This document shows, in pieces, positions 1 to 64,000 of a DNA stretch of 64,000 nt. The stretch is taken from NCBI GenBank assembly GCA_963709345.1, contig CAVPVX010000007.1:352001-416000 (forward strand), given 5' to 3'. Every line of letters starts with the position of its first letter. Position 1 is the stretch's first letter. Source of the DNA: an uncultured Actinomycetes bacterium (GTDB lineage Bacteria; Actinomycetota; Thermoleophilia; UBA2241). The notes beneath the pieces were generated by a model. The model saw nothing but the letters and a program-made list of their open reading frames with translations. It was not told where the DNA came from and searched no databases. Made by a program: the position numbers and the translations under genes.

Positions 1-95
1 CGGCAAAGTTGGCGGCGCGCGTAGCGCAAAGGTGGGTGAAGACCGCGTCGCCGCAAGCCGGGCGCATCTGCGCGTCGCACGGCGCACTCGAACGG

Positions 96-190
96 TTAAA
101 GGGGCGAGGCCCCGCGGGGAGACGGGGCCTCGTTCAAGGGTCTTGGGGGAGAACCCTCGAGGGGGGTGTGATCGCTTGTCAGCGACTGGA
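96..190 (-). ncRNA. Candidate small RNA with C-rich loops (6C-like)
   Basis: Minus strand reads hairpin (171-186), CCCCCC linker (161-166), hairpin with loop CUCCCCCAA (137-157), 10-bp hairpin with loop UCUCCCCG (105-132), then CCCCUUUAA. No credible ORF overlaps it. Confidence 0.45.
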
Positions 191-212
191 GCCACTACTG
201 ATACTGCCCCGC

Positions 213-245
213 GATTGTTGAGTGCACGTGAAGTGCGCGTGAAGT
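213..245 (-). promoter_or_regulatory. Three 11-bp direct repeats, OmpR/PhoB-type box candidate
   Basis: Minus strand ACTTCACGCGC ACTTCACGTGC ACTCAACAATC, just upstream of the sRNA candidate. Confidence 0.45.
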
Positions 246-544
246 CGCGGGTAGCCGCTTGAAGCGAGTAGTGCCTGGACGCTACGAGGCGACGAGGCGC
301 CGCGAGACAAGGCTCGAAGCCCGATCCTCGGCCCCACGTCTTCGCTCCCGTTAACAGACCGAGGGCCGACGAGCCCGGTCGCTCCAAAGCGACCGTTCCG
401 CCGGCCCTCAGGCCGTGCGGTTCGCCCGGGGCCGGGGCGAACCAGCAGGAAGATAGGAGGTACCAGCACTTGTCGCTGGCAGCGGGCTTCTCGGAGACGG
501 GAAGCGTCGCACGACGGACGCTAGAAGCGAGATGCGAAGGAAGT

Positions 545-561
545 ATTAATCGATTATTAAT
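545..561. promoter_or_regulatory. AT-rich palindromic operator candidate
   Basis: ATTAATCGATTATTAAT with a perfect TAATCGATTA palindrome at 547-556 in an otherwise very GC-rich sequence. Confidence 0.35.
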
Positions 562-657
562 GGATATGAAGTGAGCAGCCTATTGTGGCTGCTTCAAGGC
601 GACCGATAGTGATAGGTTCATGACCGATTTGAAGACCTTTGGGGGCCCGCCCCGATC

Positions 658-3558
<2,901 letters not shown>

Positions 3559-3566
<8 letters not shown>

Positions 3567-4344
3567 GGACGCGCTCCAAATCCATCTCCCAGCCGGCCAG
3601 GTCGGCGAGGAGCACGGGGTCGAGCAGGTCGTAGCGGAGCGGCGTGACGGCCACGCAGCCCTGCGCCACGACGTCGAAGTCGGTGTCGACCCACTCGCCC
3701 GAGGCCGGGTGGTCGCAGGGCAGCAGGAACTCCCGCGGCGGCGCGCCGGGGTCGTCGGCCGCCAGCACGACTCTGTCGTGGCAACTTGCGCCGCCGAGGC
3801 GCGCGGGGCGGATGCCCGTGAACTCCGCGAGCGGCCTGTCGGGTAAGTTCACATTGAGGATGCAGTTGCGCGGGAGGCCGCGCTCGATGACGTGCGCGAC
3901 CATGGCGCGCAGCACCGGCACCGCTTCGTCGAGCCACGCGGCCTCAGGGTTCTCCACCGAGAAGGCGACCGCGGGGTGGCCGCGCAGAGCGGCCTCGAAC
4001 GCGGCGCCGACGGTACCCGAGTACGTGATGTCGGCGCCCATGTTGCCGCCGGCGTTGACTCCCGAGACGACGAGGTCCGGCGCCGGCCGGTCGACCCCGA
4101 GCAGGGCGACCCTGACACAGTCCGACGGCGTACCGTCGCAGGCGAAGCCCTGCCAGCCGTCGCCGAACTCCCTCGGCGCCAGGCGCAGGGCGCGGTGGAT
4201 GGTGATCCCCCGAGCCACCGCGCTCGTGTTGCGGTCCGGGGCGATGGTGGTGACGTTCCCGAGGCCCTCGAGGGCACGGCGCAGCACGGCGATGCCGGGA
4301 GCGCCGATGCCGTCGTCGTTGGTGAGGAGGATCTCGAGGGTCAC
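3559..4344 (-). CDS. surE: 5'/3'-nucleotidase SurE
   Basis: ILLTNDDGI, DGTPSDCV, VSGVNAGGNMG, YSGTVGAA. The upstream part of the 628-aa ORF is only the antisense shadow of the GGDEF gene. TACAAT lies 6 nt before GTG. Confidence 0.93.
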
Positions 4345-4503
4345 CACTTCATTGTACCGGAAGGGCCGGGTGACGTTCGCCACGGACCCTCCCAAGGGAC
4401 GCCGCCATGCTGTAGCCTGTGGAGGCGACGCGCCGCGCGCACGGCCACGGCAGGAAACCCTCGAGCGCCGTCGTAGGAGTCCCGAGCCAAGCTGCAAAGG
4501 AGC

Positions 4504-5409
4504 GTGGTGAGCGAAGCGACCTGCGTTGCGCACGACACCGGCGTCAGGCGCCTGACGGCGCGGCGCGCCGTGGCGCTCCTCGCCTCCCTCCTCGTCGTCT
4601 CGGCGCTCGTGTTCGTGGTCGGAGCCGCGTACCTCTGGCCGCTGTTCGTCTTCCCTCTCGTGCTCGCCGCCGTGTTCTTCTTCGAGCTCGGCAGCCTCAC
4701 CGTGACACTGTGGCTCGGCAACTTCTTCGTGCTGTACTACAGCTTCCGCGCCCCGGCCACGACGGACTCCGTCCGGCAGGCGCTCCTGGGCACCGCCCTC
4801 TTCTTCCTCGCCGGCCTCCTGCTCGGACACGTGCAGCGGCGCCACCAGGTGACGCAGGAGGCGCTCGCCGCCTCGTCGCTCAGCGACCGCCTGACCGGCC
4901 TGTACAACTACGGCACCTTCGTCGACTACCTCCACACGGAGGCGACCAAGACGGACCGCTACGGCGGCGACATGGCGCTCATCATGCTCGACCTCGACGG
5001 CTTCAAGCAGTTCAACGACCGCCACGGCCACCAGACCGGCAACGAACTGCTCCGCCGCGTCGGCACGTCGCTCCGCGGCCTCGTCCGTGACGCCGACATG
5101 GCGGCGCGCTACGGCGGTGAGGAGTTCGCCGTGCTCATCCGCGGGGACGAGACCGACGCCTACGAGTTGGCCGAGCGGCTGCGCCGCGCCGTCGAGGGCA
5201 TCTCCGTGAGCGGCCGAGGCGGCGAGCCGGCGTTCACGACCATCTCCGCGGGCGTCGCCGCCTATCCCGCCGGCGCGCGCGACGAGACCGAGCTCATCGA
5301 ACGCGCCGACGCGGCGCTCTACGAGTCCAAACGCAGGGGACGCAATCGGGTGACCATCTCGACCGTCGTCGCCCGGGAGCAGCAGATCCCCGCCAGCCTC
5401 AGCGCCTGA
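4504..5409 (+). CDS. Membrane-bound diguanylate cyclase (GGDEF)
   Basis: 3-4 N-terminal TM helices, DRLTGLYN, DLDGFKQFNDRHGHQTGN, RDAD I-site, ARYGGEEF, ADAALYESKRRGRN. Confidence 0.93.
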   Translation: MVSEATCVAHDTGVRRLTARRAVALLASLLVVSALVFVVGAAYLWPLFVFPLVLAAVFFFELGSLTVTLWLGNFFVLYYSFRAPATTDSVRQALLGTALFFLAGLLLGHVQRRHQVTQEALAASSLSDRLTGLYNYGTFVDYLHTEATKTDRYGGDMALIMLDLDGFKQFNDRHGHQTGNELLRRVGTSLRGLVRDADMAARYGGEEFAVLIRGDETDAYELAERLRRAVEGISVSGRGGEPAFTTISAGVAAYPAGARDETELIERADAALYESKRRGRNRVTISTVVAREQQIPASLSA

Positions 5410-5475
5410 GGCGCCGGGTCCGGAGTTCGACCCCGGCCGGCGCACGTCGCTTGGGCGACCCTCCGGAAACGCCTT

Positions 5476-6783
5476 CTACCGGCCGAACGCCACCGAGGGC
5501 AGTCTCGTGTCCGGACGCGCGTAGAGGTCGCCGCAGAAGAGCTCGACGCCGTTGCGCTCCAGAAGCCGCTGCTGCCCGGCCTCGCGCACGCCCGTGGCGA
5601 TGAGGTCGGCGCCGATCCGGTCACCGAAGCGCACCAGCAGCTGCACGACGTCGACCGGCGTCGGCTCGCCCCCGAGGCCGGCGACGAGCACGGGGTCGAG
5701 ACACAGATACTCCGGCGCGGCCTCGGCGATGAGCTCCAGCGTCGTGAACTGGGCGCCGAGGCCCGAGATGCACAGCAGAAAGCCGAGCTCACGCACATCG
5801 GCGAGCGTTCGCAGAGTCGAGGCCGTGTTCGTCCCCAGGTCGTCGGCGTCGATCTCGAAGACGACATGCTGCGGCACGAGCGCACGGTTCAGCGAGTAGA
5901 ACTCGCTGACGGCGACGACCGCGGCATTGGGAAGCTCGGCGGCGGCACACCCCAGGAAGAGCAGATCGTCGGCCCGCAACCCTGCAGCCGCGGTGACGGT
6001 GGCCTCGCGCGCGGCGATGCCGTAGGCCGGCAGGAGACGGGAGCGGCGGGCGACATCGAGCAGTACGTCGGGCAGCCGCAGCGGCGAGTAGAAGGGGCCA
6101 CGCACGCTGCTTCTGTAGCCGATCACCTCTCGCCCGACAGGATCCACGACCGGCTCGAACAGGGGCTCGAGCTCGGCGCGGGAGACGCACTCCGCGAGCG
6201 TCGCCTCGAGGTCCTCGTCGTACGCGTCGGCCTGCTCGTTCGCCGCCTGCATCGCGAGGGCGAGGCCTTGCTGCAGATTCTGCTCGAAGGTGAGGCCGGC
6301 ATCGACGTCGACGATCGCGGAGCCGACCGACGGGTGCACGCGGTCGTAGACGCCCGGGGCCAGGTCGTTGAGCAGCAGCGACTGCAGACGCTCGTACACG
6401 CGCCGCGTCACCGCCGCGAGGTCGTCCTCCGAGATGACAGCAGCCGCGCGCGGCGGCGACAGCAGGACGATGAACGCGTCGTCGGTGAGCGTGAAGTCGC
6501 TGACCACGTCGAGGCGGCGCAGGGTGCTTCCCACCATGCCTTCGAGGTTGGCGGCGACGGCGTCGAGGATCTCGGAGACGATCCGCCAGCCGAAGACGGG
6601 CTCGAGACGTCCGTAGCGGTCCAGGCTGATGTACAGGAGCGCGACCTGGCCGGACTTCTCGAGCTCGAGACGGACGGAGTCGGCGACGAGGTTGAGGGAC
6701 GGCAGATGCGACGGACCGTCGCTGACCAGACTGCGCAGCGTGGTGCGGGCCTTGCGCAGCGCATCGTCGCTCGGTCGGTCCAC
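5476..6783 (-). CDS. Degenerate GGDEF-EAL domain protein
   Basis: GGDEF-like N half (TDDAF at the signature), EAL-like C half (PLFEPVVD, VVFEI, IATGV, FCGDLYARP) with catalytic motifs lost. Confidence 0.8.
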   Translation of the reverse strand: MDRPSDDALRKARTTLRSLVSDGPSHLPSLNLVADSVRLELEKSGQVALLYISLDRYGRLEPVFGWRIVSEILDAVAANLEGMVGSTLRRLDVVSDFTLTDDAFIVLLSPPRAAAVISEDDLAAVTRRVYERLQSLLLNDLAPGVYDRVHPSVGSAIVDVDAGLTFEQNLQQGLALAMQAANEQADAYDEDLEATLAECVSRAELEPLFEPVVDPVGREVIGYRSSVRGPFYSPLRLPDVLLDVARRSRLLPAYGIAAREATVTAAAGLRADDLLFLGCAAAELPNAAVVAVSEFYSLNRALVPQHVVFEIDADDLGTNTASTLRTLADVRELGFLLCISGLGAQFTTLELIAEAAPEYLCLDPVLVAGLGGEPTPVDVVQLLVRFGDRIGADLIATGVREAGQQRLLERNGVELFCGDLYARPDTRLPSVAFGR

Positions 6784-6805
6784 GCTGTTCCCCCTTCCGG
6801 CCGCG

Positions 6806-7153
6806 TCAGGTCGCCTTCTGCTTCTCCTTGGGCTTGTCGCCGCCGGCCGCCGGCTTGTCCGGCGCGGCGGCGGACCCGTCCTTGGCGGTTGCGTCGGACG
6901 AGCCGCTCCCGCCGGCGCCCTCGGACGAGGACTCGCCGGACCCGGAGTCGCACCCGCCGGGGCGGCGGCTGGAGCCCTTGCCGTAGTCGGTGGTGTAGAA
7001 GCCCGATCCCTTGAAGTGGATGGCGACGGGGTGGAGCACCTTGCGCAGCGGTCCGCCGCACGCCTCGCACTCGACCAGCGGGTCGTCGCTCATCTTCTGG
7101 AAGGCCTCGAACGAGGCGCTGCAGTCGTCACACTGATACTCGTAGATGGGCAA
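6806..7153 (-). CDS. FmdB family zinc-ribbon protein
   Basis: MPIYEYQCDDC...CEACGG...FKGSGFYTTDY. Confidence 0.92.
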   Translation of the reverse strand: MPIYEYQCDDCSASFEAFQKMSDDPLVECEACGGPLRKVLHPVAIHFKGSGFYTTDYGKGSSRRPGGCDSGSGESSSEGAGGSGSSDATAKDGSAAAPDKPAAGGDKPKEKQKAT

Positions 7154-7232
7154 GCAGAAATCCCCGGCCGTGGTCAGCGGAATCCGAGTGTAGCACAGGC
7201 CGGCCGCGACCCGCTGCGCCGCGCGGCCGGCC

Positions 7233-7919
7233 TCATGGGGCGAACGGCGGCAGGTGGCCGGCGATCACCTGCACGGGCGCCCAGGCACGGATGCGCCGCC
7301 ATGACTCGAGCAGTTGGGCCGCCGCAGGTCCCGTGGGCCGCATGGCCGCGAACTCGTCCGGGCAGGGGCCGACGGTGTCGCCGCAGAGCACGACCGTCCC
7401 CGCTGCCGTCTCGACGGCAAGGCTGATGTGGCCGTCGCAGTGCCCCGGCGTCAGGGCCCAGCGCACGTCCCCCGCGAGCTCTCCGCCGATACCCGTCAGC
7501 CGCTCGAGCGGCCCCCCACCCAGGAGCGCGGCGGCGAGCGCCCAGTAGGGCGCCGCCGTCTCGAGCTCGTGCACGACCACGGGCGCCGGGAGATCGGTAC
7601 ACCCCCCGACGTGATCGAGGTGCGCATGCGTGAGCACGACGAGATCGACGTCCAAAGGGTTCAGGCCGCGGGCCGCGAGCGCTCCGACCACGGGTTCGTT
7701 CTGCAGCGGCAACCCAGGGTCGACGACGATCGTCCGGGGGCCACGCAGGAGGACGGTGTTCGGGAAGGTCGTCATGCCGACGACGGACCGTCGCTCGCGA
7801 AGTCCCCGATACGCGACGAACGCCTCCGGCGAGCGATGCTCGGGCAGGACCTCGACGGCGTCGCCCTCGACGCTGAACACGAAGCGTGCGGTGGGAATGA
7901 GGATGTCGACTTCGTACAC
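7233..7919 (-). CDS. MBL-fold metallo-hydrolase
   Basis: VVDPG, THAHLDHVGG, TPGH, CGD, IAGH. Confidence 0.9.
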   Translation of the reverse strand: MYEVDILIPTARFVFSVEGDAVEVLPEHRSPEAFVAYRGLRERRSVVGMTTFPNTVLLRGPRTIVVDPGLPLQNEPVVGALAARGLNPLDVDLVVLTHAHLDHVGGCTDLPAPVVVHELETAAPYWALAAALLGGGPLERLTGIGGELAGDVRWALTPGHCDGHISLAVETAAGTVVLCGDTVGPCPDEFAAMRPTGPAAAQLLESWRRIRAWAPVQVIAGHLPPFAP

Positions 7920-7953
7920 GAGGGCTGCCTCGGCCGGTGGCGCTCCAACCGTC

Positions 7954-8274
7954 TCAGGCCGAGACGGCCGGCCCCCCTTCGTCGTCGCGCGCGTACAGGA
8001 AGTCGACCTTGTCCATGTTCATGATGATGAAGGGTGCGGTGTCCAGAAGCTCCTGGGTGCCCTTGTTGAAGATGCGCACCTTGGACAGGGTCAGGCGCAC
8101 GTCGCTGAACGACCGGATGTAATCACTGGCGCGGCGAGAGCTGGCTCGGTGCCCGACGCCGAAGTGGGCGATGCCGACGATCTTGAACTCGCCCATGTAG
8201 GCGACGATCTCGAGCTCCTTGAAGTCGGAGTCGGCGGCAAAGCCGTCGAGTCCGCCGTGTCCCTCAGTCTCCAT
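7954..8274 (-). CDS. Small conserved hypothetical protein (DUF6812-like)
   Basis: GGGAGGG RBS before ATG 8274, coding-like codon use, pattern RASDYI...LTLSKVRIF...APFIIMNMDKV. Confidence 0.7.
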   Translation of the reverse strand: METEGHGGLDGFAADSDFKELEIVAYMGEFKIVGIAHFGVGHRASSRRASDYIRSFSDVRLTLSKVRIFNKGTQELLDTAPFIIMNMDKVDFLYARDDEGGPAVSA

Positions 8275-8512
8275 CGTCTGGCCCTCCCGTCGTCGGCCGG
8301 CCTGCCGCGGTGGGACCGGCAGCGGAACACGGCGTGCCGGCGAAGGCGCCGACCGCGCCGCGGCTGGGACGCAGCGCCAGCCGTAGCCGGCCCAGCGCCA
8401 CGCGCCGTGATTCGCCTCGCCGCGGCGCCAGCACGACGCCCAGAGCCGCACCTGCGGCGCTCCCGATATCCGATCTGCCGATCATCTCCATGATCGACCC
8501 ACTATAGCGACG

Positions 8513-10918
8513 CTACTTCTCGAAGACCAGGTGATCGCCGCTCACGCCCACCCGGATGGTATCCCCCTCGGTGAATGAGCCGCTGAGCAGCTCTTTCGAG
8601 AGCGGGTTCTCGATCAGCCGCTGGATGGCGCGCTTGAGCGGCCGCGCCCCGAACCGCGGATCGTACCCGGCGTTCGCGACGAAGCTACGCGCCTCCGGGG
8701 TCACCTCGAACCGCATGCCCTGGCCCTCCACCAGGCGCCGCACGTGCGTCAGCAGCAGGTCGGCGATCTGCTCGAGCGCGGCGCGGCCGAGGCCGTGGAA
8801 CACGATCGTGTCGTCGATCCGGTTCAGGAACTCCGGCCGGAAGGTCTGCCCGAGCGCCCCCATGAGCCGGCTCTCGACGGCGTCGTAGTCGCTCTCCATC
8901 TCCTCGGCGTCGGGGATGAGATCCGCGCCGACATTGCTGGTCATGATGACGACGGTGTTCTTGAAGTCGACGGTGCGGCCCTTGTTGTCGGTGAGACGGC
9001 CGTCGTCGAGCACCTGCAGCAGGATGTTGAACACGTCCGGGTGCGCCTTCTCGATCTCGTCGAAGAGCACGACGCTGTACGGGTGCCGGCGGACAGCCTC
9101 GGTGAGCTGGCCGCCCTCCTCGTAGCCCACGTAGCCGGGCGGCGAGCCGACAAGGCGACTCACGGAGAACTTCTCCATGTACTCGCTCATGTCGAGCCGC
9201 ACCATGGCGCTCTCGTCGTCGAAGAGGAACTCGGCCAGCGCCCGGGCGAGCTCGGTCTTGCCCACTCCCGTCGGGCCGAGGAAGAGGAACGAGCCGATCG
9301 GCCGCTTGGGGTCCTTGAGCCCGGCGCGGGCGCGCCGCACGGCCTCGGACACGGCGACGACCGCCTTGTCCTGGCCGATGACGCGCCCGTGCAGTCGCTC
9401 TTCCATCTGGAGGAGCTTCTCGGTCTCCTCCTCCTTCATGCGCTGCACCGGGATGCCCGTCCAGGCGCTCACGATGCCGGCGATGTCGTCGCCGCCGATC
9501 GTCGCCTCGGCGATGCCCTTGTCGGCCAGCCACGCCTCCTTGGCGGTCACGAAGGTCTGCTGGATCTTGTCGGTCTGCTCCTTGAGCTGGGCGGCACGCT
9601 CGTAGTCCTGCGCCTGCACGGCGGCAGCTCCTTCGCGCGTCAACTCCTGGAGGCGACGTTCCATGTCACGCAGATCCGGCGGCAGCATCGTCGCCTCGAT
9701 GCGCATCTTGCTGGCCGCCTCGTCGAGCAGGTCGATGGCCTTGTCGGGCAGGAAGCGGTCGCTGATGTAGCGGTCGCTGAGCACCGCCGACTCGCGGATC
9801 GCCTCGTCGGTGATCTTGACCTTGTGGTGTGCTTCGTACTTGTCGCGCAGCCCCGTGAGGATGGCGATCGTCTCCTCGACCGTCGGCTCGCCGACGAGGA
9901 CAGGCTGGAAGCGGCGCTCGAGCGCAGCGTCCTTCTCGACGTTCTCGCGGTACTCGTCGAGCGTCGTCGCGCCGACGCACTGAAGCTCGCCGCGAGCCAG
10001 CATCGGCTTCATCATGTTGGAGGCGTCCATCGCGCCCTCCGCGGCGCCGGCGCCCACCACGGTGTGGAGCTCGTCGATGAAGAGGATCACATCCTTGGAC
10101 CGCTGGATCTCGTCGAGGGCTCCCTTGAGACGCTCCTCGAATTCGCCGCGGTACTTGGCGCCGGCGACCATGGCGCCGAGGTCGAGCGCGAGCACGCGCT
10201 TACCGCGCAGCGACTCGGGAACGTCGCCGTCCACGACCTTCTGCGCCAGTCCCTCGGCGATGGCGGTCTTGCCGACGCCGGGCTCGCCGATCACGACCGG
10301 GTTGTTCTTGGTCCTGCGGCTGAGCACCTGGATGACGCGCTTGATCTCCTCGTCGCGGCCGATGACGGGGTCGAGCTTGTCGTCGGCGGCCAGCGCCGTG
10401 AGGTCACGCGTGTACTTGCCGAGCATGCTCTCGCCGGTCGCCTGGCCCTCGTAGTCGACGCCGGTGGCGCGGGTCTGCTGCAGCGCCTTCATCACGCCCT
10501 CCTCGGTCAAGCCGAGATCGCGCAGCGTCGCGCCGCCGGGCCCGTCGCCCTCGAGCATGATGCCGAGCAGAAGGTGCTCGGTGCCGATGAAGGCGTCGCC
10601 CATGGCCTGCGCCTTCTGGGCCGCGATGTCGAGTGCGGCTTTGGCCCGCGGCGTGAGGTACAGCTGGTCGGCGTCGCCGCCGGGGCCGCCGACGCGGCCC
10701 GCCCCGGCGGTCTGCAGGTAGTGGTTGGCGCGCGCCATGGCGACGCCCTTGTCGACGCCCAGCAGGCTGAACACCTGCTCGACGACGCCGCCCGGCAGAC
10801 TGAGCACGCCTATCAGCAGGTGCTCGGTGCCGAGCTGGTTGCCCGGACCGCGGCGCACGATGCCCTGCGCCGTCTCGAGCGCTTCTCGCGCCCGCTCGGA
10901 GAACCTGTTCATATCCAT
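8513..10918 (-). CDS. Hsp100/Clp AAA+ ATPase (ClpC-like architecture)
   Basis: Two Clp-N repeats, GEPGVGKT and GPTGVGKT Walker A, IDELH and FDEIEKAHP Walker B, GYVG pore loop, short UVR-like M-domain. Confidence 0.95.
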
Positions 10919-10949
10919 GGGGATCCTCGCTCTGCTCTCGTGCCGCGCG

Positions 10950-11360
10950 TCATACGCGCCGCCGCCGGCGTCCCAGCCGCACCATCTGGCTGCTCGCGAC
11001 CGGCACCAGCTCCAGACGGTGCGAACGCTCGACGCGCTCGACCTCGCGACGCATCGCGAGGGCGGCCTCGTCGAGCCTCGTCTGCAGACGCGCCATGTCG
11101 CGGCGCAGGCCGGCCAATTGCTGTTCCATCACGAGGACGCGCTCGACACCCGCGAGATTCAAGCCCAGCTCCGTCAGCTCCTGGATGCGCAGCAGCCTCT
11201 CCACGTCGCGGCGCGAGTAGCGCCGCGTGTTCTTCGCCGTCCTCTGCGGGTGCACCAGGCCGCGGCGCTCGTAGAGTCGCAGCGTCTGCGGGTGCATCCC
11301 GGCGAGCTCGGCCGCGACCGAGATCGAGTAGAGCGGCATATCTCCGTCATCACGTCTCAT
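10950..11360 (-). CDS. hspR: Heat-shock repressor HspR (MerR family)
   Basis: [26 protein letters not shown], directly downstream of dnaJ. Confidence 0.92.
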
Positions 11361-11391
11361 CGTTCAGCCATCGTCTCCGGGAGGCTTCGCG

Positions 11392-12531
11392 TCATCCCGC
11401 CGTCGAGCGCGGGTCGGGGAAGGTCGCGGCGAGCTTCTCGAACAGTTGCCTCTGCTCCTTGGTCAGCTTGGCCGGCACCTCGACCCGGACCTTGACGAGG
11501 AGGTCGCCGTGCCCGCCTTTGAGCTTCGTCATGCCCTTGCCGCGCACGCGCAGCGTGCGCCCGTCCTGGGTGCCGGCGGGGATCTTGAGCGAGACCCCGC
11601 CGCCGCCCGGAGTCGGGACCTTGACGCTCGCGCCCAACGCCGCCTCGGCGACGGTGACCGGCACCTCGACGACGAGGTTGTCGCCGCGCCGGTCGAAGAG
11701 GTCGTCTGTCTCGACGTGCACGCGCACGTAGAGGTCGCCGGCCGGCCCGCCACGAAGGCCGGCCTCACCCTTGCCCTTGATGCGGATCTTGCTACCGTCC
11801 TTGACACCCGCCGGCACTTTGACCTGGTACCGGCGGGTCTTGTGCTGGACGCCGCTGCCGTGACACCCCGGGCACGGGCTCTCGATGATCGTGCCTTGCC
11901 CGTGGCAGCGCGGGCACGGCTGCGAGATCGCGAACGGACCCTGATTGCGGGCGACGACGCCGCGGCCCTGGCACTCCGGGCACACCTTGGGCGTCGTCCC
12001 CGGCTTGGCGCCGCTCCCGTGACAGGTGGCGCACGTGTCGGGCTTGTCGACCGGCACCCGGACTGTCACGCCGCGGAGGGCGTCGTCGAACGAGATGGTC
12101 ACGTCGACCTGGAGGTCGGCGCCGCGCTCGGCGGCCCTGCGGCGCCCGCGCCCGGCTCCGGGGCCGCCCGCGGTGCCACCGAACAGGTTGCCGAGGATGT
12201 CGCCGAGGTCGCCCATCTCGAACTGCGCGCCGCCCTGGCCGAACGCGCTCGGATCGAACCCCTGGTAGCCCCCGGCGCCCGGCCGGAAGCCGCCCGCACC
12301 CGGGCCCCCGCCGAAGGCGCCGAGCCGGCTCATCTCGTCGTAGTGCTTGCGCCGTTCGGGGTCGGAGAGCATCTCGTAGGCCTCGCTGACCTCCTTGAAC
12401 TTATCCTCGGCCGCCTTGTCACCGGGGTTCTTGTCCGGGTGATGCTGGCGCGCAAGCTTGCGGAACGCCTTCTTGATGTCGTCCTGAGAGGCCCCTTTGG
12501 GGACGCCGAGAGTCGTGTAGAAGTCGCTCAT
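11392..12531 (-). CDS. dnaJ: Chaperone DnaJ
   Basis: HPD motif, G/F-rich region, four CxxCxGxG repeats. Confidence 0.97.
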
Positions 12532-12541
12532 CCCGACCGAC

Positions 12542-13144
12542 TCAGCTCACCACGATGACCTTGGCCGGACGAAGCAGCCTGCCGTGCAGCAGGTAGCCAC
12601 GCTCCAGCACCTGCAGCACCGTGCCCTCGGAGTACTCCGGCGACGCCTGGGTCATGATCGCCTCGTGCAGATTGGGGTCGAAGAGGATTCCCGGCTCCGC
12701 CGGTATCTCCTCGAGACCGTGGCCCTCGAGCGTGCCGCGCAGCTGGCCGGAGACCAACTCGAGGCCGGCCAGCAGCTGACCCTCTTCGTGCCGGGCGGCC
12801 GCATCGAGCGCCCGGCTCATGTTGTCCATGACCGGCAGCAAGGACTCGACGACGGTCTCGGCGGCCCGCAGGCGCAGCTCCTCGTGGTCGCGCTGGACGC
12901 GCTTGCGGTAGTTCTCGAACTCGGCCTTGAGGCGCCGCAGATGGTCGAGGTACTCGTCGCGCTCACGCTCGACCTCGGCCGGCTGCCCGGCCTCGCCGGT
13001 CGGCGGTGAGGCCACTCCGGCGCCGGACTCGGCCGCTTCGCCGGCAGCGGCCGGCTCGGCCGCCTCGACGTCGATCTTGACCTCTGCGGCGCCGGCGCGC
13101 CCGGGGCGCTTCTCGTCGCGCTTCGTGTGCTTCCTGTCCGTCAT
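12542..13144 (-). CDS. grpE: Nucleotide exchange factor GrpE
   Basis: [32 protein letters not shown]. Confidence 0.96.
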
Positions 13145-13253
13145 GTCCGTTCTCTGTGTCGTCTCATGCGCGGCACGCGGCCGCTCCGTCTCGCCGGGGA
13201 GTCCGGGCGGGGCGAAGCGCAGTGCCCCGCCCCGCCGGCGCTCCCGGCGCGTC

Positions 13254-13709
13254 TCAGCTCTCCGCCTTCTTGGTGTCGACCGCCTTCTTGGCCTTGACCT
13301 CGATGCGTTGCGGTTTCTCCTCGTCGGCCTTCGGTACGGTCACCGTGAGGATTCCGTCGTCGTACCCTGCCTGGATCTCGCCGGCCTTGACGCCCTGCGG
13401 CAGCGCCAGACTGCGCTGGAAGCTGCCGAAGCGGCGCTCCACGCGGTAGTAGCGCTCGTCCTCGATCTCTTCCTCGAACTTGCGCTCGCCCTTGATGGTG
13501 AGCACGTTGTCCTCGACCTCGATCTCGATGTCGTCGGGGTCCATGCCGGCGAGCTCGGCCTTGAGGACGACGGCGCCCTTCCTGTCGAAGACATCGACCG
13601 CCGGCAGCCAGCTCTCCTGACGGCCCGACCAGACCTGGTCGACCAGCCGGTTGAACTGGTTCTGGACCTGGGTCATCTCGCGGAACGGATCCCATCTGAT
13701 GATCGCCAT
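13254..13709 (-). CDS. Hsp20/alpha-crystallin small heat-shock protein
   Basis: RWDPFREM, PAVDV, ERRFGSFQRSLALP, YDDGILTVTVPK, GGAGG RBS. Confidence 0.95.
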   Translation of the reverse strand: MAIIRWDPFREMTQVQNQFNRLVDQVWSGRQESWLPAVDVFDRKGAVVLKAELAGMDPDDIEIEVEDNVLTIKGERKFEEEIEDERYYRVERRFGSFQRSLALPQGVKAGEIQAGYDDGILTVTVPKADEEKPQRIEVKAKKAVDTKKAES

Positions 13710-13789
13710 GGTTGACACCTCCCTGTGGTGTGGTGGATGACGGCGGGCGGGCCCGGCGAAAGGCGTCGCCCGCCGTTGGCTCCTGTCTG

Positions 13790-15691
<1,902 letters not shown>

Positions 15692-15725
15692 GAAAGCTCC
15701 TCCCTGCAGGATTACTCTGATAGGA

Positions 15726-15758
15726 ATCATAAAAGTTGAGTCAGTACGTGTCAACTTT
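15726..15758 (-). promoter_or_regulatory. sigma-A promoter overlapped by HAIR operator (HspR site)
   Basis: TTGACA(15749-54)-17 nt-TATGAT(15726-31) on minus strand. Inverted repeat AAAGTTGAGT-N7-TGTCAACTTT resembles HAIR CTTGAGT-N7-ACTCAAG. Confidence 0.88.
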
Positions 15759-16007
15759 GTACCCGGGTCGCTCGCTGCCCAAACGCCCCTTTCGGACACC
15801 GGGCGGGGTGATCCTCGCGTCCCCGGCCGGCGAGATCGCGGTCCGGGCACTCAAGCGCGCTTGGCGCCGCCGCCGACAGGGACGCAACGCCGGCGGCGAT
15901 GCAACGCCGAGCGTGCGTTGCGCACAAGCGCGCGGCCGGTACTCTGCGGTTGAGGGAACTGGGGGTGGGGGCTGGAGGAGCGTGCGACGAGCGTCTACGT
16001 GACACGA

Positions 16008-16350
16008 CGTCACGTGCGTTGGCACACTCCAGATCCCGTAGACATCCACGGGTAAGCCGGGATACCCCGACGGCCGCCCGGCTTGCGGGCTACGTGCTCA
16101 CCGGCTACTTCAACACGTGTCGCCCGACAGCGGCATCGCACGGCCGGTCTACGAAGAGAGGGCCGAGACGGCGCGCTCCCGCACCCAGACGCTGGCGATC
16201 GCACGCAGCGAGGGTTGCGCCACGTGTCACGTGAGCAACCACTCACCCGTCAAGGTCAACCAGAAGATCAAGCACGAAGGCACCGTCGTGACCAGCTCCA
16301 TGGTCGCCGGCGCCGAGAAGGTGACCGTGTAGTGCAAGAAGGGCGGCGCC
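16008..16350 (+). pseudogene. Decayed fragment of a c-type cytochrome/secreted protein
   Basis: One frame contains CATCH (CxxCH) then SPVKVNQKIKHEGTV...KVTV*CKKGG, with two in-frame TAG stops and no good start. Confidence 0.4.
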
Positions 16351-16453
16351 CAACGGGCATGGCGGTTCGGTTGCCGATTCGGCTGCCGAAACCGCCAAGT
16401 CGTTGCCGAACCCTACACATCTCGCCGTTCAGCGGTTAGACTGTCGCGCACAC

Positions 16454-16612
16454 GCGCGGCGTGTGTCCGCGCTCAGGCAGTCCGCCGCGTCGTCGCCGGA
16501 CGCGACGTCCGGGAGCAGATCGCTCCCGAGTCTCAGGCGGACGAGACACGACTGTGAGATGATGCGCAGACTGACGTGACCTCGCCACGCTCTGAACGAG
16601 CACACGCCGCGC
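16454..16612 (+). ncRNA. Structured 5' leader, riboswitch candidate
   Basis: 12-bp closing stem 16454-65/16601-12, inner stems and three hairpins. TAGACT -10 at 16437-42, ~100 nt before the aminotransferase start. Confidence 0.5.
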
Positions 16613-16709
16613 CGCCCGCCCTACTTCACGGCGGCGCCGCCACCATTCCGTATCCCTGCCTCATCCTCTGGAGACCGAGGCGGGACGACTGCGAAGGAGA
16701 GTAACCCAC

Positions 16710-18089
16710 ATGGCAGAGTGCGTACCGAACCGCAAGCTCATTGCGGAACTCATGGAGAGAGAAGAGAAGCGGCTCGAGAAGGAGACGCCCAAGTCCTACG
16801 AGATCTACCAGCGCGCCATCAAATCGATGCCTATGGGCGTCGCGTCGTCGTATCAGGCCCGCGACCCTTACCCGGTCTACTTCACCCACGGCACGGGCCC
16901 GCACATCTGGACCGTCGAAGGCCGGGAGATCGCCGACTTCCACAACGGCTTCGGCTGCATGGTGCAGGGCCATGCGCATCCCGTCATCGTCGAGGCCATC
17001 CAGAAGCGCGCGCCGTTGGGCACGCAGTTCGCCCTGCCGACCGAAGACTCCGTCATCATGGCCGAGAACCTCGCCGGCGCCTTCAAGCTCCCCAAGTGGC
17101 GCTTCGTCAACTCGGGCTCCGAGGCCACGATGGACGCCATCCGCGTGGCGCGCGCGTTCACCGGCCGTGAACCGATCGTCAAGATGTTCGGCTCCTACCA
17201 CGGTCACCACGACTACGTCATGGTCAGCATCGGCGCCCTCGACTACGGCAAGATCGGCCCGCGCGACAACTATTGCTCGCTCCCCTACGGCGCCGGCATC
17301 CCGCAGAGCTCGATCGACCTCACCGTCGCGGTGCCCTTCAACGACATCGAGAACATCACCAAGCGCATCGAGCGCATGGTCGACGAAGGCAACCCGCCGG
17401 CCTGCGTCATCATGGAAGCCGCCATGATGAACCTCGGCGTCGTGCTGCCCGAGCCGGGCTTCCTCGAGGGCATCCGCAAGCTCACCAAGAAGCACGGCAT
17501 CGTCCTGATCTTCGACGACGTCAAGGTCGGCATCTGCACCGCCCGCGGCGGCTCGGTCGAGCGCTGGGGCGTCCTGCCCGACATGGTCACGCTCGGCAAG
17601 GCCCTCGCCGGCGGCACGCCGGCCGGCGCCATCGGCGGCAGCGACGAGGTCATGGCGATGGTCAACGACGGCACCGTCTTCCAGGTCGGTACCTACTCAG
17701 GCAACCCGCTCGCCATGGCGGCCGCACGCGCCAGCTTCGAGCAGGTCATGACGGATGACGCCTACAAGCACCTCAACCACCTGAACGACAAGATCATCGC
17801 CGGGTGCGACGCGGTCTGCACGAAGTACGACTTCCCCGGCTACACGGTCGGCATCTCGTCCAAGGGCTGCGTCAACTTCGCCCTCGACAAGATCACCGAC
17901 TACGAGTCGTTCATCAAGACCCAGGACCACGAGCTCGTCGCCTTGGCGTGGCTCTACAACATGAACCGCGGCATCATCATCGCCCCCGGCCGCGAGGAGG
18001 AGTGGACGCTCTCCATCACCCACACCGACGCTGACATCGATCTCTACATCAGCGCCTTCGAGGACCTCGTCCGCGACGTCACCGCCTGA
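16710..18089 (+). CDS. Class III PLP aminotransferase (GSA aminomutase-like)
   Basis: RFVNSGSEATMDAIRVAR, YHGHHD, LIFDDVK, PDMVTLGKALAGG, GTYSGNP, AAGGAG RBS. Substrate not assignable. Confidence 0.92.
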   Translation: MAECVPNRKLIAELMEREEKRLEKETPKSYEIYQRAIKSMPMGVASSYQARDPYPVYFTHGTGPHIWTVEGREIADFHNGFGCMVQGHAHPVIVEAIQKRAPLGTQFALPTEDSVIMAENLAGAFKLPKWRFVNSGSEATMDAIRVARAFTGREPIVKMFGSYHGHHDYVMVSIGALDYGKIGPRDNYCSLPYGAGIPQSSIDLTVAVPFNDIENITKRIERMVDEGNPPACVIMEAAMMNLGVVLPEPGFLEGIRKLTKKHGIVLIFDDVKVGICTARGGSVERWGVLPDMVTLGKALAGGTPAGAIGGSDEVMAMVNDGTVFQVGTYSGNPLAMAAARASFEQVMTDDAYKHLNHLNDKIIAGCDAVCTKYDFPGYTVGISSKGCVNFALDKITDYESFIKTQDHELVALAWLYNMNRGIIIAPGREEEWTLSITHTDADIDLYISAFEDLVRDVTA

Positions 18090-18145
18090 GCCGGAGACAC
18101 AGGGCCGGCCGCCGGGAGCGGGACCGGCTTCGCGCGCGAACGAAG

Positions 18146-18180
18146 AAGGGGCGGGCGGCCTTTCGGCCGCCCGCCCCTTT
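18146..18180. terminator. Bidirectional intrinsic terminator
   Basis: 15-bp perfect stem AAGGGGCGGGCGGCC-TTTC-GGCCGCCCGCCCCTT between convergent genes. Confidence 0.8.
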
Positions 18181-18225
18181 GCTTCCTCTCGCTCGCCGCA
18201 CCCGAACGCCGGTGCGGCACGCGGC

Positions 18226-19107
18226 TCAACCGGCGGTGTCGGCGCCCCAATCGATCTCCGGCTCCGAGAGCGGTGGGCGCTGCGGCTCACCTGGCCCGTC
18301 ACCGTCGGCGATATCGTCCAGAAGCTGGCTCACCTCGGCCCAGACGCTGTCGCGGTGAGCCTGCAGTTCGGCGGCGTCGTCGGCGCGGGACTGCCGCTCC
18401 GCCTTCACCAGCAGCACGCCGGCTTCAGCCAGCTTGCCGAGGATGCTCACGACGGTGATCTCCTCCAGACGGCTCTCGCGCGTGATCTGCTTGACGGTGC
18501 GCTGCCCGTCCACCTGCAGCAGCACCATGAACTCGTCGCGGCCCATCGGCAGCGGGTTGCGGGGCAGCGTGACGTAGTCGCCGTTGCGCACCAGCACCGT
18601 CGCCGGCTGCCCGAGCATCTCGACCGCCAGGCAGTATTCGCCGCCCAGCGCCGAAATGTCGAGCAGCACCGAGTGCGTGTCGACGGTGATGAAATCGACG
18701 GAATGCGGGTCGGGGTCGACGATGAAGACGAAGGTCCCCGATGTCTCGAGCTTGGCGGCAACGAGCGTGTTCGCGATCTGCCGCGACAGCACGTCGCGGA
18801 GCGCGTCCTCGGCGACGGCCCCTCCCTCTACCAGCAAGGACCCCACCGGCCTCGGCCGCGCCTCCTGCACGGTGAGCGCGGCGGCGAGTTGCGCCTCGTT
18901 CACAAGTGCGCGCTTGAGCAACTGGCTGCCGATCACGGTGTCGGCGACCACGCGGGTCGAGTCGCGAGTCTCCGCGATCCGCCCCCCGGCGAAGTGCACG
19001 TCGACGATGCGCTCCGGGCACTCGATGTGCAGCGTACCGGAGCGGCGCGTCCGCCCAAGCATCTGCAGGATGTCGACGATGCCGAAGGTATCAAGGGTGC
19101 CCCGCAT
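18226..19107 (-). CDS. DUF4388 (PatA-N-like) domain protein
   Basis: MRGTLDTFGIVDILQML...RSGTLHI, IGSQLL/VGSLLVE MshEN-like segments, C-terminal LLQVDGQRTVKQI winged helix. Confidence 0.8.
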   Translation of the reverse strand: MRGTLDTFGIVDILQMLGRTRRSGTLHIECPERIVDVHFAGGRIAETRDSTRVVADTVIGSQLLKRALVNEAQLAAALTVQEARPRPVGSLLVEGGAVAEDALRDVLSRQIANTLVAAKLETSGTFVFIVDPDPHSVDFITVDTHSVLLDISALGGEYCLAVEMLGQPATVLVRNGDYVTLPRNPLPMGRDEFMVLLQVDGQRTVKQITRESRLEEITVVSILGKLAEAGVLLVKAERQSRADDAAELQAHRDSVWAEVSQLLDDIADGDGPGEPQRPPLSEPEIDWGADTAG

Positions 19108-19135
19108 GGTGCGCCGAAGTCTATAATCGGAGCCG

Positions 19136-19789
19136 ATGAACGTCGACCTCCACACGCACACGTACCCGGCCTCCGACTGCTCCCGCATCGCCTACCGCGA
19201 CTACATCGCGTGGTGCGTAGCGCACGAGGTCGAGGCCGTCGCCCTGACCAACCACGGCGACGTGACGGACAACCTCAAGCTCGGTCCGGCCCTGGCCGCC
19301 GAGGGCGTGCTGCTGATCGACGGTGTCGAGATCAGCACGCTGTTCGGCGACTTCATCATCTTCTCGCCGGACCTGGACCTGCTGGCGACGTTCAGAGACG
19401 TGCAGGACGTCCCTCGCGACGGCGAGCTGCCCGGCGACGCAGCCGTCGTCTGGGTCCACCCCGGAGCCGGCGGAGGGCGCAGCGGCTCAGCCTACTACCC
19501 GGGCATCGATCGGATGGTCGCGGGTATCGTCGACGCCGTGGAGGTCTACAACGCCTCCTGGCTCGCCGACCGGTACGTCGCCGCGGCGGAGAGCCTGGCG
19601 GCGCAACTCGGGGCCGCGCGCACGGGCGGCAGCGACGCCCACGACGCGGCGCAGATCATGAAGTGCTACACGGAGCTGCCGGACCCCGTGCGATCCACCG
19701 CCGACGTCGTCGTCGCCATCAGGGCAGGCCGCACCACCCCTCACCGCAGCGAAGCCCCTGCGCGCAAGCGCCGGTTCGGACTCTTCTAG
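19136..19789 (+). CDS. PHP domain phosphoesterase
   Basis: DLHTHT, LTNH, GVEIST, VEVYN, GGSDAH. TATAAT at 19122. Confidence 0.88.
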   Translation: MNVDLHTHTYPASDCSRIAYRDYIAWCVAHEVEAVALTNHGDVTDNLKLGPALAAEGVLLIDGVEISTLFGDFIIFSPDLDLLATFRDVQDVPRDGELPGDAAVVWVHPGAGGGRSGSAYYPGIDRMVAGIVDAVEVYNASWLADRYVAAAESLAAQLGAARTGGSDAHDAAQIMKCYTELPDPVRSTADVVVAIRAGRTTPHRSEAPARKRRFGLF

Positions 19790-19797
19790 GAGGCGCC

Positions 19798-20190
19798 ATG
19801 TGGACGCTCCAGGTGCGCACGCACCGGCGTGTGACCTTCACCGACATCACCCATGACGTGGCGGCGCTGGTCCGCGACCGCGGCGACGGGCTCGTCACCG
19901 TCTTCGTGCCGCACACGACCGCCGGCGTCACCATCAACGAGAACGCCGACCCCTCGGTGCGGGACGACCTGGAGATGGCCCTGGACCGCCTCGTTCCGGC
20001 CGGACTGCCTTTCACTCACCTCGAGGGCAACAGCGACGCCCACACGAAGGCCAGCCTGATGGGCAGCAGCGTCTGCGTGCCGGTGCACAACGGGGCCCTG
20101 CAACTGGGCACGTGGCAGGGCATCTACTTCGCCGAGTTCGACGGACCGCGGAGCCGGCGGACCCTGGTGACCTTCACGGCGACGGCGTAG
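19798..20190 (+). CDS. yjbQ: YjbQ/UPF0047 family protein
   Basis: HTTAGVTINENADPSV, HLEGNSDAH, LGTWQGIYFAEFDGPR. Confidence 0.92.
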   Translation: MWTLQVRTHRRVTFTDITHDVAALVRDRGDGLVTVFVPHTTAGVTINENADPSVRDDLEMALDRLVPAGLPFTHLEGNSDAHTKASLMGSSVCVPVHNGALQLGTWQGIYFAEFDGPRSRRTLVTFTATA

Positions 20191-20206
20191 TCGCCGGCCG
20201 CGACCC

Positions 20207-21706
20207 TCAGCTCGCGAGCGACTGCTCGAAGAGGTGCCGCAGTGGGTCGGCGTTGAGCCGCCCGCCGTCGTGCCGCAGGAGCAGCCGCTCGGCCGTGAGC
20301 TCCTGCCCGCCGGACCACAGCTCGCGCAGCCAGTCGCCCGCCGCCGGTCTCGTGAACCAGGCGAACCCGAAACGGTCCTGGAGCATGAGGCGCAGCGCGC
20401 CCTCGAGCATCCAGGCGCGCAGGTAGCTCGCACAGTAGAAGCCGTCGTCGACGTCGACAAGGTAGTTCTGGGGCGGGACTTCCACCAGCGTCGCGTCGCT
20501 GAGCCGGCGACTGTACTCGGCAGCCATGGCGTCGAGGTCTCCGGTCTGCGCGTGCAGGGTCGTCTCGTAGGCGAGCTTCGCCGCGTAGCGGCGCATGAAG
20601 TACAGGTCGTTGACCGCCGCGAATCTGACGAACTCGTCGCTGTCTTCGTACCCGAGCATCTGCGTGAGCCACTCGCGGTTGAGGATGAGGTGGTCGAAGG
20701 TGAACGCGAACCCCTCGGTGACCGCGTTGTCACCGAGATGCCGGTACTCGAACGCGAGCTCGGGCCTGACGTGCGCGAAGTGCTCGGTGTGCCCGGCCTC
20801 GTGCAGCAGCGTCGCGTAGTCGTCCTGCCCCCCGCGCGGGAGCACGACAAGGTAGATTTCGCCGGGCACGCGCACGGGCGCGCAGAACGCTCGCGGCGAC
20901 TTGAGCTCGCGTACCTCGGTGTCGAGGTGGATGTTCGGCTGCGCGGCCAGGTCGATGCCCAGACCGCTGAGGGTCTTGCGCAGGGTCGGCACCAGCCCCT
21001 CCGCCGTGAAAGTGGCGTCGAAGCCTTCGGCGCGCCAGAGATAGGGCAGGTCCGCGAACTGGAGGTCCTCGAGACCGACCCCGAGACGCTCGCTCACCAG
21101 ACGGTCCATCGCCCGCTCATAGAGACCGGCGGTGTCGGAAAGGAATGCCTCGAGCTCGGCGCGCAGATGGTCGTAGTCCAGACCCCGGATCTCGGCGTAC
21201 AGCTCCTTGTAGTTCTTGTGCCCCAGCTCCGCGGCAAGCTCGTGGCAACGACGCCAGATGCGCTCGAGAAGAGGATTCAGCTTCTCGGCCGTCGCCGCGA
21301 GACGCGCCTCCTGGATGCGCCTCCGGCGTGCGGGGTCGTGCTCGTTCCCCTGGGCGACGCCCGCCTGCCGCAGACCGATGGTCTCGCCGCCGACATCGAT
21401 CTGCGCCGCCCCCTCAGTGTTGGCGAGCTCGTCGGCCAGATGCTTGGTCTGCTCGCCCATGAAGCCGTCGACGGCGAAAGCGAGCAGATACGCGAGGCGC
21501 AGCTTTGCGTCGCCGGTGGCCTCGCGGTAGAGGCCCTCGAGGCCTTCGATGCTCTCGCCTGTGAACAGCTCCGGATAGCGATCGTACACTGCCGCCGTGT
21601 CGCAGACAGGCTTGCGGCCGGAGAAGTGCTCGTAGTACTCGAGGTCGAGCGCGCCGACGAACTCCTCGGCGCGCCGCCGGTACCGGTGAAGATCGAGAAC
21701 GCCCAA
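20207..21706 (-). CDS. Zinc metallopeptidase, M3/M2-like
   Basis: KSPRAFCAPV, LLHEAGHTEH (HExxH), downstream NAVTEG. GGAAGGAGG RBS before TTG 21706. Confidence 0.75.
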   Translation of the reverse strand: MGVLDLHRYRRRAEEFVGALDLEYYEHFSGRKPVCDTAAVYDRYPELFTGESIEGLEGLYREATGDAKLRLAYLLAFAVDGFMGEQTKHLADELANTEGAAQIDVGGETIGLRQAGVAQGNEHDPARRRRIQEARLAATAEKLNPLLERIWRRCHELAAELGHKNYKELYAEIRGLDYDHLRAELEAFLSDTAGLYERAMDRLVSERLGVGLEDLQFADLPYLWRAEGFDATFTAEGLVPTLRKTLSGLGIDLAAQPNIHLDTEVRELKSPRAFCAPVRVPGEIYLVVLPRGGQDDYATLLHEAGHTEHFAHVRPELAFEYRHLGDNAVTEGFAFTFDHLILNREWLTQMLGYEDSDEFVRFAAVNDLYFMRRYAAKLAYETTLHAQTGDLDAMAAEYSRRLSDATLVEVPPQNYLVDVDDGFYCASYLRAWMLEGALRLMLQDRFGFAWFTRPAAGDWLRELWSGGQELTAERLLLRHDGGRLNADPLRHLFEQSLAS

Positions 21707-21855
21707 CGGACCCTCCTTCCGTCGGTGACGCCGAAGTGGCGACACCAGCCTCGACTCTACCAGCAGACGTCCCGCCTCACAGCCCGATCGAGGCCTCGCA
21801 GGGTGGACGATAGCCGACTCGCAGGCCACCCGGTGAACGAGTACACTCGCGCTTC

Positions 21856-23250
21856 ATGCCACCGCATCCCGGAGACACCGTACGCCTGGACGTGACCTCG
21901 CTCGCCTACGGCGGGCAGGGCATCGCGCGCCTGGACGACTTCGTCGTCTTCGTGCGCGGCGGCGTGCCGGGCGACACCGTGCTGGCACGTATCACGCGCC
22001 GCAAGAAGTCGCACGCCGAGGCGAGGGCGCTGGAGATCGTCTCGCCCTCGCCCGACCGCGTGCCCCCGCGCTGCGCCCACGCCGCCACCTGCGGCGGCTG
22101 CGAGTGGCAGACGCTCGCCTACTCGAAGCAGCTCCAGTTCAAGCAGCAGCAGGTGGTCGACTCGCTGGAGCGACTGGGGCACCTGAGCGGTTTCGAGCTC
22201 GACCCCATCCTCGGCATGGACGACCCGTGGCGCTACCGCAACAAGATGGAGTTCTCGTTCGGCGCATCCGAGAGCGGCGATCTCGTGCTTGGCCTGCACA
22301 AGCGCGGCTCGTGGCGCGAGGTCGTCGACATCATCGACTGCCGCCTCGCCTCCGAGCGCATGAACGCCGCGCGCCTGGCGGTAGCGCGGGCCTGCCGGTC
22401 GCTGGAGCTCGCGCCGCATGGGCGCGACCGCAACGACCCCGCGGGCCTCCTGCGCCACCTCGTGGTGCGCGAAGGGCGCAGCAGCGGTGACCTGCTGGTC
22501 AACCTGTTCGTCACCGGGCGCTTCCCCGAAGAGGACGACCTCGTCGAGCGCGTCGTCGCCGAGAGCGGCTGCACCTCGCTCCTCCTCACGGTCAACGACT
22601 CCCCGGCGGACGCGGCCGTGGGCGACGAGCCGCTGGCCCTGCACGGCGAACCCTTCCTCCGCGAACGCCTCGCCGGGTGCGACCTGCGCGTGCCGGCGAC
22701 GGCTTTTCTCCAGACCAACAGCGCGATGTGCGAGACGCTCTACGAGACGGCGCTCCACTACGCGGATGCGGACCCCGGCCGCCCTTCCGTCGACCTGTAC
22801 TGCGGCATCGGCTCGCTGACCCTTCCGCTGGCGCGCGCGTCCCGGGAAGTCCAGGCCGTGGAGATCCAGGAGGAGGCGATCGCCGCGGCGCGCGTGAACG
22901 CGGACCTCAACGCTGTCGCCGGCGTCGGCTTCCACGCCGCCGACGTGCGCCCGCTGCTGCGCTTCCCCCCGCACCCCGTACTGGACCACGAACGCGCGAC
23001 CGCGGAGGACCGCCCGGCGGTGGTGGTCACCGATCCGCCACGGGCAGGCATGGCCCGCAAGGCGCTGCAACGCTCGGCCGCGCTCGGCGCCGAGCGCTTC
23101 GTGTACGTGTCGTGCAACCCCACGACTCTGGCCGGCAACGCCGCCGAGCTGACGGAACTGGGGTACCGACTGACGAAGGTCGCGCCCGTCGACATGTTCC
23201 CGCACACCCACCACATCGAGACCGTGGCGCTCTTCACCCAGGACGCGTAG
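21856..23250 (+). CDS. rlmD: 23S rRNA m5U methyltransferase RlmD/TrmA family
   Basis: TRAM domain, CGGC Fe-S motif, YRNKMEF, FLQTN, DLYCGIG, DPPRAG, YVSCNP, DMFPHTHHIE. Confidence 0.93.
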   Translation: MPPHPGDTVRLDVTSLAYGGQGIARLDDFVVFVRGGVPGDTVLARITRRKKSHAEARALEIVSPSPDRVPPRCAHAATCGGCEWQTLAYSKQLQFKQQQVVDSLERLGHLSGFELDPILGMDDPWRYRNKMEFSFGASESGDLVLGLHKRGSWREVVDIIDCRLASERMNAARLAVARACRSLELAPHGRDRNDPAGLLRHLVVREGRSSGDLLVNLFVTGRFPEEDDLVERVVAESGCTSLLLTVNDSPADAAVGDEPLALHGEPFLRERLAGCDLRVPATAFLQTNSAMCETLYETALHYADADPGRPSVDLYCGIGSLTLPLARASREVQAVEIQEEAIAAARVNADLNAVAGVGFHAADVRPLLRFPPHPVLDHERATAEDRPAVVVTDPPRAGMARKALQRSAALGAERFVYVSCNPTTLAGNAAELTELGYRLTKVAPVDMFPHTHHIETVALFTQDA

Positions 23251-23298
23251 CCCCCGAGAAGGCGATGCAGGCGCCCGGCTCCCGGCGCGAGCGACTCG

Positions 23299-24042
23299 TC
23301 AGCCCCCACCGCGCGGCGTCGTCCTGCGACTCTCACGGATCCGCACCAGCAGCAGATCGGCGTTGACCGCGAGAAACGCCGCGGAGAGCAGAGGCAGAGC
23401 GGGCAACGCCGTCCACCACATCGCCACCGCGATCGTCCCGAGGAACGACCCCACCATGGCCACGGCGCTCCACCGCGCGCGCAGGCCGAACCGCTTGGCC
23501 GCCCCCAGATACAGGGCAAGGAAGATCACGTCGCTGACGCCGAGCCCCGTGAACGCCTCGGCGTACGTGTAGCCCGCCCACGTCACCACCACGGTGAAGT
23601 AGCCGACGACCACAGGGCCCTTTTCGAGGATCGCCTTCGTCGGCCCCGCCGCCACACTGACGATGTCCACCGCCGCGGACACGACGGCGACGATGACCAC
23701 CCAGCTCAAGCGCTCGAGCTCCTCCGCGATCCAGAGGCCGAGGGCGCCGGCGGCGACGACCTTGGCGACATTGGCCAGGGGGATCCAGCCGAGCCAGACG
23801 AAGAGGACGGCCAGCGGAAGCGCCGCCACGGTGATCAGCGGCAGGCGCCGGCCAAGCGCGCGAAGCGGCAGCATCCCCCACACCAGCAGTGCGGCGAGAG
23901 ACAGGACGACGGCCGCCGAGACCATGATGTCGAGACGCACGGGAAGCGCCGGGAGAGCGCTGCTCCCATACCCCCAGGCGAGGAGGAGCGCCCCGGCCAC
24001 GAACGCCGGCGCGCCGACCTTCGCTGAGGGGGAACGAGTCAC
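23299..24042 (-). CDS. Polytopic membrane protein, presenilin/SPP (A22)-like
   Basis: Many TM helices with AAVDIVSV, GLGVSD and LPALP in presenilin motif order. Confidence 0.65.
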   Translation of the reverse strand: MTRSPSAKVGAPAFVAGALLLAWGYGSSALPALPVRLDIMVSAAVVLSLAALLVWGMLPLRALGRRLPLITVAALPLAVLFVWLGWIPLANVAKVVAAGALGLWIAEELERLSWVVIVAVVSAAVDIVSVAAGPTKAILEKGPVVVGYFTVVVTWAGYTYAEAFTGLGVSDVIFLALYLGAAKRFGLRARWSAVAMVGSFLGTIAVAMWWTALPALPLLSAAFLAVNADLLLVRIRESRRTTPRGGG

Positions 24043-24088
24043 GGCCGGGCCCGCCGATCCCGCGGGCGGAAGCGGCGGGTCGCGCGAC

Positions 24089-24691
24089 TCAGTACGGCGG
24101 GATTCCGTCGTACCACTCTCCGAGCCGGCGGAAGGCACGCCAGAAGCCGGCCTTGAGCCGCTGCTCGTCGAGCGAGGCGTCGATGTCCGGAGTGACGAGC
24201 ACCTCGGTGCCCGGCGTGAACTCCACGAGCTCGCCGGGCGTGTACTGCAGCTCCCTGGCCAGGGGGATCTGCGCCGCGCTCAGGGCGGCGACGGTCTCCT
24301 CCCCCATGGCGACGATGAGCTTGGGGTTCACGATGGCGAGCTCGCGACGCAGGTGGTCGATGCACTTGGCCTCCGGGTGCGCCTCGCGGACGTCACCGCA
24401 CTTCACGACGTTGGTGCCGTACAGCTGCAGAGGGTCGATCTTGAGGCGCTGGCAACTCTTCATGAGCGCCGTGCCGGCGCGGCCGAAGAAGGCCACTCCC
24501 TCGTGTTGTTCGGATGGACGCGCCTGGAACTTGAGCAGGAATATGTCGGCCATTGGATGGCCGGAGCCGATCACCGGCATCGTGCGCGCATGACGACACC
24601 TGGAACACCTGAGGATCTCGCCGGTCAGCTCGTTGGTCTCGCTGATGGCCCGGGTCAGATACTTGTCGTAGATCTCGTTGGGTTGCGCCAC
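24089..24691 (-). CDS. Uracil-DNA glycosylase family 4-like protein (degenerate active site)
   Basis: CSRC, GSGHPMAD, FFGRAG, TNVVKC, C..HLRREL.IVNPKLIVAMG. Confidence 0.8.
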   Translation of the reverse strand: MAQPNEIYDKYLTRAISETNELTGEILRCSRCRHARTMPVIGSGHPMADIFLLKFQARPSEQHEGVAFFGRAGTALMKSCQRLKIDPLQLYGTNVVKCGDVREAHPEAKCIDHLRRELAIVNPKLIVAMGEETVAALSAAQIPLARELQYTPGELVEFTPGTEVLVTPDIDASLDEQRLKAGFWRAFRRLGEWYDGIPPY

Positions 24692-24792
24692 GGGGACCTC
24701 GTTCCGGGGGTGCTGGCTAGGTAGTTCGCGCCGTGGCTGCGAACTCCTCGCGACGCCTGGGCAAATGCCGCTCAGGCCGGACCACCACGCTG

Positions 24793-26685
24793 CTACGCAG
24801 GAGGAACACCCTGCCCGGACTCCCTCGCGGAGCCGCTCATCGTCGTCTGGATGAGCTTCAGCGACTGCAGGTAGATGCGGCTTCGGGGCCGGCGCACGAT
24901 GCGGCTCTCGGCGAGAGCGCGGACGAAGTCGCCCGGGCCGTCGAAGTCGTCCATGCCACACAGAGCCGTGCCGATACCCTGGAGCACGTGCGCGTCACTG
25001 CCGGCGGCCGCCGGCAGGCGATACCGCTGGGCGAAGCGCTCAGCCTGTTCGTTGAAGCCGGGGAAGGCCAGCCGCGAGTTGAACACCTCGACGGCGTCGA
25101 TGTCGGCGACGGCGGCGCGCAGGATCGAGGGACCGGGGATGGTGTGCAGCCGGTCGAAGGGGTGAGGCACGTAGACCACGCCTCCCTGCTCCCTGATCGC
25201 GGCAACGGTCTCGGCGAACGTCATCCCGCCGGGTATCGTGCGCTCGAGAAAGAGCCCGATGACTTCGCCCTCGCTGGTCTTGACCTCCTCGCCGACGATG
25301 ACCCTGACCCCGTAGCGACCGGCGAGTTCGCGCGCCTCCAGCCCTCCGGCGACGCTGTCGTGGTCGGTGATCGCCACCACATCCAGCCCGACCTCCCGGG
25401 CGCGCTCGAGGATGTCGGCGACGGGCATCGTGCAGTCCTTGCTGTGATGCGAGTGGATGTGAAAGTCGGCGAAGATCTCGCGCTGCTGGCGGCGGCGGCG
25501 CGGCAAAGGGTGACGGCGGCGGCCGGCGACCTCGGTGTAGACGTCCTCGATGTCGCCGGCGACCCGCTCCCAGTCGTAGCGTCGCACCGTCCGCAGCGCC
25601 TCCGCCGAGAGCCGCCGCCGCAGGGCGTCGTCGTCGATCAGCCGGGTGAGCGCCGCGGCGAGCGCCCGGACGTCCCGTGGGCGAACGAGAAGGCCGTCGC
25701 TCCCGTCGTCGATGACCTCGTCGTAGCCACGGATCCGCGAGGCGACGACCGCGGCTCCGGACGCCATCGCCTCGAGCAGCGCGACACCCGCCGTCTCGGG
25801 GCCGAGCGACGGCGAGCAGAAGACGTCGGCGCGGCGCAGGAGGCCGGCCACGTCCTCTTGAGGGAGTCTCCCGTGAAATCGCACCCGGTCCTCCCAGCCC
25901 GGCGGCACCAGGCGCGCGTACCGGCGCTCCTGGGCGTCGTTGCCGCACACGTCGAGCGTCACTCCCCCGTGGTCGCTCATGAGCCGCAGGGCGCGCAGCA
26001 GGACGCCCAGCCCCTTGCGCCGCTCCTCGCCGCCCGTGAACGCGAGGCGCAGCGGGCCGTCGGTCACGGCGCCGGAAGGCCGGAACCGGTCGAGATCGAC
26101 GCCGGCGGGGATCACACGGTAGGCGCCGGGGAACGTGGCCGCGGCGATATCTCGCACGGCCGCCGACGACGCGATCGCCGCGTCGAGCGAGTCGAAGAGC
26201 CGCTGCAACTGCGGCCGCGTCGACCAGAACGGCCGCATGCGCTCGGGGTTGGCGTGGAACGTCGCGACGAGCGGGCAGCCGGCGTGCCGGAGGGTCGACC
26301 AGCCCAGGCCCGGCACGAAGGGCTCGTTCAGGTGCAGAAGGTCGAAGTCCTCGGCGCCGAGCAGGACGTCGATGTTGGCGATGAGGTCCGACGGGGCCGC
26401 GATGAGACTCAGCGCGCGGCTCTCGCGCACCGCGTAGGTCGCGCCGGCGAAGAAGAAGCGCGGGTACGGCTCGTCCGGCAGGAACAGCGTGTCACGCTCG
26501 CCGGTGAGCACCGCTCTCACCCGGCGCTGCGCCTCCTCGACCGCCAGCCGGTCGGCGTTCGGCGCTATGACCGTGACGCGATGGCCGCGGACGGTGAGCC
26601 GCCCGGCCAGCGCCAGGACCTGGCGATTGACCGGAGAGGGCGTCGTCCACAGAAACGGGGTGAGGATGCCCAGCGTGAGTCCCAT
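24793..26685 (-). CDS. GT4 glycosyltransferase (PimA-like) fused to a PHP domain
   Basis: FDLLHLNEP, VATFH, RRKG, E-x7-E (ETAGVALLE). C-terminal DFHIHSHHS, ITDHD, GEEV, HPFD, GSDAH. Confidence 0.88.
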   Translation of the reverse strand: MGLTLGILTPFLWTTPSPVNRQVLALAGRLTVRGHRVTVIAPNADRLAVEEAQRRVRAVLTGERDTLFLPDEPYPRFFFAGATYAVRESRALSLIAAPSDLIANIDVLLGAEDFDLLHLNEPFVPGLGWSTLRHAGCPLVATFHANPERMRPFWSTRPQLQRLFDSLDAAIASSAAVRDIAAATFPGAYRVIPAGVDLDRFRPSGAVTDGPLRLAFTGGEERRKGLGVLLRALRLMSDHGGVTLDVCGNDAQERRYARLVPPGWEDRVRFHGRLPQEDVAGLLRRADVFCSPSLGPETAGVALLEAMASGAAVVASRIRGYDEVIDDGSDGLLVRPRDVRALAAALTRLIDDDALRRRLSAEALRTVRRYDWERVAGDIEDVYTEVAGRRRHPLPRRRRQQREIFADFHIHSHHSKDCTMPVADILERAREVGLDVVAITDHDSVAGGLEARELAGRYGVRVIVGEEVKTSEGEVIGLFLERTIPGGMTFAETVAAIREQGGVVYVPHPFDRLHTIPGPSILRAAVADIDAVEVFNSRLAFPGFNEQAERFAQRYRLPAAAGSDAHVLQGIGTALCGMDDFDGPGDFVRALAESRIVRRPRSRIYLQSLKLIQTTMSGSARESGQGVPPA

Positions 26686-26814
26686 GCCGGTCACATGCTA
26701 CCCCAGCCGGGCGCCCGGGAGGGCGCGCGCCGGCAGCGCCACCCGCCCGGCGGTGACGACACGCCGGGGCCGTTGTGATGCGGGAAACCCTCTGCGCGCA
26801 CGTCGCGCCCGAGG

Positions 26815-27918
<1,104 letters not shown>

Positions 27919-28095
27919 GGTCGATCTACCTCCACTGGCTGCGGCCGCAGTGGCGACCGCTCAATCGGGGGCCCGAAGCAGGGCGCACAGGCTGCTCCCG
28001 CGGGGCTCAAGATAACGCGCGAGAGTATATCATGCAGCCGCGATGGCAACGTCGGCGCGCCGTGGCGTCGACGGGACGCCGCCTCGCGGCTCCGC

Positions 28096-28731
28096 TCAGC
28101 CGCCACCCTCCACGTGCTGCTCCTCACGCCGCAGCTTGCGCAGCACGTGGACCATGCGGTGACCGACGGTCAGCGTGGTCAGCGCCGCGAGGAGATACAG
28201 CATCCACACGAGGAAGCTGCTACCGCCTATCTGCCACCAGGAGAACAGGAAGCCCAAACCGAGCCCGACGAGACGCTCCGGCCGTGACATGAAGCCCACC
28301 TTGCAGTCCACGCCGAGCGCTTCGGCGCGAGCGCGGGTGTAGGAGACCATCTGCGAAGCCCCCATGAACACCAGGGCGGCGATCGTGGGTCCCCACTGCT
28401 CCTCACGCACGAAGTACACGACGAGAGCCGAGGAGATCATCAACTCCGAGACACGGTCGGTCGTCGAGTCGAGAAAGGCGCCCGCCCGCGTCGACCCGAC
28501 GCCGGCGCGCGCGACGGCGCCGTCGAGAGCGTCGCAGATCGCCGCCACGGCGCCGACGAGCACCGCCCAGCCGAAGTGGCCTGTCACGATCAGGGGCAGG
28601 CCGCCGATCTGCAGCAGCAGGCCGAATACCGTGAGCATGTCGGCGGTCACGCCGGCGTGCGCCAAGACGATCCCGAGCTTGAAGAACCCGCGGCGGGCGC
28701 CGTCGGTGTAGCGCGTCTTGAGGTTCGTCAC
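28096..28731 (-). CDS. pgsA: CDP-alcohol phosphatidyltransferase (phosphatidylinositol phosphate synthase)
   Basis: DALDGAVAR...GAFLDSTTDR, SYTRARAE, GFMSRPER, adjacent to ino1. Confidence 0.88.
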   Translation of the reverse strand: MTNLKTRYTDGARRGFFKLGIVLAHAGVTADMLTVFGLLLQIGGLPLIVTGHFGWAVLVGAVAAICDALDGAVARAGVGSTRAGAFLDSTTDRVSELMISSALVVYFVREEQWGPTIAALVFMGASQMVSYTRARAEALGVDCKVGFMSRPERLVGLGLGFLFSWWQIGGSSFLVWMLYLLAALTTLTVGHRMVHVLRKLRREEQHVEGGG

Positions 28732-28732
28732 G

Positions 28733-29527
28733 TCAGCCGTCGCGCTCGCGCACGGTGAGCGGCGAGGACTGGGTGACGGCGCTCGGCTGCACGTTCTCGG
28801 CGAACGCCCAGGCAGCCAGCACAACGAGACCCCCGGCCACCGCATCGATGATGAAGTGATTGCCGGTGGCGATGATCGCGACCAGGACGATGAACGCGTA
28901 CGAGAAGCCGAGGACGCTCAGCCAGCGCTCGCGGCCGAGCGCGCAGAGAGCGATGGCGATGAAGAGCGCGTAGCCGAAGTGCAGGCTCGGCATGGCCGCG
29001 AACGGGTTGGCCAGCAGCCCGCCCTCGAGGATCTGCTCACGCACGCCCTGAAGGAAGTTGATGTCGGCGACGCCGGATGTGAAGATCATGCGCGGCGGCG
29101 CCGTCGGCAGCAGGGCGAACGCGATCACGGCGATGAAGTTCATGGCGAGAAACCAGTTGCGGTAGAGCGACCAGTGGCTGCGCCGCTGCGTGAAGATCCA
29201 CACCATGGTGCCGATGATGAGCGGCAGGTGCAGGTTGGCGTAGATCCAGACGAGGGACGTCATGAGCGGCTCGACCGCGCTGATCCGCCCCTGGATCCAC
29301 GGCTCCCACCAGATGCCAAGGGCCTTCTCCAGATTCATGAAGTAGACACCGTTGGCGATGGCGACGGCCTCGCGCCCCTGGGCGAGAGCCCTGGACACGT
29401 CGTAGGCCGCGTAGCAGGCGACCATGATCATGCCTTGGCGGAGCACGTCTTCCCCGCCCCGCGGGGCAAGAGAGAATCTAGCGTCATTGAGAAGACGACC
29501 GACCGCAGGCCCGAGGCGCAAACTCAC
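28733..29527 (-). CDS. PAP2 superfamily membrane protein (AUR1/IPC synthase-like)
   Basis: PTAPPR, NPFAAMPSLHFG, TGNHFIID, multiple TM helices. Confidence 0.85.
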   Translation of the reverse strand: MSLRLGPAVGRLLNDARFSLAPRGGEDVLRQGMIMVACYAAYDVSRALAQGREAVAIANGVYFMNLEKALGIWWEPWIQGRISAVEPLMTSLVWIYANLHLPLIIGTMVWIFTQRRSHWSLYRNWFLAMNFIAVIAFALLPTAPPRMIFTSGVADINFLQGVREQILEGGLLANPFAAMPSLHFGYALFIAIALCALGRERWLSVLGFSYAFIVLVAIIATGNHFIIDAVAGGLVVLAAWAFAENVQPSAVTQSSPLTVRERDG

Positions 29528-29644
29528 CCTCTCCGTCCTCCCGTCAGGTAGGCGTCTTGAGCAGGCACCCACAACTGAGAAACGATACCAGAGCCATGGG
29601 GACGCGGGCAACTGATTCAGAGGAGGCGCGTGTGCGTGTAATGA

Positions 29645-29720
29645 TGGTGGGCCGTGAAGGATTCGAACCTTCGACCTTGGGATTAAGAGTCCCCTGCTCT
29701 ACCAACTAAGCTAACGGCCC
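29645..29720 (-). tRNA. tRNA-Lys(CTT)
   Basis: GGGCCGTTAGCTTAGTTGGTAGAGCAGGGGACTCTTAATCCC...GGTTCGAATCC...CCA cloverleaf. Confidence 0.97.
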
Positions 29721-29776
29721 ACGCGGGACGAGGCGATATGGTACCAGCCGGCCGCGGTCTTGCCAAACGCCCGACC

Positions 29777-30007
29777 TCAGCCGCCGAAGACGTGCCGCCC
29801 CGCCACCTCGTAGCCCTCGGCGGCCACGGCCGCTTCGATGCTCTCGAGCGGGACTGTGGTGGCATCGAAGTCCACCGCCACGGTCTTCTCGCCCACGTCG
29901 ACCAGCGCCGCCTCCACCCCGTCCAGGGCGCTCAGAGCCGACTCGATCGCCATCTTGCAGTGGTCGCACGATACCGACGGAACGTTGAGCACGACGCGCG
30001 TGGCCAT
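29777..30007 (-). CDS. copZ: Heavy-metal (copper) chaperone CopZ-like
   Basis: VSCDHC HMA motif, EGYEV, 76 aa. Confidence 0.88.
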   Translation of the reverse strand: MATRVVLNVPSVSCDHCKMAIESALSALDGVEAALVDVGEKTVAVDFDATTVPLESIEAAVAAEGYEVAGRHVFGG

Positions 30008-30009
30008 CG

Positions 30010-30825
30010 TTATCCCTTTCCTTCTGCCGCCGGCGACCCCAGCTCGTCCAGCCGGAAGGTCGCCGAGCGTCCTTCGCCGAAGTCGACGGTGACGCTGTCG
30101 ACGGGCGCCAGCAGGTCGATGACCTTACCTTCCCCGGAAGGCGTGCGAACGATAGCGCCACGCTTGGGCGCCCGCTTCCGGAACGAGACGTAGACCTGAT
30201 GCTCGTACTTGAGACAGCACATGAGGCGGCCGCAACAGCCGGAGATCTTGGTCGGGTTGAGCGGCAGGTTCTGGTCTTTCGCCATGCGGATGGATACGGG
30301 CTCCTGGTCCCCGGCGAAGGTGGCGCAGCACAAGCTGCGCCCGCAGGGACCGAAGCCGCCGACGATACGCGACTCGTCACGGGCGCTGACCTGCTTGAGT
30401 TCCACGCGCCGCCCAAGGCGGTCGCTGAGCTTGCCTACCAGTTCCCTGAAGTCGACGCGTTCCTCCGCGAAGAACGTGATCGTCAGCTTGGGGCTGTCGA
30501 AGGCCTGGCGAGCGTCGACGACCTTCATGTCGAGCCGCAACTCGGCGGCCAGGCGGCGGCACTCGGCCTTGGCCTCGAGCTCCGCCCCACGATGTGAGGC
30601 GATGGCCTCGAGATCGCCGGCGGTCGCCTTGCGCACGACGCGCTTGAGGCCACGCGGGGCGGCTTCGGAGGCGACGCCGTCCGGCCCCTTGACGAGCCTG
30701 CCGAAGTCGGCGCCGCGCGTCGTCTCGACGACGACGCCGTCGCCCACGGCGAGCTCGAGGTCGCCGGCGTTGAACTTGTAGACCCTGCCGCCGCCGCGAA
30801 ACACGACGCTCGCGATCCTAGGCAC
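30010..30825 (-). CDS. ricT: PSP1 domain protein (RicT/YaaT)
   Basis: RVDFRELV, GPCGRSLCC, SIRMAKDQNL, ISGCCGRLMCCLKYE, downstream of holB. Confidence 0.9.
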   Translation of the reverse strand: MPRIASVVFRGGGRVYKFNAGDLELAVGDGVVVETTRGADFGRLVKGPDGVASEAAPRGLKRVVRKATAGDLEAIASHRGAELEAKAECRRLAAELRLDMKVVDARQAFDSPKLTITFFAEERVDFRELVGKLSDRLGRRVELKQVSARDESRIVGGFGPCGRSLCCATFAGDQEPVSIRMAKDQNLPLNPTKISGCCGRLMCCLKYEHQVYVSFRKRAPKRGAIVRTPSGEGKVIDLLAPVDSVTVDFGEGRSATFRLDELGSPAAEGKG

Positions 30826-31951
30826 TGTCTGAGACCTCCTCGAAGCGCGCGAACACAGCGAGCAGCGCGAGCTTCTGGTCGACGTTCAGGTAAAGATCCT
30901 TGCGCGTCCGAGCGGCGATGCCGAGAAGCCGTGCATAGTGCTCCGGCGTCGCCACGGCTGCGGAGACGACTTCATCCCCGCGGTCGCTGTTCCAGAGTAC
31001 ATCGGTTGCCCCGGATGCGACCACCCAGAGGTCCCGGACCCAGGCTGTGAGAAGGTCGAGAGCGTCCAGCGCGGCGAGACGCCGCAACCGTCTCTCGTCC
31101 CGCTTCGCGCGCTCTTCGGCCCGACTCGAGTACCACTTCAGATCCTTCGGATCCTGGAACTGCTGCTCCAGGGCCGTGCTGGCCACGGTCAGCTCCTTCG
31201 CGACGGCTTCGGAGATCCCGGCCTGCTGGTCGTCGAGAACGCCGATGAAGGCGGCGGCCGGCTCTCGACCCTCACCCGGCCGCGCCCCGGCGAAGAACGC
31301 CGCCGCGTGTCTCAGGTACTCCTGGCGACGCCGTGGTCCCTCCGCGTCGGCGACCAGCCTGGAGGCCCGCTCCACGGCGCCGCGGGACAGCCGCGCGAGC
31401 GCCTCGGCGGCGGCGTCGTCCAGGCCGTGCCGCCTCTGCAGGTGCGCGCGCAGCACGGCGTCGCTCACCGGGCCGAACTCGACGGTCTGACAGCGCGAGA
31501 CGATGGTCGACAGCACACGCTCGAGCCGGTCGGTCTCGAGCAGGAAGACGACGTAGGGCGGCGGTTCCTCGATGCTCTTGAGCAGCTTGTTGGCGGCCGC
31601 CGGGTGGAGGTGCTCGACCCCGGGAATGACCCAGACACGATGTGCGGCCGCGAACGGCTTGAGGCTGAGGTCGGCGATCAGCGGCTTGATCTGCTCGACG
31701 CGATACACGTCGCCCTCGCGCTCCAGCACGTGCAGGTCCGGATGCACCCCGCGCCGCGCCCGCTCGCACTCGGCACAGGCGCCGCAGCCGCCGCACGGCG
31801 AGACCAGAGCGGCGCCGAGTTCCGTGGCGAACGCCGTCTTGCCCAGCCCCTCGGGGCCGGCCAGAAGATACGCGTGGCTCAGCGTGCCGTCGCGCAGCAC
31901 TCGCGCGAAGAACTCCTTCGCGCGCTCCTGCCCGGGCGTGCCCTCGAACAT
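30818..31951 (-). CDS. holB: DNA polymerase III delta' subunit
   Basis: HAYLLAGPEGLGK, CGGCGACAEC, HPD, AANKLLKSIEEPP, TIVSRC. Confidence 0.92.
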   Translation of the reverse strand: MFEGTPGQERAKEFFARVLRDGTLSHAYLLAGPEGLGKTAFATELGAALVSPCGGCGACAECERARRGVHPDLHVLEREGDVYRVEQIKPLIADLSLKPFAAAHRVWVIPGVEHLHPAAANKLLKSIEEPPPYVVFLLETDRLERVLSTIVSRCQTVEFGPVSDAVLRAHLQRRHGLDDAAAEALARLSRGAVERASRLVADAEGPRRRQEYLRHAAAFFAGARPGEGREPAAAFIGVLDDQQAGISEAVAKELTVASTALEQQFQDPKDLKWYSSRAEERAKRDERRLRRLAALDALDLLTAWVRDLWVVASGATDVLWNSDRGDEVVSAAVATPEHYARLLGIAARTRKDLYLNVDQKLALLAVFARFEEVSDSA

Positions 31952-31961
31952 GCCGGACTCC

Positions 31962-32678
31962 TCAGTCGCCGAGCCGCAGACCGGCGTCGGCTATCGCGTC
32001 GAGAGCCGCCGCCTCCACGTCTGCCGCGATCAGGCCCACGTCGCGGAAGCCGTCGACGAGGCGCACGCGCTCGGGGAACCGCCGCGACAGCGCGGCGAAG
32101 CCGGCGGCGACGCGCTGCTGGAGTTCCAGCCCCTCGGCCTCGATGCGGTCCGGGGCACCGCCGGCGCGCGCCAGACCCACGACCGGGTCGACGTCGATCA
32201 CCAGCGTGAGATCAGGGAGCACGCCCTGCAGCCCGGGCCCGTTGGCGGCGAGCACCTCGTCGACGCCCAGCCCGCGGGCGAACCCCTGGTACGCGAGCGA
32301 TGAGTCGACGTACCGGTCGACGACCAGCACGCGGCCGGCGTCCAGCTCGGGTCGCAGGACCGCCGCGACGAGCTGCGCCCGTGCGGCGGCATACAGGAGG
32401 GCCTCCGTCCAGGGCGCAAGCGGCGCCGTGCCGTCCAGAAGGATCCCTCGGATGGCCTCACCGGCCGGGGTGCCTCCGGGTTCGCGGATCACGACGCCCG
32501 GGGCGTCCGACGGGCCGACGGGGAGACCGCAGGCGACGAGACGCTCGCAGAGCAGCGCCGCCTGCGTGCTCTTGCCGCAACCGTCGCAGCCTTCGAGGCT
32601 GATGAGAACGCCTCTGCGCTCGCGGAAGGATGCGGCCGCGCCGCCCCTCTCGTCGGACCTGCTGCGTCGCTCGCTCAT
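31962..32678 (-). CDS. tmk: Thymidylate kinase
   Basis: EGCDGCGKSTQ, REPGGT, DRYVDSSLAYQG. Confidence 0.95.
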   Translation of the reverse strand: MSERRSRSDERGGAAASFRERRGVLISLEGCDGCGKSTQAALLCERLVACGLPVGPSDAPGVVIREPGGTPAGEAIRGILLDGTAPLAPWTEALLYAAARAQLVAAVLRPELDAGRVLVVDRYVDSSLAYQGFARGLGVDEVLAANGPGLQGVLPDLTLVIDVDPVVGLARAGGAPDRIEAEGLELQQRVAAGFAALSRRFPERVRLVDGFRDVGLIAADVEAAALDAIADAGLRLGD

Positions 32679-32742
32679 GTCGTTCTCCTCCGCGAGCCGG
32701 CGCGAGCGGCGCCGGCGGCGACTACCGCCGGTTCGCTCGCGC

Positions 32743-35007
32743 TCAGTCTGCCTTCTTCGCCTTGGCGCGGGCGCGGTACTTCTCCTTGCTCGGACAGTCG
32801 ATGTCCACGCAGAGCACCCAGGGCCGGCCGCGACCGCCGCCGCCGACCACCTTGATCTCGGGCCAGCCGCACTCGCCGCAGGCCTTGCCGGTCGGGACGA
32901 TGGTCCCGCGCTGCGGCAGCGGGAACGTCTGGCCGCAGCCGCGTCGCGGGCGTTCGCCCTCGGCCGGCGGCGGCGCGGGCGCCTCGCCTTCCTTGCCGAC
33001 GCACGCGGCGAAGCGCTTGCCCGTCTTGCCGCGCATCACGCGCAACTGGCCGCCGCAGTTCTTGCAGACGCCCAGGGTGAGGTCTTCGCGCACGCCGCTC
33101 TTGATGCGGTCGCGGATGTCGTCGATGTGGCCGTTCAGCAGCTTCCACGCCTGCTCGAGCATCTCCTGGCTTTCGGCGACTACCTCCGAGCGGCTGAGCT
33201 CACCCTCGCTGATGCGGTCCATCTGGCGCTCGATCTCCGCGGTCATCTCGGTCGAGGAGATGTCGACGGGCGCCTTCTCCATCGCGGCGTCGAACGCGGC
33301 GATGAGCGCCATGCCGAGCTCGGTCGGTTCCACGGGGTTGTCGCGCACGTAGTTGCGGTCGTAGAGGTGTTGGATGATATCGGCGCGCGTCGCCTTGGTC
33401 CCCAGGCCGAGATCCTCCATCTTCTCGATGAGCTTGCCCTGGCCGTACCGCCCCGGAGGCTGCGTCTCCTTGCTCTCGCTGTGCAGGTCGCGCACCGCGA
33501 GCGTGTCGCCCACGGCCAGCTTGGGGAGCGGCCGCTCGCGCTTGGCGGCGAACTTCTCGTAGACCTCGAGGTAGCCGGGCTCGGCCACGCGGCTGCCGCG
33601 CGCCAGGAAGGGCTCGACGCCGACGCGGAAGTCGACACGCTGACCCTCGATCACGGCGGCCGGGAGCAGCGTCGCCAGGAAGCGACGCACGACCAGGTCG
33701 TAGACCTTGGCCTGGTCGCCGCTGAGCTCCTTCGCGGGCACGCCGACGGGGTAGATCGGCGGGTGGTCGGTGGTGCGCTTCTTGCCTCTGCTTGGCGTGT
33801 ACCTGTCCTGCCTGGCGAGACGCGCGGCGGTAGCAGCGACGGGCTGCCAGCCGGCGAGAGCCTCGAGGCTGCCGCGCAGGTCGAGCGATGGCGGATAGAC
33901 CGTGTTGTCGGTACGCGGGTAGCTGACGAGGCCGTCGAGGTACAGCGACTCGGCGGCGCGCATCGCCCGTGCCGGCGTGATGCCGGCGCCGGACGACGCG
34001 CTCATGAGCGCGGTCGTGTTGAACGGCGGCGGCGGCGAATCCTTGCGCGGCTTGGCCTCGTACGCCGTCACCTCGGCGGTCTCGGCCGCAGCTCCGGCGA
34101 GCGCCGCTTCCATCGTCTCGAGGGTGTCGAAGCGGCCCTTGGCGTGCGCCGCCTCGACGACGTCCTCGCCGTGAGCCAACGTAGCTTTGATCTCCCAATA
34201 CGGCACCGGCACGAATGCGCGTCGCTCCAGTTCGCGGTCGACGATCAGGCGGAGCGTCGGCGACTGCACGCGGCCCACCGAGAGGTAGTCCGACCCGTAG
34301 CGATACGACGCCAGCGACATGAACCGAGTGAGCACGGCCCCCCAGATGAGGTCGATGTCCTGCCGGGAGTGCGCCGCCTCTGCGAGGTTGAAGTCGACGG
34401 TCGACGGCTTGGCGAACGCGGCATTCACCTCTTCGGGGGTGAGTGCGGAGTACCGGATGCGGACGTGCCGGTCGACGACCGCCGCAGGAAGCATCGGCTT
34501 CACGTGCGGGTCGCCCGGCACGGCCGGCTCGGGAGGCGGCGGCGTAGTGCTGCCCTTCTTCGCCCGTTTCTTCTTCTCCGGCTTGTCCCCGGGGTTGTGC
34601 TTGAGGGCGTCGCCGCGCAGGATCTCGATCGCCTCATGGCCGATGAGCTCGCCTTCGCGGTCGTAGTCGGTGGCTATCACCAGGTCGGTGGCGCCCTTGG
34701 CCACCGCGCGCAGGGCGGCCAGCGTGCCGGCGGCGCCGCCGTCGACCACCCAGGCCAAGCCGGGGTTCTCGATCATGTCGCCCAGATACTTGAGGCTCCA
34801 GCGACGATAGGTGTTCGGGAACACGGTCTCCATGACGTGACCGCGCAGACCGATGGCCACGGCATCGTCGCCCTCGAGGGTGAAGTGGTACGAGCGGACC
34901 TTCTGGCGCCCGCGGCCGTGCTCCTTGACGGAGGGCCTGCCGCCGAGGATCTCGGCGATCTTTCTGGCGGCTGAGTCTTTTTCTGTGACGATGAGCTTCA
35001 CGAGCAC
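32743..35007 (-). CDS. topA: Type IA DNA topoisomerase (archaeal TopA-like)
   Basis: TEK, ATDYDREGE, SVGRVQSPTL, SYPRTD active Tyr, DHPPIYP, GLGTKATR, C-terminal Cys zinc ribbons. Confidence 0.93.
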   Translation of the reverse strand: MLVKLIVTEKDSAARKIAEILGGRPSVKEHGRGRQKVRSYHFTLEGDDAVAIGLRGHVMETVFPNTYRRWSLKYLGDMIENPGLAWVVDGGAAGTLAALRAVAKGATDLVIATDYDREGELIGHEAIEILRGDALKHNPGDKPEKKKRAKKGSTTPPPPEPAVPGDPHVKPMLPAAVVDRHVRIRYSALTPEEVNAAFAKPSTVDFNLAEAAHSRQDIDLIWGAVLTRFMSLASYRYGSDYLSVGRVQSPTLRLIVDRELERRAFVPVPYWEIKATLAHGEDVVEAAHAKGRFDTLETMEAALAGAAAETAEVTAYEAKPRKDSPPPPFNTTALMSASSGAGITPARAMRAAESLYLDGLVSYPRTDNTVYPPSLDLRGSLEALAGWQPVAATAARLARQDRYTPSRGKKRTTDHPPIYPVGVPAKELSGDQAKVYDLVVRRFLATLLPAAVIEGQRVDFRVGVEPFLARGSRVAEPGYLEVYEKFAAKRERPLPKLAVGDTLAVRDLHSESKETQPPGRYGQGKLIEKMEDLGLGTKATRADIIQHLYDRNYVRDNPVEPTELGMALIAAFDAAMEKAPVDISSTEMTAEIERQMDRISEGELSRSEVVAESQEMLEQAWKLLNGHIDDIRDRIKSGVREDLTLGVCKNCGGQLRVMRGKTGKRFAACVGKEGEAPAPPPAEGERPRRGCGQTFPLPQRGTIVPTGKACGECGWPEIKVVGGGGRGRPWVLCVDIDCPSKEKYRARAKAKKAD

Positions 35008-35100
35008 CTCATGGAGTCGCGACGGAGTCGACCCGGACTGGGAGGGTTAATACCACCTGACGAACCTGGACGTCGAGATGACGTTTGCCGCTGAACGCCC

Positions 35101-35451
35101 TCAGGCGATGGCGTCGAGGGCCTCGGCGCGAGTGGCGTACATGGCGAAGACGCGGTCGAGCCCGGTCACGCCGAGCACGCGCTCGACGGGCCGGCTGGTG
35201 ACGACCAGCGCCATCGTACCGCCGGCGCCGTGTGCGCGCCGCACACTGCCGATGAGCACGCCGAGCGCCGTCGAGTCGAGGAACGTCACGTCGGTCAGGT
35301 CGATGACCAGCCGGCGCACGCCGTCGTCGAGCAGCTCGACCATGCACTCCTTGAACTGCGGCGCCGTGAAGATGTCGACCTCGCCGGCGACGATGACGAC
35401 CCCGAGGTCGTCGGCCGGGCGTTCACTGAAGACGCTGAAGAGGTCGCTCAT
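35101..35451 (-). CDS. STAS anti-sigma factor antagonist
   Basis: GEVDIFTAP, DLTDVTFLDSTALGVL, TGLDRVF. Confidence 0.92.
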   Translation of the reverse strand: MSDLFSVFSERPADDLGVVIVAGEVDIFTAPQFKECMVELLDDGVRRLVIDLTDVTFLDSTALGVLIGSVRRAHGAGGTMALVVTSRPVERVLGVTGLDRVFAMYATRAEALDAIA

Positions 35452-36098
35452 CAGTCCGAGTCCTTGGTCGGCGCCGGCGAGGGTGCGTTCGCGTCGATCC
35501 ACTCCTGTACGGCGGCCGCGTCCGGAGACTCGGGCTCGAGCTCCAGGAACTTGGTGAAGGCCAGCAGAGCAGTGTTGATGTCGCCGGCGTTGATGGCGAC
35601 GGTGGCCATGTCGAAGTACGACTGCGCATCCTTGGGCGTGAGCGCCGTGATCTGGCCGTAAACGCTGGTGGCGAGCTGGTAGTCCTCCAGGAAGAGATAG
35701 ACGTCGACCAGCCGCTTCAGCGTGTCGAGCCGCTCCTGCTTCGCCACCGCGCCCTTCTGCTTGGCGAGGAGCTTGTCGGCGCGCGCGAACGCGGCAGCGG
35801 CTTCTCCCCAGTCCGCATCCTGGGCCTCGGAGCCCACCGGCTGTGTGTTGGCGCGGAGCAGGTAGCTCTCGCCGAGGCCGCGCCAGGCCTCCACGTCCTT
35901 ATCGTTCGCCGCGATCGTCGCCCGGTACGCGGCGATGTCGGCCTTGAGCTGCTCGGTCGCCGAGTCCTCGGCGCCCATGAAGTCACAGCCGTTCAGCACG
36001 CCCGAATAGCCGAAGACGAGAAACCCGGCCATCAACACGGCCATCGCACCGAAAACGATGCGCTGCCAGAACTTGACCCTGCGGCGGTCGAGTAGCAC
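35451..36098 (-). CDS. Membrane-anchored TPR protein
   Basis: N-terminal TM, AWRGLGESY and LAFTKFLELEPES TPR-like helices. Confidence 0.8.
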   Translation of the reverse strand: MLLDRRRVKFWQRIVFGAMAVLMAGFLVFGYSGVLNGCDFMGAEDSATEQLKADIAAYRATIAANDKDVEAWRGLGESYLLRANTQPVGSEAQDADWGEAAAAFARADKLLAKQKGAVAKQERLDTLKRLVDVYLFLEDYQLATSVYGQITALTPKDAQSYFDMATVAINAGDINTALLAFTKFLELEPESPDAAAVQEWIDANAPSPAPTKDSD

Positions 36099-37550
36099 TT
36101 AGACCGTCTCCCCTCGGTTGTCTGGTCCGGTGTGCCACCAGCCGGAGCCGGCGGCTCCGACCTGCACCCCGCCCGTCCGGACGCGGTCCTGAAGCTTGGC
36201 CCGGACCCCGATCGCCGCGGCCCTGATGGCCTCGTCGTCGAGATCCACGTACGCCCGGTCACGATAGAGCTCCCGGCCACCGATGACCGTGAGTGTAACG
36301 TCGTCCTGGTTGGCGCCGTACACCAGCGCCGAATAGGGATCGTCGATGGGCGCGAAGTGCGAACGGGCCACGTCGACGGCGATGAGGTCGGCGAACTTCC
36401 CCGGCTCCAGACTACCGACCTCGTCGCCCACGCCGAGCGCCTCGGCGCCGCCGAGAGTGGCAATGCGCACGCACTTGCGCGCGTCGAGAACGCTCACGTC
36501 GCGCTCGACGGCGCGGTGCAGGAAGAGCATCGTGCGCATCTCGTCGAACATGTCCATGATGTTGCTGGAAGCCGGGCTATCGGTGCCCAGCCCGACGCGG
36601 ACTCCCTCGTGGAGCAGGTCGGCGAGCGGGGCGACCCCGCAGCCCAGCTTGGCGTTGCTCTTGGGACAGTGAGCGACGGCGACCTCTTTGGACCGCAGGA
36701 TGCGGATGTCGTCGCGAGTGAGGTTGACGCAGTGCACCGCCAGGAAGTCGCGGTCGAAGACGTCCCACTGCTGGAGGTACTTGATCGGCGTGACGCCGTA
36801 CGGCTGCACGAGCATGCGCTCCCAGCCCATCTTCTCCCGGTAGTCGTGCGCGAGCTTGCCGGAGCCCGAGCGGACATAGGTGAGCTCATCCTTGCTCTCT
36901 GCGACGTGACTCATGACCTTGAGACCCCGGGACCGCGCCAGCTTGGAGACGGCCTGGTAGAGGCGGCTCGACACCGTGTACGGCGCGTGCGGCGCGAGCC
37001 CGACGTCGATCTGCGGAGGAGCGGCGTCCTGGGCCTCGCTCAGCCGGCGCTCGACGTCGGCGAGCGTCTCGTCGAAGCGCGAGTCGTCGACGCCGAACAC
37101 CTCGAGATACACACGACCGCGGAGGCCGAGGGCGCCGGCGGCCTCGAGCGTCACGGCGCCGTAGCTGGTGTCGGCGATCGTGGTGATGCCCGAAGAGACC
37201 GCCTCCATCGCGCCCAGACGGGCGCCGACCAGGTACTCGTCGGGCGTCAGGGACGCCTTGATGTCGACAAGGCTGATGATCCAGTCAGCGAACTGGGCAT
37301 CGTCGAGGATGCCGCGGAACGACGTGTACTCGATGTGACTGTGGCAATTGACGAACCCGGGCATGACGATGGAACGGCCGAGCTCGACGAGGCGCGCGCC
37401 GGGGTGGGCGGCCAACAGCTTGGGAGCCGGACCGACGTCGACGATACGGTCGCCGGCCACCGCGACGCCGCCGTCGGGCAGCACCGGCTTCGCGACCGGG
37501 ATGACCCAGTCGGCGCGATAGATGGTGATGTCGTGGTCGGAGGTGGTCAC
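36099..37550 (-). CDS. Amidohydrolase (MTA/SAH deaminase-like)
   Basis: PGFVNCHSH, APHAPY, HVAES, HCPKSN, GLGTDS, GSLEPGKFAD. Confidence 0.9.
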   Translation of the reverse strand: MTTSDHDITIYRADWVIPVAKPVLPDGGVAVAGDRIVDVGPAPKLLAAHPGARLVELGRSIVMPGFVNCHSHIEYTSFRGILDDAQFADWIISLVDIKASLTPDEYLVGARLGAMEAVSSGITTIADTSYGAVTLEAAGALGLRGRVYLEVFGVDDSRFDETLADVERRLSEAQDAAPPQIDVGLAPHAPYTVSSRLYQAVSKLARSRGLKVMSHVAESKDELTYVRSGSGKLAHDYREKMGWERMLVQPYGVTPIKYLQQWDVFDRDFLAVHCVNLTRDDIRILRSKEVAVAHCPKSNAKLGCGVAPLADLLHEGVRVGLGTDSPASSNIMDMFDEMRTMLFLHRAVERDVSVLDARKCVRIATLGGAEALGVGDEVGSLEPGKFADLIAVDVARSHFAPIDDPYSALVYGANQDDVTLTVIGGRELYRDRAYVDLDDEAIRAAAIGVRAKLQDRVRTGGVQVGAAGSGWWHTGPDNRGETV

Positions 37551-37705
37551 GTGGCGTCTCGCAGCGGTCGGGACGGGACGGCGGCCCCATCGTGGCCTGG
37601 AGTATAGGGGAGCCTCACGCACACTGGCAAACACCCGCCGCCCAGGCTACCGAGCCGGGCCACCGCGGCAGTATACTCCGGCCAGGCAAGACGGAAGGAT
37701 CCAAC

Positions 37706-38044
37706 GTGCGCGACCGACAAGGACCGAGCTTCTCAGCCGATGTCGTCACCACCGCCGTCTGGGATGCGATCAAAGAAATACCTGGAGTCCGCGACCTCCA
37801 CCGCAACCCGCTGCAGACTCTGGGGGAGCGCGTGCACATGGATCGCCACGGGCCGGTCCGCCTCGACGAGGACGACGACGGACCCGTTCTCGAGGTGCAC
37901 GTGGTCGTCGAAGCCGGAGCCGGCGTCGCCGCGCTCGGCGAGGCCGTGGCACGAGCCGGAGCCACCTATCTGGAGCGCATGACGGGGACGCCGATCACCC
38001 GCGTGGAGGTCTACGTGGACGACGTCGCCGCCCCCGACGAGTGA
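37706..38044 (+). CDS. Asp23/Gls24 family protein
   Basis: EIPGV...LEVHVVV...YLERMTG..ITRVEVYVDDV, GGAAGG RBS, TATACT at 37672. Confidence 0.8.
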   Translation: MRDRQGPSFSADVVTTAVWDAIKEIPGVRDLHRNPLQTLGERVHMDRHGPVRLDEDDDGPVLEVHVVVEAGAGVAALGEAVARAGATYLERMTGTPITRVEVYVDDVAAPDE

Positions 38045-38640
38045 GAGCGCTCGACCTGACGACGGCCAGCCGCGACCTCCTGGCCCCGGTCTGTGCCTCG
38101 TGTGTCTGGTGGCTGGCGCGGGCCGGCGCCGACACCCGGCCGGGCCTGCGCGAGAACTGGGAGCGGGAAGCCGAAGCCGACGCCGGCTTCTTCGGTCGCG
38201 CCCTTCTCGACGGCGACGCCGTCATCGGGTGGATGCACGCAGCCGCGCCGCGTCTGACGCCTCGGGCGCGCTGTTTGCCCGCCGGCCCTCCCTCCCCGGA
38301 TGCCTACGTACTCACCTGCTCCTACTTCTACGACGAGGAGTACCTGCACGGATTCCAGTTGCTCCTTCAGGAACTCGAGGCGGCGCTCAAGCATCGCCGG
38401 GTGGCGGCGCTCGAGGCCTTTGGCCTGCGGCGCTCGCGTGGCGGCGACGCCTTCCGCGGCTATCTGCGCGAGCTCAACCTCTTCAATCCGGACGTGCTCG
38501 AGGGCGGCGGCTTCAGGCGCGTACAGGAGAAGGGCGAGGTCGCGCGCTTCCGCATCGACCTGGCGGCTCTGGTCGAGACACCGCGCCACAGCGTAGCTTG
38601 GGAACGCGTCAAGGCGCCCGCGGGAGCGCAGCCCGTCTGA
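38041..38640 (+). CDS. GNAT-like protein
   Basis: CASCVWW, PAGPPSPDAYVLTC, ALEAFG. GTGA overlap with the upstream stop. Confidence 0.7.
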   Translation: MRALDLTTASRDLLAPVCASCVWWLARAGADTRPGLRENWEREAEADAGFFGRALLDGDAVIGWMHAAAPRLTPRARCLPAGPPSPDAYVLTCSYFYDEEYLHGFQLLLQELEAALKHRRVAALEAFGLRRSRGGDAFRGYLRELNLFNPDVLEGGGFRRVQEKGEVARFRIDLAALVETPRHSVAWERVKAPAGAQPV

Positions 38641-38705
38641 GTAGCCGCCGGGGCGCGCCGTCCACGCCGGCGCCGGAAGCGCTCCGGCGGCCAAGAAGGC
38701 GGCGA

Positions 38706-39968
38706 CTAGCGGTAGAGTCGCGGGAGCCGCTGCTTCCAGTCGTCGGGCACCACGGCCTCGAGCGCGTCATCGAGCGTGACGATGCCGAGCAGGTGCAGTT
38801 CCTCGTCGACGATCGGTATCGCCAGGAGGTCGTACTTGGTCATGACCCGGCCGACCTCCTCCTCGTCGACGTCGGCCGTCACTCTGATGACGTCGTCCTC
38901 CATGAACGCGACCAACTCGTCGTCGGGCGCGGCCAGGACGAGGTCACGGAGGCTCACCACCCCCACGAGCCGCTCTTCGCGGTCGACCACGTAGAGGTAG
39001 GTCATCATGTGCTGCTCGGGCCGCTCCCGGCGAATCCAGTCGAGAGCCTTGCCGGCCTTCGCCGTGTGCGGCAGCATGACGAAGTCGGTCGACATCAGCG
39101 ATCCGGCGGTGTGCTCGGGGTGGCTCGCGAGTCGGCGCAGATCCTGCTCGCGTTTGTCCGGCAGGCGCTCCAGGAGCTCCTGCGCCAGGGAGTCCGGCAG
39201 CTCGCTGAGGATGTCCGCCGCCTCGTCGGCCTCGATGCGCTCGAGGACCAGCGCCGCCCTTTCCAGGGGCATCTCCTGCAGGGCCGCCGTGCACAGGTCC
39301 TCCTCCATCTCCTGCAGCGTGTCGGCGGCCAGCCCGGCGTTGAGCGCGGCCAGCACGGCCGCGCGTTCGCGCGGCCCGACCTGGCCGATGATGTCGGCGA
39401 TGTCCGCCGGATGCAGCTCGGCCAGCTCGGCGAACGCCTCCACGAAGTTGAGCCGCGAAAGACGGAGGGCGATGAGATTGACATCGCTCCAGGGCACGAA
39501 GTCGCCACTCTTGCTGGGCAGGCGGCGCGAGAGGAAGCGCAGGCCGAAGCGGCGCGCCAGCGCGGCCGGGCTCGTGTCGACGCCGGCCACGACCAGCCGG
39601 TCGTCGCGCGTCTCGAGCGCCACATCCTGGACGCGCACGAACGCCCTGCGGCGCATGTCGAGCACCTGGTTGTCGAGCAGCGCGTCAACCAGCGACAGCT
39701 CGTCGGAACGCAGGGATGCGGGCTTCACGGCGGCGTGCGGGACGCCCAGCACCAGCCGCTCGCCGTCGACGTTGATCTCCGCCACCTGCGCCCACGAGGC
39801 CGCGAGCTGCCCGTCGTCGTGCTCGATGAAGAAGGCCGTCACGACGGGCGGGTCCTCGGCGGTGGTCGCCACCACGTCGAGCAACTCCCCGACCTCGACG
39901 CCGTCGGCGTCGACGACCTTCATGTCTTCGAGCTCGGAGAGCGCCAGCGATCCCGGCGTGTCGTCCAT
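38706..39968 (-). CDS. PRC + MgtE intracellular N-domain + CBS protein (no TM domain)
   Basis: Two PRC-like segments, LHPADIAD, TAGSLMST, YLYVVD, KYDLLAIPIVD. Confidence 0.85.
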   Translation of the reverse strand: MDDTPGSLALSELEDMKVVDADGVEVGELLDVVATTAEDPPVVTAFFIEHDDGQLAASWAQVAEINVDGERLVLGVPHAAVKPASLRSDELSLVDALLDNQVLDMRRRAFVRVQDVALETRDDRLVVAGVDTSPAALARRFGLRFLSRRLPSKSGDFVPWSDVNLIALRLSRLNFVEAFAELAELHPADIADIIGQVGPRERAAVLAALNAGLAADTLQEMEEDLCTAALQEMPLERAALVLERIEADEAADILSELPDSLAQELLERLPDKREQDLRRLASHPEHTAGSLMSTDFVMLPHTAKAGKALDWIRRERPEQHMMTYLYVVDREERLVGVVSLRDLVLAAPDDELVAFMEDDVIRVTADVDEEEVGRVMTKYDLLAIPIVDEELHLLGIVTLDDALEAVVPDDWKQRLPRLYR

Positions 39969-40117
39969 GGACGGTCCACTTCCTTTCGCATCGGGACCCG
40001 ACGAGGATACTCACGCCGCCGGGCGGCAGTCAATCGTGGCCCGCGCAGCAACCTCCCGCGGTGAGATATGCTCTCGCGGTCCGATCCACACCGACCCCGA
40101 AGGAGGACGAGGTCTCA

Positions 40118-41569
40118 ATGGAAGCGTCATCTGAAGCCCCTGCCGGCGTGCTGGAGCGCTTCTTCAAGTTCAAGCAGTGGGACACCTCGGTCAAGCGGGA
40201 CACGCTCGCCGGGCTCACGACATTCATGGTCATGGCCTACATCATCTTCGTGAACCCGAACATCCTGGGACTGGGCGGCGATCCCGCGGGCCTGCCGTTC
40301 GCGGCGGCCCTCACGTCGACCTGCCTCGTGGCCGGCGTCATGACCATCATCATGGGGCTCTTCACCAACCGGGCGTACGCCATCGCTCCGGGCATGGGGC
40401 TCAACGCCGTCGTCGCCTTCAGTCTGGTACTCGGCCAGGGCCTGACGATGGAGAACGCGATGGGCCTCATCGTGCTCGAGGGCGTCGCCATCACCATCCT
40501 CGTCCTGACCGGCTTCAGGGAGAAGATCTTCAAGTCGATCCCGCTCGAGCTCAAGAAGGCGATCGTCGTCGGCATCGGCTTCTTCATCCTGTTCATCGGC
40601 CTCGTCGACGGCGGGCTCATCAACGTCGAGGGCGGCACGCCCGTGGGGCTCGTCGAGCTCGGCACGGTGCCGATGGTGCCGCTGGCGGTGACCGTCGTCG
40701 CCGTCCTGGCAACGATCGTGATGCTCGCGCTGCGCTGGCGTGCCGCGATCCTTCTCGGCATCGTCTTCGCCACGGTGTTCGCCATCGTCATGAACTACAT
40801 CTGGGGCCAGAACGCCGGCTTCCTGCCGGGCCAGGCCGTCCTGCCGACAGAGTTCGTCGCGATGCCCGACTTCAGCCTCGTCGGCGCCTTCGACTTCGGC
40901 GCCATCGGCAAGCTGGGCGTCACCGCCGCGGTGCTCTGGATCTTCAGCCTCATGCTGAGCGACTTCTTCGACACCATGGGCACCGTCGTCGGGGTCGGCG
41001 GCCAGGCCGGCTACCTCGACAAGAAGGGCGACCTCCCGCAGGTCAATCGCCCGCTCCTCGTCGACTCCGTGGCCGCCATCGCCGGTGGCGCCGTGAGCGC
41101 CTCGTCGGCGACCACGTACATCGAGTCCGGCGCCGGGGTCGCTCAAGGCGGGCGAACGGGCTGGGTGGCGGTCGTCGTCGGCGTCCTGTTCCTCGCCGCG
41201 ATGTTCTTCTCGCCGATCGCCGGGATCGTCCCCGGCCAGGCGACCGCGGCGGCGCTGATCATCGTTGGCTACCTCATGATGGCCACGCTCACGAAGGCCG
41301 AGAGCGAGGCCGAGCACGACACGACGGAGCCGAAGGCGGGTATCAACTTCGGCAACCTCGCCTTCGGCCTCCCCGCCGTCCTGATCATCACGATCATGCC
41401 GCTGACCTACAGCATCACCAACGGCATCGGCGCCGGCTTCATCGCCTACGTCCTCATCCGTGTGGTGCAGGGCAAGGGTCGCGAGGTCAACTGGCTGCTC
41501 TGGGTCTCGTCCCTCGCGTTCGTGCTCTACTTCATCTTCCCCTACCTGCAGGCCAAGGGCTGGGTCTGA
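40118..41569 (+). CDS. NCS2/AzgA purine permease
   Basis: AGLTTFMVMAYIIFVNP, APGMGLNA, FFDTMGT, YIESGAGV..GGRTG, PLTYSITNG. Confidence 0.93.
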   Translation: MEASSEAPAGVLERFFKFKQWDTSVKRDTLAGLTTFMVMAYIIFVNPNILGLGGDPAGLPFAAALTSTCLVAGVMTIIMGLFTNRAYAIAPGMGLNAVVAFSLVLGQGLTMENAMGLIVLEGVAITILVLTGFREKIFKSIPLELKKAIVVGIGFFILFIGLVDGGLINVEGGTPVGLVELGTVPMVPLAVTVVAVLATIVMLALRWRAAILLGIVFATVFAIVMNYIWGQNAGFLPGQAVLPTEFVAMPDFSLVGAFDFGAIGKLGVTAAVLWIFSLMLSDFFDTMGTVVGVGGQAGYLDKKGDLPQVNRPLLVDSVAAIAGGAVSASSATTYIESGAGVAQGGRTGWVAVVVGVLFLAAMFFSPIAGIVPGQATAAALIIVGYLMMATLTKAESEAEHDTTEPKAGINFGNLAFGLPAVLIITIMPLTYSITNGIGAGFIAYVLIRVVQGKGREVNWLLWVSSLAFVLYFIFPYLQAKGWV

Positions 41570-41607
41570 TCACCGCCTCACGCCCGGGCGACCGGGCGGA
41601 CTGAGAA

Positions 41608-41650
41608 CGACGACGGGGGCGGGAGCCATGCGCCCCCGCCCCCGCCGTCG
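41608..41650. terminator. GC-rich hairpin between convergent genes
   Basis: CGACGACGGGGGCGGG...CCCGCCCCCGCCGTCG. Confidence 0.6.
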
Positions 41651-41670
41651 TGACCCTCACCTGCGCCCGG

Positions 41671-42573
41671 TCACTGGGACCCGTCGGCGCTGTCCTCAAC
41701 GTAGATGTGGACGATCGACCCTTCCGGCACCGGCGTCCCGACGGCCGGGACCACCCTGATGACGGCGCCCGGCGACATGCCGGTACCCGGCGACCAGCTC
41801 GTCCGCACCTCGAACCCGTGCGCGGTCAGCTTGTTCTGCGCCTGCTTGTAGGGCATGTTCAGCACGTCGGGCACGACGGGCTCGGGCGGGGCGCCGGCGA
41901 GCACGACGCTCACCTTGGTCCCGCGCGCGACCTTCACCGTGGCCGGCAGCGACTGGCTGATCACGGTGCCCTGCGCGGCCGTCGTGCTGACCTGGGTCCC
42001 GACGGTTCCCAAAGCGAGACCGGATCCGTTCAGGCGACTCGTCGCCTGGGCCTGGGTGAGCCCGGTCAGCGCCGGCACGACCACCGTCGGGCTCGTGTGG
42101 CTGTAGTACACGATGACGACGCTACCGCGCGGCACCTCGGTGCCGGCGGCCGGCTCCTCCTCGTAGATCTGCCCGTTCTCGACGGCGGTGCTCGCACCGG
42201 CAACGGGCTTGATGCTCAGCCCCTCCGCGGTGAGCGCGGCCTCAGCCTGTTCGAGCGTCTGCCCGCTGACATCCGGCACTGCCACCTTCGCGGCGCCGTC
42301 GCTCACCCACAGGACCACCGTAGTCCCCTTGGCGACCTTCTCACCGGAGGCCGGCTGCTGCCTCGTGACCGTCCCCTTCTCGACCTTGTCCGAGTAGGCG
42401 TGCTCGATCGAGTGCGCGAGACCGGCGCTCGTCGCCTCGCCCTTGGCGTCGGCGAGCGTCTGGCCCACGAGATCGGGAACGTCGACTCCCGAATCCATCT
42501 TCCAGACCGCGTAGCCCGCCAGACCGGCCGCAACGACGGCCACGATGGCCAGGACGATGACTGCCATCTTCAT
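41671..42573 (-). CDS. Membrane-anchored protein with four PASTA domains
   Basis: N-terminal TM then VPDLVG, VPDVSG, VPALTG, VPDVLN repeats, AGGAGG RBS. Confidence 0.9.
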   Translation of the reverse strand: MKMAVIVLAIVAVVAAGLAGYAVWKMDSGVDVPDLVGQTLADAKGEATSAGLAHSIEHAYSDKVEKGTVTRQQPASGEKVAKGTTVVLWVSDGAAKVAVPDVSGQTLEQAEAALTAEGLSIKPVAGASTAVENGQIYEEEPAAGTEVPRGSVVIVYYSHTSPTVVVPALTGLTQAQATSRLNGSGLALGTVGTQVSTTAAQGTVISQSLPATVKVARGTKVSVVLAGAPPEPVVPDVLNMPYKQAQNKLTAHGFEVRTSWSPGTGMSPGAVIRVVPAVGTPVPEGSIVHIYVEDSADGSQ

Positions 42574-42647
42574 GTCGCGTACCTCCTGCTTCCTCTTCTC
42601 GCGCTTGGGGCGCGACGGGCGTCGCGCTCGCCGTGGAGTCTCAGTCT

Positions 42648-42675
42648 CTATCGGCAGGCGGAGGTGCGGAACTTA
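42648..42675 (-). promoter_or_regulatory. sigma-28 (FliA/WhiG)-like promoter
   Basis: TAAG-N16-GCCGATAG upstream of the PASTA-only gene. Confidence 0.45.
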
Positions 42676-42756
42676 GCCTGGAGCACGAGCGCTGAACGAC
42701 GACGGCCGCGCCCCTTCGAGAGACCCGGCCGTCGTGTCCGGCGTCGACGAGAAGCG

Positions 42757-44619
42757 TCAGACGGCGATGACGAGGAGCACGGTGTCGCCCACGGAGACGA
42801 CCGTCCCCGTGTCGGGTACGACCCGGACGACGGTCCCCGGCGGCTGGCCAGTGTTGGGCTTCTCCCTGAACTTGGCGGTGAGCCCGATGTCGTTGAGGGC
42901 GCCCTCGGCGACCGCCGAGTCCATGCCGTACACGTTGGGCACGGAGACCCCGCTCGGGCTCGGCGAGGGCGACGGCGTCGGCGAACCGCTGGAGATCACG
43001 ACGTTCACGGCCGAGCCCTTCGTGACCTTGGTCCCGGCGGCCGGATCCTGCCGGATCACCGAGCCGGAGGGGACGGTGCTGCTCGTCTCAGAGGTGATCG
43101 TGCCGAAGATGAGCCCGACGCCCGACAGCAGCGTCTGGGCGTCGGCCTGCGTGCGGTTGGTCAACTCGGGCACGGCCACCTGCGGCTCACCACTGCTGAC
43201 GAAGTACGTGATCGTGTCGCCGCGCTTGACGTCCGTGCCGGCGGCGGGCTCTTGCTTATAGACCCTGCCCTCGTCGGCCGCGGCCGACCTGCCTTTCTTC
43301 TGTGCGCCCTTGAGGTCGTTGTCGGCGAGCCACGCCTTGACCTCCTGGGCGGTCCAGCCACGGAAGTCCGTGAGGGTCACGGTCTCGCTGCCCTTGCTGA
43401 CCCAGATGTCGACGGTGCCGCCTTCGCGAAGGTCGGTGCCGGCCGCCGGCTCCTGCCGGCTGACGAAGCCGGCGGCGAACTCGTTGGAGAACTCGTCCTG
43501 CACGGCCGCTGTGAAGCCCTTCTTCTCGAGCGTGCGCACGGCCGCGGCCTCGGTCTGGCCGACCACTCCCGGCACCGCGACCTTGTCGCCGCTCATGGCC
43601 CACCAGAGGCCGAGAGCCGCCGCCGCGATGACGGCGAGCAGGAGGATGAGGAGCACCAGCGGCCAGCGCGAGCGCTTGCGCCGCGCCGCCGACGAGGATG
43701 CCGGACCGAGGACCGACGTGGCCTCCGGCGGCGCCGCCATGAGCCGCGTCCGCTCGCCGTCGGCGTCGAACGCCGCCGCCACGATCGGCCCCCCGGCCTT
43801 CGCCGACCGCAGGTCACGGGCAAACTCCGCCGCCGTCTGGTACCGGTCGGCGGGGTCCTTGGCCATCGCCTTGAGCACGATCTGGTTGAGCGCGTACGGC
43901 ATGCCGGGGACCAGCTCGGAGGGCTCCGCCGGAACCTCGTTCACGTGCTTGAGCGCGACCGTGACGGCGCTGTCGCCCTTGAACGGCACGGTGCCGGTCA
44001 GCATCTCGTAGAGGACCACGCCGACGGAGTACAGGTCCGAGCGCTCGTCGACCGGATACCCCTTGGCCTGCTCGGGCGCGAGATACTGCGCGGTGCCGAG
44101 GATCGAGCCGGCCTCGGTCATGCCGGAGTCCCCAGCGCGCGCGATGCCGAAGTCCATGACCTTGACGATCCCGTCGCGGTCGAGCATCACGTTCTGCGGC
44201 TTGATGTCGCGATGGATGATGCCGCTGCGATGCGCGAATTCCACTGCGGCCAGCAGCTGCAGGCCGATTCCGACGGTCTCGTTGCCGCTCAGGCGGCCGC
44301 GCCGGCGGATGAGATCCTTGAGCGTCTCGCCCTCGACGTACTCCATGACGATGTAGTAGATACCGTCGACCTCACCCCAGTCGTGGATGCCGACGAGATT
44401 AGTGTGGTTGAGCCCGGCCGCCGCCTTGGCCTCGCGGCGGAAGCGCTCGACGAACGTGGGGTCGTCGAGGAACCGGCGGAGCAGTACCTTGAGCGCGACG
44501 CGCCGGCCCAGCGTCTGATCCTCGCACAGGTACACGTCGGCCATGCCGCCGCCGCCGAGCTTGCGCAGCACCCGATACCTGCCGCCGACCACCTGCTCTG
44601 GCTGAAAGACGTCACTCAC
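42757..44619 (-). CDS. pknB: PASTA Ser/Thr kinase PknB
   Basis: [28 protein letters not shown] helix, four PASTA domains. Confidence 0.95.
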
Positions 44620-44678
44620 GTCTGCCTACCTCGTTCCCTCGTCGACTGGTACGACCCCTGGCGCAGCCTGCCCTGCCG

Positions 44679-46118
44679 TCACGGCAGGGCAGGCTGCGCC
44701 AGGGCGCTCTTGATGACTGCGGCGGCGAGCGGCGCGGACACCTCGCCGCCGGTGGATTGGGAATCCTCGATGACCACGGCCACGGCGATCTGCGGATCGT
44801 CGGCCGGGGCGAAGGCGATGAACCAGGCGAGATTCGACCCGTCGCCCTTCTCGGCCGTGCCCGTCTTGCCGGCCACCTGGATGCCCTCGAGTGCGGCGGC
44901 CGTGCCCGTGCCCGCGTTGACGACTCGCTGCATCATGATGCTGAGCTCGCTCGCAGCCTGCGGCTTCATGGCGACAAGCCACTGCTCGGGCTTGGCCCGG
45001 CGGACGACGCCGCCCGTCGCCGTGACGACCTCTTCAAGGTAATACGGCTTCATGATGCGCCCGCCGTTGGCCACACTGCCGGCGACGAGCGCCATCTGCA
45101 GAGGCGTGGCGAGCACTCGTTCCTGGCCGACGGCGGCCCACGCCACATCGAGCGGATCCATGAACGCGCCCGGAGCGAGCAGGCCCTTCTTGCCGTAGCG
45201 GCCGCTGGGCAGCACCTCACCGGCCGGCAGCGGCAGCGGCGGCGCCTCGTAGAAGCCGAACTCCTGCATGCCGGCGACGAGACGCTTGCGGCCGATATCG
45301 TTGCCGAGCTTGGCGAACGTGGTGTTGATGGAGTACGTCAGCGCCGTCGTGAAGTCGTTGGGGCCGTACACGGCGCCACCGTAGTTCGTCACCTTGCCGC
45401 CGAAGACGACGTACGTCCCCGTGTCGACGAACTCCGTGTCGGCCGTCACCTTGCCGATCCCGAGACCGACGGCGGCGGTCACCACCTTGAACGACGAGCC
45501 CGGCACGTACAGACCCTGCGTCGGCCGGTTCAGCAGCGGCGCGCCCGAGTCGGTGCTCAGCCGCGACCACTGGTCCTCGACGTCGGCCGGGTCGTAGGTG
45601 GGAGCCGACGCGGAGGCGATGAGCGCGCCGGTCGTCGGATCCAGCGCCACGATCGCGCCCTTCTGGCCCTGCAGCGCCTGCTGCGCAGCCTTCTGCACTG
45701 CAGGCACAATGGTCAGCTTGACGTTCGCGCCCCTGGGCCGGCGCCCGAGGAGCCTGTCGACCCACGACTGCACGCCGAGGTCGGTGGACTGGCCGGTGAG
45801 GTCGGCGTTGAGCTCGGACTCGATACCGCTGCGCCCGTACCGCACCGAGTCGTAGCCGAGCAGTTGCGGGGCCAGGGTGCCCTGAGGGTAGACACGGTGG
45901 TAGTACCCGGAGCGCCGTCGCGAGCCGGCCATCACGGAACCGTCGAAGCCGAGGATGTCACCACGCTTGATCTTCATCTCCTTGGCAATGGCGCGCTTGT
46001 TCTCGGGCCGCTCCTGGAACCATTGCGCGCGCACGACCATGATCCAGGTGAGGTTCACGATGAGTGCGACGAACAGCACGGCGGTGATGATGAAGACCTT
46101 GGTCATGGCCCGGTTCAC
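44679..46118 (-). CDS. pbpA: Class B penicillin-binding protein PbpA
   Basis: GSSFK (SxxK), SIN (SxN), KTG. Start GTG 46118. Confidence 0.92.
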   Translation of the reverse strand: MNRAMTKVFIITAVLFVALIVNLTWIMVVRAQWFQERPENKRAIAKEMKIKRGDILGFDGSVMAGSRRRSGYYHRVYPQGTLAPQLLGYDSVRYGRSGIESELNADLTGQSTDLGVQSWVDRLLGRRPRGANVKLTIVPAVQKAAQQALQGQKGAIVALDPTTGALIASASAPTYDPADVEDQWSRLSTDSGAPLLNRPTQGLYVPGSSFKVVTAAVGLGIGKVTADTEFVDTGTYVVFGGKVTNYGGAVYGPNDFTTALTYSINTTFAKLGNDIGRKRLVAGMQEFGFYEAPPLPLPAGEVLPSGRYGKKGLLAPGAFMDPLDVAWAAVGQERVLATPLQMALVAGSVANGGRIMKPYYLEEVVTATGGVVRRAKPEQWLVAMKPQAASELSIMMQRVVNAGTGTAAALEGIQVAGKTGTAEKGDGSNLAWFIAFAPADDPQIAVAVVIEDSQSTGGEVSAPLAAAVIKSALAQPALP

Positions 46119-46123
46119 GGCGC

Positions 46124-47452
46124 CTACCCTCTCTCGGCCAGACGGCGGCGCTCGAGATCGCTGCCGCCGCGGATGATGTTGCTGCGGTTCGACACCATGA
46201 GCAGGAGCGCCATCAGCATCAGGTTCGCGGTGATGGAGCTGCCGCCGTAGCTGACGAAGGGGAGCGTGATGCCGGTGAGCGGGATCAGGCGCGTCACACC
46301 GCCGATGATGATGAACGTCTGCAGGGCGAACGCCGTAGCCAGGCCCGCGGCCAGCAGCTTCGAGAAGCCGTCCGGCGCGTTGACCGCGATGCGGAAGCCG
46401 CGCCAGACGAAGAGCAAGTATACGAGGATCACCCCGGCCGCGCCGATGAGGCCCATCTCGTTGGCGATCGCCGTGAAGATGAAGTCGGTCTGCAGGTCGG
46501 GAACCACGGGCTGGCGGTTCGTGTACAGCAGAAAGCCGCGGCCGAAGCCGGCGCCGGCGATGCCGCCGTCGGCGAGAGTGAACAGCGACTGCAGCAGCTG
46601 GTAGCCGGTCGTCGCCGCGTGCGGCCACGGGTCGAGCCAGACGCTGAACCGGTCCTGCACGTGTGGCACGACCGCCACGGCCACGCCCGCGGCGGCGGCG
46701 AACAAGCCGAAGCCGGCGACCACGTAGACGATGCGCGCGGTCGCCATGTACATGAGCGCCACGAAGATCGACATGAAGAGCAGCGCCATACCGAAGTCCT
46801 TCATGAAGACGAGCGTGGCGAGCGAGAAGATCCACATCACGAGCAGCGGGCCGAAGTACTTCGCCGCCGGCAGCGGCACGCCGAGCACGTGCCGCGTCGG
46901 CACGGACAGGAGGACCTTCTTGTCGTCCAGATAGCCCGCGAGGAAGATCACGATCGCCAGCTTTGCGAACTCCGACGGCTGGATGCTGAAGCCGAACGCC
47001 TGGATCCAGAGCTTGGCGCCGTTGATCGTCGTTCCCAGGACGATGGTGACCACGAGGAGCGCGAGGCCGACGGCGCCGATGAGGTACCGGTAGCGATCCA
47101 GCTTCATGTGGTCGCGCACGACCAGCACCGTGAGGATGAACAGGCCGGCGCCGACCAGCAGCCACTGACCCTGCGTGAGCGCCAGGGCCGGGCGGATACG
47201 GAATATCTCGGTGAGACCGATCGCGGCCAGGAGTGCGGTGATCGGCAGCAGATAGGGGTCGGCCTGCGGCAGCAGCACGCGTATGAGCACGTGCAGCAGC
47301 AGGAAGATCCCGACGAACACGAGGCCGTAGACGATCGAGACGCTGTTGATCTCGCGAAAGCGCCCCGCATACACGGAGACGTAGGCCATGGTGCTCACCG
47401 CGCCGGCCAGCACCAGGAAGGCGAGCTCGAGGTTGCGCCGGCTCACGGCCAC
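46124..47452 (-). CDS. rodA: SEDS protein RodA/FtsW
   Basis: QPSEFAK, TDFIF, PLTGITLPFVSYGGSS. Confidence 0.93.
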   Translation of the reverse strand: MAVSRRNLELAFLVLAGAVSTMAYVSVYAGRFREINSVSIVYGLVFVGIFLLLHVLIRVLLPQADPYLLPITALLAAIGLTEIFRIRPALALTQGQWLLVGAGLFILTVLVVRDHMKLDRYRYLIGAVGLALLVVTIVLGTTINGAKLWIQAFGFSIQPSEFAKLAIVIFLAGYLDDKKVLLSVPTRHVLGVPLPAAKYFGPLLVMWIFSLATLVFMKDFGMALLFMSIFVALMYMATARIVYVVAGFGLFAAAAGVAVAVVPHVQDRFSVWLDPWPHAATTGYQLLQSLFTLADGGIAGAGFGRGFLLYTNRQPVVPDLQTDFIFTAIANEMGLIGAAGVILVYLLFVWRGFRIAVNAPDGFSKLLAAGLATAFALQTFIIIGGVTRLIPLTGITLPFVSYGGSSITANLMLMALLLMVSNRSNIIRGGSDLERRRLAERG

Positions 47453-48687
47453 ATCTCCAGCTGCTCGGACACGTCCATGACCTCGGCGTGACCGCGCAGC
47501 GCGCGGGCGTCGACGATCGCCCGCTCCTCGGGCGACAGGGAGTCGTAGGTGCGCACGCTGCGCCGGTACGCGGCGTGCAGCTTGACCGGGCCCACCTTCG
47601 CCGGTACGCCGCTGTAGACGGTCAGCCGCCCGTCGTCGACGCCGATGAAGAACACGGTGCTGTAGACCACCGCGCCCGCCGCGACGACTACGGTGAGCGC
47701 GGCCAGCAGGCCTGCGAGGATGCCGAGGCGGCGGATGGAGCGGCGACGGTCCGCGGCGGCGGCCGACGGCGGCGCGACGATGACTCCTGCGACGGCGGCC
47801 GGGCCGTCCGCCTCGACGGTGAGACCGTCCGGCGCGGGAGCGTCGGGAGAAACGCCGTCCGGCGCGGGAGCATCCGGCGAGTCGCCGGCGGCCGGGGCGG
47901 TCACGGCCGTCAGCTCGGCCGTGTCGGCGCCGGCCTCCGGGTCGTCCGCGTCGGCGGCGTCCGGTGTGCCGGCCGGCCGGCCGCCGGACGCCTCCTCGAT
48001 GATGACGACGACAGCCGTGATGTTGTCGGGGCCGCCGCGCTTGCGCGCCTCCTTGACCAGCTTGCCGACAGCCGCCTGCGGGTCGGGCTGGGCCAGGGCG
48101 CCGGCGATCGCCTCAGCCGGCACCGGGCCGCTGAGGCCGTCGCTGCAGAGCAGCAGGGTGTCGCCGGCGCGCAGGTCGACGGCGAACTCGTCGATGCGCG
48201 CCACGGCCTCCGTCCCCAGCGCCCGGCTCAGGATGCTCCGGTGCGGGTGGACGGCGGCCTCGGTCTCGGTCAGGCGCCCGTCGCGGACCATCTCGCCGAC
48301 CAGCGAGTGGTCGTCGCTCACCTGCTCCAGGACGGCGTCGCGGAGCAGGTACGCGCGGCTGTCGCCGATGTGGACGAAGTGCGCCGTGTCGCCCTCGAGC
48401 ACGAACGCCGTCAGCGTCGTCCCCATACCCGTCTGCTCGACGTTGTCGCTGGCGCGCGCGAAGACGGCGGTGTTGGCGGCCTCCGCGGCCTCGAGCAGCG
48501 GCCGGCCGTCGGCGACAGCCGCGGCCAGCGTCTCGGCGGCCAGGCCGCTGGCGACCTCGCCGGCCTGGGCGCCGCCCATGCCGTCGCAGACGCCGAAGAG
48601 CGGCGGCTTGACCACGAACGTGTCTTCGTTCGTCTTGCGGTGCAGCCCGATATCGGTGAGGGCGCCTTGGCGGGCGACGAGCGTCAC
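47443..48687 (-). CDS. pstP: PP2C Ser/Thr phosphatase PstP
   Basis: NED, CDGMGG, GDSRAY, CSDGL, GGPDNIT, C-terminal TM. Confidence 0.93.
   Translation of the reverse strand: MTLVARQGALTDIGLHRKTNEDTFVVKPPLFGVCDGMGGAQAGEVASGLAAETLAAAVADGRPLLEAAEAANTAVFARASDNVEQTGMGTTLTAFVLEGDTAHFVHIGDSRAYLLRDAVLEQVSDDHSLVGEMVRDGRLTETEAAVHPHRSILSRALGTEAVARIDEFAVDLRAGDTLLLCSDGLSGPVPAEAIAGALAQPDPQAAVGKLVKEARKRGGPDNITAVVVIIEEASGGRPAGTPDAADADDPEAGADTAELTAVTAPAAGDSPDAPAPDGVSPDAPAPDGLTVEADGPAAVAGVIVAPPSAAAADRRRSIRRLGILAGLLAALTVVVAAGAVVYSTVFFIGVDDGRLTVYSGVPAKVGPVKLHAAYRRSVRTYDSLSPEERAIVDARALRGHAEVMDVSEQLEMWP
47825..47880. repeat. 30-bp tandem duplication in the PstP linker
   Basis: CCGTCCGGCGCGGGAGC at 47825 and 47855, encoding SPDAPAPDG twice. 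Confidence 0.7.
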
Positions 48688-48694
48688 CTGGCGC

Positions 48695-49246
48695 TCACTC
48701 CTCGTAGCGGAACGTGGTCTCGCCGATGCGCAGCCGGCCGTCCAGCCTGAGCTGCGCCTCCGTCACCTGCTTCTCGTTCACGAAGGTGCCGTTCGTGCTG
48801 CCGAGATCCTCGACGAAGTAGTACTGCCCCCGGGGGACGAGTCGCGCGTGGGCGCCCGAGACGAACTGCTCGTCGAGCACGATGTCGCTGGTGCCCCCCC
48901 TGCCCACGGTGATCCAGCCCTCGAGGGGGAACACGACCCCGGCGGGCACGATGGGGCTCTCCTCGACGATGAGACGGGGGTTGATGTGCTGCGAGAAATC
49001 CATCTTCTCGCCGGCCACGGTGCGCTCGACCAGGCGATCCTCGCGGCGCTGCTCGCGGTCCTCCGGCGTGAAGACCGGCGCCAGCCGGTCGCCGGCCGGC
49101 AAGGCGACATCCGGCGCCACGACCCCGGCCGCGACCGCGCCCGCGCCGCGGACGTTCGACACCGCCGTCTTCACAATCCGCCAGATGAACAGGTAGAGGA
49201 GGACGAGGATGCCGATCTTCAAGACGAGCAGGACGACGTCGATCAT
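48695..49246 (-). CDS. fhaB: FHA domain protein FhaB-like
   Basis: N-terminal TM, GR, VSGAHA, DLGSTNGT. Confidence 0.85.
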   Translation of the reverse strand: MIDVVLLVLKIGILVLLYLFIWRIVKTAVSNVRGAGAVAAGVVAPDVALPAGDRLAPVFTPEDREQRREDRLVERTVAGEKMDFSQHINPRLIVEESPIVPAGVVFPLEGWITVGRGGTSDIVLDEQFVSGAHARLVPRGQYYFVEDLGSTNGTFVNEKQVTEAQLRLDGRLRIGETTFRYEE

Positions 49247-49309
49247 GAGACTCTCCCGCACCGCTCCCCGCCGGGGGCTGCCGGCGACGCGCTCACCGGG
49301 GCCGCCGGG

Positions 49310-50116
49310 TCAGGGCTGCCTCTCGAACTGAAGCTCCGTGCTGCCGAACTCGATGCGGTCGCCGTGCTGGAGGACCGCCTGCTTGACCTCGCGCCGGTTG
49401 ACGCGCGTACCGTTGGTAGAACCGAGATCGCGCAGCAGGAAGCCGTCGTCCTGGCGGCGGATCTCGGCGTGTTCACGCGAGACGTTGGGGTCGGTGAGGA
49501 CGATGTCGCAGCGCCGGCTGCGGCCGAGCACCGTCACCGTGTCGCCGAGCGTGTGGTCGCCCTGGCGGCCGCGCAGGACGGCGCGTGGCCCGGCGCCGCT
49601 CGCCGCAGCGGCCGCGGCCGCTGCGGCCGGCGCCGCCGGCCCCTGGTAGAGCACCGTCTGGTCGACGACCGGGCCGGCCGCCACCGGCGCCATCGGCGGT
49701 GGAGCCGCCGCGGGCGCGGCGGCATCCGCGCCGGGAGCCTCAAGCGGCGCGCTGACGGTGCGCGTCGCGATACCGAACTCGCCTACCCGCAGGTCTTCGT
49801 CCTCGTGCAGTTCGATGCGTGGTGGCGCGACCAGCGTCCAGCCTTCGCGACGCGCGAACGCGGTGACGTAGTTGGAGAGCTCGCCCTTGAGAGAATCCTC
49901 GAACGAGGTGAGGTGCTCGAAGTCGGCTTTGCCGAGATACATGTCAAACTCGTTGGGCACGTAGACGTTGGAGACCCCGACCGTCTTGTGGTCGCCCATC
50001 TCCTTGGCCAGCTTGTGCGCCAGTTCCACCGGCTGCACACTGGACTTGAACGCGCGCCCGAAGCCACCCTCGACCAGGCCCTCGAGCTTCTTCTCAGCCT
50101 TCCTGAAGATCCCCAT
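49310..50116 (-). CDS. fhaA: FhaA (DUF3662 + FHA)
   Basis: VQPVELA, VPNEF, LGRS, VSREHA, DLGSTNGT. Confidence 0.9.
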   Translation of the reverse strand: MGIFRKAEKKLEGLVEGGFGRAFKSSVQPVELAHKLAKEMGDHKTVGVSNVYVPNEFDMYLGKADFEHLTSFEDSLKGELSNYVTAFARREGWTLVAPPRIELHEDEDLRVGEFGIATRTVSAPLEAPGADAAAPAAAPPPMAPVAAGPVVDQTVLYQGPAAPAAAAAAAAASGAGPRAVLRGRQGDHTLGDTVTVLGRSRRCDIVLTDPNVSREHAEIRRQDDGFLLRDLGSTNGTRVNRREVKQAVLQHGDRIEFGSTELQFERQP

Positions 50117-51797
50117 CTTCGCGCTCCTCCGGTGCGTCACCGGTCGTCAGGACCAACCAGAAGAATATCACGGCCGCGGGGAGGGCCACACTCCAGACGA
50201 GCGGCCACGGCTCGGCCGGGTAGCCCCACACAACCGCGGGCACGACGCGGTACGCGGCGAAGGCAGCCGCGAAGGCGAGCGCCCACACCCAGAGGCGAGT
50301 CTCAAGACGTCCCCGCGACAGGGCGAAGCCGATCGCCACCGCGAGCCCGGCCCACAGGGCGGCCTGCAGCAGGCACGGGGCCGCCAGCACGTCCGCGAGC
50401 ACGCGCCCGGCGGCGGTGAACGGGTCGCCGGCCGCCGTGAACTCCTCGCCGAGCCGCCGGCGCGGCTGGTCGAGCGTGAACGGACCACGCGGCGCCCGCA
50501 CCAGGAGCAGGTAGACCATGGTGCCAATGCCGGCCCAGGCGGCGGTCAGCGGGCCGCGCACGCGGCCCAGGACCGCCGCCCCCGCCGGCGCCAGCAGCGT
50601 CAGATAGACGGGCGTCAGCAGAAGCGCGAGGACGGGCCACAAAGCGGCGATCGGGCGGGTACGGGCGAGCAGGAACACGGCGACCGCGAACGCCAGGTAC
50701 GCGGCGCCCAAGCTGAGCGAGAGATTGAAGACCGGGAAGGCGAGGATGCCCAGCAGCCAGGCGAGGCCGGCCTGCGGCGCGACCGCCCAGACGGCGGCGC
50801 TCAGGGCGATGAGAGGCAGCGTCCAGCTCTGCGGGTAGGCCGGCAGCGCGCCGAGCACGAAGCCGCCGGTCACGGCGGCCAGCGCCGCGCCTCCGGCGCG
50901 CTCGATCGCCGCGGCGGCCCGGCCGAGCGGGCGCACGAACCTCTGCGCCTTGCGCAGGCGCCGGGCCTGCAGCGTGCCGCTGCGCAACAGCTCGCCGAAG
51001 GCCTCGCTGAGCTCGGCCGCGTTCGGCCGCTCGCCCGGACGGGGGGCGCAGGCGTCGTCGATCAGCGCGACCAGGTCGTCCGGCAGGTCCGAGCGCAGGG
51101 CGGACAACGAGGGCAGCCGCGCGCCGGCAACGTTCGAGAGCGTCTCGGCCGGCGTCTCGCCGCGCAGCGGGTGCTCGCCGGCCAGCAGTTCGTACAGCAC
51201 CATGCCGGCGGAGTACACGTCGCTCGGCGGCCCGGCGCGCCGGCCGGCCGCCTGCTCTGGCGACATGTAGGCGACGGTACCGATAACGTCGCCGTCGCCG
51301 GTGAGCGTGTCGGCGTCGAGCAAGCGGGCTATGCCGAAGTCCATGACCTTGACGTGGCCGTCCTCGCTGAGCATCACGTTCTGTGGCTTGACGTCGCGGT
51401 GGACGATGCCCTGGCTGTGGGCGAAGGCGAGCGCGTCCAGCAGCTCCGCGCCGACGGCCACGACGTCACCGTCTCCGAGCTCCCCCCCGAGCCGGTCGAG
51501 CGACTCCCCCCTCACCAGTTCCCATACGAGGATGCTCCGCTCGCCGTCACCGAACCAGTCGTACAGGGCGACGATGTTCGGGTGCGACAGCGCCGCCGCC
51601 GCCTCCACCTCGCGAACGACCCTCCCGGACATCGCGCGGCCGTCGGCCACCACTTTCAGCGCGACGCGCTCGTCGAGCGTCACGTCGCGCGCTTCGTAGA
51701 CGTCGGCGAACCCGCCGCTGCCGATCCTGCCGATCAGCTCGTAGCGGTCGCGCCAGTCGACGTACAGGGGTGTGGTGCTGTGGGCAGCGACGGACAT
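50094..51797 (-). CDS. Ser/Thr protein kinase with polytopic membrane C-terminus
   Basis: IGSGGFADVY, HRDVKPQN, DFGIA, SPE, then many hydrophobic helices. Confidence 0.92.
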   Translation of the reverse strand: MSVAAHSTTPLYVDWRDRYELIGRIGSGGFADVYEARDVTLDERVALKVVADGRAMSGRVVREVEAAAALSHPNIVALYDWFGDGERSILVWELVRGESLDRLGGELGDGDVVAVGAELLDALAFAHSQGIVHRDVKPQNVMLSEDGHVKVMDFGIARLLDADTLTGDGDVIGTVAYMSPEQAAGRRAGPPSDVYSAGMVLYELLAGEHPLRGETPAETLSNVAGARLPSLSALRSDLPDDLVALIDDACAPRPGERPNAAELSEAFGELLRSGTLQARRLRKAQRFVRPLGRAAAAIERAGGAALAAVTGGFVLGALPAYPQSWTLPLIALSAAVWAVAPQAGLAWLLGILAFPVFNLSLSLGAAYLAFAVAVFLLARTRPIAALWPVLALLLTPVYLTLLAPAGAAVLGRVRGPLTAAWAGIGTMVYLLLVRAPRGPFTLDQPRRRLGEEFTAAGDPFTAAGRVLADVLAAPCLLQAALWAGLAVAIGFALSRGRLETRLWVWALAFAAAFAAYRVVPAVVWGYPAEPWPLVWSVALPAAVIFFWLVLTTGDAPEEREDGDLQEG

Positions 51798-51869
51798 CGG
51801 GAATCGCCTCGCGTCCTTCCTTTGGGTCGATATTCGTTATGGTACAATCCGAACCCTGTAAGAGCTGCT

Positions 51870-51956
51870 GGGCGAGTGGCGGAATTGGCAGACGCGCTAG
51901 GTTCAGGGTCTAGTGCACTTACGTGCGTGCGGGTTCAAGTCCCGCCTCGCCCACCA
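51870..51956 (+). tRNA. tRNA-Leu(CAG)
   Basis: GGGCGAGTGGCGGAATTGGCAGACGCGCTAGGTTCAGGGTCTAG...GGTTCAAGTCCC...CCA, long variable arm. Confidence 0.97.
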
Positions 51957-51983
51957 ACCGCTTGACGAACGGGGGTCTGCGGA

Positions 51984-53082
51984 GTGGATTTCTTCGACGA
52001 CGACGCGACCAGCCGGGCTCCCGCCGACAGCGGCGGGCCGCCCGCAGCTCCCCCAGCGCCGTCGCCCCGACCGCCGCCGCACTCGTATCCAGCGTCTCGC
52101 CATCCTTGCAGTCATCCTGTTCGTGGTCGTGTTCGCCATGGCCTGGTGGGCGCGGAGCTGCCAGCAGAACCGCAAGATCGACACCTACCGCACCTACTTC
52201 GACGGCGTGACCGTCGCGGTCAAAGACTCGACCACCCTCGGCAAGCAGTTCAACGCCATCGTCAACAACCCCACGAAGCTCTCGCGCAAGGAGCTCATCG
52301 CCAAGCTCGAGGAGCTGACCGCGAAGCAAGATGAGCTCGCGGTACGCTCTGGCCGGCTCGAGCCGCCGGACACCCTCGAAGCCGAGCAGGACGCGTTCGC
52401 GACCGGCATGAGGGTCCGCGCCAACGGCTTCAAGCTGCTGCAGGCGGCGATGCTCGGGGCCCTCACCACGAAGAAGGTGGGGCCCGCCAGGATCGCCGCC
52501 CTCGACGGCTACTTCGCCGGTCCCGACGCTTACTACATGGATCTCGTGTACCTGCCGGCGCGGACGGTGATGAGCGACGAGGGCGTCGCCGACGTCGCCG
52601 TCCCCACGTCCACCTACTTCCTCAACTGGAAAGCCCTCGACCCGGCCCGCCTCGAGTCCATGCTCAGCCGCGTCGGCAGCTCGTCCAAGCTCTCGGGCAT
52701 CCACGGCGTGGGCCTCCTGAGCGTGACGGCGAAGTCCGGAGAGCAGGAGGTCAAGCTCGTCAAGGGCAAGACTGCCGACGTCCCGGCGGCCGCCGACCTC
52801 GCCTTCATCGCCAAGATCGAGAACCAGGGCAGTGTGGTCGAGAACGACGTCCGCGTCACGGCCACGCTCACGCTCCCCGGCGGCAGCAAGCTGAATCAGG
52901 AAGCCACGATCGCGAGCATCGAGTCCGGCAAGTCGCAGAACGTCACCATCACGGGCTTCAACATCCCCACGGAGGCACTGAGCAAGGTCCTGACGCTGAA
53001 GGTCATGGCGGTTCCCGTCCCGGACGAGCGCGTCGAGACGAACAACAGCGGCCTGTTCAAGCTCGTGCTGCAGCTCCAGTAG
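51984..53082 (+). CDS. Membrane-anchored protein with C-terminal CARDB-like domain (apparent 5' frameshift)
   Basis: TM, helical region, IENQG...VPDERVETNN. The likely start MDFFDDD (51984) is in a different frame from the body. Confidence 0.7.
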
Positions 53083-53095
53083 GATCCGGGACACC

Positions 53096-53932
53096 ATGCA
53101 GATCCTGCGCGACATCGCCCCCTACGTGGCTGCTGTGGCCGCCCTTCTCTCGCTGGCCCTTCTCGTGCTCGTCCTCGTGCTCTGGAGCCGCGTGCGGCGC
53201 CTGCGCCGCGCTCAGACTGTGGTGCTGGGGCGCCACGAGGAACGAGACATCGTCGGCCATGTCGAGGATCTCGACTCACAGGTCCGCAACCTGCGCGAGG
53301 CCGTCGAGATCCTCACCGATCAGCTCGACGACCAGAAGCGGCACCTCGACCGCGCCCTCACGAACCGCGCCATCGTGCGCTACGACGCGTTTCGTGACGC
53401 CGGCGGCGAGCAGAGCGCCTCGTTCGCGCTGCTCGACCAGCACAGGTCGGGCGTCGTCTTCAGCGCCATCGCCGCCCGCGACTTCGCACGCATCTACGTC
53501 AAGCACCTGAGCGAGGGCGTCGCCGACCGCGACCTCTCGCCGGAAGAGGCCCGGGTCGTCGCGGCCGCAGTACCGCGGCCCCTCGTCGCCGGCGAAGACG
53601 GCCCGCGCGCGGCGCGCGCCCCCCTGCCGGCGGACAAGCCTCCAGCCGGCATCGGCAGCGCGGCCGCCGGCGAGCCGGCCGCGAGCGGTGGTGACGCGGA
53701 CGCCGAGCCGCGTCCCGTCGCGCTCCCCTCGGCCCCACCGCCCTCCGCGCCGGCGGCCCACGACACCGCCGACATGCCGGCGCCCCCGGCCGGCGGCGCC
53801 GCGCCCGGCGAGGCGCGCCCGAGGCCGCACCGCTCCCGACCCGTCGAGGAGCCCCTCCCCGCCGACGCTGCGGAATTCGTCTGGGAGCCTCCGCCCACGC
53901 GCCGCCCGGACGACGAGCCGCCCGCGGGCTGA
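53096..53932 (+). CDS. DUF4446 family protein
   Basis: TM, coiled coil, VRYDAF..GGEQSASFALLD..SGVV, LSPEE, Pro/Ala tail. Confidence 0.85.
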   Translation: MQILRDIAPYVAAVAALLSLALLVLVLVLWSRVRRLRRAQTVVLGRHEERDIVGHVEDLDSQVRNLREAVEILTDQLDDQKRHLDRALTNRAIVRYDAFRDAGGEQSASFALLDQHRSGVVFSAIAARDFARIYVKHLSEGVADRDLSPEEARVVAAAVPRPLVAGEDGPRAARAPLPADKPPAGIGSAAAGEPAASGGDADAEPRPVALPSAPPPSAPAAHDTADMPAPPAGGAAPGEARPRPHRSRPVEEPLPADAAEFVWEPPPTRRPDDEPPAG

Positions 53933-53997
53933 CCGTCGAGCGTCGTCTGATAGCCTAGCGGTACCAGCGCAGTACCCAACGAGAAAAGGCGGCGACC

Positions 53998-54843
53998 GTG
54001 GCGGCAGGCGGCAGCGACAGGGTGGCGTTTCTCGGTCCCGAGGGCACCTTCACCGAAGAGGCCCTGCTCACCAACCTGCCGGGCGGCGATTTCCACCCTT
54101 TCCCTTACGGATCCATCCGCGACGTCCTCGTCGCGGTGCGCGACGGTGAAGCCGTGCTCGGCGCCGTGCCCATCGAGAACTCACTCGAGGGCTCGGTCGC
54201 CGTCACGCTCGACCTGCTGGCCTTCGGCTTCGACGAACTCCGTATCGTGCGCGAGATCATCCACCCCATCCGCCACCAGCTCATCGCGCGAGGCCCTGTC
54301 GAACTCGAGCGCCTCACCAAGATCCTCAGTCACCCGCACGCCTACGGACAGTGCCGTCAGTTCCTCGACGCCCACGTGCCTGGGGTCGAACACGAGGCCG
54401 CCAACTCCACCGCCGAGGCCGTGCGGAGAGTCAGCCGTGTCGATCGACCGTGGGCGGCGATAGGCACCAGGCTCGCCGCCGAGATGTACGAATGCATCGT
54501 CCTTCGCGACGACATCGAGGACTCCGTCGAAAACCGCACCCGGTTCGTCTACCTGAGCAAAGAGCCCGCGCCGCAGGACCTCGAGAGCGACTACAAGACC
54601 AGCATCGTCTGCGGCATCGCCCACGACCAGCCTGGCAGCCTGCTGCTGATCCTCAACGAGTTCGCTCACCGCTACATCAACCTCACGAAGATCGAGTCAC
54701 GGCCCTCGAGGCAGGGACTCGGCGACTACATCTTCTTCATCGACGTCATGGGCCGGCGCGACGACACCGCCATGGAGCAGGCGCTCAAGTGCCTCGCCTG
54801 CAAGCTTGCCTGGGTCAAGGTGCTCGGATCGTACCCGGTGTGA
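53998..54843 (+). CDS. pheA: Prephenate dehydratase
   Basis: FLGPEGTFTEEA, PIENSLEGSV, NRTRF, INLTKIESRP ACT domain. Confidence 0.95.
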   Translation: MAAGGSDRVAFLGPEGTFTEEALLTNLPGGDFHPFPYGSIRDVLVAVRDGEAVLGAVPIENSLEGSVAVTLDLLAFGFDELRIVREIIHPIRHQLIARGPVELERLTKILSHPHAYGQCRQFLDAHVPGVEHEAANSTAEAVRRVSRVDRPWAAIGTRLAAEMYECIVLRDDIEDSVENRTRFVYLSKEPAPQDLESDYKTSIVCGIAHDQPGSLLLILNEFAHRYINLTKIESRPSRQGLGDYIFFIDVMGRRDDTAMEQALKCLACKLAWVKVLGSYPV

Positions 54844-54863
54844 CAGCCTCGAGGAGCTGACGA

Positions 54864-55916
54864 ATGACGACGGAGACCGACGTCCACGTACCGGAGTCGC
54901 GGTCCTTCTTCGTGCGCCGCGTCACCGCTGTACGCGACTTCGAGCTGTTCTTCGTCTCGTCGGTGGCGACGATCCTGCTCGTGCGCGCCATCCTGGCGGC
55001 CACGGGCTGGCCACAGCTCGGCGGCGGCAAGATCCACTTCGCCCACCTGCTGTGGGGCGGCGTCGGGATGCTCATCGCCTTCGTCCTCTTCATGGCCATG
55101 CAGGGCCGCCTGTGGAACCAGCTCGCGACCCTGTCGGCGGGAATCGGCTTCGGCCTCTTCATCGACGAGCTGGGCAAGTTCATCACGTCGGACAACGACT
55201 ACTTCTTCCGGCCGACGATCGCCATCATCTACGTGATCTTCGTGGTGCTCTTCTTCCTGTTTCGCTGGCTCGGCAACGTGGAGAACATCTCGCCGCAGGC
55301 GGCCCTCGTCAACGCCTTCGACCTCTCAAAGGAAGCCGTCCTGCGCGACATGGACAGTTCCGAGAAGGAGGAGGCGCTGTGGCTGCTGCGCCGCGCCGAC
55401 CCGGCCAGCCCCATCGCGCTCTCCCTGCGCGTGATGCTCGAGGATATGGAACCGGCGAAGAGGGCGTCGCTCAACCCCCTGCTCCGGGCCAAGCAGGCGG
55501 TGCGCCGCGTCTACGGCGGCCTGGTCCGGCGACGCTGGTTCAAGCGCATGGTCTTCGGCTGGTTCGTCTTCACCTCACTGATCGCGCTGCTGGCCCCCTT
55601 CATCGGCGACACGAGCCCCGCCCAGCTCACCTTCGCCCAGACCGGCGGCTTGATCTCGGGCGTGCTCACGGGAGCGTGCGTCGCCCTCGGCATCGTGCGC
55701 TGGCGACGCTCGAAGCTGCAGGCGTTCGGCTGGTTCGAGCGCGGCGCGCTGGTGAGCATCCTGATCGGCGAGTTCTTCTCCTTCTACCAGAGCCAGGTGC
55801 TCGCCGTCTTCGGGCTGCTGTGGCTCTTGCTCACGCTCGGCGTGATCCGCTCTATGATCGCCGCGGAACTGCCCCGAGTGGCGACGGCCGACCAGAACCC
55901 ACCGGCAGGAGGCTGA
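54864..55916 (+). CDS. Conserved hypothetical membrane protein
   Basis: HFAHLLWGG, GIGFGLFIDELGKFITSDNDYFF, multiple TM helices. Confidence 0.8.
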   Translation: MTTETDVHVPESRSFFVRRVTAVRDFELFFVSSVATILLVRAILAATGWPQLGGGKIHFAHLLWGGVGMLIAFVLFMAMQGRLWNQLATLSAGIGFGLFIDELGKFITSDNDYFFRPTIAIIYVIFVVLFFLFRWLGNVENISPQAALVNAFDLSKEAVLRDMDSSEKEEALWLLRRADPASPIALSLRVMLEDMEPAKRASLNPLLRAKQAVRRVYGGLVRRRWFKRMVFGWFVFTSLIALLAPFIGDTSPAQLTFAQTGGLISGVLTGACVALGIVRWRRSKLQAFGWFERGALVSILIGEFFSFYQSQVLAVFGLLWLLLTLGVIRSMIAAELPRVATADQNPPAGG

Positions 55917-55918
55917 CC

Positions 55919-56380
55919 ATGGACCGGATCAAGTGCGACATCCAGGCAGCGGGGGACGACGACCACAGCATGCTTGTCCTGCTCGCCGAAGAGACGCTTC
56001 ACCCGCTGGCCGAGGGCTCCGGGCATCCGGAGCGCTACCACAGCGGTGAGTTCGTCGAACTGCTGGGCCGGGCCGATGTGTACGTCGCCCGGGCCGACGC
56101 TGATCTCGCCGGCTTCGTCGCCGTCGAGACCGACGAAGGCGCGCTCGCCGTGCGCTGCATCTGCGTGCACCCGGCCTTCGAGGCCCGCGGCGTCGCCAAC
56201 CAGCTGCTGGACTGGGCCGAAGGCGTGGCCATCGACAGACGTCTGGAGCGGCTGACGGCCTACGTACCCGCCGCCGACGCACCCTCGCTGCGCCTGTACC
56301 GCGGCCACGGCTTCGCCGCCGGCGCCCCGGTCGCCGAGATGCTGGCGCTCGAGAAGCGGCTCCCCATGCTCCCGGAGTGA
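55919..56380 (+). CDS. GNAT N-acetyltransferase
   Basis: VHPAFEARGVANQLL, SLRLYRGHGF. Confidence 0.85.
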   Translation: MDRIKCDIQAAGDDDHSMLVLLAEETLHPLAEGSGHPERYHSGEFVELLGRADVYVARADADLAGFVAVETDEGALAVRCICVHPAFEARGVANQLLDWAEGVAIDRRLERLTAYVPAADAPSLRLYRGHGFAAGAPVAEMLALEKRLPMLPE

Positions 56381-57300
56381 GCAGCATGCGCATCACCCTC
56401 ATCAGCGTCCCCTACGACCTCGGCCGCGCCGACGTGGGCAGCGGGCGGGGACCGGCCGCCTACCTCAGGGCCGGCGCCGCCGAGGCGCTGCAGGCCCGAG
56501 GCCACGAGGTCGACGTCGTCACCGCTCGCCGCGCCGGGAAGTACGAGAACGAGCTCCAGGCAGTGCTGGCCGTGAACGAGGCCGTGGCCGCGGCGGTCGC
56601 CGGAGCGCGCGCACGCGGCTCACTGCCGCTCGTCCTCGCCGGCAACTGCAACGCCGCGCTCGGCGTGCGCGCCGGACTGCAGCGACTCGGCGACGGCGCA
56701 GCCGCGCTCGTGTGGCTCGACGCGCACGGCGACTTCAATACTCCGTCGACCACGGAGACGGGCTACCTCGACGGCATGCCGCTCGCAATGCTCTGCGGCC
56801 GCGCGTACCGAGATGCCGTGGGCAGGGCGCTCGGCTCCACTCCGGTGGCCGAGCCCGCGGTCCTTCACATCGGCGCCCGCGAGCTGGATCGCGGCGAGGC
56901 CGCGTCCCTCGCGGCCTCCGGAGTGCTCGTGGTGAACGGCGCCCAGTTGAGCGAAGGTGATCGCGCACGACTGCTCGGCGAGCGCCTCGACGAACTCGCA
57001 GCGAGACCGTCGTCGGATGCCGGCGGACGGGCCGCCGCCCACCTGCACGTCGACCTCGACGTGCTCGATCCGGCGGCGGCTCCGGGCGTCAGCTTCCCCA
57101 CGCCCGGCGGCTTCACGGCGGCTCAGCTGTTGGAGGTCATAGAGCTCGTCATGGCGCGCTTCGAGATCGTCGCCGTGACGGTCGCCTCGTTCACCCCCGA
57201 CCGCGACGACGCGGCTGAATCCACGCTGGCCGCGGGCCTCGCCGTGCTGGGTCTGGTGGCCGGCAGCGCCCACGCGAGAGCGGCGGCCGCGCGACGCTGA
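56377..57300 (+). CDS. Arginase/ureohydrolase family protein
   Basis: WLDAHGDFNT, GMP, HVDLDVLDP, PGG. Confidence 0.87.
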   Translation: MSSMRITLISVPYDLGRADVGSGRGPAAYLRAGAAEALQARGHEVDVVTARRAGKYENELQAVLAVNEAVAAAVAGARARGSLPLVLAGNCNAALGVRAGLQRLGDGAAALVWLDAHGDFNTPSTTETGYLDGMPLAMLCGRAYRDAVGRALGSTPVAEPAVLHIGARELDRGEAASLAASGVLVVNGAQLSEGDRARLLGERLDELAARPSSDAGGRAAAHLHVDLDVLDPAAAPGVSFPTPGGFTAAQLLEVIELVMARFEIVAVTVASFTPDRDDAAESTLAAGLAVLGLVAGSAHARAAAARR

Positions 57301-57350
57301 GGGGGCCGGGCGCGGCTCAGCGCGACTGGCCGCTCGCCGCGACGAGCGGC

Positions 57351-58604
57351 TCAGCGATAGATGTAGACGCGCTCGCCCACCCACGACTGGCCGTACACCC
57401 ACTGGGCCACCCACATCGGCTCGCGCACGCAGCCGTGGCTGGCGGGATACGGCGGTACGGACACCCAGCCGTGGATCGCGAAGTTGCCGAGGAATCCCAT
57501 GGTGCGGAAGAGCACGCCGCCCCCGGTGAAGGTGGAGGTGTACGGATGCTTCTGCTGGATGCGGAAGGCGCCCTCGGGGGTGTTGCCGGTCGCGCCGGTG
57601 GAGACGGCGATCAGCCCCGAGACTTGCCCGTTCCGGACGATCATCAGGATCTGGCGCGCCTTGTCCACCTCGATGTGGACGGCGGGCGACGCGTATCGCG
57701 GCTTGACCGGCCTGGCGCCGTCGAGCTTGCGCCAGTCGGCGTATGCGAAGGCGTAGGTGCGTGGCAGCCGGTAGGCCTTCTGGAAGGCCACGACCGCGTC
57801 GCGGGTGCTGGAGCTGAACCGGGTCCCCATGCCGGGCACGCGGATCTTCAGCCGCACGAGCCCGGTGAGCATGCCCTTGACGTGGGCGCCGCTGGAGCCG
57901 ACCGAAAGCCGGCGCCACTTGACGTCGACCTTCTTCTGCGCGCTGCGCGCGGCGAGGCCGCCGTCCGACGGCAGGGCGAACGTGACCGTGAACCAATCGA
58001 TGCCGCGCAGCGGGATGCCGAAGACGGCGCGGCCGTTGCGCACGCGCACCCGGTACGTCCCGGCCGCCGCACCTCGGTGGGAGACCCGAGCGGTGACGAC
58101 GCCGTCGTAGGCGAGAGGCGCCACCTTGACGACGAACCGCGCCTTCAGGAAGGGCACCGCCGCGCCCCTAGTGACCGTCACTCTGGGCTTGACGGCGAGG
58201 GCTCGGGGCGCGGCGGTCGTGCCGTCGGCGACGACGCGCGCCACCACCGAGCCGCCGCGGCGCGGCGTGAAGGCTACGGAGTACGCGCCGGTGTCGTCCG
58301 TGACCGCGGTCGCCACATCGGCGCCGCCAAGCGAGACGGCGACCTCGACGTCCTCCACCGCCGGCGTGACCACGCCGCGGACCGTGACCGAGTCGCCGAA
58401 GACGACGGACGCGCGATTGAGAAGACAGGTGATCGTCGCCGGCTCGGGAGACGCGGACTCGCCGGTGGCGACCGGCTCGGCAACCGTCTCCTGCGTCTCC
58501 GCCACGGCAGCGCCCGCTCCGAGCAGGCTCGCGGCGGCGAGCGCCAGCGCCAGCACGAGAACGACGAGGGGGCGTGGAACGGGGCGGGACGTGGTGTGGC
58601 GCAT
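57351..58604 (-). CDS. Secreted L,D-transpeptidase (YkuD) with PG-binding domain
   Basis: Signal peptide, AVVAFQKAY, VSTG, TPEG, AIHG...SHGCVR. Confidence 0.88.
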   Translation of the reverse strand: MRHTTSRPVPRPLVVLVLALALAAASLLGAGAAVAETQETVAEPVATGESASPEPATITCLLNRASVVFGDSVTVRGVVTPAVEDVEVAVSLGGADVATAVTDDTGAYSVAFTPRRGGSVVARVVADGTTAAPRALAVKPRVTVTRGAAVPFLKARFVVKVAPLAYDGVVTARVSHRGAAAGTYRVRVRNGRAVFGIPLRGIDWFTVTFALPSDGGLAARSAQKKVDVKWRRLSVGSSGAHVKGMLTGLVRLKIRVPGMGTRFSSSTRDAVVAFQKAYRLPRTYAFAYADWRKLDGARPVKPRYASPAVHIEVDKARQILMIVRNGQVSGLIAVSTGATGNTPEGAFRIQQKHPYTSTFTGGGVLFRTMGFLGNFAIHGWVSVPPYPASHGCVREPMWVAQWVYGQSWVGERVYIYR

Positions 58605-58755
58605 GGACCGGCTCCTCGGTGAGGCGCGCACGAGGCGCGAGCGTGTGCGGTGGCGGCAGCGTAGCACGTGCACGCACGAAAGGTCGACCACGGGCCGGGC
58701 CCCGCCCCGTGCGGTACCATGTGAGTCACGACCGAACCGACCGCGAGGAGTGACG

Positions 58756-60015
58756 ATGCTCGACGTCAAGATGGTGCGCGCCGAACCGGACGAGGTCCGC
58801 AGGGCCCTGGAGCGGCGGGGCGAGCCCACGTCACCGCTCGACGAGTTCCTCGCGGTCGAGAGCCGGCGCCGCGAGCTGCTCACCGAGGTCGAGAGCCGGC
58901 GCGCCGAGCGCAAGCGCGCCAGCGACGAGATCGCCGTCGTCAAGAAGGCCGGCGGCGACGCCGCCGAGGCGATCGCCGCCATGCGCACGCTCGGCGATGC
59001 CATCAAGGAGCACGAGGCGGCGCTCGCCGAGACCGAGGAGCGGCTGAACGCCATGCTCCTCGAGCTCCCGAACATCCCGCTCGCCGACGTGCCCGACGGC
59101 GGCGAAGAGGACTCCGTGGTGCTGCGCCTCGTCGGCGAGCCGCGCGTCTTCGACTTCGAGCCCAAGGACCACCTCGACCTCGGCCTCGCCCTCGACGTCA
59201 TCGACATGGAGCGTGGCGCCAAGGTCAGCGGCTCGCGCTTCGCCTACCTCAAGGGCGACCTCGTGATGCTGCAGTTCGCCCTCGTGCGCTACGCGCTCGA
59301 CGTCATCCAGTCAAAGGGCTTCCGCCCGGTGATCCCCCCCGTGCTGGTCCGTGAGGAGGCCATGTACGGTACCGGTTTCTTCCCCACCGACCGCGCCCAG
59401 GTCTACGAGACAGTCGACGGCGACTGCCTCGCCGGTACCAGCGAGGTGCCGCTGGCGGCGATGCACATGGAGGAGTTCCTCGACGAGACCGCCTTCCCGA
59501 TCCGCTACGCAGGCTATTCGACCTGCTTCCGCCGTGAGGCCGGCGCCGCCGGCCGCGACACGCGCGGCATCCTGCGCGTGCACCAGTTCGACAAGGTCGA
59601 GATGTTCAGCTTCTGCACGCCCGAGCAGAGCGCGGCCGAGCACCGGCTCATCCTCTCGGCCGAGGAGGAGATCCTGCAGGGCCTCGGCATCCCCTACCGC
59701 GTCGTGAACATCGCCGCCGGCGACCTCGGCGCCCCGGCGGCACAGAAGTTCGACTGCGAGGCGTGGCTGCCCGGCCAGCAGCAGTACCGGGAGCTCACGA
59801 GCTGCAGCAACTGCACCGACTACCAGGCACGGCGTCTCAACTGCCGCTTCCGCACCGAGAAGGGCCCGCGCTTCGTGCACACGCTCAACGGCACCGGCGT
59901 GGCCGTCGGGCGTACGCTCATCGCGATCATGGAGAACTACCAGCAGGCCGACGGCGCCATCGCCGTGCCGGAGGCGCTGCGGCCGCTGTTCGGCAAGGAC
60001 GCGATCGGCGTCTGA
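58756..60015 (+). CDS. serS: Seryl-tRNA synthetase
   Basis: GTSEV, CFRREAG, RVHQFDKVE, SCSNCTDYQARR, HTLNGT. Confidence 0.97.
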   Translation: MLDVKMVRAEPDEVRRALERRGEPTSPLDEFLAVESRRRELLTEVESRRAERKRASDEIAVVKKAGGDAAEAIAAMRTLGDAIKEHEAALAETEERLNAMLLELPNIPLADVPDGGEEDSVVLRLVGEPRVFDFEPKDHLDLGLALDVIDMERGAKVSGSRFAYLKGDLVMLQFALVRYALDVIQSKGFRPVIPPVLVREEAMYGTGFFPTDRAQVYETVDGDCLAGTSEVPLAAMHMEEFLDETAFPIRYAGYSTCFRREAGAAGRDTRGILRVHQFDKVEMFSFCTPEQSAAEHRLILSAEEEILQGLGIPYRVVNIAAGDLGAPAAQKFDCEAWLPGQQQYRELTSCSNCTDYQARRLNCRFRTEKGPRFVHTLNGTGVAVGRTLIAIMENYQQADGAIAVPEALRPLFGKDAIGV

Positions 60016-60024
60016 CGGCGAGCG

Positions 60025-60438
60025 TCAGTCTTCGACCGCGAGCGCCGGCCCGAAGGAGGCGCCCCCGCCGTTCTCGCGCCAGGGGATCACGAAGCAGTGC
60101 ACGTCGACGCCCGGGAGGTTCGTCTCGAGGAGCGTCCTGACCCGGCGGAGGTCGCGCTCGAGGAGCTCCTGCTGGTCGAAGCCGAACCCGCCGAGCGCGC
60201 GCTCGTAGGCCGTGCACTCCTGGTGCGAAACGAGGTAGATCGTGCGCACGTCGTGCGCCTCGACGAGCTCGCTGACGCAGCTCAGGGCGACGCGGCGGTC
60301 CATGCCCGGCCGCGTCAGGATCAGCGGGCCGCCGGGCACGATCAAGCGGTGAGCTTCGGCTCCGCCGACCTGGTCCTGCAGTGTCGAGACGGCAGGCGCC
60401 ACGCAGCCGTCCGAACAGGCGATGATGAGAACGCTCAT
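60025..60438 (-). CDS. Small beta-carbonic-anhydrase-like protein
   Basis: IACSDG, VPGG, SHQEC.AY zinc-ligand pattern. Confidence 0.6.
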   Translation of the reverse strand: MSVLIIACSDGCVAPAVSTLQDQVGGAEAHRLIVPGGPLILTRPGMDRRVALSCVSELVEAHDVRTIYLVSHQECTAYERALGGFGFDQQELLERDLRRVRTLLETNLPGVDVHCFVIPWRENGGGASFGPALAVED

Positions 60439-60575
60439 GGCGACGGAGTATGCCAGACACCGCCCCGACTGGCCAGCGCGATGCCCGGCGGCTGCGGGAG
60501 GCCGGGCGCGGCCGCGAAGCCCGCGGCCCGCGTCGCTGTGAGACTCAGCCCCCGGTTGCTACACTGGCGCTTGCC

Positions 60576-60665
60576 GGAGGGGTGGCCGAGAGGTCGAAGG
60601 CAGCGGTCTTGAAAACCGCCAACGGGGCGACTCGTTCGTGGGTTCGAATCCCACCCCCTCCGCCA
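60576..60665 (+). tRNA. tRNA-Ser(TGA)
   Basis: GGAGGGGTGGCCGAGAGG...GCGGTCTTGAAAACCGC...GGTTCGAATCCC...CCA, long variable arm, TACACT upstream. Confidence 0.97.
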
Positions 60666-60902
60666 TTTGCAGGAAAAAGCGCCCGCCAACACAATCCCTC
60701 TCCCGAAGGCCGCTACGTCCATCGGTCGGCGAGCTCCTGGTCGGCAGAAACCGCGGCGGCGCCCGCGTCGATGTTCCCGCGCGCGGCCTCGCGGTCGCGA
60801 AGCTCGGCCACCTCGACCTCGTGCGGCCACGGCCATTGCGCCGCTTCGCCGCGCAAGAGATACTCTGCCGCATCCAGGCCGGACATCAAGGAGGCAGCCA
60901 CC

Positions 60903-61787
60903 ATGAGAAGGACGATGCACGGGCGCCTGTCGCGGACCCTCACCTCGACCCTTCTGCTGGCGCTGCTCGCCGCCCTGCTGCTCGCCGGCAGCGCCTTGGC
61001 CGCCGGCAAGCCCGGCAAGCCCACCGCCAAGGCGCCAAAGGGCACCGTCACCACCGCCAAACCGGTCTTCACATGGAGCAAGGCGCCGCGCGCCGCCAAG
61101 TACGAGCTGCGCGTCTCCAAGGGCGGCAAGCTGCTGCTCAAGAAGACCGGCCTCAAGAAGACCACCTGGACGAGCACCAAGGCGCTGCCCAAGAACGTCT
61201 CTCTCACCTGGAAGGTGCGGGCGAGCAACGCCCGCGGCGCCGGCGCCTGGAGCAAGCCCCTCGCGTTCAAGGTGGCGTCGTCCGGCCCCTCACTCAAGAT
61301 CGGTGACGCCTACGGCGGCGGCATCGTCGCCCACATCGACGGGACTGGAGCGCACGGCCTCATCGCTGCCGTGGCCGATCAGACCCCGGCCGACTCGGGG
61401 ATCCGGTGGGCGACAGAGCCGTACTGGTACACCGACGTGCCGGGTGCGAGAGGAATGGCTATCGGCACCGGCGGCGCCAACACGGATGCGATCATCGCCC
61501 AGAACCGCGTCGGCACGACCTACGCGGCCGGCTTGGCACGCGCGTATACCGGCGGCGGCTACAGCGACTGGTACCTGCCCAGCAGGGACGAGCTGAGCAA
61601 GCTCTACGTCAACCGCGCGGCAATCGGCGGTTTCACCACTGCTGCGAGCGACTGGCCCTGGTACTGGAGTTCCACCCAGGAAACGGGCTTCCCGGGCCTG
61701 GCGTGGTACTTGAGCTTCGGGGACGGCTACCTGTACCGCGGCATCAAGAGCGACACGAACAGGGTGCGCGCCGTCCGAGCCTTCTGA
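60903..61787 (+). CDS. Secreted protein: Lys-rich Fn3-like domain + DUF1566/CLec-like domain
   Basis: AAGGAGG RBS, signal peptide, WKVRASN..GAGAWS, IGDAYGGGIV, DWYLPSRDEL, YWSST, VRAVRAF. Confidence 0.8.
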   Translation: MRRTMHGRLSRTLTSTLLLALLAALLLAGSALAAGKPGKPTAKAPKGTVTTAKPVFTWSKAPRAAKYELRVSKGGKLLLKKTGLKKTTWTSTKALPKNVSLTWKVRASNARGAGAWSKPLAFKVASSGPSLKIGDAYGGGIVAHIDGTGAHGLIAAVADQTPADSGIRWATEPYWYTDVPGARGMAIGTGGANTDAIIAQNRVGTTYAAGLARAYTGGGYSDWYLPSRDELSKLYVNRAAIGGFTTAASDWPWYWSSTQETGFPGLAWYLSFGDGYLYRGIKSDTNRVRAVRAF

Positions 61788-61962
61788 CCGTTCGACCAGT
61801 GGACTGGTGAGAAGGGGCGGCGGGGAGCCTCTGCGATTCTCTTGAGAGGGGGCCTGTGAGCTCCCACGATGGCCGGCCCGCCCCCTTCCGTACGCGTGAC
61901 GGCGCAGGCGGGCGGGGCTGCACGTGCCCCGCCCGCCTGCGCCGCTCGAACGCGATACCGTG

Positions 61963-62145
61963 TCAGGCGCCCGCTGGCGTCTCTTCGGCCGGTGTTTCCT
62001 CGGCCGGCGGCGTGTAGCTGCTCCAGGGGTCGCTGGTGTCGCCGCCCCAGCCGCAGCAGCCGCCGTCACCCTTCAGCATCTTCCAGGCGAAGTAGGCGCC
62101 GATACCGGCGAGCATGATGAACACGACGAAGATGATCTTCTTCAC
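61963..62145 (-). CDS. Small membrane-anchored protein
   Basis: GGAGGAGG RBS, MKKIIF TM helix, PAEET repeat. Confidence 0.65.
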   Translation of the reverse strand: MKKIIFVVFIMLAGIGAYFAWKMLKGDGGCCGWGGDTSDPWSSYTPPAEETPAEETPAGA

Positions 62146-62255
62146 AGGGGTCCCTCCTCCCATTGCATTGAGACCATGTTACCCCATGACGCGCTTCGTA
62201 AGCGCAAGATTCGCGGCTGGCGCCGAGCCGAGCCTTCCCATAGGCTCGCGGCGCC

Positions 62256-62693
62256 ATGTGGGTCAGCACACACGTCCTCGCCGGTCTCGCCATCGCCGCC
62301 GCCCTCGGCGGACCGTGGTGGCTCATCCTCGTCCTCGTGATCCTCGCGCACGTCCTCATGGACCTCGTCCCGCACTGGGACTACACCGTCTCGCGCCACC
62401 CCGTCGTGTACGGCTGGTGCGACTTCCTCGCCTCGTTCGCCGCCTTCTGGATCGCCTGGCTGCTGCTGGGCTACCCGTGGTGGATCGCTCTCATGGGCCT
62501 GGTCTCGGGCGCCCCGGACTGGGATGTGCTCATCTGGATCGTGCGCGGCCAGCGCGGGCGCAAGTACTTCCCGAGCCACTGGGACAGCTTCCCGCACGGC
62601 AGATCCGGCCCGGGATGGGGCATCAGCGTCCAGGTGGCGATCATGGTGGTGTCCGTGGGCGTGGTGCTGGCGCTGCGACCCGGTGGGGTCTGA
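62256..62693 (+). CDS. Membrane protein, putative metal-binding hydrolase-like
   Basis: THVLAG, HVLMDLVPHWD, APD, H..FPH. Confidence 0.7.
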   Translation: MWVSTHVLAGLAIAAALGGPWWLILVLVILAHVLMDLVPHWDYTVSRHPVVYGWCDFLASFAAFWIAWLLLGYPWWIALMGLVSGAPDWDVLIWIVRGQRGRKYFPSHWDSFPHGRSGPGWGISVQVAIMVVSVGVVLALRPGGV

Positions 62694-62724
62694 CCGATGA
62701 GAACCCGAATCCAGGAGGGATGAC

Positions 62725-63183
62725 ATGGACTACGAGATCGCCGAGAAGGAACTGGCGCCGCAGCCGGCGCTCACCTACCGCACGCGGGTGACCATGACGA
62801 CGATCGCGGACCGGATCGGCGCCGGGTTCGGCGTGCTCATGGAGCACGCCGCCAAGACCGGCGTGCAGTGGGCCGGCCCGCCGTTCATCCTCTATCCGGA
62901 GAGCTGCGACGACGAGTACGAGATCGTCATCTGCATGCCCGTCGCGCCGGGAGCCACAGGCGGCGGCGAGGTCGCCCTCGAGGAGATCCCGGGCGGGCGC
63001 GTCGCGGCGACGACGCACGTCGGGCCGTATCCCGAGGTCGGGAAGGCCTACACGGCCCTGCAGAAGTGGATGACGGACAACGGCTGCCGGCCGGCGGGTC
63101 CGCCGCGCGAGATCTACCTGAACGAGCCCGGCGTGGTGCCGGACGCCGAGCTGCTCACCGAGGTGGACTGGCCCATCGCCTGA
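62725..63183 (+). CDS. GyrI-like small-molecule binding protein
   Basis: AGPPF, THVGPY, PREIYLNEP...LLTEVDWPI, AGGAGG RBS. Confidence 0.88.
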   Translation: MDYEIAEKELAPQPALTYRTRVTMTTIADRIGAGFGVLMEHAAKTGVQWAGPPFILYPESCDDEYEIVICMPVAPGATGGGEVALEEIPGGRVAATTHVGPYPEVGKAYTALQKWMTDNGCRPAGPPREIYLNEPGVVPDAELLTEVDWPIA

Positions 63184-63219
63184 GCGGCGAGCGGGCCGCG
63201 CGCGGGCAGAGGCGCCGCG

Positions 63220-63378
63220 TCACTGCCCGCGCTTCCACAGCTGGTAGATGAGCATCAGCCCGGCTCCGGCGCCCAGGAGCATGACGAGCCCGAGCGTGGT
63301 GCTGCCGCTCAGTAAGAAGTAGGCCGCCGCCGCCAGGTCGATGAAGGTGACGATCACGCCAACGAGCCAGGTCTTCAC
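63220..63378 (-). CDS. Small two-TM hypothetical protein
   Basis: 52-aa hydrophobic ORF from GTG 63378. Confidence 0.55.
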   Translation of the reverse strand: MKTWLVGVIVTFIDLAAAAYFLLSGSTTLGLVMLLGAGAGLMLIYQLWKRGQ

Positions 63379-63418
63379 GTTATACCCCCGCAATCGGGTC
63401 GAGGACTGGACGCTCCGG

Positions 63419-64000
63419 TCATCGTAGCAACTCCAGCGCCACGTGCTCGGCGAACAGCGCCTGACAGGCGAGGTCGCGCACGTGGATGCGCTCGTCGACG
63501 TTGTGGTACCGCGGCGTGACTTCCTCGTACGATTCCACGACGTGCGGCGCGAAGTTGTAGGCCACCGTGTCGGGATACGCGGCGCGGAACCAGTTCGAAT
63601 CGGTGAACCCGACGCAGTGGCTGTTGGCAAGCTCGGCGCCGGGAGCCGTGCGCTCCAGCACCGCGCTGATCGCGTCGGAGAGCGGCGTCGGATACGGCGA
63701 GGCGTTACCGCAGACGACGGGGCCGGCCCACTCGAGCTCCCACTCGGCGTCGACGCCGGCCAGCGCCGCGCGCACCTCGGCCGCAACCTCGCGCTCGTCG
63801 TGGCCGGCGAGCGTGCGGCAGTCGACGCTGACCTCGACGCGCGTCGGGTAGACGTTCACGGCGACGCTGTTCGAACGGACGATGGTGGGAGAGAACGCGA
63901 AGCCGTAGAGCGGCTCGATCAGGTCGGCGAGCTGCGCGTCGCGGCGCTCGAGCTCGGCAAGGGCCGCGCGCGCCGTCTTCGGCTCGCGCAGGCGCGAGCG
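63419..64000 (-). CDS. M20/M25/M40 metallopeptidase, 3' part (runs off window)
   Basis: NVYP...VDCRTL, GFTDSNWFR, HNVDERI. Confidence 0.85.
   Translation of the reverse strand, partial: RSRLREPKTARAALAELERRDAQLADLIEPLYGFAFSPTIVRSNSVAVNVYPTRVEVSVDCRTLAGHDEREVAAEVRAALAGVDAEWELEWAGPVVCGNASPYPTPLSDAISAVLERTAPGAELANSHCVGFTDSNWFRAAYPDTVAYNFAPHVVESYEEVTPRYHNVDERIHVRDLACQALFAEHVALELLR

Follow-up and report, generated by a model that had tools for sequence, protein, structure and literature searches.

The systems closest to the element described here are messenger stabilisers of the Shine-Dalgarno (SD) type, standby sites, riboswitches and short upstream open reading frames. Stabilisers of this type reportedly include the STAB-SD of Bacillus thuringiensis cryIIIA and the polypurine stabilisers of Bacillus subtilis mRNAs, which are said to have been described by Agaisse and Lereclus in 1996 and by Hue et al. 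in 1995. Elements of the STAB-SD type are described as acting near the 5' end of the mRNA, and the standby sites of the tisB type that have been described are unstructured and not SD-like. Passages of one paper (PMC2358910) report 5' stabilisers with a polypurine or SD-like sequence, both in Bacillus and for the katG gene of mycobacteria, where the polypurine stretch stands 4 nt before the start codon and is the gene's own ribosome binding site. No papers joining Thermoleophilia and riboswitch were found in the literature and, judged by title and abstract, none of the papers listed on aminotransferase riboswitch candidates of Actinobacteria concerns the element.

The window analysed here is a 64,000-nucleotide stretch of the genome of an uncultured member of the Thermoleophilia, and its positions 16437-16709 form the ~265-nt 5' leader of a HemL-like class III aminotransferase gene (16710-18089). 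An initial annotation had read this leader as a candidate riboswitch with a closed, multi-branched fold. Comparison with relatives establishes that the leader is a real, conserved, uncatalogued and lineage-restricted cis-element, which is new and unclassified. It is best classed as a leader organised around a decoy-like motif for ribosome binding that stands a long way 5' of the AUG.

The locus and its promoter region

The leader region is flanked by dnaK on the minus strand (13790-15850; NCBIfam DnaK, 1047 bits) and by the aminotransferase gene. The top NCBIfam models for the aminotransferase are those of glutamate-1-semialdehyde aminomutase, which score 341-346 bits and are under their cut-offs of 398 and 527; because the true hemL is located elsewhere in the same genome (590.6 bits), the enzyme is regarded as a HemL-like paralogue. 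It is 95% identical to a copy in another genus, g30 (G106:C14:305749-307125), and differs more from most copies of its own genus (82-89% identity), while the leader is still of the own-genus type, and this combination suggests that the coding part may have been exchanged or recombined near the start codon. The aminotransferase genes at six loci of relatives (L002, L003, L016, L035, L042 and L047) are broken by early stops or frame shifts, with 84-90% identity in the rest of the sequence, and these breaks are probably assembly errors of the metagenome-assembled genomes rather than pseudogenes.

Two neighbouring frames were also noted. A 675-aa ORF on the plus strand (window 13712-15739) matches Pfam NAD-GH (PF10712; E 5e-171) and lies antisense to dnaK; it is almost certainly a spurious antisense frame, and we take the NAD-GH family to be an antisense artefact itself. 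The next gene past the aminotransferase, on the minus strand (18226-19188), codes for a DUF4388 protein in which NCBIfam recognises a c-di-GMP-binding motif of the MshE type, with a score at the cut-off (38.4 bits).

The TAGACT and AAGGAG boxes named in the initial annotation are both present (Table 1). The first is a probable -10 box, and we infer that transcription starts downstream of it; a simple sigma-70 scan found no full consensus promoter. Upstream lies a block in which TGCCGAA is repeated three times and which also contains two small palindromes, GCCGA-T-TCGGC and GCCG-AAA-CGGC. No other sequence of the whole locus is as well conserved (~90-95% identity even between genera). The block keeps a fixed distance of 56-58 nt to the -10 box at almost every locus and occurs as a single copy in the window's own genome. 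It looks like an operator for a dedicated transcription factor, presumably a protein binding at this block, and transcriptional control would come from this near-invariant single-copy sequence acting over the TANNNT promoter. A sigma-54 promoter reading of the block was rejected, as no sigma-54 gene was found. A g22-type promoter block is also carried at the end of a 3790-nt contig labelled Candidatus Eisenbacteria (L142), which is probably mis-binned.

Table 1. Features of the aminotransferase locus, in window coordinates; pairing percentages refer to aligned leaders of the window's genus.
Feature	Position	Strand	Remarks
Operator-like block, three TGCCGAA repeats (GTTGCCGATTCGGCTGCCGAAACCGCCAAGTCGTTGCCGAACCCTACAC)	16370..16418	+	ends ~18 nt 5' of the -10 box
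Probable -10 box TAGACT (TANNNT type)	16437..16442	+	TA(G/C/A)A(C/A)T kept in place; spacer before it varies
5'-proximal hairpin CACACGC / GCGUGUG (most relatives: GCGAGC / GCUCGC)	16449..16465	+	89.7% paired, 29 leaders
Hairpin GGGAGC / GCUCCC	16511..16527	+	79.9% paired
Hairpin GUCUC / GAGAC with G-rich loop (AGGCGGAC in the window; AGGGGGAC in relatives)	16530..16547	+	83.3% paired
Hairpin CUGUG / CGCAG with the SD-like motif in its loop	16552..16569	+	89.0% paired in the genus
SD-like core motif GAGAUGAUG, a divergent copy of RRGGUGAUA	16556..16564	+	motif in 59/66 leaders
Possible mini-ORF AUG AUG CGC AGA CUG ACG UGA	16559..16579	+	genus frame GUG AUA CGC AGA CCN ARG UGA
Small hairpin GCUC / GAGC	16589..16601	+	84.2% paired; 2 pairs with double changes
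GC-rich hairpin GCGCCGCC / GGCGGCGC, no U tract after it	16609..16637	+	84.2% paired; almost invariant
Hairpin CCUGCCUC / GAGGCGGG, directly 5' of the true ribosome binding site	16655..16684	+	best covariation in the leader
True Shine-Dalgarno AAGGAG, 10 nt 5' of the AUG at 16710	16694..16699	+	(nearly) invariant in alignments
HemL-like class III aminotransferase, 459 aa	16710..18089	+	Pfam Aminotran_3, E 1.6e-55

Distribution and conservation of the leader

Matches to the leader DNA were found in 35 of 61 sampled relatives and in 54 of the 89 genomes of the family; the order comprises the same 89 genomes, in 11 genera of uncultured Thermoleophilia from soil and sediment. An orthologue of the aminotransferase is present in 73 of these 89, and the leader keeps its place before the gene at each of the 66 orthologous loci that were examined. 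A short-word search for the upstream block led to the same aminotransferase 116-346 nt downstream in 55/55 loci, with the caveats that the block of L028 is diverged and that L030 is a chance match. The orthologues of five further genera (11 loci) also have long leaders, in which the motif described below is exact (GGTGAT) nine times and variant twice. Four paralogues of 55-68% identity have no free-standing leader, and three of them directly follow an upstream open frame. Outside the order, the long leader and motif are missing in 19 of 20 orthologue loci (49-75% identity), L124 being the exception.

The leaders themselves are nearly unalignable between genera: sequence turnover is almost complete and leaves a 9-nt SD-like motif, and in some species most of the leader has been deleted. 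Among public sequencing runs, none holds more than 0.17 of the sampled words, and stretches of leader not covered by contigs are uninformative. Contigs from RNA libraries of relatives (four libraries from two studies, of a type that can contain DNA) span from 20-234 nt 5' of the AUG through into the coding sequence, and because they bridge the two, they fit a leader that is transcribed together with its gene.

Comparison with known RNA families

The leader had been described as unassigned to any known family, and this was borne out by comparison with 4227 Rfam models. Across the whole window at gathering thresholds only three tRNAs were found and nothing in the leader; the best match to the leader region at E up to 10 was CcsR1, with 21.7 bits against a gathering score of 65.3; and the loci of 19 relatives, searched at E up to 0.1, gave nothing in the leader. 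No Rfam score reached the gathering threshold for the glycine, lysine, cobalamin, TPP, SAM, T-box or c-di-NMP families, or for 6S or Ms1 RNA. A stand-alone RNA resembling 6S or Ms1, which the initial annotation had offered as its second option, also finds no support, given the lack of a terminator-like site on the plus strand before the gene and the RNA-library contigs that join the leaders of relatives to coding sequence.

Secondary structure of the leader

All of the pairings listed in the initial annotation are present in the window: the 12-bp P1 (GCGCGGCGTGTG at 16454-65 with CACACGCCGCGC at 16601-12) and its TCAG/CTGA extension, CAGTC/GACTG, CGCGTCGTC/GATGATGCG, the three junction hairpins and the hairpin before the ribosome binding site, CCTGCCTC/GAGGCGGG. 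The long P1 is also contained in the minimum free energy fold of the single sequence. The energy of folding is no better than chance, with z = -1.38 and 18 of 200 dinucleotide shuffles folding equally well, and the reverse strand folds better than the plus strand (z -1.89 vs -1.38).

The fold was compared with an alignment (A2) of 29 full-length leaders of the window's genus, in which 61.6% of its cells are paired. The part that is kept consists of three hairpins, GGGAGC/GCUCCC, GUCUC/GAGAC and the pre-SD hairpin (79.9%, 83.3% and 68.8% paired), and the rest of the closed multi-branch fold is mostly specific to the window. In P1, the outer five pairs (GCGCG/CGCGC) are invariant and paired in 22-28 of the 29 leaders, while the inner seven, paired in 1-18 of them, are peculiar to the window. 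The remaining helices are poorly kept, at 49.6% for CAGUC/GACUG, 59.1% for CGCGUCGUC/GAUGAUGCG and 46.5% for GGACG/CGUCC. The repeated CUCAGGC, likened to glycine riboswitches, does occur in the window and has no counterpart in the relatives, which carry a single CUCAGGGGGAC.

A chain of local hairpins describes the aligned leaders better than a closed junction. In this model 76.4% of cells are paired, compared to 36-48% when the partners are slid as a control, and there are 54 double-change cells against 30.4 +/- 4.0 in shuffles, a number reached by 0 of 500, although related sequences may exceed every shuffle without any structure. The frequent U-G pairs would become C-A on the other strand, which places the structure on the plus strand, and the same applies to the GUCUC/GAGAC hairpin taken singly.

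The individual hairpins differ in how they vary. The 5'-proximal hairpin has two pairs with double changes; its 3' strand in the window doubles as the 5' strand of the annotated P1, and at its position other genera have hairpins of differing sequence, with a mean z of only -0.70. In GGGAGC/GCUCCC there are compensatory changes from A-U to G-C, in six sequences at one pair and in two at another. The hairpin that holds the SD-like motif (CUGYG/CRCAG in its genus form) has one-sided changes only (U-G, C-G, U-A). The GC-rich hairpin overlaps the 3' strand of the annotated P1 and is the source of the weak CcsR1 match. In the pre-SD hairpin double changes are found at 8 of 8 pairs in the annotated register and at 6 of 6 in the register of the relatives.

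The claim of a cis-regulatory RNA is thus upheld as far as it concerns a conserved, cis-acting aminotransferase leader with several hairpins that show compensatory changes, and it is unsupported where it requires a closed multi-branched aptamer: between genera only the 9-nt SD-like motif survives, and even this is lost in 7 of 66 leaders. The case is a cautionary one for riboswitch discovery, as a convincing multi-branch fold of a single sequence in 70% GC DNA largely dissolves against its relatives.

The conserved SD-like motif

The sole element kept across all genera is RRGGUGAU, usually followed by A. It was found in 59 of 66 distinct leaders, in 49 of them as the exact GGTGATA, and is missing in the other seven. 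The two bases preceding GGUGAU are both purines in 59/59 leaders, and A follows it in 51 of the 59. In the window the stretch GAGAUGAUG is the same as that which the initial annotation had paired with CGCGUCGUC.

The 3' tail of the organism's own 16S rRNA, read from the genome, is GGAUCACCUCCUUUCU, and the motif is its complement and therefore an extended Shine-Dalgarno sequence. The duplex predicted between motif and tail has an energy of -11.4 to -16.6 kcal/mol in most leaders, as against -7.2 to -13.1 kcal/mol, mostly -7 to -10, for the true SD. The copy in the window (GAGAUGAU) has one internal mismatch, in the middle of the duplex with the tail. Pairing with 16S rRNA leaves the conserved A after GGUGAU unexplained, because the opposite 16S base is G.

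The motif lies 59-169 nt 5' of the AUG, and a start codon (ATG, GTG or TTG) 3-12 nt past the SD core occurs in only 1 of 59 leaders, the motif itself containing GUG. In 48 of the 59, from several genera, the distance to the AUG is 141-169 nt despite the unalignable sequence in between; a constraint on this length would be explained by none of the readings proposed below.

Elsewhere in this genome RRGGTGAT is a genuine type of ribosome binding site: it occurs 444 times against 232 expected from base composition, and in 71 cases a start codon follows that opens an ORF of 60 codons or more. Extra copies of the short motif pattern were chance-level matches only. Predicted accessibility of the motif is not raised, with a mean unpaired probability of 0.44, where the true SD has 0.45 and the leader as a whole 0.39. 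Outside the window's genus, a short stem around the motif can be formed in most cases; such stems scored a mean of 10.6 against 8.5 with shuffled flanks, which is not significant per sequence. A covariance model of the motif hairpin (R1) matched g1, 7/7 g22 leaders tested and L049, and no g30 leaders; it is too specific to the window's genus for wider use.

Within the genus, the motif region GYGGGGUG is complementary over 8 bp to a conserved CRUCCCGC ~50 nt downstream, with 90% of cells paired (A2 columns 123-130 with 183-190; in the window about 16554-61 with 16601-08). In the window itself neither partner retains this sequence, and the downstream one is engaged instead by the 5' end, forming the 12-bp P1 of the initial annotation.

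Possible functions of the motif

Our preferred reading, which we hold tentatively and with somewhat less than even confidence, is that the motif is a ribosome-engaging element that may act as an mRNA stabiliser or as a standby site, in the manner of STAB-SD. RRGGUGAU would engage the 16S rRNA 3' tail within the 30S subunit; the bound ribosome could then act as a 5' stabiliser against decay of the RNase J/E type or, alternatively, could stand by for the structured true start site downstream and so affect translation. The 5'-terminal hairpin and the covarying pre-SD hairpin would be the remaining usual stabilising parts. Engagement of the 30S subunit is favoured because a strong SD without an ORF, a 5' hairpin and a pre-SD hairpin are the ingredients of the Bacillus stabilisers, and because RNase J is encoded in the genome (588.9 bits). 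At the level of sequence, conservation, synteny, complementarity to the 16S tail, the lack of a nearby start codon and some hairpin covariation are evident. Against this reading, the presumed transcription start would be ~100 nt from the motif, unlike elements of the STAB-SD type, described as acting near the 5' end; the accessibility is not raised, the trailing A is unexplained, the window copy has a mismatch and the motif is absent in 7/66 leaders.

The start codon inside the motif (GUG; AUG in the window) may itself be used for initiation, and this leads to the first alternative, which we consider unlikely: the motif would open a very short upstream ORF (with GUG AUA, or in the window with AUG AUG) whose translation or initiation controls the downstream gene. 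In that case control might run, for example, through ribosomes that occupy the leader or that stall at AUA, a rare codon. The start codon is kept in all 59 leaders that have the motif, the sole change being GUG to AUG in the window, and the second codon is AUA, AUU, AUC or AUG, a wobble-like pattern; AUA accounts for ~6% of Ile codons in a crude count. Within the genus, 22 of 34 leaders keep the 6-codon frame that ends in UGA, or one close to it, and CCG, CCA and CCC alternate in it synonymously; the divergent leaders L018, L021 and L024, unrelated in sequence, still stop after 5-7 codons. By inspection, however, no SD is found 5-10 nt before the GUG in the window's genus, where the preceding bases are ACUGUGGG, while some other genera have GGAGG 3 nt before the motif GUG. 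The length of the ORF in other genera ranges from 5 to more than 50 codons and 1-nt indels shift its frame, about a third run on towards the gene, which is roughly the chance expectation at 69.5% GC, and the peptide is not conserved past two residues. A long conserved upstream ORF was rejected, as frame and length are not kept between genera.

The riboswitch of the initial annotation, in which the leader would bind a small molecule related to the aminotransferase and switch expression, is a minority reading that we regard as distinctly improbable. It would account for the length and structure of a leader that precedes the gene of a metabolic enzyme and matches no known family, for the nucleotides that are conserved in loops and linkers between the hairpins covarying in the genus, and for two possibly exclusive pairings, the 5' GCGCG:CGCGC (22-28/29) and the motif G-run with CRUCCCGC (90% paired). 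These candidate switching helices are without covariation, and the latter pairing was equalled in 472 of 500 shuffles. The best anti-SD partner is likewise no better than in shuffles (mean z +0.18 for the true SD and -0.23 for the motif), and the z of -1.38 for the fold also counts against a structured aptamer. The genera of the order share no aptamer-sized core, only 9 nt, some species have deleted most of the leader, and the element is missing in 19/20 orthologues outside the order. A switch between anti-SD and anti-anti-SD pairing found no support, as the partner windows coincide in only 8 of 49 leaders and the partners are no better than in shuffles.

About as improbable is a site for a trans-acting factor, which could be an RNA-binding protein or a C-rich sRNA on the G-rich loops, or a DNA operator half-site inside the transcribed region (reverse complement TATCACC). 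Sites for proteins and sRNAs are typically short and strictly conserved amid variable sequence, two G-rich loops stand side by side in the window's genus (AGGGGGAC and GGGUGAUA), and the promoter block shows the gene to be under dedicated control. On the other hand, no candidate factor was found, a 6C-type sRNA was not detected, inspection revealed no palindromic partner for a DNA site, and the purine rule at the two positions preceding the motif fits 16S pairing well.

We would give a similarly low probability to the more far-reaching proposal of a new kind of regulatory RNA, confined to this uncultured order of Thermoleophilia. Its sensing or actuating part would be a mimic of a ribosome binding site displayed on a hairpin, either as a riboswitch class with a pocket that includes the GGUGAUA loop or as a reader of free 30S subunits or of rare AUA decoding that sets the expression of the aminotransferase. 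Least probable of all, and in our view very unlikely, is a relic without present function that persists through descent, such as a ribosome binding site that was duplicated or displaced: the motif has been lost in 7/66 leaders, most of the leader is gone in some loci, and in the genus its region resembles that of the true ribosome binding site (ACUGUGGGGUGAU vs ACUGUGAAGGAGAG), but it is near-invariant across 11 genera amid unalignable flanks.

If the motif works in the proposed manner, Actinomycetota would have a Shine-Dalgarno element, conserved throughout an order, that has no ORF of its own and is set in a structured leader. A mechanism known chiefly from a handful of Bacillus mRNAs would then reach into a deep, uncultured lineage, and ribosome binding without initiation could be studied in a clean natural case. 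The HemL-like aminotransferase appears to be under unusually elaborate dedicated control, combining a near-invariant operator-like block with a long leader, and its substrate is worth finding on account of this control and of the metatranscriptome contigs that cover the gene (four RNA libraries, two studies).

Comparison with known systems

Like riboswitches and the orphan candidates collected in Rfam, the locus has a long, structured and conserved leader with covarying hairpins before a metabolic gene; it differs from them in having no Rfam match, no multi-helix core shared between genera and no demonstrable expression platform. Upstream ORFs and leader peptides are comparable in that the start codon is preserved here and, among leaders of the genus, a frame of six codons as well, but there is no properly spaced SD in the window's genus and frame, length and peptide are not conserved between genera. 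Standby sites of the tisB type resemble it as ribosome-binding places 5' of a structured true initiation region, whereas the site here is a strong SD mimic. In katG the polypurine sequence is the gene's own ribosome binding site, and the motif here lies away from that of its gene.

The likeness to STAB-SD and the polypurine stabilisers is that of a 16S-complementary, SD-type sequence in the 5' UTR which is not used for starting the main gene. It occurs along with a stem-loop at the 5' end, and the lineage is Gram-positive and has an RNase J gene. The element described here departs from STAB-SD in lying ~100 nt from the presumed 5' end and, in the window's genus, in a hairpin loop; in using the GGUGAU part of the tail complement rather than GGAGG; and in being kept across a whole order before a single gene.
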